A DNA stretch of 64,000 bases from Octopus sinensis. Its lineage: Eukaryota. The notes under the pieces are model-generated. The model was not told where the DNA came from and ran no database searches. It saw only the letters and a program-made list of their open reading frames with translations. The stretch is taken from positions 434,001-498,000 of the forward strand of contig NW_021831284.1 in the NCBI RefSeq assembly GCF_006345805.1, read 5' to 3'. Both the position numbers and the translations under genes were made by a program. Shown in pieces: positions 1 through 64,000 of this stretch (positions within the stretch are counted from its first letter, which is position 1; each line of letters begins with the position of its first letter).

Positions 1-1199
1 GCCTCGTTGTTAAATACAGAGAGGAGCTAAGAATGAATAGAAATAATAAACTGTACTTTGGAAGCGTTCTTTGTAATGAAGTTTTTGGCACCGTTGTAAA
101 GTTTAGAATTGTCCACCATTGTGTGAAAGTCATCAATCAAGTCCCAAGGACATTGATATTCCAAATCCTGCAGCTTACTGTACATCGCGGACAAGTCCAT
201 TGGTTTTTTGATTATATCAAAGTAATTCTTGTATATATTTATTACAAGAGTACCGGTGTTCCGTCCTTTATCGGGTCCAATGGCAAAAAAAATAGTCGGG
301 CTTCCGACATCGTTTGTATTTTGTCGATTAACGGTATAAAAGCCTCTTTAATATTTTGAGGCGAAATTTCTTAAAATTTTATCTTTGAGGACAAATACTG
401 TTTGTCACAAAAACTGGTTTTTGTGGAGTTTTTGGGGCAGGAGTGTGACCTTCCTTCTTTGGAACTTTTAAGGTCGGAAGACTCTCGGGGGTCTCCTCCT
501 TTTTAACTGGAGGTATAATATCGAGTGATGGTGTCCGAGAGGGAGAAGTCTAAATTAGTAAAATTAAATTATTAAACCATTAATTTCCTTTCAAAACCTT
601 CAGAAAACGCTGCAAATTTATGTATATATCCATCGACGGAATTGGAATGGTTATAAATCCTGTTTTCATGCATATTCACAAAATTTAAGGCTTTTTTAAG
701 TTTTTGTGGAGAGTTAATATTTCTTCTCAAAGATTCACATCTAAACATTAGTTTATATTTATATACAATTGATTTTTTCTATATTCCCCCTCATTTATAG
801 AAATATAACTGGCTTTTGGAATTGGCTGCTGAGGGTTAATACTGGGTGGTCGAGGTCGGACGATTTGTACGACTGATTTATTTTCATTGCTAAAAAATTA
901 AATAAAATTGTCAACCCATAATTTCCTTGATAGCTTGACATAACACCAAACTATCACATCCATTACATCTATAAATATGATTTAAGTAGTTTTTCATTTT
1001 TCGGCAATGAGAAGAGCACAAAAGATTGCACTTCCTGGAATGTTCATATGCAGAAATAAACTTATTAAATGTTAGTTATTCAAATATATACTTCTTCTTG
1101 ACGATTATAGAGTCGATTTAGTGAATTTAGTGCCCTTACTTCAGGTCGGCTGGAATCCCTCCTGGGGACAAATTGTCGAGGTGGATCCTGAACTGACAT
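1..1199 (-). CDS. CREBBP: CBP/p300-like histone acetyltransferase, 5' part (TAZ1-like, KIX-like, bromodomain); continues beyond the left edge
   Basis: Manual splicing from ATG 1199 gives a TAZ1-like segment (HSRKCNLLCSSHCRKMKNYLNHIYRC), a KIX-like segment (LNFVNMHENRIYNHSNSVDGYIHKFA) and a bromodomain (NIKEAFIPLIDK...LDPIKDGTP|NYFDIIKKPMDLS...PWDLIDDFHTMVDNSKLYN...ASK|LLSVFNNE). Introns are about 20-31 nt GT-AG. Junctions between TAZ1 and KIX are less certain. Confidence 0.8.
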
Positions 1200-1399
1200 A
1201 TATTGAGAGGATAGTAAATATTGCACTGGTATGTATGTGTTTGGTTAAGACGTTGATGGAAATTGTGTCTTAATTCAATTCAATTAAGTTTATTGTAATT
1301 AACAGAGAAAGAGAAAGTAACAGGAATTAAGGACGGTGATAGGACGAGACAGATGCCAAGGCAACTGAACTCTTCTGAGCTTGCGTCCAATTCATCTGT

Positions 1400-2400
1400 C
1401 GTGAGCCAGAGTTAATAGTGGCTATGTTGCTGAATTGCTCCCTTCTAGCAGGAGCTCTTGCAGCATATTCAAATTTACTCCAAGTTTGGTCAGGGCTCCT
1501 ACACAACGGCGAAAGGATTCCAGTAGGGAATCTCTGTTGTGTAGGTCCTAATCCAAGTGGGCACCTCTTTGTCGCAAAGCTTTGTTACGGTGTGTTTCTC
1601 CCTTCTTATGGGGGACAGCCGAGCGGACCACTTTTGAGTTATGGCACTCATTAGTGTTTGACTTCGCGCTTGTGAGTGTGCTGGGGCCCGGCGACGTCTG
1701 AATAGAGACATCGACTTTGGACGGACTTGGGGGAGACCCTTATGTCCAGACTGATTCTATCGGTTCGGCTTTTACCCAGCGTACTGGGCTTTTAGTCTGT
1801 GGGCTCTTCGCAACCCTTGAGGCTGCTGTTGCTGCTTTGGCAGACGGACATTCACCGTAGCACGCCAAGTGCCCAGAGTTCTTGCAGTTAATGCAAGTTT
1901 TTGCAGCTGGGACACTCGGTTTTGGCTTGGAACTCGGGCAGTTTTGGTGCCTGTGTTCTTTACCGCAGAGGAGACAACGGAGTTTTTCCGAGCATCTGTA
2001 GGAGGTATGTCCAAACTGATTGCACCGGAAGCATCTCGTTGCTGGGGGCTTGTGCCATTCGCAGCGGATGTGGCTGAAGCCGGCAGTTATTCCAAAGCGG
2101 ATGAGGGTGTTGGCCTCGGCTCTGGAATCCAGCGTGAGTCTGCCGACAGGCATGTCGGTTCCATTGCGAGAGAACCTTTCAAACTTGAAGTCCGATTCTA
2201 GACTTTCTCTCAAGTGGAGGTTAAGGTCCTCTGTCGAGATCCAATGAGGGATTCCTTTAAGGACCAAGACTGAGGCCTTCTCAGCTACTGAGGCAAGTTT
2301 ATGGCCGCCTTCGCCAAACATATTCGATTGAGACAGCTCTGCTTTGAAAGCAGCAGCATCCTCGAGCGATCTGAATTTTAGAATGAAGGTGCCGGACTTC
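1400..2400 (-). mobile_element. Non-LTR retrotransposon ORF1 (gag-like) fragment with three zinc knuckles
   Basis: ORF 1740-2321 contains CFRCNQFGHTSYRC, CLLCGKEHRHQNC and CINCKNSGHLACYGEC, typical of jockey/I-group ORF1. Confidence 0.75.
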
Positions 2401-3703
2401 TGTAAAGTTATCCGGGCTTTGGAAGCAGTTGGCGACTTGGAAATTAGTCACTCCCTTATACTGCAGTTTACTCCCTTATATAGTCTGAAAAAGTGATTCA
2501 ATAATTATTAATTTAAATCAATAATTATATGGTTCCTATTTGCAAAAACTGTCGCGATTAACTCGATTATCTCAAGTACGTGTTTATTTTAGTAAGTTAA
2601 TTAGGATCAATTTTGATTGCAAACACAGATTTAAAAATGACTAATTTTCAATATCACAGGATTGGAGATATTGAGCCATTTCATAAAAATTAACATATAT
2701 TCGTGTGATGTCTATATTCATTTCTATGTAATTTGAAAGAATAAAAATAATCTAGGGAGGATATTGGAATACGTCTCAACTAGATCTTGTAATATAGAGA
2801 ACACGGTATTAGTCATTATTAGTATGAGTTTTTGTTTAGAGTGACTTTACCTTTGGCAGATTATTCGTTACAAGTTTCTTTTTTCAAGAAGACAAATCTT
2901 CTGGCCAACCTAGTTGACATTTCTAATTCTTCTCAATTTCTGATAAATTGATTTGTGCGCTGAAAACTTGGTCGTTATTGTTTTCAGACCATAGACGTGC
3001 ATGACTAATTAATGAAAAATGACTTTGAAGAGACTTCGTCTAAACATTCATAAACTAGGCTGATGTCACAAATTTCTCGTATATTGATTTTATCCGGCGA
3101 TATCATATCTTTCAGCAAACTCACTTTAACAATAAATTTGTTTTAATCATCTTTGCGCTTGAATAAAAATTTGACCCAACAAAGCTAAAAATACACAATT
3201 CATGTTTTTACAATCCCACTATACAATTATAGTACATTAAAGCAAAGAAAGAAGAAATTAAAAACTTGATCAACATCCACGACAATAAAAATTAAACTGC
3301 AAGTCTAATTTTCTTTAATTTCGATAAGGTGTGTATTTACTTATATTTTCGGTTTTTAGAAGACATTTTATTATTATTGTTACTTTTTAGGTCATTTATT
3401 TGAAAAGAATTCTGATTTAGTGTATTGACATGATAATTATTGATATTTGGGGATTCTAAGAAATAGACGCGGCAACTTAATTAGAATTTACTCAAAAATA
3501 TTAAGGAGAAATTAAAAAACGTATTAATGAATTATCAAAGACTTTGCTAAACTCAGGCATTTACAAAAATCAATTAATAAACATTTTCTAACGCAATCAA
3601 AATAGTCTGGAATTATTGAATTCCATGAGGTTGATAAATTATCAAGAACGTTTCTTAGGTTAAAAAATATTAAAAATATGTATTAGTAAATAATCTATAA
3701 TAC

Positions 3704-4448
3704 TCACAGGTGTTGAAGCAAGTTATAAAATTCAAATGAGTTAGGTTTCGGTTTTCTTCGAAGCTTTGGGCCCTCTCCTTGCTTTTCATAAAAATCCGAT
3801 TTATGTGATGTCATAAGTTCATAATCGCCTAATATTAAACAAATATATATACCTGAGAATTCTATGTTTTCAGGAATATGTACTTTTTCTGGTCTTTTTA
3901 CCCATTCTCCTCTAAAATGAGAATTTGTTGTTGTGGAAAACAGATGAGATGAATTTGGAAATATTGTTGAGCCTTTCAATTATATTAAAACATAATTTTA
4001 TGCCAAGTAATGATGGAAATTCAGAATATGTTATTTTTGTATTTGGCGTTTTCCATTTGTAGTCTTGGCTATAGTTGGTTTCATAATAAGTTTTCATTTT
4101 GTTGTTTTCCGTCACTTGAATTTTCTTTTCTGGAATTTTTTGCAGTTTTGGTTTTACAAAAACTCTGTTATTAGTGGTAAGATAAGGAGTTTGAAATTCT
4201 TTATTACTAAAGTCATTATCAATCTAAAATTAATGTGTTTAAATTACATATTTTTTGGGAGATCGCTGATGGTTCCCGGAAATAGTTGGAAAATGATCAC
4301 GATTTGTAGAAATGAAACACGGTTTGTTGATATTACCTGTAAGAAATTTTCTGCTGTCTTGAGGCCTTTTACTTGAACGCTTTCGGGGAATGTAATCTTT
4401 AAAATGATCGTTATATGTTGAGATATTAATTTGTGAACAATTTAGCAT
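3704..4448 (-). CDS. SAXO/FAM154-like ciliary microtubule-stabilising protein (ends uncertain)
   Basis: Three ORF pieces join through mini-introns (4224-4247, 3973-3991 or 3973-4003, 3829-3852). The product has repeated Mn-like motifs STYNDHF, STNRDHF, TNYSQDY, STTTNSHF and TSHKSDF separated by Pro/Lys-rich spacers. Confidence 0.5.
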
Positions 4449-6012
4449 TTTAGCTTGTTTATTTGATTAGGACGTAACTTGAGCTTTATAATTGATTTAC
4501 TAAGATTATTGTATTGCGTAGAGTTCGCATTGTTTTGTTCTCATGACGATGAAAGATTGCTTTTTTATTTTTTACAATAAATACCACAATATTTTTTATT
4601 ATATTAGTACACAAAATCTCAATGATATCTAGAGTTTATCTTTATTGTCTAAACCCCTTACTTTCAATTTTACTTAAATAGTTCTTACTTCAGCAGTATC
4701 CAGAAACTATTTTTTCAATTACCAACAAGAGTTTTTTGATTGATAGTATCTGGAGATCTGTATGACTTTCTCTAATGATTACCCTGTCCCATTTGATGGC
4801 ACGTCTACGGTTTGTTTTTACCGCACTAGTAAATTTGCATTCGCTTACGTGAATACCAGAATTGTACGCGATAGAAGAAGAGTGGGAGCACCGTGGCATA
4901 AAAAATCTTTTTTTAACATCTAGGAAACTGTACACAGTTTAGTTATTTAGTATAGTTTAATTTGAAACAGAAAAGTAGCATAATAGGAACGTTAAAGTTT
5001 GCTTGGGTAGAAAATAGTGTAGATGAACTACCTAAAATTTACTAAAAACAAATTAAGATGAAATGATTGAAAGAAAGTAAACAATTGTTGTTCGACATAT
5101 GAACTGAATAGTGCGTAATGGCGTTGATGGAGCTGCTTTTTGACCAAATTAAGTTGGTTAGTGAGTGTAGAGTATTTCTGATTGGACATTGCTCTATGGG
5201 TGAGAGAAATGAGTTCAGCAGTAGTAAAGAGATTTACAAGAGAATCGACAAAAAAATATTGTGTGGGGAATTAAATGGTCGGAGAACTGCATAAATGAAT
5301 CTGTTTACTTGCCTGAACCTCAGTTTTAGAACGAGATCTCTTTGAGGAATTGATTAGTGAAAACTGTGAATTCAGTTTCCGGGTTGAGAAATCTGAGTGA
5401 ATTGATTCCATTGTCTTTAGCAGTAATGAGAAGGAGTTAATTGAGAGAACGAGCACTCCCAGCACCCACTGACTGTCTTACGTGCTCTCTGAAAGTGTCT
5501 ATTATTCGCTGGGGAAAGAGCTCGACAGACCATCTGTGATTCTCAATTGCAGATAGATAACCAAAGATTACCTATTCTGCCTTCTTTTTGTTGCTCTATT
5601 ATTATTCAACCAAGACCACCGTCTAAAAACCCAAAATAACTAATCAGATGATCCCAGCTTCTCTAAGAGAGGTCCTCATTTTTCCCTGACGTTCTTCCCA
5701 TGTTCCTGCACATTTTCTGTAGGGGCGCGGCGGGTGTGTCATTGCGAATGTCGTTTCCCGTTTCTTCGCATGATCTCTCAAAAGTGGTAAAATTTAGTTG
5801 CTAGTTTGGTTCTTCTAGGGTTTTGCAGATTCTTGATTGAATTTTCAAAATTTTTTCCCGATTGGTGTAGCTTATCGTATTTCCAGGCGTAGCTAATTGT
5901 GGGTTCCATGACTGCTTATAGACTAGTTTAAAAAACAAATAATGGTTGAATATTCGACATGTTAATCTATAGATTTAAGACGCCAAGATGCCAAATTTTG
6001 AATTATTAGAAA

Positions 6013-6340
6013 CTAGTTCGGCAGCTCGCTTCGCACACCGCGACGTAGCTCCTGCGGGGCCCTGTTTCATTAAACAACTATAAGTTTAAGTAAATATATT
6101 AAACGACCTGGTTTGACGTAACCCTATTTTAACACGTATTGATAAACTATGTTTTTTGTCCGTCTTTCCTTGGTATATATGAATAAATTTTCTCTTCTGC
6201 TACCCTTGAACATCCCACGTACAGTTGTCCATGGAAAAAGCAGTCCCTCTCTAAAAATTTTCAAAATTCGTGGGATATAAACGTCCTCACTATTATACTT
6301 AGCTGTAAATATCGTCACTTCTATTACGTTAGCCATCGTT
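6013..6340 (-). mobile_element. Helitron 3' end (PIF1 helicase C-terminus, GC-rich subterminal segment, CTAG|T terminus)
   Basis: ORF 6124-6336 (NVIEVTIFTAKYNSEDVYIPRI...TKNIVY) resembles the RepHel C-terminus. The element ends ...gcgaagcgagctgccgaaCTAG followed by T. Confidence 0.75.
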
Positions 6341-7159
6341 TTTATTAATATGTTGAAAATAATTCTTTAATTTTTTTGCCGGGGAAGATTTTTTTAGGAC
6401 TTCATTATTGTGGATTTGTTTCCCATGACAATCTAACTTCTTTTTGGGGGGCACCAAGAGGGATTTTCCCAGATAGAAGATGTTTTTAAATACTAACAAA
6501 AACTTAAAGTTTTGTTAGTTTAAAACCAAAAGGATGTTTATTTTACATTTTATTTAACGATTTTAATCTTCCATTTTTACTTGTTGAAAAATGATCCGTT
6601 ATTTTTTCTCCAAATTTTTACTTTTGAATTAATCAATTCATCGTTAACTTTTTAAAGTTATAAAATGCAAGTAAACGCCAAAAAACGTGAAAGTAAGGAA
6701 TTTCATGTTTTACTAATTTGATATACTTTATTTGACATAAATGTATTATCAAATAGTATTAGTTTTTAATAAACTAATAATCTCTAGTTTACTTAGACAA
6801 GAGACCGTATTCAAATCAGATCTTGTTCATTTATGTGCCTGTTTCGCATTGACTAACATGACAAATTCAGTGTACTGACTAGACTCATACAAACTGTTCT
6901 TAATCAATGAAAAAATATCAGGCACTGCTCGTAGACAACATTGATAGTATTTTTTAAAGGCAGCGGAATTAGAGTATTTGTTAGATTAAAATTTGCTTGC
7001 ATTTCCCATATGGTTGGCAGGAGATGAACAATTCTGAAATGATAATCCCTATTCGGTATGGAAATGTTTTGTTTGGATTACAATAGACGAAATAGGCCAA
7101 TCTCGGTTAGGGAAATCACATTTTGCTCATTTTTCTCCATATGATCACTGGTAATCTTA

Positions 7160-7480
7160 AACGCTTTAATAGCGAAAAAATCACCGAAATTGTATACGCT
7201 GACGATGTGGATTTTACATCACATGATACAACAGCCTTGAGGCGGTTACTTTATGTTGCTCCAGCAGAACTTGGTAAATAGTTTCTTACCGTGAATCACG
7301 GAAATCGCACGTATGGGATCAAGATTGGATGAGGAATGGAAACGTTTCAGAAAACTTGGGTCACTCCTCGGAGATAGTGCGGACTTAACTATGCAGGTTA
7401 CAATGACCGACATGGATCAATAATGATGAATTGCACCGAAAGTGCTTAGGGTGCCCTGGCATTACGAGATAATAATCATT
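7160..7480 (+). mobile_element. RTE-like LINE reverse transcriptase fragment
   Basis: Degenerate IVYADDVDF and KLGSLLGDS motifs shared with the other RTE-like copies. Confidence 0.65.
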
Positions 7481-7599
7481 ATGGTTAAAAAAGGAAGGCT
7501 ACAGCGACTTGTCAGGCGATCTGGTTTCCTTATAAAAAGATTTGAGTAATTGAAACGGTCCAACCACCCATTTAATCATTTAAACCAATTTAAGTAGAA

Positions 7600-8600
7600 T
7601 TTTTCAAAATTTATTAAGACAATTGTCGTAAACAAGCGAAACAATCTTCTGGACCATCCTTGTCCATGCCCCTCTGTTGCGGGCGAGATCCCGCAAAGAT
7701 TCTAGGTCGTCCCAGTTTTTGAAACTTTTGCCATGAAAATTTGAGATCCCTCTCCAGAACTGCCGGAAGAGTGGATCTAGGTCTTCCACGATATTTGTCT
7801 CCATGTTCGGAGAAATAATCGTCCATTGCCCGATTGGCCGGAGCTCTGGGGTCCATTCGCAAAATATGGCCAAATAATTTCCACCGGCCTCCAACGATTT
7901 CTTGAGACAACGGCGTAGCATCGTAATGTTTATACAGAGATGGATTGTTAATTTTTGATGGCCAGTGTATTCCGTGTAAGAGACGTAGTTGTTTACGGGG
8001 AAGAGTCTATAGTCTTCAGTTCAGTGTCCGAGATCCTTCATGTTGACGAGTTGTATAGTAGAACAGGCTTTACCAGTGCATTATAAAGCCTTGATCTGAG
8101 AGCCCGATTAATCGGCCAAGCTTGGAGCCATTTTTTACGTATTCTGCTCAGAGCCGCAGTAGCAAGCATCTTTCTACGAGAAATGTCTTTACTATCTCCA
8201 AGTAGGGAGCCGAGTTTGTTCGCATTCCTCCATGTTTCGCCAATTCTGGTGTCCATTCGTTTAATCTCCGTCAATTCAGTTTTGGAAGTGTTAATTATCA
8301 GAAACCATTTGTTAAGCACCCGTGGGGAATTGTTTAGTAGATGAATTAGATCATCTATGTTGTCCGAGGCAAAGTCCACATCGTCGGCATATACAATTTT
8401 GGTAATAGAATCATTATAGAAAGTTCTCAAATCTCTCAAGGCGGCTTCCAGATAGATTACAAATAGCAGGGGGGAGAGAGAGTTTCCCTGAGGCGTGCCG
8501 ACATTCGTTTTGAACCGCCTGGAGCAGACTGACCCAATACGAACAGAAAGTTCTGTCCTAGCAAGTAGTAATTGTATCATTCTCACTTCATCCACCTCTA
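7600..8600 (-). mobile_element. RTE-like LINE RT and C-terminal fragment
   Basis: ORF 8038-8595 has PQGNSLSPLLF and IVYADDVDF. Downstream is GRWKLFGHILRMDP...RGRPRSTLP. Confidence 0.85.
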
Positions 8601-8639
8601 GGAAGCTTTCCAGAACCCCGATGAGTAGGTCACGATGAG

Positions 8640-8713
8640 TAGGTCTTTTTGGCCACGTGTGGGATTATAACTTTGTTTATGTTCCTACGGAATGTGTTAA
8701 TAATAATAATAAT
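8640..8713 (+). mobile_element. 3' terminus of an RTE-like LINE with (TAA)n tail
   Basis: ccacgtgtggg...ttgtttatgttcctacgg...taataataataataat matches the reverse complement of the element end at 32270-32340. Confidence 0.6.
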
Positions 8714-10819
8714 TGTCGCAGTAAATAGGGATTTCAGGAAATAGCGATCCGTAGTAAATAGAGCGCATAGTATTCAAATATAAATAAATTAAGCAATTTA
8801 TATGTCTATTTAGTAATAATCATTTTTATTTTTGAAAATGTTTTTATTTTTTGCAAAAAATAATAATTTTTATTTGAGCATGGGATATCTATCGATGTGC
8901 AATTATGAAAGGGATCAGATTATTGATTATCTAGTCCAGGGGTTCTCAACCTTTTGAGCTCAAGGGCCAAATCGATAATTAAGATTAGCTTCGCGGGCCG
9001 CACAAAAATTATTTTATATATTTTTATATTTTCCATTTTACTAAATATTGATTCGCATAAATATGTAGATTCATATATGCATTGTGTGTTATATTTTTGA
9101 ATTTGTCTTGAGGTATTAATTCGTAAAAATTAATAATGGACGCCTTTTTGAACAATGCCGCCAGTTATATATCATGTTGTAAATTAATGAGTTCTAGTTG
9201 AAACTTTGCAGGCGCATCCTTAATTTCCACGCTGAATGGAGTTGTCAATATTTTCATTAAAGGAAGGAATTCTTTAAAATTCTAAAAATTAAATTTATAA
9301 TGTACCCCAAAACGTGCTTCAAATTGATTAATGAAATCACCAATTATGGATATGTTTAACCTTAAGAATGAATAATTAAATTTAAACATTATTAAAAATT
9401 AAAAAAGTTAGTTACTCTAGAGGGGCCGCAAAAAAAATCCTGGGGGCCACATGCGGCCCCGGGGGCCGCATTTGAGAACCGCTGATCTAGTCAATGCGAA
9501 TTTACCGTCAACACTCAGTACCGCCAATGAAATTCGTTCCTTCAGGCTCCGGGCGAGTAAGTTATTCACTTTCCGCCGAATCTTATGTTTAAACGTGGAG
9601 TTGATCATTTTGTCCGATTTTTTACTGTTGAAGAACAAGAACAACTTTATGATTATGTCCGGTTGTGTCACCTGGATACGGGGCATCCAGGTCGAGATAA
9701 ATTATTCAATCATATGAAGAACTTGGCATATGGAATTAGCATAGAACATGTGAATCATGTTCTAAGTGCATGTACAACTTGCATAGCTCGTCGTACGCTC
9801 GCAACCAGGAGACAAATTACTCCAATAATTGCCAAGTTTTCACGAGAAAGGCTGATTATCGATCTTGTGGACCTAAGATATTACAGCGATCAAAATAGTG
9901 GCGAAAAATGGTTGCTGGTGATAATGGACTCGTTTACGAAATACTGTTGGACTTCAGCACTGAAATCAAAGAACTCGGCTGATGTGATACCGAGGATACG
10001 AAGTGTTGTTCTTTCTTTGGGGGAAGTATTCATAATACATACCGACAATGGACTTGAATTCTGCAACTCGCGGATGACGCAGTTGTGCGAAGAATTTGGA
10101 ATTCGCCATGTCAGGGGGAGGGCCCGATGTCCCTGGATACAGGGTCAAGTGGAACGACTTAATCAGACACTCAAATGGATGCTCAGTTCGACGTTATTAA
10201 CCAACGGGAATGGATTTCGTTGGATTGATATCCTCGAAAATATAACATTTACAGCACGACAGGGTCCAAATTAGTTCGACGAATATGTTGATCAATCATG
10301 AGGCCCCTTACGAGATCGATATTAATAGACTAGCTATCGTTGGAAAACTATAAAAATTTTGTTTCGGAATAAACTTCTTTATATCTTAATTTTTGTTCTT
10401 TTATGATTGCAATCGAAAATAGACAACTATTTGCTATTTCAAAAAAAAAGAATTTGAATTACTTTTCCATATTTTCATTTTTGTTTAAATAAAATGAAAT
10501 CGAAACTAAAATACACTCCATAAAGATTTAACGCGAAATTGACTAAATTGTTAATAAAAAGCGTCATTTAAACATTTAAAAAAATTAACAATTCAAACAA
10601 TAAACGAATCTATTCTTAAGCAAATATTTTCATTATTCCTGTACGATTTTAAAGCAGATTTTTTAGTAAGCTATTTATTAATTTATAAAATTATCAAATA
10701 ACGAAAAAATCGTCCTGCACAGTATTTGTCTTTATAGATTTCTCTATTTGGACAATATAAAATTTTATAATTATTTTACTTCGGATCGCTATTTCCTGGT
10801 ATCTCTATTTACTGTAACA
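8714..10819 (+). mobile_element. Ginger2/Tdd-like DNA transposon (integrase-type transposase), degenerate and MITE-interrupted
   Basis: About 45-bp TIRs start with TGT and end with ACA (TGTCGCAGTAAATAGGGATTTCAGGAAATAGCGATCCG vs TGTTACAGTAAATAGAGATACCAGGAAATAGCGATCCG). The 5-bp TSD is ATAAT. ORF 9585-10274 has an HHCC zinc motif and a DDE core (IDLVD, HTDNGLEF, QGQVERLNQTLK). No RT or LTR is present. Confidence 0.85.
8937..9484. mobile_element. hAT (Buster/Charlie-type) non-autonomous element, copy 1
   Basis: Ends CAGGGGTTCTCAA...TTGAGAACCGCTG with 8-bp TSD ATCTAGTC (8929-8936, 9485-9492). Both ends are shared with 47395-47912. Confidence 0.92.
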
Positions 10820-11334
10820 ATAATTGTCGTAAAGTAATATGTATTGTTTACAATAAGATCTATTTCATAGATCCCTTCATTGTAAGCACATACAAGAATT
10901 AGGGTTCAAAAATATTACAAGAATTCAAATATACCGATAATTGGTCTTGAATTGTAAAATTTAACAAGAATCTACGTTGCCCCCTGGCCATAAAAAGTAT
11001 TTAGACTAACAACTATCTCAACCAGAGTTACAAGATATACATTCGGTGATAGACACCCTAAAAGATGCTGTTTTGTAATATAACTATCTTCGGCAAGAAC
11101 TTTTATGGTCGGAAAGATCACCATAATCATATTCGTTCCTAGGATTTTTGTTTAGAAGTGACCATTTGAAATTTTTTCCAAAATCTGAACACATCAGTCC
11201 GCATTGGAATTTGTACACGCCTTGACATTGAGATTTGCCAGCCGGATCATTGTAGATATGGTAAGCTCATCTACATGAAGGGGTTACATCCTCTCTCTTG
11301 CCGCCTCAGTGTCGGCAGGATCCCCAGACACACC

Positions 11335-11715
11335 TCAATAAATGATGTTATAAAGCGTGCTTAACACCGCTGGATTCTTCTCAATATTAGAACCGGTTTG
11401 ACTGGACCGTAGTGACGGGAAACGCCCGATGGGTCGACTTTATTCCCGTTCAGGGAGGGACTGGCCCTCGTGTGAGATGTTACCTGGATAGACTCATTTT
11501 CGTCATCATCGCTGATCGACTCTAAAGAAAACTGCAAAATATGCCTCGCTGACCGATACCTGCTTCTTCATCCCCCTGGCTTTTGAGACCATACCCAAAG
11601 CGCTCAAACTACTCTCAGAGATTTGTTCAGCTTAAAAAACGAACTGGCTTTTTTAACGGACATCATTCGCGATATTGCTTGGGAATTGCCTATCCATCCG
11701 CTCAGCGACTAATTT
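11335..11715 (+). mobile_element. CRE-like non-LTR retroelement, restriction-like endonuclease 3' fragment
   Basis: Degenerate INDVIKRALNTAG...DGKRP.G.TLFPF...DVT...KYASL...FIPLAFET motifs. Confidence 0.75.
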
Positions 11716-11739
11716 AAATTAACGAACAATTCTTTCATG

Positions 11740-11905
11740 ATTTTTTTTTTTTTAAACAAGACAAAAATTACAGATAGCTAAGTTAGTTAAAGGCCTCACG
11801 AGACACCCGACCAGCCGCGCGAATGGCGAAGACGTTCCCTCGGATCACAGCAATCGACAGACGTTCCAGGAGCCAAGAAAACTCTCTCATGTCTATTTGC
11901 ATGAA
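11740..11905 (-). mobile_element. Short 5'-truncated CRE-like insertion with poly(A) tail and 12-bp TSD
   Basis: ERLSIAVIRGNVFAIR motif, T13 run at 11741-11753, and flanking duplication AATTCTTTCATG (11728-11739, 11906-11917). Confidence 0.7.
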
Positions 11906-12031
11906 AATTCTTTCATGTCTATTTGCATGCATAAAAATCCGAACAAGAAAAAATTGCAAACTTTGATTAACTGTTTTTACCGAAACAAATCATATTATTA
12001 AAAAAACGAATCATCAAAGGAAAAATGTGAT

Positions 12032-12814
12032 CTATTTAGTCTTAGTACGCTGACTTCCACTTCTCTTTCGAGAAGTTTCGAGATGCTTAGCTAACACTTG
12101 CTGATATTTTTTCAATTCTTCAGACCTCTTGTGCTTCCTCTCAATTTTCTTATTCAACAACAATTTCCTTCGCCTTTTCACTGCTGGTGTTACAAGACGC
12201 TGAATCTTGGGTGCCTTGGACCTACTCTGACCCTTCTTATTCACATAAGGTCGTCGGACAACATAATTCCTCACATCATCCTCCTTATCCAACTGAAACA
12301 ACTTTTTTATTTTGTCTGCTCTTTTTGGCCCGAGATGACGTGGCACAGACGTATCAGTCAGTCCGGGTAACTCATTGGGGCCTATAATTAGTTTAAATAC
12401 TTTTTTAGACCTTTTTTGATTAAAATTAGATTCACTGCTTTAATCAGTCTTCCGATAATACATCCGTGGACTACTTTACGTTTTCTGTCACCACGTCTTA
12501 TAGGGTTGTAACATTTCTGTTTTCCTGAGAGTAGAATTCGAGTTCTTCCGTTGAGAATGACTCCGTTCATCATGGGACATCCAGCGTTGTCAAATCCCCC
12601 GGTAACACGGACAATGTAACCCTAAAATACGGTTTTATGTAAAAAATGGACTTGGAAAGATTCGCCAAGGAATCCGATATCAAATTGAGAACCAATTTTT
12701 TTATCATAAAGTTTTGCAAGCATGCTGGGATCTTCGATCTCGAAAGTCTTTTGACATCCGGTTTCGGGGTATGCAATATTTAACTAAGTATTAAAAATGA
12801 TAAATTACCTTCAT
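12032..12814 (-). CDS. RPS6: 40S ribosomal protein S6 (eS6); introns of 25, 30 and 29 nt
   Basis: MK|LNIAYPETGCQK...LGESFQ|GYIVRVTGG...LIKKG|PNELPGLTDTSVPRHLGPKRA...KAPKIQRLVTP. Confidence 0.97.
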
Positions 12815-14489
12815 ATGTGAAACAACAAGAAATGTAGAGTCACGTTTATTAATAAATTATTATTTAATTTGAATATCAATTCAATTTATATTCAAAAAAA
12901 TTTTATTTTTTTCTATATCAATAAAAACTATCATTTTATAGTCCCTTTCTACAAGCCTTGTAAGCCATAGGGAATACACCGTTAAGGAAGGTCCAGACAA
13001 AAAATAAGTCTTCAATGTCTTAAAAAATAGAAGCTCCCAGTAGTAGATATCTCGTACTTGGATGTTTATAGAACCAGTACATTGTGTTTTGTTGCTTTTA
13101 CAGTAAATCATTTTTCCTGGAACTAAAAATGAAAATCAAGGCGAGGAGGCCCTCTCATATGGACGAACATATAATCAGGGATCAGGGGTACACGTCTAAG
13201 ATGCACTCATGATCGGGCAAAGATGAGGACTCTTTTGAGCCTGTCGGGATCATGTGACTTTATTTGTTCTTTTTTTTATTCGGGGAATAATAAAATGAAT
13301 CCTGCCTATTTTATTTACAACTCAGAAACATGGGGACTGAATCAGAAATGTGTAGAAAATCTTAATGCTTTTCATAAAAAATAACTCAGGTCATTACTAA
13401 AAATATACTATCCAATGAATATCAAGAACCAAGACTTATACTCCGTTTTCAAAACAGAACAATTAGATGCAACTGTCACTAAGGGTCAATGGGGACTCTC
13501 TGGCCACATACTACGGAAGGATTCCTCACTTCCTGCTAATGAAATCTTGTAAACATACTTTTAATGCTTTGGGATTTCTCGAGGCAAGCCACGGACAACA
13601 CTGCCACTAATCTTAAATAACAACTTTGAGCATGTCAGATTGCTATATAGAAAATATAGACCATCTAGACAGGCTCCGAAAAATCGCAATCTTAAGAAGA
13701 GCGTGGAGGTGTCTAACAGACAAAATCTTACGGGGTGTGCCACAAGCAACGAAAAAATTGTGATTTTCTTTCTTGTTGTTGCGGATGTACACTTAATAAT
13801 AAATAAAATTATTTACGAAATGTGTGTTTTATCGTCTTCTAGACACTTCCACATTCTTTTAAAACTGCGATTTTTTAGAGGTTGTCAGCATTTTCTTGGC
13901 GTATTTTAGCATTTTTCAAATAGATGTGGATAATGTCAGTGCTGTCCTTCAAAAGCCACCAGTTCTTAAATAGTTCTTAAAAATAAGTTTTCAGGATATG
14001 TCCAAGTAGTCCTCATCAAGTATTCACCACAGTCAACTCCCAAGTGTTTATGTAGCGTCCTGTAGCCGATCACATTTGTTTTATCCAATAGGCATTTTAG
14101 TTCTCTGTAAAATGCGTTTAAATGCATTTATTGTTTATCACACTTCCGAATCGTATTAGCCAAAAAATATGCGTTTTGTAGTCGCATTTTCACATGTGTT
14201 GGTATTTGCTATTGTGAATATATAAATCACAAACACCCGAGTGCCTAAACTGCGTACGTGCAAGCCACACAGTTTTTGCAAAAGAAAAAAACAAATTAGT
14301 AATGCTAAAGAATCCAAATTTTTAATGAAAAAGCATTTTTTACCAAAAAAAACTTAGTAATAATCCAAATTTCCTTTTTATTCTCCATTTTCAGTCGACT
14401 TTTTCTTTTGACGGTTGTAAGCTCCGAATTTTAAACAAAAATTAACTTTTAAAGCCAAAAAAGTTTATTATTTTTAATCAAACAAAAAT

Positions 14490-14946
14490 TCAACGAGATC
14501 TGGGTGTATGCAAGTTATATTTCTGTTTCATTCGATTGAGTTCTTCCTTTCGTTTTTCAGCATCGACATCTCTAAGTACCTACAGCAATATTAATTGATA
14601 TTTTAACCTTATTTGGATTATAATATAAAATGACCAAATAACGATTGCAGACATTGAACCCCTGGAGATGGTCGCAGGCATTCTTTGCGTCAAAAATGTC
14701 CTCATAGACTACAAAGGCAGATCCTCTGGACTCAGGGGTTGATCCACTAAGTAATTTTATACTAAATATAAAACATTCTGATTTGACGGATTGCTCCATA
14801 TTTCCCAAAAATGTCGTACATTTCTTCCGATGTACATTTATAAGGTAGATTACGAACAAATAAAATTCTGTTTACGTCTGGAGGCAAACGAACCTTTTTT
14901 ATTTATATAATAACAATACATTCTTTCCCTGAAATCTTAAAGCCAT
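14490..14946 (-). CDS. SF3B6: Splicing factor 3B subunit 6 (p14); introns of 26, 28 and 28 nt
   Basis: MALRFQGKN|[19 protein letters not shown]...IRQIRI|[46 protein letters not shown]|[14 protein letters not shown]. Confidence 0.96.
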
Positions 14947-15037
14947 CTCACACAACAACAAATTAAGTATACAATTAATTTTATTAAATAAATCTATAAA
15001 AAATGATTTAAATATCTTTTTAAGAAATTATACAATA

Positions 15038-15917
15038 TCACATTAAACTGAGTTTATTGCACTCAATCAAATTCCACATAACAGCATCTCTGGGATGCTC
15101 CCTCGCAAGTTTATTAAAATCCAGATTCAGAATTTTTTCAATCCGATCTGAGGCAACTGCATATTCCGAAACAGACAAAGTAGAATAAAAATTGTGCAAA
15201 ACATCAGCAATATCAGCAATAACAAGAATACTGATACTTCTCATATCCATCCTCCATACATCAGTCGACCAATGATTAAAAATACAGTCATAGAGCTTGG
15301 AAAACAGTTTTTTTTGAGCTCGGATATTTTTTAATGGGTAAAGAACAACACTAGAAATCATCGACTCTCTGAACTCGACAGAACAAATTCCCTTTTCGCT
15401 CAAAGACTTGCAAATTCTGTCACGCAAATTTCTGATTTGAAAAACTAGGTTAAGTGGATTCCAAGTAACCCCTAAAAACACGTTTTTATGTTAAAATTAC
15501 CTGTAAATAATTCAATCCACGTGATTAGAAGCCTGGGCGTTGATTTTCGGATAATTTCAAGTGCTTCGTCGAGAACTCCATCACCACATGGACTGACTGA
15601 GGGGACAACGGCGACGTAGGTTGTGGACTGATTGGAATTTTTTAATGTAATCTTTCCCCTCAGGGCTAATTCTGCCATAATGGCACATCTGAGTCCAAGG
15701 GAGACTGATTCCTTCCAAATTGAGGAAAAGTCCTGAAGGTTAGAAGGATCTACTGAACCCTCTCGTCTTTGAAAGATAGGAGAAGTAGTTCCTCCATTAA
15801 ATTTAGTTTGTCGTCATTTGCTGGATTTTCAAGAGGCGTGTGTTCTTGGTTTATAGTTCTATTATTTTCTCGATCAAGATCTTTATGGATTCCACGGTGA
15901 GTCAATTCACTGCTCAT
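15038..15917 (-). CDS. GOLPH3: Golgi phosphoprotein 3 (GPP34/Vps74 family); introns of 26 and 29 nt
   Basis: MSSELTHR...LNLMEELLLLSFKDER|DFSSIWKE...MAELALRGK...VLDEALE...WIELFTG|VTWNPLNLVFQIRNLRDRICKSLSEKG. Confidence 0.9.
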
Positions 15918-16063
15918 TTGAAAATAAGTTATTTGTACACGACACCTTAAAGGTGACCTATTAGAATTTATTTTATAAAATAATTTATATCAAATATTGT
16001 TCAATGCTGACCGAAATACATTTTCACTTTATCTATAAATAAAATTATTAAAATAACAATATA

Positions 16064-16760
16064 TTAATTTGCTATTTTCCTTGAGAATTGCATGTTTATC
16101 ACTCTTCTCAGTTGGTTCCGATGAAATCGGTCCAAATTGTTCATATCGGTCTTACTGATTCCCCACGTCGATCCATTGTACATTAGGACTGGGACAACAA
16201 ATGTGTTGTATATTTTAAGTTTTGTCTTTGAATTTAGCTTCTTTAGGCGCCAGATGTTCATAAACTTATTGTATGTGGCAATTGATAGTATTTTTCTGTG
16301 CATAATGTCTTCAGAGTCCCCTAAGAGAGATCCGACTTTTTTTTTGTCTTCTCCAGGGCTCATCATGAGTTCGTTCAGATCGAATAAATTTCGTATGTTC
16401 AGTTTTATTGTGGTTGATTGTTAGAAACCATTTGGAAAAAATATCTGGTAATGTTTCGATAATAAATCGAAGGGTTTCAGCATCATCAGATACGAAGTCG
16501 ACATCATCAGCATATATTATTTCGTTGTATTTAGTGTTGTCCACAGAGGCCGAAAGTCTCTGAGTGCTGCCTCTAGGTAGACGATAAAGAGAACTGGGGA
16601 CAGCGAATCGCCTTGTGGTATGCCCCGTGATGTGTAGAAATAGTTTGACAAAAAACTGAAAAATGGCGATGATCTCGACTCACTCAGGACGACCGCAACT
16701 GACCGGAGAGCCTGGAGACGCATGACCGGGAGAATTTCAATGGTGGCACAAGGAAAGCTT
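16064..16760 (-). mobile_element. RTE-like LINE RT fragment
   Basis: IPQGDSLSPVLF, IIYADDVDF, KVGSLLGDSED and YNTFVVPVLMYNGSTW, with frameshifts. Confidence 0.85.
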
Positions 16761-17779
16761 AATTAACTTATGACTTTTCCGAAAGTGCTTTATAATAATA
16801 ATAATATTAATTAATGTACACTGGGTAACACTGAATAAATATAAAGTAATATATGTGCACACATAAAGTTATTTTTTAAATAAATAAGTAGTCTGGTGTG
16901 TTTTTTTGTTTTTGCACATATCATATAATGAAAGATAATCATAGATCTTAATTCCGTTAAGAAATCATTATTGAAATTAGAATATATTTTGGCTCTTAAA
17001 CAATCCTTCTCTTAATCATTATTTAATGTAGGCTTTTTATGAGTGAGCATTTCTTCTCTAATTGGAAAAGCCATTTGATAAAAATATAATCGCACATTTA
17101 TACTATCATTTTTATCAAGAACATGTATACTATCATTTTCACCATCCGCGAATAATTTTTATGGTGATTATTTAATAATAATAGAAAAATATTTATTTGT
17201 AAAGAATCTGATTTTAAAGGTCTATTTTAATACAACAAAAATATATATTGTTACGTCCGTTGAACGGACCACGCCGTTGAATGGACCAATATTAAAATGT
17301 CATTTTAATCAATTTTATCCTTATAAAATATGTCTTAATTTTTTCTAAGTGCCATTATAAAGCTATTTTAATGGTTTTCGTGACTTCAGAAAAATTAGAT
17401 ATAAAACAGTAACAACCAAACCTAAACTTAAAAAATAATTAATTTAATTATCGTTTTTTATTACTTTTGGAGTTTTTCCGATTAAAATAATTATTTTTAA
17501 ATTAGAAAAAACCACTCCTTAAAAAAACAAATTAAATTTTAAAATTATCCAGCAGATCTTTTAAAAAATGAATCCCTAACGTTAATTTTTACCAAACCCA
17601 AGCAAACATAATCACAACGTTTACTGATCATTATTTTAAAAGCCAACCCTAACTGAAACTTTTACAAAGCCCTAATTTTAAAAACCAATGAAATTTTAAA
17701 ATTTACATTAAAAACAAAAAATGTCAAAACAGAGTCATTTAAGCTTTTTCAGCCTCGAAATATTTACGTTAGTTAAATT

Positions 17780-18300
17780 GTTTCCTTTATCGTCTTCTAG
17801 GAGATACAAATCCTTGTGAACAGTGTTCCTGGCCCATGAACACATAGAACGGGATTTTTTTGGTAGTTTAATGAACAGTGGAGTTACAATCGAAGACAAT
17901 GTCTTTAAGAATGTTCTGAAAACGACCTGACAAAATGAACATTTTTAAAAAATCTGAGCAACCTCAGTTCTGGACACATCGTCATAGCGATTATAAAGCC
18001 TATCAAATAAACGATCTGGTCCAACATGATTATGTTCTGACTGACCATGTAACCTCAATGTGTTTGAGCTTTAGCTCATATTCCTCGACAGCCAAAAAAC
18101 GACGTTAAATATCCTCCTGCAGAATGTAAGTTTTTCCGTCTTTAAATCGGATCAGATTCAAAATTTTTTTTCTTATCAACATCTTTAAAAGCTGACGGAT
18201 TGCAATCAGAATTAAAATAATCATTAATTTGTTTATTTCATGCAAGTTAAGATTCACTCCTTTGCTTGCCCTTACTGGAACTATTGATGTGATCCTATAT
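17780..18300 (-). pseudogene. Third Ginger-like integrase remnant (N-terminal HHCC region)
   Basis: Degenerate translation LHGQSEHNHVGPDRLFDRLYNRYDDVSRTEVAQI..KC.FC. Confidence 0.55.
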
Positions 18301-18419
18301 AGCAGCATGTGATTTAATCGGCCCGGCTGTTGTAAATATCTTTTTGTGGCATTCACACATGTCAAGGCATTCAGGTCAAAACTAGTCCTTTTGGAAAACA
18401 AACTCAAAAAATAAAACTA

Positions 18420-18874
18420 TCCATTTCGCATTTTGCGAAAAATTTCTGTAAAAAAAACGTTTGTGAAGTTCCTGTCGAATTTGGTACCCAAATAATTAAG
18501 GATTTGAAGAGAAACAATTTCTGGAACGATTTCTGACCTTGACAAGAGAAGCGATGAATATAGTTTTTTGAACAAACATTTCAAGAATGAAATATGTAAA
18601 ATCCAAAATCGAGCAAAATTGTCGGATGAGCAATTAAAGTTTCTTTTGATAATCGTGACAACAGATTGACGCCTGATTACAAAAAAAATATAAAACGAAA
18701 AGTCAGTTTCATCATTCTCATTAAAAACTAATGTTAAATCTTTTTTTGTTTTTGTCTTTTAGTCGTAGTTAAAAAATTAGGGACATTATAAAATCTAATG
18801 ATTTTACACTATGGCCAACGGTCATCTACCAAATATTCTATCCGGCCCGCGTGTCAAAAGTTTGGAGACCCCTG
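18420..18874 (+). mobile_element. hAT 3' remnant (dimerisation domain and right TIR)
   Basis: RAKLSDEQLKFLL...TPDY. Ends GTTTGGAGACCCCTG, followed by CTATATAG. Confidence 0.65.
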
Positions 18875-18929
18875 CTATATAGGATCGGCGAATTTGTTTA
18901 ATGTAAATAGATTGAAAATTGTTTAGTCC

Positions 18930-19250
18930 AAATGTATTTTTCTATTTGTACTACGTTGATAATCCAATACAAATATTTTTCGTTTTTCTATATTTTCCAG
19001 ACTATTTCTAGAAATTGGTTTTCTCAAGTCGGTTATATATTGTCGCAATACAAACTTAATTATTTACCAATTTTCGTAATTCCTTCAATGTTATCGATAA
19101 ATTATTCTCAATTTTTCAATTATAAATTCATATCATCATCCGTAAGTCTAATCGTAGCATCCCTTCTACCTCCACTTTCATTCGGAATCGACAGGAAAGT
19201 AGATTCACAGCAGACCATGTTACGTTTCATTACAACTTAAATTCTCTTAC
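18930..19250 (-). pseudogene. IS630/Tc1-like transposase N-terminal remnant
   Basis: Degenerate GGRRDAT...IENNLSITLKELRKL...IATIYNRL...SLENIEKRKIF. Confidence 0.4.
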
Positions 19251-19585
19251 TGACATTGTGAGGTTAAATATATAACGTATTTAGTCCAGAAATTCACTTT
19301 TTGTCAATTCGGAAATCGTGATGAGGCCTGATTTAATATTTATGAGGGGCCGTTCTTCAGTCCCTTAACCTATAATTATACAAATTCGCCACAAAAAATC
19401 CGTTCAATTTTCACTACTAAATATATTTGTAATAAATTACAATTAAAAAACACTCCTAATTAATCACAAAATAGATTTATAAAATTTCATTTTAGGCAAA
19501 AGTAAGCGATCAATAATCAATATTTATTTGATATTGTTTATATGCGGTTTGCCGTCTTGTAAGACATTGTTCGCGCTCATTTTGA

Positions 19586-22164
19586 ATGATCAAATTTTTC
19601 CGAAAAACAACAAAAAAGTCTAATTTAAAAGACAAACTTCAAACAAGTCCATCCTTAGAACTGTCCAAAGTATAATCACTGAGGATATATGCAGCCAAAT
19701 TGTACAGACCCGGGAAATTGGTTATCCTGGTAATATTTGTGCATGTGCTTATGACCCAACTCTCAAACTGATCGCACTGTTAAGCAACGACCAGACTCTC
19801 CGAATGTACATTCTCAGACTAATTAAAGATATGGGAATGCCTCCTACCGACTCTCCTGCTCAGTCCCCAGCCAAGTTCGCTGGATTGGCTTCATTGAGGG
19901 ACAAGTTTATGCAAACATATACTTTTTAGGGCAAAATAATAGTCATTAATCAGCACATTCTTCTCTACCAATTGACATCCGACAGCCTGTGTCTGCTCAC
20001 TCAGTCTGACTGGTGTGCCTCTGTCATCACAGCAATATGTCTGTTGGCCACCCAGGAATTGGTCATTGCCTTGGAAGGACACGGCAATGCAGAAATGGCC
20101 ATTTTTCGAACAGAGGACATGCAGTGTTGGAAGACAGTCAAATATTGGGAAGATATTCAACCAAAGTCTGTCCTTTGTTGAGTGTAGACTGGGGGACTTT
20201 CACCTCAATCCGCTGACTGTGGAGGACATGGCAGAGAACCCAACCAGGGCGGGGTCAGTTCTGATTGGATTCCGAAGAGGGCTGGTAGTGGAGTGGGATG
20301 TAAGGAGGAGTGCAGTAGTGAGCCATATCAGTACTCAGAGGGTGAGCTAGTGTCTCCATTGTAGGAAATAGAGTGCCTCGGCTGGCACTTTGAGGGGAGG
20401 AAATGGGCGTGTGGACACATGGATGGGACAATCTCGATTTGGGATGTGGAGAGAAGGGAAAGACAGGCAGGGAAAGCAGTGAATATAGTTATGTGGATTG
20501 GTGACCGAGTTGTGTCCGCGGGAGGGCAGTCCGTCACGTTGTATGACCTGCGGACAGATGAGGAGACGGTCATCCACTCGTCTCTCCCTGTCATTGCCTT
20601 ATTCTCAACAGGGGAGGACATTCTTGTGGTGACACGTGAGGAAATGTTCGTTGTGGATGTCCCGAATATGCGGAATGTGTCCCTCGAGTACTTGAACTGC
20701 ATTCACGTGTCTGAAATCACGACGTTTGTGGTCCTCGACTCACTGTCCGTGGAATATATGACGGGACTGAGGGAGATTCTCACGTCAGTACACATTCCCC
20801 TCCAACAAGGCACCGGGGATCTGTTGCTGACGGGGTTGTCTGGTGTCCTCTAGTCGTAGGCACGAGGACGGGTCTATTCGGTTTTGGGGACTGGTGGGGG
20901 ATAAGTGTCTGTCATTGGGGACTATTTCTACCAATCTTTCGGGAGAGGACAGTTGTGCACGTGTGATGAATTCATACGACCCCTGCAGTGACGACCCTCG
21001 GCTGGCTATACGTCGGCTGCTGTATTTCCCACATTCACGTGTTCTGGTGGCCGGAGGGGCTGCGGGTCAGGTTTTTGTGATGAAAGTGGAAAAGTGTGCG
21101 GATGTGGTGAGTGTGTGAGTGAATTGTAGAACTGTCCTCCTTCTGTGGTCGATTTGCATATTTTGCACGAGGATGGGATATTCAGGTGGAAGGGACATAA
21201 GCCAGTGCGAATGAATGTGGGCAAGTCCAACTGGAGAATATACCAAGTCCATCCTCCTGGCTGTGTTGTGGGTGTGGCACTCAATGAGGGCGAGTAGTGT
21301 TAGTGTATAACCAGACTGGTGGTGGCCACACGGCAGGGATATGTGGTGGTCGACACACGCACGGACCAGACAGTCTACTCCCACTCCACGCTCAGCATCC
21401 ACGGTCATTTCTGTGGGTGATGTGATAGACATGCACAAACCCCCCAGTAGTAAACGGCAGTTGAGCATGTTCAAGTCCCTCAGAGAAACCCTCAAGCGTT
21501 GTCGGACAAACACTGCCCAGACAGACACCCGTCAGACAGACTCCCGGCAGACCCAGGACAAGTGGGTGACTGTTGTGTACTTCGCGGAGGAGGGGTTGCC
21601 TCTGTACAGTAGTGGGGAGGTGGAAGGTGGGTATCCGACATTGTGGGTGGGGACTAGTGGGGGCAAGATATACATATACAAGTCGGGGGAGTGTTTCCGA
21701 CTATGTTTGTGTTGTGTGGTGATAGGCAGGGAAGACCATTCAGTTGTCTCACCGGTCACCCATTGTGGACATATCTGTGGGGGATGAGTGCGTGTTGGTG
21801 TGCGCGGAGGAACAGATTCGGGTTGTGTTGTGTTGTACATGCAGATATTGAATATTCCCAATCTTAAAGTGGTCGTCAAGAAGAGGTTGAAGGAGAGGAT
21901 TGTGAGTGCACGGTCGGCACAGTGGAATGGTCGACGGTGGTTAGTCGTGGTGGGATTGGGAGGGCGAGTGAGCATATACTCCATTCCCCACTTGGACAGA
22001 CTAATGGACTGTCAGTGGATTGGGCCAGCCAATATATTGTTGTGTTTGATATTATCAATATAAGGGCACTCCATAATGTATACATCTCTTCGGGGGGCAC
22101 GCTCACGTGTTTGACCTCCCCCTCTCTCCTCCACACAACCTCCATTATACATCCACCTAGTTGA
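19586..22164 (+). CDS. LLGL: Lethal giant larvae (Lgl) polarity protein; about 11 introns of 21-38 nt
   Basis: MIKFFRK...ELSK|TREIGYPGNICACAYDPTLK, LLLTG|HEDGSIRFW, YDPCSDDPRLAI, FRWKGH, SMFKSLRETLKR, LWVGTSGG, IQLSHRSPIV and AEEQIR|ILNIP. No C-terminal R-SNARE coil is present, which argues against tomosyn. Confidence 0.88.
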
Positions 22165-22252
22165 CTATATATTTTGTTGTTTTTCCATTTACTTATTATT
22201 TAAATAGACTAACAAATAGGCATGTTCGGAATAGTGGTTAATCAACAAAATA

Positions 22253-23306
22253 CAGTAAACTCTCTAGAATCTGTCAATTCTGAAATTCGCCATTTTTTAT
22301 CGATTCTTTTTACTTTTTAATGATATTTGCCAATTCTGAAATTTGCCACAATTTTTTAAAATTCTCATTATTAATTAAAAAAAATTCTTTTAATTGAAAA
22401 AAATAAAAAGAATTTAAAGCAAGCATGGTTCGCACTGTTCCTGTTTGAAGCTACGTTAGATTTACAATTGCTCAGAAAGTGGAAATATTGCGTTACAAAG
22501 AAAGTAATAAGTCTGCTTCATGTCAGACGATTTGCAGCAGATTTTCTACAATTTTTAAAAAGACAATTTCAAGAAGGACGGTAAATGCAATATTAAAGGA
22601 TGCAGAATCGCTCTTATTTCATCTCAAGAATCGAATTCCTGAACAAAAAACTTGTAAAAAATTAAAATTCAAGAATTATGATTATAATTCCTTTGTTTCT
22701 TATTACAATTCCAAAAAGGGCTTGGATGAAAGCATCAATTTTTGCGAATTGGGTTACGAATTTTGTCAATTTATTGAAATTCCAAAATACAGTACAGGGC
22801 TTATTCAGCCAATGGAGCTGGGCATTATAAAAACGCTCAAAGTACATTTTACAAGACACAAATTACTTTATTTAACGGATATATTGGAATGTGAGAAATA
22901 CTCAGTCTATGAATCGTATAAAAGTTAACTCTTAGAGATAACATTGTAAGCAAAACAGATATTTATGATCCAATTGAAATAAAAGAAATTATTTCAATTG
23001 ATTACAATGAGAAGGAGGCAATTGATGATGAGAAATTAATTTCTATTGAGGAACAAGAAGAATCGGGTTGTGTAGAAGTGCATAAATCATTAAGCAAGGC
23101 TGAAATGCTTTACAAATTAAGAGAGATTGAAAATAGCCTTCTAGAAAACATTAAAAATGACAATGATTCGGAATTTATTACTTCAATGAGAAGATATTAA
23201 CTTAATTAGAAAATTAAATAAAAATCTTATTCTGAAATCTGCCATTTCTCAAATTGGCCACAATTTCGCCAGGAACCAAAAATGGCAAATTTGAGAGAGT
23301 TTACTG
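22253..23306 (+). mobile_element. pogo/Tigger-like DNA transposon, internally deleted
   Basis: TIRs CAGTAAACTCTCT.AATYTG.CA with TA duplication on both sides. It has a CENP-B-type HTH (FTIAQKVEIL...ISRRTVNAILK) and the DDE_1 motif PKYSTGLIQPMELGIIKTLK. Confidence 0.85.
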
Positions 23307-23519
23307 TACGAGTTTTGTAGACAACTATGCTCAGTTCATTAACAGGCAGTTAGTTTGTACTTTACTCCAAGATTTTGGTGACCCCCTTCATTGGCTGCCG
23401 GACTGTACCACATCAACGACATTGAAATGGCTCGTGCATTCCCTGGTTTATAAACCCGTCTTACGTTAGACTGGCCAAACAAATCAGGATTGGAATAATA
23501 GCGTTATATAAGTAAAAAG

Positions 23520-23960
23520 ATGGTTAAACTAATTAATGGCTTCACGAGACACCCGGCCAGCATTGCGAATGGCGAAGCCGTTCCCCCGGATCACAACAAT
23601 CGACAGACGTTCCAGGAGCCAAGATGACTCTCTTGGATCGTAAAATCCGTCGACTGAGCAAGCGAAGGATGCGGAGTGTCTTGGGGCCGAAGATCCCGGA
23701 AGACCCCACGGCGATTGGAGTAAAGAACAGCGAGTTGGAGAGGTGGCCGTACTCGAAAATCTTTTGATCCTCGGCCTGCCTCAAAGCGTGCCCAGGATTG
23801 GCGGCGGACAGAGCGAGAGACCCGAGCGAAAACGTGTCCGAACAGGTAGAATCCCAAATAAGGGATTTCCCCTGCTTGTATGGAAAGGTGGACATGCCGT
23901 CTGGGAGTTTGCCGTCCTCTCTATCCAGTCCAAAAAACTCGACGTTATAACGTTAGAACT
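23520..23960 (-). mobile_element. CRE-like RLE 3' fragment
   Basis: ORF 23542-23895: TFPYKQGKSLIWDSTCSDTF...KIFEY...FTPIAV..SG. Confidence 0.8.
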
Positions 23961-24693
23961 CGACAGGGTTAAGTATGACAAGTCAGGATTAATATTTCCA
24001 CAGTTTGTGACTCTTCAAATTGCGACGAATTCGACCGAAATGTGCAAGTTTGTGTTGTCCTCATTGAAGGGTTATCTGGAATACTTGGGATAATGTGAAT
24101 AAGTGAATGTTATTCATTTGGAGGGAATTAGTTGTGGCCACTCTCGAACACTTCAAAGGGACGGTTGTATTTATGACATTATTGCTGATAATTGTACAAA
24201 TCGAGGAATGAGTTCGGAGTGGTGGCATTGCTGGAATAATATACGAACATGTTATGGGTACAACCCTCTCCATGTTCAAATTCGAATCCATTTGAGTCTC
24301 ATATTGTAATATATCAAAACGCTAGTATCTTACTCAATTTGATCAAATACGCCAAAAAAACTTACCTTAGTCGCAAGCAACATAATAAATCACTTTAAAA
24401 TAATAGCATTCATATTCAAATTTAAAAATGCGTCTTTATTTTCATAACGGAAATAAATTGACAGAACAAGCCGTTCGGCTGGGTTATAACCCCTGAATAA
24501 ATCTTTAATTTTGGTTTAATTATCAATTGGTTTTTCATAAAATGAGTTTTTTTTATTGAAAATTGACATAACGAAATTTTCCAGATTTTGAGTACTAAAG
24601 TTTAATTTTTTTCAATTCAAGATTTATTTTGAAAAAAGTAAAATGTTACATTGTATTTTTCTTTTATTCAAATTTTATTCTCTTCTCTAGCTA

Positions 24694-25300
24694 TTATGAA
24701 CTGGTTCGCAGAATTGAAAGACAATTCCCGCGTAAAACAGCCAGCGAGATCCTCTGAATAAGGAATATAAATTCCCTGGGATCTCTGGAGCGGTAGGAGC
24801 ACAGGCGGCCAAGTTTCTTAAGATGAGCAAGCGTCTTGGTCCCAAAAACACAGGAAGTCACGACGGCATTGCCCAAAAGCAAAATCAATCCCGTAAATCC
24901 TCGTATTTCGTTAGTTTCGCGAATTCGGCCTTCTCGGAATCGACAAGCCGTAGAATTCAAGGATCCCTTGGCGAAGGAGTCGACACAGGTGACGTCCCAG
25001 ACGAGCTGCTTCCCGAATTCAAAAGCGAAAAATGTACAGCCGTCTGGACGTTTTGAATTTTCAAAAACAAGGCCCGTCAGTTCCAGAATTGAAGGGAAAT
25101 CAGCTCTTTCCAGAGCTTTGTGAATTAGATTGTTAATTTCAGTGTGCCGAGGAAATCAGCCGGCGCTCATTTGACAAGACAGAGGGTGTAGCTCAAAGGC
25201 GTCAACTTTATCCCCACAACGACAGGGGTGAGGTCTGCAGACAGGGAGTCCAAGGCGATTACAGATCCCCAAACGGAGTGAATCCCTATCGAGGACAGTA
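24694..25300 (-). mobile_element. CRE-like RLE 3' fragment
   Basis: RLGLPVCRPHPCRCG..VD...HPLSC, RPDG, WDVTCVDS and QRISLAVLRGN. Confidence 0.85.
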
Positions 25301-25449
25301 TCCAAAAGTTTATATTTGACCTCAAGAAACTCCTGAATTGCGATAATTTTCGTTAGATCGCTTTCCGAAATTCTCTTCTCCAAATATTTTTTAACCTCTA
25401 TTTCATCTTTTCCAAATTCTATTACACTAAGAGTCGAATATGCGTAGTC

Positions 25450-26220
25450 TATTGTGCATTTGTTACTCTCAAATTTTGATATTTTTTATATAAATTACTA
25501 TCTAAGGACAGCCTGGAATGTGTGAATAGCAATGCGAAATTGCACATAAACTTTGTACTAATCTATCATTTTTCAATGCACTCTTCGTAGAAGTTACTAA
25601 AATTCCCTCGTTCTCAATTAACTCAAAAATATTAATCACTGAGATTAAATTTTTTTAATAATAAGATGCAGCTTTTAATCAGATAGCCCATCTAGTAAAT
25701 ACGACTTTCGGTGGAATTCCAATTTTTGAAAACAACAATTGTCGCTTTTTGTTCTTCCTAATAGCACCTTGTACGCTAGCTATCACATCATCGACTTCTG
25801 GATAAGATTTTCTGACCTCCATTGAACAATTATGTAAAATATGGGCGACGCAATTGACATGGAAAAGATTAGGATATATATTTTTTAAAACTTTTCCTGC
25901 TAAATCGTAAATGAATTAAAACAATACAGGCCACCATATACCTTGCAGCATCAGAAATAAGAAGCATAAAATTATCCATTATATCATCGAAAAATCCTTA
26001 CCAAGGGAAATTTTATGCTTCTTGGACAACCTGCTGAGGTTAACAAAATGCCTTTTTGAGCACTTCACTGTCGTTAAACATAGTTTACAAAATAACTCAT
26101 GGTTTTTATTTAATTGAAATTCTTCAGGAAATTCGTTGACAATTAATTTTCCTTTAGTTAGAAGAGATTTAGACGTGCGTGGAATACAAAAAAGTTTAAA
26201 CTACAGGTTGCTAAATATTT
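25450..26220 (-). pseudogene. hAT-related (CGGBP1-like) transposase remnant
   Basis: Degenerate PNLFHVNCVAHILHNCSMEVR...PPKVVFTRW. Confidence 0.55.
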
Positions 26221-26325
26221 ATTTAATAGTAAAATAATAATTTGTTGAAATAATGAAAAAAAATTAAGTTAAAAAATTAACCTTAAAATTTATTTTTTTA
26301 ACTTTTTAACTCTATTATTTCTTCA

Positions 26326-26748
26326 GGAAGACTAAGCTATGGATAATGGATTTGGACGGTCGTGAGTTCGATTCCGAAGGAGGCCAGTTTTCATCCTGGG
26401 GCAAATTCTCGTTATCGTTCCCCTGCCGTGAGGCAACGAGTACTTCTGGCACGACACAGTTGGAAATGGGGATCTCTTACCTTCCGGGCTTAGCGTGGCG
26501 TTACGGGGTCCACCATGTCAGTTGGAAATTCCTCCGGATATGGCAACGCTCAGGAGGCACTTAATGCCTACCGAAAAGGACTCTTAGCTTCTCAGACCCT
26601 GGGACATCGTCGTCTCAGGCCGATCTTGCGGGAAGGATTGAACCTTTCAGAAGGATCTCCCTCGTTTGGATCGGCGATCACGGGAATAACTATAATTAAC
26701 TGGCTTTGCCCGTGTTTGGTCTTTAAATAATAAATAAATAAATAATAA
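26326..26748 (+). repeat. Dispersed retro-derived repeat ending in a (TAAA)n tail; about 140 nt shared with 33030-33170 (-)
   Basis: By-eye alignment gives roughly 75% identity, starting at ggtcgtgagttcgattccgaagg vs ccgtcgtggattcgattccgaag. Confidence 0.55.
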
Positions 26749-26749
26749 G

Positions 26750-28760
26750 GAGCCATATTTCATGAGCTCTGCATTAACATTATCTGGACCTGGAGCTTTT
26801 GAGTTTTTTAGTCTGGTCACAGATTTTTTAACTTCCGTTAAAGTAATTTTTTGCGATAGCTTTCTGGGCGTTCCATCGAAAGGGTAAAGCGTTTCTTCGT
26901 GTTCAAAATTGAAATATTTTTAAACTGGTCGCCTATAGTGTCTGTGCGTTCCTGGTTGTTGTAAATGGTTCTTCCGAGTTCATCATGAATTGTTAGGTTT
27001 TCCGATTTCTTCTTTCGCGCTAACATCATTACAGATGCATACATTTGCGCTTCGTTTTTGTACTTTCCCACTTCATTTGCAAGGTTTTATAGCTCTGTTT
27101 CGTAATTTTTTGACATTTTTTTCTTGCTTTCTCGCATGATTTTGTTTTTTTAGATTTTGAACTCAGCTGCTTTCACTTGGTTGTGGGTGTTTATGTATTT
27201 GAAACGTAGATCCTTTTGTAAATGAGAAAGGTAATCTATGTATTCCTTTGAAGGTTTTGGGAATTGTCCCAATCGTATGTTTAGCCACTGATTTTATTTT
27301 GTTTGCGAGTTTATTTCATTTTCATCAGGTAAATTGAGATTGATCGATTCTATGGTTTGTGATATTTTAGCTGAGTAGTTATTTCTGCAGACATGATTGT
27401 TTTTTAAGAGTTCGACTGCAAATCTGGCTTCTCTGTGTCTGTTTTTGACTCTGTTAATCAAAAATCTTCTCTTTAGAAGAAGTTTGATTACAGATGATAT
27501 TATCGTCGCATCAAGGGATGTGAGCATAATAAAAGCAACGGATAGAATACAGGATAACCTCAACAATCTGAGTTCATGGCTATATAAAAACGAACTGGAG
27601 GCAAGTCCGGAAAAATCTATTTTGACTCTGTTTACGAAAAACAGAAGGCTTGGGAAAGTCTCAATTGAAGCGAAGTTAGACGGGGAAATTATACCGCAGA
27701 GCAAAACCCAGAAGATTCTTGGTGTTACATTCGACACCTTTCTAACCTTTTCAACCCACGTCGAAAATGTAGTTATGACGGGTGCAAGAAAGATTAACTT
27801 CCTGAATGCCTTCCTGAAGAACGCAGGAGAATGCAAAGGCCTATATGGCCTAAACAACATATATAATCAATACATGGAACCTACGATCGGCTATGCGTGC
27901 GGAATCTGGGGAACAAACTTAAGCGCAAACAATCAATCAAAAATCGACAAAATTCGGTTAAAAGCGGCAAACCTGCTAAATATTTTCTCCGATAAAGAGA
28001 TTATCCCAAAAGCCTGGAACAACAGAGAGGTTCGTCCTGAAAATCCCCGTCCGTACCGAAAATGCGTCGGGACAACGGCGGAACATCGGGAGAGGCTGCG
28101 CGAACTGCTGAGGGAGGCTGGGATCACCTGAATTCTTCTTTCTTTTGGCTATGACGGTGGTTTTCTGGTTCAATAAATAAATAAATGGTCACTTGATGTT
28201 AGCGTTCCTCCATATGTTCTGGCATCACAGAGTAAAGCTTTCTGTGATTGTCGGCACAGAATGTAGTCAATTTGGTTATATATCGGTTGAGGTTGGTGAT
28301 TGTCTTTTTCACCCTTTTCAAACTCTCTGTTCACGCTACCATCCTTCAACGTTCGAGGGCTGAAGTAGTCGGTCAAAAGGAGGTCACTCTGCCAGGATCT
28401 GAAACGATACAACATCACTATCTGCTGCCTGCAAGAGACCAAAGTCAAAGAAGGACTTAACGAACAAAATGCTGACCATGAGTTTATCTTGCTCCCCTCG
28501 GACTGTCACCACTGCGGAATGGGGTTCGCGGTGGATATCAGACTTCGGGAATATATATAGACAATATGGAAAGTGAATGACAGAATCTGCGTAATTCAAT
28601 TGGAAACTGGATCTAAATCGACAATTACAATTATAAATGTATATGCGCCTACTTCTCCAAGAGTCTCTAAAAAAACCCAACGGAACTGGATGACTTTTAC
28701 AGTTCACTATCTACGACCCTTATGGAAATATCCACGAGCTATTCACTTTACATAAGTGAA
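26750..28760. mobile_element. Mosaic of LINE fragments: RT 27397-28131 (+), APE fragments 28140-28450 (-) and 28380-28760 (+)
   Basis: DDIIVASRD...KILGVTFD, NQIDYIL...SDHL, ICCLQETK and IINVYAPT. Confidence 0.75.
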
Positions 28761-29330
28761 GATTGGAACGCGAAGATTCCACATGGAGGCATAACGAGGT
28801 GGTAAGGTCCCTCCATCTTTTGCTTTGCAATAAGTATGGCTTGAGGCGGTCCAGAAAGTTGTGAACCCATCTAGTTCAATCGGTGTGTGAGAACTCGCGG
28901 GTGTGCATTAAGGTGGATACCCCCATACGCACCTCGATTGTTGTCCAGCACAACAGACCCGATATTGTAGTCCACGATAAGGTCACCGGGGAGATTATTA
29001 TCGTAGATATGGGTATCACGTATCTAGACCGTTTGTAGACGGTGGAAGTGGAGAAAAGGAAGAAGTATGTCATCCCGTGTGATGAAATGGACTGGTCACC
29101 AAATACCACAAGCAGTAATTAAGACAGCTGGGTGAAGACAAGTCTCTACAGGCTTATATTCAGTCAACTGTTCTTAAAAGGACTCTGGAGAGTGTCTCGT
29201 TTGATGCTCGCCGATCCAGCCCTTTCCTGACTCTAGTTAGTGAGAGGTGCTGGACTGCATCTCCTTGGAGGTCTACAGTGTTAGAAAATAGGAGGAAGAA
29301 GGTGCGTTGAGTGCCATCCTCTGCTCACAT
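28760..29330 (+). mobile_element. R4/Dong-like RLE retroelement 3' fragment
   Basis: QHNRPDIVVHDKVTGEIIIVD.GIT...VEVEKRKKY. Confidence 0.7.
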
Positions 29331-30004
29331 CAAAGGCTCTGGACTTGGAAAAATTACTTAGTTAATTAGTTTATTTTTATTAATAAAGGTCGACTCAGGA
29401 TACGCCTTGTTAGTTGTTTCCAACCCTCCAACGTTTTGTGAAAGATATCTCAAATCTTCCAGATCATCTAATTTCAGTTTTGTTCAAGTCGACTTAACAT
29501 TTTAAATATTTTCAAAAAATAGTCAATATATTGATGTTTTGTCGGTTTTTGAAGAAAGGTAGCCTAAGTCCAGTTGTAACAATATTTTTTATAGTCTTTT
29601 TGTGTTGCTCAGGCAGGCTAAACTGTCAATGGTTTACAAATAATCGAATTTATGCTACTTAATAACACAAATAACGTTTTTTGTCTATAAAATCCGGTTT
29701 TGGGGAACGGTTCAAACGACCATTAAGACCTCTGAGTTGCATAAAATAAAAACTGCAGAAAATAATCAAAACGTTCAAAAAACGATATAAAGTAGCAATA
29801 ACCGGCTGATTATAACCAGAAAGTAGTTCCGAGGCCAAATGGGCTAATGAAGAACAAGTTGGTGGACTGTGGGTCACAAAATCGTCGAGAAGATCACCAC
29901 CGTTTGTTTTAAAATACGCGAATACAAGCTTGTCGATAGTTTGGGCCCTTTTTAAGGGATTAGTGAGACCAGAATACAAATGGTGTCAGAAGAAAGCTCT
30001 AAAG

Positions 30005-32146
30005 CAGGCCTGGCCAACCCAAATCGCATCGCGGGCCACTTTGTCCAAATGAATCCTTTCCGCGGGCCGCATATACATGTACATACTAAGGATAGATATC
30101 AAAACAACACAGATAAGATTTTATTTAGTAAAATAGCATTCAGTCCAATTATACGTATCAATGAGAAATCTGTTTTTCTTTATCTTCACTTAATTTTTTC
30201 AAATCAACTTCACAATTACTAGTTGCACATCTTAATTGGTTTTCTAAGTTTTTATCTGTTAAAGAAGATCTATATCTACTTTTACTAAACTTTAATTTCG
30301 AAAAGAATGATTCACATACGTAAGTAGATCCAAAGGAGCTTACAACTCTTTGTGCAAAAATTCTTAAGTTGGGATATTTTTCTGCAGTCACATATTTGTT
30401 ATAAAAGTCAATTTTGGATATAGTAGGATAAACAAGTCTTAGTTCACTGTTGCACTGTAGGTCAATTATTTCCGTCTGCAAAGTATTTGAAACAATAGAA
30501 ACGTCAACATGAAATGGAGAAGAAAATGTTTCAAACATTTTCTCATATTTTTTTAGTTCCGAGAATCGACTGTCAAATGCTGCAGCAAGATTTTTTATTT
30601 CATCAGCGTACTTGAAGAAATTTTTACAATGGCTGATTTTAAATTGATTTAGCGTTGGAAAATGTTGATCATTTCCATTTCTTATTTGACATTCAAACAA
30701 TGACAATTTCATTCGAAATGCTTTGACTTGATGGCATGCATTAGTAATCAAATTATCCTGTCCTTGTAACTCCTTGTTTAATTGATTAATTTTTTCGGTT
30801 ATATCTACCAAAAAGCACAGATCTAGCATCCATTCTTCATCATTTAATTCAGTTAATGTCATTTTCTTATGCATCATAAAACTTTTGATTTCTTCTCTCA
30901 AGTCGAAAAAACGTTTTAAACATTTTCCGCGACTCAGCCATCTGACATTGGAAAAATACACAAGATCACCATAGTGAGAATATAACTCGTTCAATAATTC
31001 TTTAAACTGGCGATGTTGAAGTGCATGAGAACGAATGAAGTTTATAGTTCTTACAACCACACTCATAACATGGTTCATAGACAACACTTGCGCGCACAAA
31101 TTGTGTTGATGTATCAAGCAGTGTATTACAAATAAATCATTTTTTATGCTTCTTGACTCCATCTCATCCATTATTAGCTTTACAACTCCTTTATTTCTTC
31201 CAATCATAGCCGGCGCCCCATCTGTTGTCAATCCAGCAAGGGTCTCTAAATTCGCTCCATTGTCGGATAAACATTTCATAACAGCTTGGAAAATATCTTC
31301 GCCCTTTGTAGTATCTTTCAAACTGACAAGGTTAAGCATTTCTTGTTTCACTTGAAAAGATTCGGTAACTCCACGAATATATACTACAAGTTGAGACGTG
31401 TCTGATATATCCGTGCATTCGTCAAAGGCCAAAGAATAACTTTTGAAATATTTTATTTGATCACGCAAAGTCACCACAATTTCATTTGAAATGTCATTAA
31501 CCCTGCGACATATGGTTTGACGTGACAAGCTAATGTTTGAAAACTTTTTAGTTTTATCTGGCAAAATGTCTTTCACGACAGCATCCAAACACTCTTTTAC
31601 GAATTCTCCATCCGAAAATGATTTCATTCTCTTTGAAATTATCATTGCAACAGAGTAGCTTGCTTTAACAGTATCAGAAGAAGAGTGTATCGATGAATTT
31701 AATAGTCTTTGCTGATTTCTCAATTCAGATTTAAGCGAATCCAGTTTCCTTGTTTTCAATTCCTTACTAAATTTCGCGTATTCGGAATGCTTTGTTTCAT
31801 AATGTCTTCTTACATTGTACTCTTTCACCACCGATACTTTCTCCTTGCAAATTAAACATGTTGGCTTGGAATTATGCATTATAAAAAGTAATCTTCTTCC
31901 CAATGATTGCTGAATTGCCTGTTTTCTTCAAAAATTTTCCTTTTCTTCATATTGATAACAGCTACAAAAATAGATAAACTTTAAAATTTATTAAACTTAT
32001 AAAATTTATCTTTATTTATTAAACTTAAGAAAAATTTATCTTGAATGTATTTATAGGTTAACTACATACAAAATTTCTCTCGCGGGCCGCACCAAACTCC
32101 ATCGCGGGCCGCATGCGGCCCGCGGGCCTTGGGTTGGCCAGCCCTG
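30005..32146 (-). mobile_element. Full-length hAT (Buster/SPIN/GTF2IRD2-like) DNA transposon
   Basis: 16-bp TIRs CAGG(C/G)CTGGCCAACCC and 8-bp TSD CTCTAAAG (29997-30004, 32147-32154). The 581-aa ORF has a BED-like CLIC...RRHYETKH, FDECTD, TTDGAPAM, HCLIH, RWLS and FGSTYVCES.FS. The probable true ATG is at 31950, with one frameshift at 31883-31887. Confidence 0.95.
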
Positions 32147-32269
32147 CTCTAAAGTATTTCCAAATACCCAATTAGGCGCTAAATCGATAACACAAAATCA
32201 TTTCTTAATAAACTGGGTTATAAATCCTGAAACTGTTGATTTTTATTGCATAAAGAGTTCGAAAGTTGT

Positions 32270-32680
32270 TTATTATTATTATTAGCACTTCCCGTAGGAA
32301 CATAAACAAGGAAAGGAAAAAATTATATTCCCACACGTGCCACACACGATACAATCTTCTTAACCATCGTTTGCCATCCTCTGCGGTTTTGTGCAAGCCA
32401 TCGCAGTTCGTCCAAGTCCTTGCATTTTTTTAGGGTTTTGCCCACGTGTTTCAAATCGTGTTCCAGCGCAACCGGCAGTGTTGTGCGGGGACGTCCGCGA
32501 AACTTTGGGATATCCGAGAGAAAGTACTCTTCCATGGCTTGGTAAGCAGGTGAGGACGGGTCCATTCTCAGGACGTGTCCGAAGAGCCTCCAGCGGCCAT
32601 CCATGATGTCCTGGCTGACTGGCACCGAGTTACTGAGTTTGTAGAGCGATGAGTTGTTAATTTTCTTAGGTCAATGTCTT
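32270..32680 (-). mobile_element. RTE-like LINE 3' end with (TAA)n tail
   Basis: MDGRWRLFGHVLRMDP...RGRPRTTLP, followed by the 3'UTR and taataataataaac. Confidence 0.8.
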
Positions 32681-34278
32681 TCGCTTAATTTATTTTATTT
32701 ATTATGTTATAAAGACACGTTTAAACCAAGCTAATTAACCAGTGATTTTGATACACTTTACACGCTAATCTACCCACGAGGCCACACAACACAGTACCCA
32801 ACCGATAGTCAGTTTGCAGCATTTTAATTGGCTGGGGAATTTCGTTCGAGAAGGTTCGGTCGTGTAATAAGTGAATCGTCTTAGACGATAATGACTCAGG
32901 AGTAAAGGCTCAAATGGTCCTTTTACAGTAGGCATTAGATACCCACTAAGCGTTTCCAAATCCATTGATTTAATAGATCCAACTGAGTTGTTGGACCACA
33001 TAGAGTCACGTTAAATTGATTAATCCGGGAAGGTAGGAGGTCCCCTTACTTCAACTTTGTTACTACAGAAGGATTCGTCGCCTTATGGGCGGGGAACGTT
33101 GACGAGAATTGACCCCAGCTGGAAAGTTGCTTTCTTCGGAATCGAATCCACGACGGCCGTACTCCAACTCTTCAGCCAGAAAACCGTTTAACTCCCCTGT
33201 CTTCGAATAGTATACTCTAAAATAAATTCGACATGATTTACGGATTTTTTCCGCTTTCTTTTTTACACTCTATGTTCTTTGAGTCTGGGTACTTTCCTGG
33301 TCAAATAAAGCCAAGAAATCGTCATAATAAAACTCTAGTATTGAGATGAGAGTACTTGCGGATTTATTTTGATCAAAGTGTATTATCATAATTTTAAGAA
33401 TCAAAAGAATTTTTATATTTTACCGATAGTCAAAAAATAGTTGCATCAACTAAAAGTTAACAAAGCCATCCATCCGAAATGGACCCCGCCGACATTATCA
33501 ACGTTACGTTGCCTTCACAACAGCAACAGAGATCAACTGGAGAAGCCACCGGGTTTCACGTGTTTCGTGGCTTTTTAGTATGACTAAGGGTCCAGGTTTC
33601 TTTAGGAAGGAAGCGATTTCTATTTATTCCTCCAGTTGTCTCGACCACAATCGGATAGAACGCGAATCGGTCTCGCAGCGCTTTTTATTTTGTCAATTAA
33701 TCAACTATAAAGCCAATAATATCGGTCAAAATAAATTTAAAATAATAGGCATGACATTTCTGTCTTATTGTCGTTAAGCCGATCATTATGCTCTCGACAA
33801 TCCTTTTAATCACTTACTTTGCCTATTATCTTATTAATTTACTCTTCGGAAATAAATTACATTGATTTTTATTTTTAAGAGAAATTTTTAATTTTTCAAG
33901 TCAATAAAAAAGTTGCCCTACTTATACTGATAAATATCTATAAATAAACAGTTGGAAGTATTTATAATAACAATAATTAAACGACTTTAATTAAAATTGA
34001 ACAGCGGTTGAGTTTTTATTGAAAATTATAGACAATGTCCACACCAAACATAATAAAATATTAATTAAGTTTAGAAAACAAAATTGTCGATTAAATGTTT
34101 ATTGACATCAAATATTTGGAAAAAACTTAAAATCGACTGCACGTGACTATAATTGACAAAAAAATAAGTCGATTTATAAAAACGGATCGAACTGTCCGAA
34201 TTAATTGTCAATTAATCAACTATAAAGCCAATAATATCGGTTACTTTGATCTTATAAATACAATAAAAACAATCATAA

Positions 34279-34777
34279 TTAATTGACAAACAAACTGGTT
34301 ATTTTACTAGAAAGAAATTCTACCAAACTAAATGTTTTCTCCACTGCCAAATATTTAGCAACGAATAGTTTGTACTATAAATAAATAAGCAGAAATATCA
34401 AACCCATCCGCCCTGACTGAATATCCAACCAGAATAAACCCGATTAATGTGTTCGGTGAAAATATCTTTTATTAGTGGGGAATATTGGGGATTCTTTTCG
34501 GCCAAATCATATGCAAATAAAAAAAGCATAACAAGTCCTCCCCAGCATTTTTCAGAATTTTTTGAAATAGTCGTTCAAGTACAAAAACGAGTGCTAAATC
34601 AAAAGGAGAGTTTATCAACTCCAATTGGGAGGTTGCAGAGTCGAGGTATTTCTGATGTTTTAAAGACATTTTTTTAATGAGATTGATGAAAGGAGTATAT
34701 TTTGGCTCCTTTTCTAGATCTCTTTTAATTATACAGTCCACCAAAGAATGAGTAGTCCACAATATATCACTCTCCAT
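34279..34777 (-). CDS. Divergent Bcl-2-family protein (BH1 and BH2 recognisable); one 29-nt intron; needs +1 A at 34558-34563
   Basis: Repaired frame reads VLERLFQKNSEKCWGGLVMLFLFAYDLA (BH1-like) and SGWIFSQGGW (BH2-like). The intron 34375-34403 falls directly after GGW, as in Bcl-2-family genes. Confidence 0.7.
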
Positions 34778-35379
34778 TTACTATAATTGGATATTGATAT
34801 AAATAGGAAACCACAAAACAATAAATAGAGCGCGCCAGTATAGATCTTATTAGATAGTATATTTTATTATATTTATGTTAACCATCAAGAAGTAATAATT
34901 ATTTGTTAAAAGTGGTTTATATTAAAAATAATAAATTTTGATAAAAACCCGAGCTTGTTTCCGAGAAAGCGGCTTTGAACGAAAGGAGAGGTTTTTACGT
35001 TTCTGCAAGTAACAGAAAATTCTCTCAGAGAAAGGATCAACGGGATGACTACGTTCCACAGTGAGTTTTTGTCGGACTGACCACCTGGTCCTATATAGCT
35101 CGACTAGTTTCTGATTTCAGTTTCTTATGTCTAAAAAAACAGTCAAATCACACATACTGATTATCCACATCATTCAAAAATCATTTTTAGTGCCTGATTG
35201 TGATCTTTTTCTTCAATTCACTGGAGTTGCCAGAAAAATGACTGGGAGTTATTCTGAATTACTTCCAGAAATAATTTCGTAAAATCCCTGGTTTTTAAAA
35301 ATATGTTTAAAGTAATTATTTGTATTCAGGTTTTTATGTCTACTCTAAAAATTCATTGACAGCCCCATAAACAGAATCT

Positions 35380-36540
35380 TTTTTCAGTTTGAATGCAGGT
35401 TAACGTTTTGTGAGTCTGCCCATGACTGTGACTACTAAATACAATAATAAGCTTTTTTTCAGAGGGAGAAAGTGGAAAGGGGATTATTTTACAATCCATG
35501 ATAAATAATCAATCGCATAAAAGACAATGTATGGTCACAAAGACATATTGCTACTACTAATCTTATATGATAGGACTAAGAAAAAAAATCAGGATACAAT
35601 CAATTTTTTTGCTTGAATATAAGCTTCGACTTAGGTGGCCTCGAAAAACTTAAATTCTTGGCTATATGTGGTTTAAAGCTAATGTTTAGAGCTTGAAATT
35701 AATGCTCGAAGCGTCAACATTATTGATTGCGCTTTCGATGTTGAAACTCGGAATAAAAAAGTTACTAATTGTGTTTATTTATAAAAACAAAGTATTTAAG
35801 AAATACTTGACAAGGGGATTGACTTTCATTTTTTTGTAAAATTCAATTGTAATCTATTGGAACAATTAGCAGGTCTTGCTAGAGTCGGAAGTTTTTTAAG
35901 ATATTTTTTCAAATATCTGCAAAAATGTATTTCGCATTTTACGAGTGAAACGGCTATTTTCAAATGCAACTGAAATGAATATAAGTAGACATTTTAAAAC
36001 AAATGCAGCAATGACCTCAGCTTTAATTTAGATGGTTTGACAATTTCTGTAAGAAAAATTAAACCACGTTCAGCAAGTGTTTTTAAAAAATTTTTTTAGT
36101 ATGGAATAAAAGAAATTATTTGTAATTTTTAAAATTCTGATTTCTAATTGGACTTTATCGCGTTTGTAGTTACTTTATTTTAAGTAAAGAGTTAATTTTA
36201 ATAATCAATCGTAGTTATAAACAGGAAATGATCTTTACTTGTCTTTCTTTTTTCTTGTGTGTAGGATAATCCGATTTTGGAGTGGAAGGCCACTGATGAC
36301 AGCGTTACTCATCAAACCCGCTTTTCGCGCAATATAGTCCTGAGAGGTATTCATGGCTAACAAAATCTTAACAAACGAATAGATGCAGATGAATTTCTTT
36401 TAATTCTTAAACCCATCCAATTTGTCCCCTGTTCGCCCTTTCGGATAAAATTACAATCTTCCTTATTTAATGTAAATGTTTCTGGTTGAAACACGATATG
36501 CACAGACCCTCTTGCATCTATTTACTGACTTTTCTTAAAT
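35380..36540 (+). CDS. Possible unassigned multi-exon gene
   Basis: Several 22-36 nt GT-AG segments flank short open exons (for example DNPILEWKATDDSVTHQTRFSRNIVLR at 36281-36347). I could not build a full model. Confidence 0.25.
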
Positions 36541-36876
36541 GATCTTTAATTCGAAAACCAGGAGTAACATCGATAAGCGTGCACATTAACTAATTAAGTA
36601 AAAGTAAATAAATAGCACTTCCGAGTTGTTATAAGCATCTAAGGATTCGCTCGTGCCAGCCACAAAATCAAAATGTATTCCAAAGACCACCGTTAACCAA
36701 AAGAAAAAACTAACTAGGTGATCCCGACAAATTTGATCATTGCTCTCAGCTTCGCTCTGTGCTGCTCTCTTGAGCCCACACAAGATCGTTGAGGGCGGAT
36801 CGTTTCTTTATACCATTGATGCCCTTTTGTATTCTTCTCAATGAGAGTTTCGAAAGAGATTGGTGGTTTGATAGCT

Positions 36877-38640
36877 TTACCTGTATACCACCTTTCGGTA
36901 AGTGTGAAAGCTCTTTTCTGGGTTGCGGAGATTTGTATTCGAAATCAGTGGCCCCCATGAGGCACAAACATATGAGATACATGGTTCGATATACTGTGAG
37001 TAGAGTGTTTTAAGTATAGGGTGATTTCCCATTTTCCATAGACCAGTTAGGCATTTCAGGAGGTTGATTTTCTTTTCACATTTGTTCAGCACATTTGTGA
37101 CATGTTTAGAGAAGTTCATGTGCGTGTCATAAGTTAATCCCAATATCTTTTGCCATTTGCTGAAAGGTAATACTCTTCCCTCCACAACAACTCCGATTGA
37201 AGTTTTCGATAGTCTTTTGGCTGAGGAGTAGAGAGTTGTGACAGATTTTTCTGTGTTGATCGACATCCGGTTTACGTTAAACCACTCAACTAGGTGATCC
37301 AGGTTTTGTTGTAATCTTCCTTTTGCTGTTTGGATGTTCTGGTCCCGTGATGCCAATACAATGTCATCTGCATAGGCCAGAAGCAGATCGTCATCGCCAT
37401 TAGGCGTCGGAATATCGGCCGTAAACAAATTGAATAAGAAAGGTGATAATGGTGAGCCCTGGGGTACACCATTTGGGAATAGACGGGAAATGGAACGAAT
37501 GTTTCCAAAGCATACTCTTCCTCTTCGACTGCTGAGGAAGTTAGTCAACCAGAGCTTGAGGTCTTCAGAGATGTTTGATTGGTGGATTTTCCATGCTAGG
37601 TTTTTTCTAGGCACAGCGTCGAAGGCTTTGTGGATGTCCAGGGAACAAAGTACAGTTTTCTGATGTCTTGGCTTGCACGAAATGCCAGAACGGATAAAGA
37701 TAGTCAAGGAGCTAAGGAAGCTTGCAGTGGAACAATCTTTTTTGAATCCATGTTGGAAAGCCTTGTTGGGAATGCTGTTAATGATTTTTGTGAGGATGAG
37801 TTTTTCCAGAGTTTTTGACATTGAACATAATAGGGAAATTGGCCTGAAGGAGGCCGGGTCTTGTTTTGGTTTTCCACTCTTCAAAATTGGGCGGATGTTC
37901 GCCAATTTCCAAATCGTTGGGATTGAGTTGTAGCTAATAGACCAATTGTAGATTTTTGTGAGAACACTGATTCCCTCATTCCCTATGTTTTTCAGGAGAA
38001 TTATAGGAATGCCGTCGGGACCATGTGAATATGTTACTTTTGTTTGGCGTAGGGATTCCAATATTTCTTTTTCAGTGAAATGAGTTGAATGTTTACTTTT
38101 CAGCTTTCTTAGCGGCGGATTGGATGGGTCAGTCTTCATACGATCCTTGTGGGAGATTTTCGCGTAGTATTTTATTAAGGCATTTAGATCTTTTTGGCTG
38201 AATTCGTCGTCTCCAGGTGTTTCCTCATTAGCCTTCAAAATGTTCCGAATAGATTTCCAGATCTCGGATGTCGACCGATTACGGTTTAGGGACGTAAGTA
38301 CTTTCCTCCATTTCGCTCTTTGAGTTTTGAATTCACTAACTTTTATTTCGTCGTTCAACAGTTTCAAACGGATCCTTGCTTCGGGGGTTCGGATCCCTAC
38401 TTTTTTAAGACGATTTCTTTCCTTGACAAGAGACTTCCTTCCATAGTTACATGTGTAAGAGGCATGTCTTTGAGGAACAGTCTTAGCTCTTGCTTCTAGA
38501 ATGATCTTGTTGACGTAGGCAACAGCCGCGTCAAGAGAGATGAAGTCTTCCAGTTTTATATTTGCGAATTGTTGGTCAGTGAGCAATCGGAATAGTTGCC
38601 AATTTGCCAGATTGTATATGTAGACACGTTTCTTCTTTTT
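36877..38640 (-). mobile_element. jockey/I-group LINE reverse transcriptase, long uninterrupted ORF, truncated at both ends
   Basis: 569-aa ORF: GPDGIP, FRPISLLCSMSKTLEK, QHGFKK, LDIHKAFD, PQGSPLSPFLFN, AYADD and ILGLTYD. Confidence 0.93.
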
Positions 38641-38799
38641 TCTTGTAATTTCTCTTTTGATTTTTAACTTTCTCCCTCTTTTTTCGGCTTTTCCGTTAAT
38701 AAAAATTCATTCATTCATTTCATTCATTTTTAGCAAATTGTTAAAAAAAGAGAGCGAAGAAGAAATTTAATTTCTAGCGCTTAATCAAATTCACACAAG

Positions 38800-40710
38800 G
38801 AAAACATGCCCTCTCTCACATGCCACCGGCATCTCGTCCAAAAAATCTGTCCTATCCTTTCGGGATCAAGCTAACATCTTAATTCGTCATTATGCAAAAA
38901 TTAGTCACCTTCCTACCCCAAAGGATCTCTGTTTCATAAGAAAATCTCATTATAATTCTAATTTCAATTCTACACACTCTATTAACATCCCAGAATCACT
39001 TACCAAGCAGCTTGTTGTTAACTCGCGGAATTCTAACGCCAGAGGTCTGGATGGTCTTGACATCCACCATCTAAAAAATCTGGGTCCAAATGGCTTTCTG
39101 GGTCTGACTAATTTAATCGAACACTTGATCAACCATGGTTTGGTTCCTATGCTTTGGAAAAAATCTACCATCATCCCATTTCGAAAAACCAAATTGAGAT
39201 ACCTCTGACCCTTCTTCTTTTCGACCTATTTCTTTGATCTCAGTGGTTTCAAAAATAACAGAACGGGTAGTATCGTAAAACCTTTCCTCCCATTTGCTGA
39301 ATCTCAACACAGTTTTCGTTCTTTGCCATCCACTTCCACCCATCTCTCAAGACTGACACAATTCATTGCGGATGGGTTTAACAATTATAATCCTTCTCAA
39401 AGAACAGTTATTGCATCCATCGACATTGAAAAGCATTTGACAGAACGTCAAGACATGTTCTGTGTAGGAAAATAATCGATACGGAATTTCCTCATCAAAT
39501 AAAGTCATGGTTACTCTCTTTTCTTTCTGGGCGTCTTGGTCGCACGACAATCATGTCCTCTTACTCACGTTACAAATACCTAACGGGGTTCCCCAAGGCT
39601 CGGTTCTTTCACCTGCCTTATTTAACTTACATCTGTCCAGTATCCCGACGAACAATAATACTCTACTTCTATTCTACGCTGATGACATAATTATTGCCTC
39701 TCGCAACCAAAACATTGACATCTCTTCTGAATCTCTGCAGGAACATTTGAACACTATCGTCATGGCTGAAATGCAATCTTATTCAACCTTCCCCATCCAA
39801 ATCATCTGTTACTCTATTCACAACTGACCGCCGTCAGTTCAACTTAGAGCCTAAACTAATCCTAGACAACATTCCACTCCCAGTTGAAAAATCCCCCAAA
39901 ATCCCTGGTCTGTTTATCTTTCTCGAAACATGTTTATACATCTGTAGAAAATGCCAGAAAAAACTCAATGTGCTTCGGGCTATTGCGGGGACGTCATTTG
40001 GGCAGGATAAGAAGAGTCTAATAACTGTATACAAGCAGTTTATCAGAACAACTATGAACTACGCTGTCCCTGCTTGGGGCTCTTGCTTATCTATTGCAAA
40101 ACTTGAAAAACTTCAGAGAACTTAAAATTCAGCATTATGAATTATTACGGGCTGTCTAAAAACGACACATAGTGACCACTTACATTGGGGATCAAAAATC
40201 CTTCCTATCAGAGACCATTTAGAAATGCTCGGGCTACAATTTCTTGAAAAATGCCGAACGCAAAATCACCCCGCCTACTTTATTTGGCACTTCTCTAATA
40301 ACAGGAAAATAATTCCGACCCTTGCGGAAAAAATCCGCATGCATGAACCATTTCCTCCGGACAATAACCAGAGGAAAGTTCACGACTTGATAGCTACGAA
40401 GGCAATCAGATTTCTTGGAATAAACAAGCTTCTGGGAAGCATTCCGCCACCAATAAACAAAAACGAATCCTCCCTCTCGAGAGAAGCCCGAGTGAACTTG
40501 GCCATTGGGCTACGCAATTATCGTCGAAGAATAGGCCTTGCCGAATCCACACATTCCCACTCTCTCAGTGTTTTTTCTCGTGTCCTGGCCCACCTCCTGC
40601 TTCATCAAAACACCGGATCGCGATTGGGGATCTCTGGGAGCGTCGGACATTGACAATTTCGTTCTTGTTAGCCACCGGTTTCCTTCAATTGAGGAGGCCG
40701 GGGGTAAATA
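38800..40710 (+). mobile_element. Degenerate jockey/I-group LINE RT with 3' end
   Basis: GLDGLDIHHLK, FRPISLISVVSKITE, PQGSVLSPALFN and FYADD, with many frameshifts. Confidence 0.85.
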
Positions 40711-41043
40711 AATAGCGTTTAATCAATTGCACTACAATCAAAATAAACTATAAAAAAGAGTAACCAATGATTCGCCTACCTCAGAATTAATTAAAAATAA
40801 TTAACTTGCTTGTTCTCTGCTTATGGAAACGCAAAAGTGCTCTTAACTAACCATTAACTAATTCACCACTAATAATTTCGAATCTAAGAATAATTAATGC
40901 AGGGCTTAAATAATATTAATGCCATGCTTTAACTGTATTGAAAAATAAATAATCCCCAAATGCCATCAATATATAATACCTAAAGAATAAACAATTATTA
41001 GAAAAAAACTGAAAACCAAATCAAAAAAAGTAATTAAACAAAA

Positions 41044-42461
<1,418 letters not shown>

Positions 42462-43319
42462 GTTATGTTAATTACATGCTGCTCAATGTGTGCGGTATTT
42501 TATTTATTTGGGTTAACCATAATTGATAAATGTATAAATCTAATAAAAAATTGATAAGTATTATAAGAAATATTTTACTCAAGCTGATTATAAAGTCTTT
42601 TTAATTAAAGCAGTCTGAAATACAAAGACTTTTCTTCAGTCCCTGGCTCGCCGGCGACCAATCTAAGCACCAGTATTTAGTCGAATGAGTCTCTCTAGCT
42701 ATAGTCGGGAATAATGTCCTGGCTATCTACCAATAAGCACTTTCCTTTTATGTCAAACTAATCAAATAATCTATATTCTATAATAAAAATAAAGTTTGAG
42801 AGGGAAATTTTGTGGTCGCTATCAATGATAGAATACAGTCACAATATCATAAAGCAATCTTCTCTGTTCATTTCATTATGAGTTTTATTAATTTGAAAAG
42901 ATCGACCCTTTAAATTTTTCAAAAAAACGTCTAAAATTCACATTCTGTCAAAGACTAATATTTAAAATGAACAAATAGACAACTATTCTGTAAATGATCA
43001 TATTTAGTCAATTTCTTTAGGATTTAGGTTTAAATTACAAAAAAACATAACTAAAGGGTTAACTGGTTAATTATAAAATCCTATAACTAAATTCATGTTT
43101 CAGGGAATGCTTAAAATGATAATTAATTACTTGGATTCATAGAATATAATTCTTATATATGCTTTTTGGGCAAGAATAACTTTACATAACAGAGCTGAGT
43201 GAAAAAACTTGTCCGAATACCCTCCATTCTAGATTTCTTGAAAAAAAGCAGTTTATTGTAAGTTTTTTTATTTAACCCAAGAATCATCAACAGTAAATTA
43301 GAGTAATTAATTAGGTGAT

Positions 43320-44030
43320 TCCAACAATCATGAAGATCTTTCTCAGCTTTTCCCGATGTTGGACTCTGAACCCAACGCAAGTGGGGAACGGACGGGGAAC
43401 AGTTTTCGTAAGGAATTGAATCGGGGTGATGTGCTTCTGGTTGCTAATTGACATATGATAATCTTTTGACAGTTGGTCCTGTTAATGGCTAAGAATCCCT
43501 TTCCATCTTTTTTAATTAGGTGGTCAAGCGGACTTGGAATAATATTATTCAAATTGGAAATTTGCATTATGCTAGCCGCAGCTCGGCATAGTGTAGTCTC
43601 AGTTTTAAGGCGATTGGACCATGAGAGATTATCTGGCGGCACAAAGGGGATGTAGACTCTTCACATTAACCATACCTTCTCATCGACACCAATGGGACGT
43701 GCAGATATCAAGACCCAACTGAGTGCAACTTCAATCTGGTGGGTCTTGTCATCCAATAACAAGCCTGTTGATGGCGTCGAGAAGGCGTCGAGGCAGGACT
43801 CACTGTGTTCGTGTGCTGCGGAAACCAAACACGTTAGGCGATGTTTGTCCAATAGCGGTTGTAGCATGGAAAATGAGTGTGTTGCCCAGATCTCGTCCCA
43901 ATCCCCTTGTCTGGACACCAGATGGGCTCTTAAGCCAGATGGACTGAGGGAGTAGCGGAAGAATGTGGCTTCGGATATGTTGTTAGTCTGAACTCCGGGG
44001 ATGAGATCGGTTACTGATTTTTTCCTCATC
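43320..44030 (-). mobile_element. CRE-like retroelement fragments
   Basis: AAHEHSESCLDAFSTPSTGLLLDDKT..I.VAL resembles the CRE RT-RLE linker. Confidence 0.6.
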
Positions 44031-44219
44031 TTTTCTGGGTTTGTAGACTTTAGAGAAAGCGCAGTCCGGCCCTTCTCGTCAACTAAATGGCAGTAAAAAA
44101 CTGGATCGCGAGCAACGAGATACTCTCCAAAGTTTTTTTGAGAAAAGTTGACTGCATATAAGCTTGTAGAGACTTATCTGCACCCAGCTGTTATAAGTAC
44201 CCGTTTTAATATTTAGTGA

Positions 44220-44640
44220 TCAGTCCATCTTATGTCATCACACACGGAACATGGACTTAACACTCGTGCATTAGCCCTAGCTCATACCTCCTCCTTTTTT
44301 CCACTTCCACTGTCTGCAATAGACACTTGCTGCCAATTTCCATGATAACAATCTCTTTGGTGATCTTATCGTGAATCACAATATCGGGTTTGTTGTGCTG
44401 GACAACAATCAAGGTGCACACCTTTAAGTTCTCACACAACGATTGAACTCAATTGGTTCCCTACTTTTTTGACCGCCTCAGTCCATACTTTTTGCAGAGC
44501 AGAAATGCCTTTATGTGTAATCATGGTATAGCATACCCTCGCATTTTGTGGCTAAATGTTCATCGCCTTACCTTTACAGTGGTTACACTGTTTCGGTTGA
44601 TCATTGAAAAAAATTCTATCCTTAAAATATAAAAATAACT
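44220..44640 (-). mobile_element. R4/Dong-like RLE fragment
   Basis: VQHNKPDIVIHDKITKEIVIMEIG...VEVEKRRRY. Confidence 0.7.
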
Positions 44641-44899
44641 CTTGATTGAGAAGAGTTACTCCCATACTTCAACCACGTTGATGACGACAATACGTCAATG
44701 TACGTGTTACCCAGGCTGCTAAAGAAAGTCTTGTGAATGACCTTAAAGTTGATCTTTTTTATTGGGGATTTCTACTAAAGTTTGATCTACTTTTTCGCAT
44801 TAACTTGGGTAGTTAAATAAAATTTTTGTCTATTTTATAAAATTGTTTTGCCATAAATCATAAAACTATATCATTTTTACATCGAATACTTCTCAACTA

Positions 44900-45350
44900 A
44901 ATAAAACAAAATATTTATTGTTGAGTTTAGTTGTTGTTAAATAATAAAAATGAAGTTTTATAAAGAAATTTTCAAAAACCATGTGTTAGTTAGCAGTTTA
45001 TGTGACCTTATCCGAACCTATTTAAACAATTTACGTTTCCAAATAATGTCGCTATTGCAGATATTATTACGAAATTTAAAAGTACATGTTTCACAATTGA
45101 ACAAGCATATGATGGTTTAGAATTGTTAGAATTTGAAAATGAAAACAAAGAATACACAAATAAATGGCTTCAAAAATGATATTTCAAACATATTAAAATG
45201 ACCAATTCAAACATATCTCCTGCCGAGTATTCATTACTCCTGAATTGTCAGCCAATTTCGTGCTCGTATGAAAGATGTTTCTCTGAGTTAAAGAGTTTTC
45301 TAAGATCCACCGAATTGAAGAACTTTTAAGCTGATTTTTTAATTAGAGAT
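44900..45350 (+). pseudogene. hAT-related (CGGBP1-like) C-terminal remnant
   Basis: ISPAEYSLLLNCQPISCSYERCFSELK. Confidence 0.5.
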
Positions 45351-46043
45351 TCCCTTTGAATTTTGGGTAGCACACACCACAACACTAATCTTAAATATAA
45401 TGCTCATAATGTTAATTAATCGAGAAAAACCTTAAATAATAATTAAAAATATCCATAAAAGGATACATGCCGCCTACTGAAGATTCACATGGAAAAAAAT
45501 AAATTATTTCATTTTCAAAAAGTCAAAAAAATCTCATTGATGACAAAATAATTAATTATGACGATCTTACACCAAATACATTTAATACTATATTTGATTA
45601 TATTTCGAAACAATTTGAAGAGCGATTTAACGAATTTAAAAAAATTGAACTCAAACTTCAATTAACTGCAGGACCACATAGTTTTTCGATTGAGAATGCG
45701 CCATTGGAACTTCAAATTGAATTATTTAAATTAAAAAATGATTTAATTTTGATAAATAAATTTAATGAAAGCGAAGATTTGTTGAATGTATGGAAATCAG
45801 CGACAGATTATCCAAATTTACGTGAAATGGCAAGAAATATTCTTATTTTATTCGGAAGCACATATTTATGTGAGTCTACATTTTCCAAAATGAAATATTT
45901 AAAAAGTCAATATAGATCTCGGATAACGGATGCAAACTTAGAGTCATGCTTGCGCATAATGATATCTACCCTACCAGTAGATTTCAATATGCTCGCAAAA
46001 AATACCAAAGATCCTGGCCGTCATTAGAATAACTTGTATAATA

Positions 46044-48410
46044 TGTGACATGGTTTGCGTGACACCTATGGGCCGCGTGTTACCTGACGTGACCTTGAAG
46101 CTTAACTTAATGTCAATATTGTAATTAATATTAAACTTCAAAGAATAATAACTTGTTAATTATCTTTTAAGTCTGGACATTGGCACAATCGAAATTTCGC
46201 TCATCGAATTTTTTATCCATTAAATTTAAATGTTTAAACTACCTCAACGCGATTGTTTGATAAAATACTGATAATTCTGCAGATGGATAATATGGAGATT
46301 CAACTTATCCAGTCGTAACGAAGGATTTGTTCCAAAGTCTTTTTTAACTCGAACCTAAACACTAATTTTTATGCATACTTTATCACCAACACTAAATTCA
46401 TACTTACTATTGTGAACATTCATTTTTCTGTTCATCGCTTTGTAATAATTAGAATTAGGATCAATGGGGTTGATTTCGAACTGAAATCTTTTCGGACTTG
46501 TAAACGAATAATTACAATCATCTACATATAGAAATTCAAATTACATGATTTTCAATTGGACTCGGACAATTGTTTGCATCATCGACTTGATCAGGACTCA
46601 ACAAATCATTACTTGAATTATCTAAGGAATAATTTTATAATTACAACCATAAAATATTGTATTTATTCCACTTATTCCCCGGTATCTTTCAAAAGGGCTC
46701 TCATTAGAAGATGAGTGGACAGAAATGTTATAACTGTACACTGCATTTTCTAATTTTTCCAGCCACTTTTTATTATCATTGTCGATCATTTTTGCCATTT
46801 TTCTTGTAATTGACTGGTTGAAGCGTTCGACAATCCCTTGTGAGCGGGGATTGTTTGGCCTTGCGTGAATTCGTTTGAATTCCTCACATAGATTGGTCAT
46901 TTCACGATTCTTGAATTCAGTCCCATTATCGGACTGAAGAAATTGACACGGACCATTAAGAAAAATAATGATCTGAGGTTTTCACAAACTTCATTTGAGG
47001 ACTTAGTGTAGAGCGGCCTCGCAAATGCAAATCTATAAAAATTGTTAAAAAAACTAACCTGCTATATACGTCAATGACCGTTAAAATCCATTTAAAATTT
47101 TTATTTATAGTAGAAAAACTTTTCAGATCTATAAGATCTATCTGAAATCTTTCATTTGGGCAAGATGCAAAGACATGGTTATTTATATCTCCAATCTAGG
47201 ATTTAAAAAAGTTAAAACTTTTAAGGGTCGCGCAAATTTACAAATTTCACAGTTTCGAATGACTTTTCGAATAATCTCATTTTTAACTGTGAAATATCGT
47301 TGTCGACATTCATATTCAATTTTGTTAACTCCTCCATGCGAGAAGTCATGCAAACTTTTAGCAACGATCTCCATTTCGGGTTCATTGTCTAGACCAGGGG
47401 TTCTCAACCTTTTTAGCTCAAGGGCCAAATCGATAATTAAGATTAGCTTCGCGGGCCGCACAAAAAATATTTTAATATATTTTTATATTTTTCAAGCCGG
47501 TAACTCGCTTGCAATCCGAAGTGCAGCCACTGCTGATGCGTAATGAGTTTTTGGACTTTTTTTTCTTTTTTTAATTTCCATTTTCTTTATGAAGAAATAA
47601 AAGCTAAAAAATCTACAAAAGGCGTTGTATTTAAAAAGAAAGTACTATTTGTTTATTAAGTTTTTGAAATCTGGAATAAGTTAAAGGAAGGAATTCTTTA
47701 AAAGTCTAAAAATTAAATTTATATAAATGTACCCCAAAACGTGCTTCAAATTGATTAATTAAATCACCAATTATGGATATGTTTAACCTTAAGAATAAAT
47801 AATTAAATTTTAACATTATTAAAAAATTCAAAAAGTTAGTTACTCTAGAGGGGCCGCAAAAAAAATCCTGGGGGCCAGATGCGGCCCCGGGGGCCGCATT
47901 TGAGAACCGCTGGTCTAGACAAATCACTAGCTTGTGATCTGAATTCGCACATTTAAGATACAATCTATACATTTACAATTTGTATGATACCTTTCATTAA
48001 TTACAGTAAAATTTTCAATTTTCTTAACTAGTCTATATTTTTTTTGCTTTGTAAGATGTTCAGGAAATTTATCCTGTAAAGCATCTTTTAAAATTTGATA
48101 TTCCAAACTATTCTTTACATAACCTTTGTACGAGGACATTGCTGCAAAATATACTTGCACGCTAGAAATAACTCAAGAAATTTAGGTTTTCCACCAAAAA
48201 AATTAATTTCTGATAATTAAATTCCTACAAATATAATTTTTTGTCAAAATGAGAGAGTTTTTAGCTAATTTAGTAAATTATTAAATGATAAGAATGAGTC
48301 GCGGTCTAATTAAAAGATTTATAATTTAATCCCATCAATGTCATAATTGCACATTTCAAGGTCATATCACGTATCACGCGGCCCATAGGTATCGCGCAGC
48401 CCATGTCACA
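46044..48410 (-). mobile_element. Ginger2/Tdd-like DNA transposon with intron-containing integrase (ATG 48139)
   Basis: About 57-bp TIRs (TGTGACATGG...GACCTTGAA) and 5-bp TSD TAATA. After splicing and MITE removal: HDFSHGG...CEIC, ERFQIDLID, TVIDVYSRFAF, QSDNGTEF, SQGIVERFNQ, YNISVH...SPFE and FSVGDKVRVKKDF. Confidence 0.88.
47395..47912. mobile_element. hAT non-autonomous element, copy 2 (carries a CRE 3' fragment near 47495-47545)
   Basis: Same termini as 8937-9484; 8-bp TSD GTCTAGAC (47387-47394, 47913-47920). Confidence 0.92.
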
Positions 48411-49149
48411 TAATACACTTCTTTTAATTAATTTTCCTTCTTTCTTATCTTTTGTCCATGAAATAATTATTTATTTTAATAATATGATGTCCCTGATGAA
48501 CGAGAGCATTTCCTGTCCAAGAACTCATTCGGTCTCGATGACAATGAGCAACTTATGCGGTCACTTTTAATAATTAAAAAAATTACTATATTAATATCGA
48601 AAAAATAATGCAGAAAATGTGCGGCCGTGGAAGAGAAGGAAAAAAAATGCTATGCGGCCGCAAACCCAAAAAGCTTGCGCACCCCTGTTCTAAAGCTTTC
48701 TTTCGCGAATCACCAATTGGATGTTTTGTTTGCAAAATTTGAGTGTTTTGTATTAAAGTTACATTTTGTTTCTAAATTTAACTTTTTGTTTTGATTTAAA
48801 GTTTACTTGGGTAGTACCCAGACCATACTTAGCCGACACATGACATTTGTTCGAATTAAGTAGTAAGGACTCTACTCAGCGGTTCTAGGAAGATGACAAA
48901 CAGCAATGGAGACATGCTGTCGCCCTTTTCTAGCTTAACTCTTTTCTAGCTTAATAGAATAAATCACTTGCTGCCACAAATTCGTTGGCTTTGTAGTTCC
49001 GATTTAGGCAGTGCAAGGGTTTCAACGTCAATCGCTGTAGGTTCTCTAACGGTCATGAACTTCCTTAAAGTTTGACCGTTGAAAATAAGATTTATTATCA
49101 AATCCAAATTAGAAAACTAATTAAAGTGGGAAAATATTTTATTATGATA

Positions 49150-49620
49150 ATTTTGCTTCCAGTTTCCTCCTTTTTGCTTCCGATCGCCTTCTTTTGCCAG
49201 ACTCATGGGCCAGGATACAGCGTCTGTGTCTTCAAGGGGTTCCTATAATGACTTATAGTAGCTGCTTCCTCTACTCAGTCGTTCATTGATTGCATGATTC
49301 GCCGCCGTAGTCAAGAGTTTGTATTCCGGACGCATGCTTTCTAATGTCTTTTTAATCACGATCGTCTGGACATAGGCACGAGTTGAATTTTGGGTTTATG
49401 GGAGTTTTGGTAGTGCTTGTAAAATTTGGATACTATTCCATCTCATGTGAGAACCAGTGGTACGACGTTTACATTTGTATTGTGGATTAACTTCATTTTG
49501 CTTGCTAAGATATCGTATTTATGTAATTTCTAGACTTTAGATTCTTCAAAAATTGTTGAAAAGTAATCCCAACTTCGATGAGCGTAATGATGTTCCGGAC
49601 TTTGTCGGAGACAAAAATGC
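49150..49620 (-). mobile_element. R4/Dong-like RLE fragment
   Basis: IITLIEVGIT...KYDILASK...VVPLVLT.DGIVSK. Confidence 0.65.
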
Positions 49621-50032
49621 CCGGTTTATTATTATTGACTTTAGTATCCGTCTTGATCGTCTAACATAAATAAACTTAAAAATTGATTTTTGACTGCATC
49701 AAGTATTCATATCTTTTAATCCATTTTCATATACTCCCAATTTCTGTACGTGCTTTAAATAAACTTTTGGAACTTTTACAGAATCTCCAGAGGTTACGAT
49801 TGTGATCGGTACTTTTGACCCGTCAGGACCGCTAACTCTGCAAACTCTACTTACGCTCGATGCCTAAAAAATGTAATTTTTGAGGTTTGCTAAATAGGGT
49901 TTACATTACTCTATCTTATTAAATATAAAAAGCATAAATCTATGTTTTGATTAATTAAATAAACATTTTATAATCCCTATTAATTTTTAATAAGAAAATT
50001 GCCAAGCCTATGTTACCAACATATTGTTAAAT

Positions 50033-50614
50033 TTTTTTTTTTTTAATACTCCTTCTTTTATTGTTGATAAAGGAATTCATGCACAACTTGAGAATGAGAT
50101 AAAATAGCTAATTAAGTGTCAGCAGTGGCTGCACCTCGGATTGCAAGCGAGTTACCTCGCAAGATTGCGATCGATATCCTCTGGTACAGCCAGCCGATTT
50201 GGCGGTGGTCCTTCGTGCACTTGTGGATGCACTTCCCAATTTCGGTCAGAAGCGACACTCCAGCCGTCCCTATAACTCCACTTGTCTCCACAGCAATCGG
50301 GACAAAGTGGTAATTTGATGGGAGAGAGGCGTATTTCTTCCGCTTCGTCTCCTCAGCCCGACGGGAAGCGAAGCCGGGGGAGGACGCAGACTGAGCAACG
50401 GTCCCGGGGGCAAAGGTGTCCGCGCAGGTAACATCCCAAACGAGACATTTCCCCTCCGAGAATGGAAAGACCGTCATTCCGTCTGGACGCTTGCCGTCGC
50501 CACGGTCGAGGCCGGCAGGCTCCAGAACAGAAGGGAAGCCTGCGGCATTGAGGGCCTGTTTAACGACGTGGTTCAGGCCAGCGTGCCTCGGGATACGCCC
50601 GGTGCTTAAGCGGC
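50033..50614 (-). mobile_element. 5'-truncated CRE-like insertion with poly(A) and 10-bp TSD
   Basis: GKRPDGMTVFPFSEGKCLVWDVTCADT...KRKKY...FVPIAVETSG...QRISIAILRGNS. T-run near 50033-50044; TSD ATTGTTAAAT (50023-50032, 50615-50624). Confidence 0.88.
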
Positions 50615-51049
50615 ATTGTTAAATAGTATGGAGATACTAGCTATGACTAAAATCGAATTTCTTAATCTTTTTAACATCAACTTATCAGAAGACTCTCTAT
50701 GCAAGCTTTAACTACTACTTTGACATTATAGATTTGGCTAAAATTTTAGTTGTTTTTTCAGAGAAAAAAATTGCTACCTTAACTATTTTGGAAAATTTAT
50801 TGTATTTCCAATAATGACATGAATTGTTTACTGTGAAAAGCATTGAGATTTTCAACACATTTCTGATTCAGTTTCTACGTTGCAGAATTGTACAATAAGA
50901 TGGGCAGGATTAAAACATTTTACAAACGTATTTTTACAGGATTTGAGAGATGCGTGTAACTCAGCCATGTCGATTTTAGCCTTTTCACTGCTAATGTCAA
51001 CAAAATTTTTCTTCGTTAAACATTTTCCCAGTCATTACTCACATCACTA

Positions 51050-52480
51050 ACCAACCGAGTCCACCAGACATTTTTTGATCTCCTCCATATCTTGTCAGTA
51101 ACTTTAATTTCTTGTTTGACTGCGATGAACTCTGTCTTTTGTTTGTTCATGTTCATGAACCACTCTCCAAATACTCAGAGAGCGTGGTTAAGTGCAATCC
51201 TGATGTCACTTAAGTCCACTGAAATAAAATCTATGTCGTCCGCATATTTTATTTATATGATAGAGGTCGGGCTAATTTTAGCTCTCAGATCACGGAGAGC
51301 AGCTTTCAGGAAACTAGGGAAGCCAGTTAGACCGATAAAAAACCGCAGACCTATAATTCTCTTAACATCTCTACGAAAACAACTGTCGTTGATTGTTCTT
51401 TCAGAATATCTCCTACCGTAGAAAAATTCTTGTTTGTGGGACAAAATGAGTTCAGAAGAGAAGGGTCTACAGTGGATATTGTCTGGACACACAGATGGAC
51501 ATGTGCCATGACACAGAGGTTCAAGAAGGCAGTTCACCACATACTAAGAATAGATTTATTCAGAGCTTTAGACACTGTTCACAGAGGCAAGCTTATTTAG
51601 CTATTAGGAACATTGTTGGATTAGAACAGTTTGAGAATGATACGTTTTATAATTGCAAACATAGAATTGTGGATTGGCTCGGAGCACTCTCGTAAATTCA
51701 AAGCGCGCATTGGAACTCCACAGGGGACTCTTTATTTCTGATCCTTTTTTATTTACCTGAAAGCTGCAGTATTTTACATGTTTACCCATAAAATATCATT
51801 TTATCACAAATTTAGAAAGTTTCAGGATATAGAAATGACAAAATAATTTCTAATCTTAAGACCTGCCAATCCTCCGTACAGATAGCACACATATCAGTAA
51901 CCCAAATATAAGAAACTTGTCGCAAACTAGCAATAATCAAGACTACACACCAAACATAGAAGACAGACTTCCTTTCTGACAAATGCAGACGTCAAGACTA
52001 TTCTCATTCTGCCTGATCAGATAACTCTGAACCCCCTCAGTAAGTATCTTGCACTACACTGCCCCAGGCAATGTCCCCTTGTAGAAATCGTCGATTCTCA
52101 TCAAATCTAATAGAAGCAAATTAGTGTTATTGAAGCGAGTTTATTCACTCAACAAGTCAATCAAATCCTCTCCGTGCTCAATTTGAGTGTCATCGACAGC
52201 CAATCTAGAACGCAATTTACTATAGTCTCCTGACAAAACGATTTGATGAAGCCAGGATCCATCAAGTTGAAAAATGTTTTAAACAACCAGACGGAGTCAA
52301 GCGTTCAAACTACATTGCCAGATCAATCACTGTGGATCGAATTCTATCAACAATCAAAAAGGAGAACTGAGTGGCAGAGAACATATGTCATTACTCATAT
52401 CACCAACCAACCGAGTCCTCATTAGTGAATTGAGGTCAACAATGAAGCGGACATGAACCTCTAGGACTGTCTGGCAGCTT
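51050..52480. mobile_element. Rearranged RTE-like LINE fragments in both orientations
   Basis: (-) KYADDIDF / LKAALRDLR abuts (+) RPIILLTSLRKQLS; (-) QGDSFISDP near 51720. Confidence 0.65.
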
Positions 52481-52591
52481 TTTTTAACTTTTAACTGTTT
52501 TTAACTATTATAATAAATTTTATTTAAATCTATTATTAATTAATAATAGTCAATTTATTGATTTGTATAATATTTTCTCGTTGTCCATTTC

Positions 52592-55500
52592 ATGAAATTC
52601 GAAACAGGTTTTATTAGTTTAAAAATGTATTTAAATTAGTAAATATTGCTAACAATCATATACAAAAAACAGAACTTGAGAAAAAATGTCTAAACCAACT
52701 TGGTAGACACAAAGGCGACCTTCCATCCACACTAATGCTCTGCTCTATATACATGCAAGAAAAGAGATACAACCAGTCATATAACTCATTCATTCTTAGA
52801 TGTATTAACCTCTGTCATTCAGCTTTGGTCTTATTTCCAGACCGGCCAGAAGTCCTCATGTATTTGGGACATGCCTACAAGGCGGTTGGGTCCTTACATT
52901 TTGCAATGGAAGTCCTCTACAAAGTCTACTCCGATCACCCCGAGAACATCCTGGCCGGACATGAACTGGCACAGTGTCACGTTTCACTGGGAAATCTCGA
53001 CACTGCGTTGATGATTTATGCAAATTTAATCAAGCTAAAACCAGTCTATTTGTTGTAGTTATTTTTTTATAGAATTCGATTGAGTTTCAAATAATGATTG
53101 GAAGTCTTCTTAAATTACAAGGCCGGAATGTGGAGGCCAAGGTAGCAGCTGGTCTATGAAGGCTTGAGTGCGATTGCTAATGATTAATGGCGATATTTCA
53201 TTCCCTAACGCTGCAATGCTTTTAGTTTCTCTGAAGTCGCTGGGGGATTTCTCCGAAGATGGATTTGCTGGTTTAATTTTTGCTTTTTTGCGGTTTGGCA
53301 GCCTGGCATTGCCGTAATTTTGTTTTATTGTAGAATTGGCTTATGAAGATTATCAGCAATAGGCCTGATTGTGCAGTGGCTCATTACCATCTGAGTTTTA
53401 TTTATAAGGCAGAGGGGGAGATTTGGCTTACCATCCACCACCTTGAACTTGTCTATATTTAAAGTATTAATATTTAGGCCACTCGTTTGGATTCAAAGTT
53501 TTATGACGCTCAAATGGCCTTGGCGAATGCATTTGGGAGTATAAAACTGACTGATAGGTTGTTTCTCTATTTAAAGACCAAATGTAGAGCATTATCAATA
53601 TACAGCCAAATGATGGGCTATTTCCCGACAAATGTAGAAATATTGGTGAGCATTGGCTCAATTTATATGGAGAAAGGGTATGTCTGTGTAGATATTCCAG
53701 ACTGTATGACATGGCAGTCGACTGCTACAAAAAGGCTGTCGATTTGAACCAATCCAGTGCCGAATATCACGGCTATTTGGGCAATGCTCTCAAGGAAAAG
53801 GGCAAACTTGATGAAGCGGAAGCTGCCTATCAACAATCATTGCTCATAAACCCTAATTATGTGATTCTCTCAACAATCTTGGAAATATAAAAAGAGAAAA
53901 AGGTCAAATCGATTCTGCAGTGGCACTATACAAACATGCTTTGAAGGTTTTGATGGATTTTGGTTGAGTCTGTTTTAGATCAATCCGTTAATGGCCATCG
54001 CACATTCTAATTTGGGGGGAATCTACCACCACATCTGCCGATATAACGAATCACTGGCCCATTATAGTGAAGCACTCCGGTTTCCTCCAATTCTGACTAT
54101 TTCAGTATATATCCCAACTTTGTAGACGCATTGTTAAACCTGGGGAGTCTCTACAAGGATCTCCAAGACGTTGATAGTGCAATTTCGTGTTATAATCGAA
54201 TTACCGCCATCAATCCATACATGCCGGAACCCTACAACCAACTTGGGACAATTTACCGAGTTATTTGTGTTAAAGTAAATTCAGGACAACAACAAAGTCG
54301 GGGAGGCAATGTTCTATTTCAGAAAAGCTCTAAAACTAAGGCCATCCTTTCCAGAGGCATACTACAATTTGTCCCACTGTTGTCTGGTGTGGATATTGGG
54401 TGTTATGTAATAGATTTGTTGTGACTGGGAATTGTATGATGAACGTGTGAAGAATGCAGCCTCATTTGTGAGAGATCAGTTAGGAAGGAATAGATTTGCT
54501 CCAATCCACCCACACCACACCATGTTGTACCCCACACTGACAGGGGAACTGGCGATTCAAATAGCGGAGAAATATGCAATAACATGCACAGAAAAGATCA
54601 AACAACTCAACAAACCACCTTACACATATAATTTGCCTTCTAAAGGTGAACGGATTCGGGTTGGGTATGTCTCTTACGATTTTTGTAACCACCCTACCTC
54701 CCATTTGATGCAAAGCATTCCTGGTCTTCATGACCTGAGTCAATTTGAGGTTTTTGGTTGAAGGGATGAGTAGATTTATTGTTATGCCTTGAATCCGTCA
54801 GACGGGACTTCATTCAGGTCGAAAATAATGGAGGAGGTCGAACATTTTGTGGACCTTTCTGTAATCCAGGACAACGGACAAGTGGCAGATCTAATAAACA
54901 AAGACAATATTCATATTCTAATCAACATAAATGGATATACTAAAGGAGCCCGTAATGAGTTGTTTGCTCTTCGACCAGCGCCAATTCAAGTTGAGAGATG
55001 AGTGGAGTATTCTAGATTATGTGGTTGGGGTATCCTAACACCAGTGGTGCCTCATTCATGGATTATATAGTCCTGGATAATGTCATTGCCCCACTATCCT
55101 TGTCCCATTTGTACACAGAGAAGTTGGCTCATATGCCCAATTCGTTTTTTATAGGAGACCACATGAATGTTTATTTTCATTATTTATTCCAGATGTTTAA
55201 GCACATTATAAACCGACTCAACTTTGATCGAGGAGATGATATATCTGAGAACAGTAATATTATCAATTTTATATCACCATCTTCTCTCTTTGAAATCAAA
55301 AATGTAGTGTTGACAACATTTCGATAGGAATCACCGAACTGTCAGTACACTGAGGACTCCTCTGATATTGAGATATCATATCCCATCCCAAGTGTTCAAG
55401 AACTTGATGATCTGTCCAAGAAGAATGACTTTTATTTATTCGAGAAGGGTGAAAGTGTTGTGTATGGGTGTTCCATTCCTAAGGTATTTGGTGATTGATG

Positions 55501-56259
55501 ATGGCAGGTGTACCCCCGATGTGCCGCTGGGGAGGAGTGCTGTGCTGTTCCTGTATATACATGTCGAAAAATGTATAATTTGCCTGAAAAGTGTGTGGTG
55601 TTTTGCAATTTCAATCAGTTTTATAAGTACGACCCACATACATTTGATATGTGGTGTCGGATCCTCCACGCAGTGCCCAATTCTGTGCTTTGGTTGGTAA
55701 TGTTCCCCCCTGGTGGGCAAGTGAACATTTTTGAATATGCCAAAAAACGTAATATCCCCGAGAATAGAATAATCTTTTCATCCGTAGCTCCCAAAGTAGT
55801 CTATTACTATCACAATATAGGAGGAGCATATCCGTCGTGGACAATTAGCTGATGTGTGTCTTGATACATGTAATTGTAACGGACATACTACTGGAATGGA
55901 TGTTCTCTTCGGGGGAACTCCAATGGTTACTCTAATGGGGGAACACTTGGCTAGCAGAGTCGCTGGCTCTCAATTAACAGCCATTGGGTGTCCTGAGCTG
56001 GTGGCGACTACCCCTGAGGAATATATGGATATTTCTATTCGACTGGGAAATGATCGTTCATTGTATTTTTGTGGTTTTTATTATAAATAGTTTAAATGCA
56101 ACAAAGAAAAAAATTCGTGAAAATCGGTTTTGTACTTCTCTTTTTGATGTGAAGCAATACGTGCTTGATTTTGAGTTTTTGTTGAAAAGAATGATAAATC
56201 AACATATCGAGCATGGACATCCTGCTCATCTTTTAAATCAACATGATGATGCTATTTGA
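52592..56259 (+). CDS. OGT: O-GlcNAc transferase; 18 introns (17 of 23-32 nt, one of 192 nt); needs +1 nt at about 53861
   Basis: TPR array ([23 protein letters not shown]), then [54 protein letters not shown]|[15 protein letters not shown] and [11 protein letters not shown]...[10 protein letters not shown]. Confidence 0.96.
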
Positions 56260-57179
56260 CTATTTTATTTAATACATCATCGTTTTCAGTTTATTAATTT
56301 TTATCAAATTTATTTTTTAAAATATTTATTGCATTTAAAAACAATGGAAGAGGTCACACAGCCCCAGCGGATTGAATCGCTTTGGCTGTTCCCCAGATGA
56401 TCGCCAGCTGCAACAACCATTCATTATAATAATGAAAAATAATGTTAATCGAGAATAAATTAAGTTCTTTCTGCTCGAATAAGTCAATTTCTCCTAAATA
56501 ATTGATTTTCAAAAAACTATATTGAGAATAAAACATTTAAGAACTTTGTTTGCCCGAGGAAAACTGAATTAAACGGGGTTTTAAAACAAAACAGTCATAA
56601 ACGTAGGATTCATCAGCTTAAAATATGTAATTAGAACCCTGATATTTTCATAACGAGAATTTTAAAAGAAAGGTAGAAGGATTATTTAGTTGAGCAAACT
56701 CACTACATTCAATCATATAAAATTGCTTAAATAATATTGCATTTGCTTTGAAGTCATTTAATTCATTTAAAATGTTGCAACTGAAATGAAAATAATCCTT
56801 AATAATGTTTGCTAAGGCATGTGCATTTACATTTTGTAGATAACGTAAAAGAAAAAAATCTGAAAGCTAAATCTGTAGCTACTAAACACTACACGGAAAT
56901 ACGCGTGGGAAACAATGAACACAACTATCGAAATCTTAAATAATCAACTTACCATATTTATGTTGGAAAAATCCAGAAACTCAATCTCATCGAGTGAGAT
57001 GAATCACTAACCTTTTCTCAATCAAGCAAGTAAAGTTGAAAAGCTGCCGAATAATGAGTTGGAAGCAAAACACAAATCATTTGCCTTATCATTGGTATTG
57101 ACATTGGATAGATATTATCATAGGGTTATCCGAGCTTTATTGTAGAATTAACGTTTCGGGAAATTCTGTGTTAAAGTAA

Positions 57180-58680
57180 GAGCTATCCTGAATGGATAAC
57201 AAAGTTTGTAATGTCAATAATTCCAAATTGGAAGGTCTCCCTCAAATTAGGAAAGCAGCATCTAGGAATTGTTAACATAGAACGTGGAATACTCCAAGGA
57301 GATTCCCTGTCTCCTCAGTTGTTCATTTTGACTTTGGATCCGTTGAGCAGATTGTTATCGGCTAAATACCCAAATTTCGGCCTTCTGGATTTGGAACCGT
57401 CCGTTTTGATGAAATTGACAAATTTGTCAGGAAGCTGTTAATGGATCTAAATATTCATATGAAACCAGCCTGTAAGGAAAGGCTATATTTGCCGAGGGAT
57501 AAACTTGGAAGAGGGCTTGCCTCGATTACCTTCAGTCGGAAAAATGTTGTTTGACTTTCGTGAAAATCTGGAGAGGCGAAAGTTAATCTCCCCAAGAAAG
57601 GCAGCAATTCTGTGGGCCGAGCAGAAAAGAAAATCCCATATGGCCACGATCACAGAATTCCTGCATTGTAAATATGGAACGAACACCCAAGAAGAGATAA
57701 CCAAATCACTGAATAGATTGCAGATTGATTCCTTACTGTCCAATATCAAGAAGAAAACACTTCACTCGAAGCTATTTGAATCCTTGATGATAACAATTTT
57801 GATATTCTATCGTCTTCAACATGGCTTAAGAAAGGAAATATATCTCCTAAATCTGAAGCTATGTTTTCATTTCTTCAAGACAGGAATATTTTTTTCAGAG
57901 ACCCTAATTCAAAATGTCCACACTGTAAATCTTCCAATAAGACGGTTGATCACATGGCAACTAGATGCAACAGGATGCTTAATTCGGATTATACGAGAAG
58001 ACACAATGAAATTGTGAGATGCATCCACATGCACTTGTGCCGTAGATTTGGATTCAAAAAATCCAGAAGACTGAAAAATCACTCTGTCCAGAGTATTATG
58101 TGCAACACCTTGGCAGAAATACGAGTTGATACAACAATTCCAACAGAGTTGAAAATTCAATATAACAAACCCGATATTTTCCTCTACGACAAAGAGAGAA
58201 CCTAATATGGCTTATTGAAGTGGGTGTGACTTCAATAGATAACCTAAAGAGTGTGGAAGTAGAAAAACTGCACAAATACGACATTTTAGCTAGTGAATTA
58301 CAACTGATTCACAAGGCTAAGGTGAAGATTGTGCCAATTGTCATTACGTGGGATGGAATCGTTTCAACAATCTACCGCAAGTACATGGAGCTCCTGGGAT
58401 TGAAGAACGTGTTCGGTCTTACATCCAGACTGTAACGCTGAAGGCCACTCTGGAGAGCATGTTTGTCGAGTACAAATATGGCTTCAGTGAAATTCTGGAC
58501 TCTGCAAATTCCGTAAATAGGGACTGGCGGAAATATAATTTCTCTATGAAGATCAGCAAGTCCCTTAAGAGGCCCAGAGACTGCACGCCCCACGAGGAGA
58601 TTGAGGATCATGGCGGAGAAGATCAAAGTGGAGTTATGGGGAACTCGGGAAGCAAAAATTTGAGAGTCGTCTAATTATTA
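57180..58680 (+). mobile_element. R4/Dong-like non-LTR retrotransposon, RT C-terminal half plus CCHC and RLE, frameshifted
   Basis: RGILQGDSLSPQLF; CPHCKSSNKTVDHMATRC...YTRRHNEIVRCIH; YNKPDIFLYDK; VEVEKLHKYDILASEL. Confidence 0.88.
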
Positions 58681-59366
58681 AAAATAATTTTAATTAGCAT
58701 GATATGGACAAAAAAATACTATATCTTTTTCAATTACCAACTCACAAAGAAGCAAAGCAGTAATACAAAAATAGACTTTATGAAAAATTGAAAGAGCACA
58801 AATTAGAAAGATAAATCCAAATATAATCATGATTGTCAATAAACAGAATACAGCTCCTGACGTTTCTTTGGTCTAAAAAATGAAAATTGTCGATTCAACA
58901 ACTACAACAGAAATGATTCCAATAGACAGGAGAACGCCCAAAATTGAATAAAAACTGAAATTATCAAAAATAAAACTTAACAAGGCACAAATAACTAAAA
59001 AACAAAACTACTGACAGCCCCAAAGTAGTTATGTATTTATTACAGCATTTTCCACGAGAGCCAAATATTTATGACTCGGCTTGGGCAGTGCACACAATTT
59101 ATTTTTAAGTGAAGAACAGTTATTTTGAATTAATCGTTAAAAACTAATAAAATACACATTAAGATAAAATTAAGTAAATTCTCGACACTTTTCTAACATT
59201 ATTTCTAAAACAAAAGATAGCTTAAACAAAAGCGTTGATCTAATAAAAAAATAATTTATATTTATAAATGTTTTAATAAATAATTTAAAATACAAAACTT
59301 TTTAATAAAAAACAATATTATTTAAAACTAAGAACATTGTTCGTGTGGGAGTTAACCTATTTATAA

Positions 59367-61499
59367 ATGAAGAGGCCGAGAGACAAACCAAATAAAAATT
59401 CAAATAATAAAAGAAACTATTCCCCAAAACTAAAAGAAAACGAAGAAAGTTTAATTTTTAATAATAATAAGTATCGTTTGAAAATTATGAAAGTGAGGAC
59501 GATGCCTGGCATGAAGTAGTAGGTTTTCTTTATTCAAAAATTCAAAGACGAAAACTCTTCTGACGGAATTCTAGAAATTTCTTTCGAAAAAAATGGAAGT
59601 ATAAAAAAGTATAAAGACATTTCCAAGTAGACCTCTCTCCGATCAAATCCTGGGCTCTCTCCTCAGACGATATAACCTGGAAGTATCGCTGAAACAGAGA
59701 ACTGTCCACCAAGTAATATAAGCCTTTATATTCAGATAAATCTACTTCTTTTAATGGCACGAGGGCGATATTGGAACATGATTTGCTCACAGAATATTAT
59801 TTTGGCTATGAGTTTGTCAGTCCTTCTTGGAAGTGACAGCAATTTTAAATTTCCATGTCAGCCTTCGTTTGCAATTCTCCAAAAAATTTATTTATTTTGT
59901 CGATTAAACTATAAAATAAGAAAAAAACACCGTCGGCATTGTCAATGCTTGTTTAAATGTATAAAACGTAGGAAAGCGTGTTGTCCTTTTATATTTTCAT
60001 TGGTTTGGTTTTAAAACGATTTTTATTTCAGTTGTATGTCTCTTTGTTGAGGTCGCTGGGCTTTGAAGTGAGATTTGTGGCTTCTTTTGACGTCATTCCA
60101 ATTCGGAAATTAAAAAGTGAACGTCAAGTCCCATATTTTGAGTATTTATTACATTTTATTATCCAAGTCTTCAAAAAATGGCAAAATCAATTAAAAATTC
60201 AGACCAAATTTTAGCCCAAATTCGAGAAATGCCGGGAATTTCGTGTTCATTGAAATCCAAATTTAAAGGTATTAAAAAAACCGTGAATATTAGATCATGT
60301 TTGGGTTGAGGTGCATGACCCGGCTATAAAGCAATGGAGAAGTATAATTCCTTAATGAATGCTTTAATAGTCGTCGACGTGAACGGGGATGGAATAAATA
60401 ACGTGAAAAACATAGGGAATATATATTCCCCGTTAATATATGTAATATCCTTCGATAATAGTATTGCTTTGAATATATTCAGGAAATCAAATGGCCGACC
60501 TTACTTCTAAATATTGCGTGAAATGGCCTGGAAAGTCCGGACTTCATTTCGCTGGTTAAAACAAATTTTTGATGTTTTTGGAGAACGAAATAAACTTGTG
60601 GGTTTATTTTAGTTGTAAGATTTAAAGATGTTTCGCAAAAAAATATTCCGACTAACATTTGTGGGTTTTTAGGCCATCCTGAGTCGATATATTTTCTTAC
60701 TCTTAGTTATGTCCTTAGTCGACAAATAAGGAAGACTCAGTGTATTTACCCCAATGGCACTGTCCCCGTGGGATATGTTGGCGTATATTCCGTCTATCGA
60801 AGAGAGTCAGTTCAGCAAGTTTTCTGTGTTATTTATGCTAGTTACGAAGAGAAGAAAATTGGCTAAGATTGCGAAGGCAAGTGAAGGTTATTTACGTCTT
60901 CTGTTTAATAATCGTAGACTGGGGAATATCCTCATAAAATTTTGAAAGTTTGATATTTTAATTTATTTTATAAGAGAGTACACGGAAAGAATAAATCAGT
61001 GCATTTTGTTGAGTTTTTTGGTTACTGGCAAACAGAGGTCTTCGTGGCTCCCGTGGCTACGAATGTCTGTCTATCAAAACTATTTATTTAGGGAGTTGTG
61101 CCTCGAAATAAATACGGACATGTGTATGTGTTTGGCGATGATATGGTGCCTGTTGGGACTGTACATTTACACTGTTGTGATTATCTGTATTCACTCTTTT
61201 GGTAGATGTTGGGATTGATTGCTTGGCAAAGAAACTTGGGATTGATATTGCGAAGGCTATGGTTGGCTGGGAGTTTAAGAGAGGTTCATGTCGGCCCAAG
61301 TATGACTGTGATATGAGTAATGTAGATTCGATGGTTTATTGTATGTGCGGATGAAGCAGGAGAATTGATTGATGAATATGAAAATTGTGTCTTAAAAGAG
61401 AAAGAGAGAATGCGGAAAAGGTTAGTTCATTCCAGATGGAAGAGAATTTTTCATCTCGTCAATATTCGACAGAAAATATCCGAAAGATTTGGATTATAA
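59367..61499 (+). CDS. XPC: XPC/Rad4 DNA-damage recognition protein; many mini-introns; apparent 1-nt deletions
   Basis: YESEDDAWHEV, INLLLLMARG, RSLGFEVRFVASF, GYWQTEVFVAPV, VPRNKYGHVYVFGDDMVPVGTVHL, AKKLGIDIAKAMVGWEF and RWKRIFHLVNIRQKISERFG*. Internal exon structure is only partly resolved. Confidence 0.85.
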
Positions 61500-61515
61500 T
61501 AATTGTTGTATATAT

Positions 61516-61788
61516 TTTTTTTTTTTTTTTAGTTTATGTTATTACAAGTTATTACAAATGAAAAGAAAATGGAACAAGAAGTCAGCTACTAGCCGCAGAG
61601 AGAATAGAGAAACTGTTCCCCCTGAGTACGGCTATTGAGACGCGCTCAAAAAGCCGATTGACCTCACGGGGGTCGTTTCTAATCCTCCCGAAGTGACGGC
61701 CTCTCTCGGTGAGAAAACGTAGCGTGGCTGGGCGAATGTGCCTGATGTTTCGACTGAAACAGGCACAAAGAGAATCTGTCGGCGAATC
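61516..61788 (-). mobile_element. 5'-truncated CRE-like insertion just after the XPC stop codon, with poly(A) and TSD
   Basis: FVPVSVETSG...ERVSIAVLRGNSFSI; T-run 61515-61530; TSD TGTTGTATATA (61504-61514, 61789-61799). Confidence 0.85.
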
Positions 61789-61789
61789 T

Positions 61790-63785
61790 GTTGTATATAT
61801 TATTTTATAATATTCAAAAAATAATCATTGATTTTTTCGAATAAGCTAGTTATTAAGTACCGGCTCGCAGTATTGAAAGACAATTCCCGCGTAGAACAGC
61901 CAGCGAGATCCTTTGAATAAGGAATATAGGTAATCTCCAATTTTAGTCAATGTATAAATCTCGACGTATAAGCAATAGATTTTAATTATTTTTTCATTTT
62001 TTATTAATTTAAGTTAATTTTAATGGGATTGTCTATTGGATTGTTTAGATTTTCATATTTTTCTAAAGAATAAAAATTAAGCCGAAAAATCTCATTTGTT
62101 AACTATTAGGAGCAGAAATTCTTGGAATATCTTCTCTTTATCAACTAACGAGGTCCGCCACGTGAATTCGTCCAAATAAGACTCCGACAAAGATCGCGAT
62201 GTTCCTAAAATAAATTTACGAGTTTTACCAAATTGCGTCTTTAGCATTCTCTTCGCTTGCATCCATGTGTTACAATATTTTGAGTATGGATGGAGCGGTC
62301 CAAAGGGTCAACAAAATGCTCGGAGTGATTTATCACAGAATGTGAATAAATCACTCCTCCAATCTGCGCAATCCCATTATAGGCTGCCCAACCATCAGTA
62401 ATGATATGGGTGCCGGGAAGTACGCGTCGAACGATAACTTCATTAAGTGTTTCCGCTGTTCTGTCTAAAAGATAAATGGAAAAAAGAACCTGCAACTTCT
62501 TCAAATAAGCACTTTCTGGTTTCCCTGTCTATTCCACCCAATACCCAATGGCCTGGTCGCCAATGACCTCAATGGTACTTTATGTGAACAAATTTACACT
62601 CGTCGATTTCCACTATCGACTCCTCTAAAAATTAAAATTAAATGAATTACGTAATGTATCTTCATTAACCATGAGTTTAAGGATCACTTACTGCAAAACC
62701 AGCTGTTCGTTCTTATACTTCGAGAAGTATTGCATGGAATACATAACCAAATTGCGTTGTTCACGTTTCTTCTTGACTTGGATAAACGACAGCGTCTCTA
62801 TTTGTGAGAATGTAGGTCTTACTTTACAGCGAACGCATTTCATTTTGTTAGAGATCAACCGCCTCTCTGCGCACCAAATTACATACTCTTCTATATTATC
62901 GCCGAAGAGCCTGTTTAAAGACAATAACCGGTTATATTCCTGCATTATTTGCTCATCAGACTTGATTGCAGCCGCATCAACAATAGACAAACTTATTTAA
63001 AATTAAACAAATCCATTAAAATTAATTTAAATTAATAAAAAATGAAAAAATAATTAAAATCTATTGCTTATACGTCGAGATTTATACATTGACTAAAAGT
63101 GGAGATTACTGGATTTTTGGAACGATGGGTGCACAGACGGTCAAATTTCTTTAGATGAGCAAGAGTCGGCCACAAAAACACATGACGTCTCAACGACAAT
63201 TGCCTAAAAGAAAAAGCGTTCGCAGAAATGACCGCACTTCGACAGTTTCGTTAATTCTGCCTTCTCAGCCGACGAACCGGGTCGACAAGAAGTGGAATTC
63301 AGGCTCCCTTTGCGAAAGAGTTATTTTATGATTTTTAAAAACAAAGCTTGAATTTTTATGTAATAAATTTTTACATATTTATACATAATTTGAATTCATA
63401 TTAATAATTGTTGTATATTTTATTTTATAATATTCAAAAAATAATAATTGATTTTTTTCGAAGAGATAGAAGCTAGTTATTAACTACCGTCTCGCGGGAG
63501 TGAGACAATTTTAGCGTAAAACAGCCAGCGAGATCCTCTGAATAAGGAATATAAATTCCTTGGGATTTTTGGAACGATGGGTGCACAGACGGCAAAGTTT
63601 CTTTAGATGAGCAAGAGTCTTAGCCCAGAAAACACAGGGAAGTCTCAACGGTAATTCCCTAAAAGCAAAAGCGATCGCACAAATCATCGTGCCGAAAGAA
63701 TTATTTTATGATTTTTAAAAACAAAGCTGAATTCTTATGTAATAAATTTTTACATATTTATACATAATTTTAATTCGTATTATTC
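61790..63785. repeat. Tandem duplication of a unit of roughly 400-450 bp (CRE 3' fragment plus AT-rich flanks); the first copy is split by the Merlin element
   Basis: 61790-61928 plus 63111-63400 parallels 63410-63785 (for example cagccagcgagatcct.tgaataaggaatata and ttattttatgatttttaaaaacaaagct). Confidence 0.75.
61929..63110 (-). mobile_element. Merlin (IS1016/ISXO2-like) DNA transposon with intron-containing transposase
   Basis: About 65-bp TIRs (GGTAATCTCCAATTTTAGTCAATGTATAAATCTCGACG...). Spliced protein: CVRCK|RRC...WLCIPC..SRSIRTNSWF; VEIDECKF; GHWVLGGIDRETRKCLFEEVA|DRTAETL...IITDGWAAY...VINHSEHFVDP...HTQNI. Confidence 0.88.
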
Positions 63786-64000
63786 ACCAATGGTCCAACA
63801 TTAAAAAATCATTTTTCTTTTCTATTCAGCACATAGTATGCCAAATATTAATAAAATACAACATAAAAATTTATTTCATGAACATATAAACTGGTACAGA
63901 ATATCACGAATGTCCGAAATAAAAATACGACGATAATCATCAATTAAATGATTCCGCAATTCATTCTCTGCAATATTTTGGTATTTCTCAATAACATTAC

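Follow-up and report, generated by a model that had tools for sequence, protein, structure and literature searches.

Of the enzymes that gauge their own product by way of splicing, O-GlcNAc transferase (OGT) is the one studied best, through the detention of intron 4 in its gene; to our knowledge, this detention has so far been regarded as specific to vertebrates and linked to an ultraconserved element. The 3' end of the vertebrate intron also encodes the mOGT leader. Autoregulatory detained introns and poison exons in general (SR proteins, MAT2A, OGA exon 11) are defined by conserved intronic sequence together with measured isoform switching. Mini-introns were reportedly described in dicyemids by Ogino in 2010. 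The vertebrate intron 4 is a detained intron with an intronic splicing silencer and a poison/decoy exon that lets OGT limit its own mRNA, and its elements comprise a 526-nt silencer, a 397-nt ultraconserved element and a 143–153-nt decoy exon (Park 2017, PMC5588854; Tan 2020, PMC7261177; Govindan & Conrad 2025, PMC12017769). Park 2017 (PMC5588854) reports the lack of a silencer-like element in Drosophila, where the OGT gene sxc is subject to post-transcriptional control via long-intron splicing, according to Ashton-Beaucage 2010 as cited in Park 2017 (PMC5588854). Dicyemid mini-introns are further documented by Lu 2019 (PMC6736024) and Zverkov 2019 (PMC6543705).

We analysed a window of 64,000 nt on contig NW_021831284.1 of the Octopus sinensis assembly, and this mini-intron contig is most likely that of a dicyemid. 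Homology-guided spliced alignment placed an OGT gene of ~1009 codons on the forward strand at 52592–56259, running from an ATG at 52592 to a stop codon at 56257–56259 and comprising 19 exons and 18 introns. The encoded protein is 42–48% identical to metazoan OGTs and contains the catalytic motifs HPHH, FNQ.YK and GHTTGMD. An apparent 1-nt frameshift lies in exon 8 near 53860 (AATTAT^GTGATTCT), and no possible intron in the spliced alignment resolves the frame there; an apparent frameshift in PRPF8 proved to be a GC-AG mini-intron, whereas the one in OGT has no such explanation. When the full-length protein was searched against the protein collection for relatives and transcripts, the best identity was 48%, and a 181-aa query across the exon junction had no match; dicyemid OGT is missing from that collection both as protein and as transcript fragment. 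A second OGT match, on contig C8845, is a 38-aa fragment only. The same organism carries an OGA (GH84) gene on mini-intron contigs (C9499, C9766 and C9310). We sought a long intron in it at the mammalian OGA detained-intron sites; the alignment covered the GH84 domain only, with 5 mini-introns, and was spurious elsewhere.

Intron 4 (53142–53333, forward strand; GTAGCA...TTGTAG) is 192 nt long (64 × 3), in phase 0 and bounded by GT..AG. It separates exon 4 (53073–53141, forward strand; 69 nt, ending ..GRNVEAK) from exon 5 (53334–53450, forward strand; 117 nt, NWLMK...IHHLEL), and the spliced alignment agrees with the initial annotation that it is the sole long intron of OGT. The other 17 of the 18 introns measure 23–32 nt with donor 55304, one of them becoming 21 nt if donor 55307 is used instead. 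Compared with a median of 26 nt, intron 4 is 7.4 times longer and ranks first of 18. The comparison was extended to seven genes of the organism, with human TUBB, RPS6, SF3B6, GOLPH3, PRPF8 and OGA sequences as alignment guides for intron placement only. All 73 other introns (17 from OGT; 10 from TUBB, RPS6, SF3B6 and GOLPH3 in the window; 41 from PRPF8; 5 from OGA) were 21–38 nt long, leaving intron 4 as the only one of 74 above 38 nt. Because none of the 73 is long, the frequency of long introns should lie below ~4% at 95% confidence. The 17 other OGT introns and the 56 in six other genes are typical dicyemid mini-introns of 21–38 nt, with bare GT..YAG ends and conserved positions; intron 4, in contrast, is 7 times longer and has an exon-like GC content of 42%, versus 29.5% in the mini-introns and 24–30% in local non-coding DNA. 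It is single-copy in the 2.72-Gb assembly (E of 10 or less), and its flanks carry neither a TIR nor a target-site duplication. The absence of both had been noticed at the outset, and the single copy answers the earlier concern that the intron might be a multi-copy repeat; a repeat or transposon identity is thereby ruled out.

We then compared the locus with OGT genes of other animals. The fourth coding intron of the bird gene (2858 nt, the longest of 21) lies in phase 0 at ..LGRLEEAK/ACYLK.. (the slash marks the splice junction) between exons of 69 and 117 nt, matching the junction ..GRLEEAK/ACYLK.. with exons of 23 and 39 codons that the initial annotation had given for mammals. The 3' end of this bird intron holds an mOGT-like 67-codon open frame running into exon 5, which fits its identification as intron 4. 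Flanking exon lengths (244 and 69 nt upstream, 117 and 80 nt downstream) are identical in dicyemid, bird and Octopus sinensis OGT, with the intron at the same codon and in phase 0; in Octopus sinensis it spans 12,216 nt and is the longest of 20. The 69-nt exon 4 is common to bird, octopus, bivalve, annelid, flatworm, insects, ostracod and the P0054 species, the 117-nt exon 5 to bird, the P0054 species, octopus, bivalve, annelid and flatworm, and the EAK junction in phase 0 between 69- and 117-nt exons was found in dicyemid, bird, octopus and seven further animals. The 192-nt dicyemid intron is the positional ortholog of vertebrate OGT intron 4. The two share the gene, the EAK junction, phase 0, the 69- and 117-nt exons and the rank of longest intron, as well as an early stop on retention, a strong internal 5' splice-site-like sequence and the presence of OGA. 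Unlike the vertebrate intron, which measures ~2.9–4 kb, the dicyemid one has no similarity to the silencer or ultraconserved element, no room for the decoy exon and no mOGT-like open frame.

In 10 of the 11 bilaterian OGT genes compared, the orthologous intron ranked first to third in length and had 7–31 times the median length of the remaining introns. It is long even where the other introns are compact, as in the mayfly (1739 versus 56 nt), the P0054 species (2365 versus 108 nt) and the flatworm (477 nt versus neighbours of 34 nt). The groups with a long intron at this site, besides the dicyemid, include molluscs, annelids, flatworms, arthropods and the P0054 species, and the length excess is significant with phylogeny left uncorrected (Fisher P = 7e-4). 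The nematode OGT is the exception, with an ordinary 51-nt intron at the site, which shows that the feature can be lost. Among the two insects mapped, the EAK and IFD/RAV introns are the two long OGT introns. At the level of the gene, Drosophila sxc resembles the present case as an invertebrate OGT whose expression depends on the handling of an unusually long intron; its mechanism, the exon junction complex dependence of long introns, is unlike a decoy exon, and the sizes are orders of magnitude apart. Retention of the orthologous intron leads to a stop within 1–25 codons in 10/10 species examined. Blastn of the dicyemid intron against intron 4 of bird, octopus and five others (bivalve, annelid, flatworm and mayfly among them) gave no significant similarity, and Rfam searches of nine other OGT loci found nothing. 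The cross-phylum comparison suggests that the intron's great length has persisted from early bilaterians onwards.

To survey OGT open reading frames, we took the best 120 short N-terminal OGT proteins from a 5.8-billion-protein database. Approximately 103 of these 120 diverge from OGT exactly after EAK, and at most 5 do so after the next three exons (5–7). Since 90 of 94 begin at the N-terminus, introns 1–3 had been spliced; 56 tails begin with Val, as expected of GTN read-through, and the examples include a Schistosoma japonicum cDNA. Most of these ORFs look like intron read-through, and in many invertebrates exon-4-ending ORFs are much commoner than exon-5–7-ending ones, although some are genome annotations in which a long intron may split the gene model. 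The cross-bilaterian length excess of the EAK intron and the excess of exon-4-terminated ORFs are new here, and our literature search returned no paper on invertebrate conservation of OGT intron detention. The interpretation put forward in the initial annotation is partly supported: its proposal that something old keeps the intron long gains from the 10/11 bilaterian OGTs and from the ORF excess, and loses from the lack of intron sequence similarity.

Within intron 4, full retention meets an in-frame TGA at 53157–53159 (forward strand) after 5 codons (VAAGL-stop). The alternative acceptors at 53161, 53168 and 53225 lead to A-stop, CDC-stop and FL-stop, respectively, all as originally listed. 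The last of them belongs to the first YAG at least 20 nt from the donor (TTTTAG, with the YAG at 53223–53225, forward strand), a candidate acceptor whose score ranks at the 19th percentile among true sites and at the 85th among exonic AGs. Splice-site scoring also delineated a nested mini-intron-like segment of 31 nt (GTTTAA...GGCAG, 53271–53301, forward strand), whose donor at 53271 reaches the 85th percentile of 67 true donors and exceeds all 147 exonic GTs in OGT. By analogy with the decoy exon of Tan et al. 2020 (PMC7261177), the 45 nt from the TAG acceptor to this strong internal donor (TTT CTC TGA ..., 53226–53270, forward strand) form a hypothetical poison/decoy cassette. The strength of the donor favours the decoy exon suspected from the start, whereas shuffling makes it suggestive only: P was a marginal 0.057 for the donor and ~0.02 for the internal splice-site pair, a pair picked post hoc. 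The AT-rich 3' end of the intron, GTAATTTTGTTTTATTGTAG (53314–53333, forward strand), probably contains both the branch point and the true acceptor, the latter scoring at the 60th percentile of true acceptors. It had also been argued that productive splicing must skip several AGs against the rule of the other introns; the stops hold, but the argument is weaker than stated, because AGs are passed over in every long intron whose branch point lies close to the 3' end and because AAG acceptors are in use elsewhere in the organism.

We consider it about an even bet (probability ~0.5) that intron 4 stayed long through continued use as a slow or alternatively spliced intron. Under such a scheme, the ancestral intron after the ..GRL(D/E)EAK codon would have been kept long while all others shrank to ~26 nt. 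Productive splicing would join 53141 to 53334 from a branch point within the final ~30 nt, which are AT-rich. Unproductively, the intron could be retained, be cut at the first YAG downstream (53225), or be spliced through pairing with the strong donor inside it (53271). These unproductive outcomes would introduce a premature stop within a few codons and so lower OGT output. We infer that the dicyemid intron may be retained or mis-spliced in a balance responsive to O-GlcNAc; OGA in the same organism, a prerequisite for such a response, was counted in favour. The SR proteins, MAT2A and OGA exon 11 share this proposed logic, in which unproductive splicing and a premature stop set the level of the enzyme's own mRNA. 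Selection on a regulated intron is plausible, given the long ortholog in 10/11 bilaterians and the exon-4-terminated ORFs. Against a regulated intron stand the 526-nt silencer and the 143–153-nt decoy exon, which cannot fit in 192 nt, the positional match, which within OGT alone is 1 in 18, and the apparent frameshift in exon 8.

A broader proposal, which we advance tentatively as a possibility, is that detention or poison-splicing of the EAK intron is a pan-bilaterian O-GlcNAc homeostat, older than the vertebrate silencer and not needing it, with the 192-nt dicyemid version as its most reduced form. If so, this intron would show the minimum needed in cis, namely a rather weak donor, a decoy 5' splice site inside the intron, and a branch point with acceptor far from the donor. 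Provided that the observations stand, the feedback loop may date back more than 500 million years, by a rough estimate for early bilaterians, and may not depend on the vertebrate sequence element. The natural 192-nt version would lend itself very well to studying what makes introns detainable, and would also allow one to ask whether regulated splicing events are marked by the rare long introns of mini-intron genomes.

The strongest rival to a regulated intron is a neutral one. Intron 4 would then belong to the few percent of introns in dicyemids that escaped miniaturisation, for instance through a small insertion or incomplete shrinkage of a very long ancestor; it would be constitutively spliced, and its match to the vertebrate intron would be coincidence or inertia. 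Some longer dicyemid introns do exist, as the mean of 38 bp in D. japonicum (PMC6736024) lies above the ~27 bp median of Dicyema sp. (PMC6543705), yet none of the 73 others sampled here exceeds 38 nt. A single long intron would fall on this one of 18 sites by chance in 5.6% of cases, and shrinkage had the longest way to go in the ancestral intron 4, which was probably longer than any other in the gene. Against neutrality stand the mayfly, flatworm and P0054 species, which are also long here despite their small other introns. The neutral account fits an intron without conserved sequence or structure whose 3' end resembles an ordinary mini-intron with a good acceptor, but it leaves aside the widespread exon-4-terminated transcripts and a GC content of 42%, unlike the 24–30% of local non-coding DNA. 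Taken together, we judge it to be on the unlikely side.

It is considerably less probable that intron 4 is long since it houses another element, such as a small RNA, an internal promoter or alternative first exon for a shortened OGT (like mOGT), or an antisense product. The vertebrate mOGT leader at the 3' end of intron 4 and the bird 67-codon frame provide a precedent, and dicyemid exon 5 has an ATG at codon 4; but any leader would be halted by the in-frame TAG of the acceptor before entering exon 5, which rules out an mOGT-like leader in the dicyemid, and the Octopus vulgaris short isoform begins at another intron. The antisense strand is open for all 63 codons, although such a frame is expected in one of six frames at ~15% by a rough estimate. 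Sequence inspection pointed to a C-box-like ATGATTA and a CTGA ~50 nt apart, a C/D-box-like pair that was dropped because it has neither a canonical C box nor Rfam support; an H/ACA RNA was rejected for want of an ACA. An Rfam search of the intron at E of 10 or less gave chance matches only, a tRNA scan gave none, and no stable fold was found (MFE z = +1.38 sense, +1.02 antisense).

Very improbable, finally, is an artefact of the gene model, whether two or three introns round a 12-nt coding micro-exon (PGIA and/or MDLL), a decaying pseudogene or an assembly error: three in-frame paths can be drawn (53142–53301 plus 53314–53333, 53142–53258 plus 53271–53333, and a three-intron version) and exon 8 carries a 1-nt frameshift that no intron explains, but the needed acceptors (CAG at 53301, AAG at 53258) are very weak, at the 0–4th percentile of true sites, the resulting introns would be 117–160 nt or just 20 nt long, ..EAK/xCYLK.. 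carries no insertion in 10/10 other OGTs, and the remaining ~1000 OGT codons are open and conserved between intact neighbouring genes.

The 2.72-Gb O. sinensis assembly (13,516 contigs) contains two OGT genes: the compact gene of the window and a 44-kb gene on contig C6, which is the O. sinensis host gene (protein XP_036359851.1). The window's contig is from an organism other than octopus, with 36% GC, numerous retroelements and introns of ~26 nt. Among animals, introns this short occur only in dicyemids and myxobolid myxozoans (PMC13644364). Dicyema japonicum inhabits O. sinensis and has a genome with 36.7% GC and 49% repeats (PMC6736024). From the intron length, the GC content and this host, we infer, short of proof, that the contig is dicyemid, and treated it as such. 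Compact genes with ~26-nt introns also lie on C8697, C9499, C9766, C9310 and C8845 (several contigs of 0.2-0.7 Mb), and the mini-intron contigs look like sequence of this kidney parasite left in the octopus assembly; host OGT, PRPF8 and OGA are on the chromosome-scale contigs C6, C29 and C14, respectively.

Protein-guided spliced alignment, corrected by hand, placed the dicyemid OGT gene at 52592-56259 (+) with 18 introns. The single long intron reported in the initial annotation is real: intron 4 (53142-53333, +) is 192 nt, in phase 0 and flanked by exons of 69 nt (..GRNVEAK) and 117 nt (NWLMK..IHHLEL), whereas the remaining 17 introns are 21-32 nt. Every downstream AG and resulting stop listed there was correct on checking, no terminal repeats were found at the intron, as stated, and it is single-copy in the assembly, not the multi-copy repeat named as a counter-case. 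Exon 8, unremarked there, carries a 1-nt frameshift at ~53860 (53855-53865; AAT TAT / GT / GAT TCT, an apparent 1-nt deletion), where the protein reads ..LLINPNY and the frame thereafter is shifted by one base; no GT-AG or GC-AG intron could absorb it. An indel in the assembly or an inactivating mutation of very recent date would account for it; we favour the assembly error because all other parts of the gene are open and conserved. A 38-aa OGT-like fragment, alone at C8845:328865-328981 and adjoining ~9 kb of N, has 74% identity to residues 644-681 of the window OGT and is probably a pseudogene fragment.

To assess how unusual 192 nt is in this organism, we sampled introns of conserved genes. 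Those of TUBB (26-27 nt), RPS6 (25-30 nt), SF3B6 (28 and 28 nt), GOLPH3 (26 and 29 nt), PRPF8 (C8697, ~264.5 kb, minus strand, loci L030/L031; 41 introns of 23-38 nt) and the OGA catalytic domain (C9499; five introns of 21-25 nt), together with the 17 of OGT, gave 73 mini-introns and one long intron. With none of the 73 others long, the frequency of long introns is below ~4% at 95% confidence, in keeping with published values, a mean of 38 bp in D. japonicum (PMC6736024) versus a median of ~27 bp in Dicyema sp. (PMC6543705). One PRPF8 mini-intron is of the GC-AG type (27 nt; GCAAATTAAATAACATCAAATTTCTAG). The OGA (GH84) matches at C9499:23899-24800, C9766:57931-58832 and C9310:93-994 had identical bit scores and profile ranges, and these contigs are probably redundant haplotigs of the parasite; outside the GH84 domain, dicyemid OGA gave no alignment to human OGA.

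Exon boundaries mapped in bird and octopus bore out the earlier claim that the dicyemid intron occupies the vertebrate intron 4 site. The dicyemid exons are 16, 136, 244 and 69 nt before the intron and 117, 80 and 90 nt after it; bird OGT (protein P0002 on locus L017) has coding exons of 37, 181, 244 and 69 nt, then a phase-0 intron of 2858 nt (..LGRLEEAK|ACYLK..), the longest of 21, and exons of 117 and 80 nt; and octopus has 244, 69, [12,216], 117, 80 and 90. At its 3' end, the bird intron has an open frame running into exon 5, which we take to resemble the leader of human mOGT. Such a frame fits identity with the mammalian detained intron, which sits between exons 4 and 5 (Park 2017; Tan 2020).

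Nine further OGT genes were mapped exactly to genomic loci, and the intron after EAK was compared with the median of each gene's other introns. It measured 2858 nt in bird (median 166 nt, rank 1/21), 2365 nt in the GCA_961645235.1 species (P0054; 108 nt, 1/21), 12216 nt in octopus (976 nt, 1/20), 2788 nt in the bivalve Mya (342 nt, 2/18), 2592 nt in the annelid Ridgeia (383 nt, 1/18), 3777 nt in the ostracod Notodromas (470 nt, 1/11), 1739 nt in the mayfly Neocloeon (56 nt, 2/14), 3340 nt in the fly Bradysia (148 nt, 2/10), 477 nt in the flatworm Trichobilharzia (neighbours 34, 34 and 68 nt; 3/7) and 192 nt in the dicyemid (26 nt, 1/18). Only the nematode Heterodera, among the 11 genes, had an ordinary intron here (51 nt, median 51 nt, 12/28). 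The combined ranks gave P = 7e-4, shared ancestry ignored. The key point is that this intron has been left long in several lineages with otherwise small introns. Retention would lead to a stop after 1-25 codons in every species examined. The orthologous introns showed no detectable sequence likeness, no Rfam family across the mapped loci and no large ORF.

The three arthropod genes have a second very long intron at ..KEARIFD|RAV.. (mayfly L025, 1919 nt; Bradysia L027, 28,524 nt; ostracod L028, 1694 nt), and this junction is also where an 811-aa Octopus vulgaris isoform (P0139; MFVF|RAVAAYL) begins. The peptide read through from intron 4 has a similar start in a Schistosoma japonicum cDNA (P0210) and in Trichobilharzia (L024) (VRRHTSRRGAQRL versus VRRHMSRRGALRF), which suggests that the 5' part of the intron is conserved in these two schistosomatid genera; the Trichobilharzia intron (477 nt, GC 48%) has a 119-codon open frame.

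Octopus OGT residues 1-163 plus the intron 4 read-through were searched against 5.8 billion proteins, and, among short proteins (138-300 aa), the end of the OGT match was scored in the best 120. The match ended exactly after ..GRL(D/E)EAK in ~103 of these, after ..YNP (intron 3) in 11, which score lower and are hence under-sampled, and at the next three exon ends in at most 5, a fair comparison because those would score equally and fit the length window. The N-terminal start was present in 90/94, so introns 1-3 had already been removed. Val came first in 56 tails, matching phase-0 read-through of a GTN donor, and another residue in ~34, matching splicing into an alternative exon. The 'D' form was found in 67/84, as in all seven protostome OGT genes mapped. 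Cases included a Schistosoma japonicum cDNA (C1LKX2), Paragonimus, thrips, beetles, mosquitoes, crayfish, fishes and a bird. Many entries are transcript assemblies, repeatedly seen (clusters contain as many as 44 sequences), and some are genome annotations, in which gene models may be split at a long intron; we regard them as a supportive rather than conclusive transcript-level hint.

Intron 4 has 42% GC, like the exons (41%) and unlike the mini-introns (29.5%) and flanking intergenic DNA (24-29%). With a weight matrix from 67 true mini-introns, its real donor ranked at the 30th percentile among true donors, and an internal GT at 53271 (ctgGTTTAATTT) reached the 85th, above every exonic GT of OGT; among true acceptors, the real acceptor ranked at the 60th percentile and the first usable YAG (53225) at the 19th. 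This YAG and the internal GT enclose a 45-nt segment starting TTT CTC TGA, a candidate that looks like a scaled-down version of the human arrangement, in which two detained introns flank a poison/decoy exon (PMC7261177). Shuffles gave such an internal donor in 5.7% and the donor-acceptor pair in ~2%, at thresholds set post hoc. The initial annotation held that intron 4 skips AGs against the local rule. In all 27 window mini-introns, splicing is to the first YAG lying ~20 nt or more beyond the donor, and intron 4 does have to bypass two such YAGs; a branch point near its 3' end would explain this bypass, and AAG acceptors are used in PRPF8 (~7/40 GT-AG introns). The antisense strand of 53142-53333 is open in one frame over all 63 codons, presumably a ~15% chance over six frames by rough estimate; no ORF of at least 90 aa spans the intron.

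On this sequence evidence, we put the probability that intron 4 has a regulated-splicing role in the dicyemid at about 0.5. That an old splicing feedback has kept it long, as proposed initially, is made more plausible by the other bilaterians and the database ORFs than could then be known. The main rival, rather unlikely in our judgement, is a neutral leftover: intron 4 was probably the longest ancestrally and may simply have most left, but none of the 73 other introns is long and other lineages with otherwise small introns show the same outcome. Other elements or artefacts together take the remaining probability; a small RNA, a tRNA, a stable structure, a transposon (single copy, no terminal repeats), an mOGT-like leader and coding micro-exons are all unsupported.

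Elsewhere in the window, 19600-22200 (+) has 52% GC versus 36% overall and contains beta-propeller/WD-like ORFs with weak, below-cut-off Pfam matches (THOC3, RIG propellers). Mobile-element ORFs encode an integrase core (rve; 9561-10274, +), a 589-aa hAT-type transposase with a zinc finger (30158-31927, -) and a 609-aa reverse transcriptase (36877-38706, -), and a bromodomain exon lies at the left edge (27-347, -).
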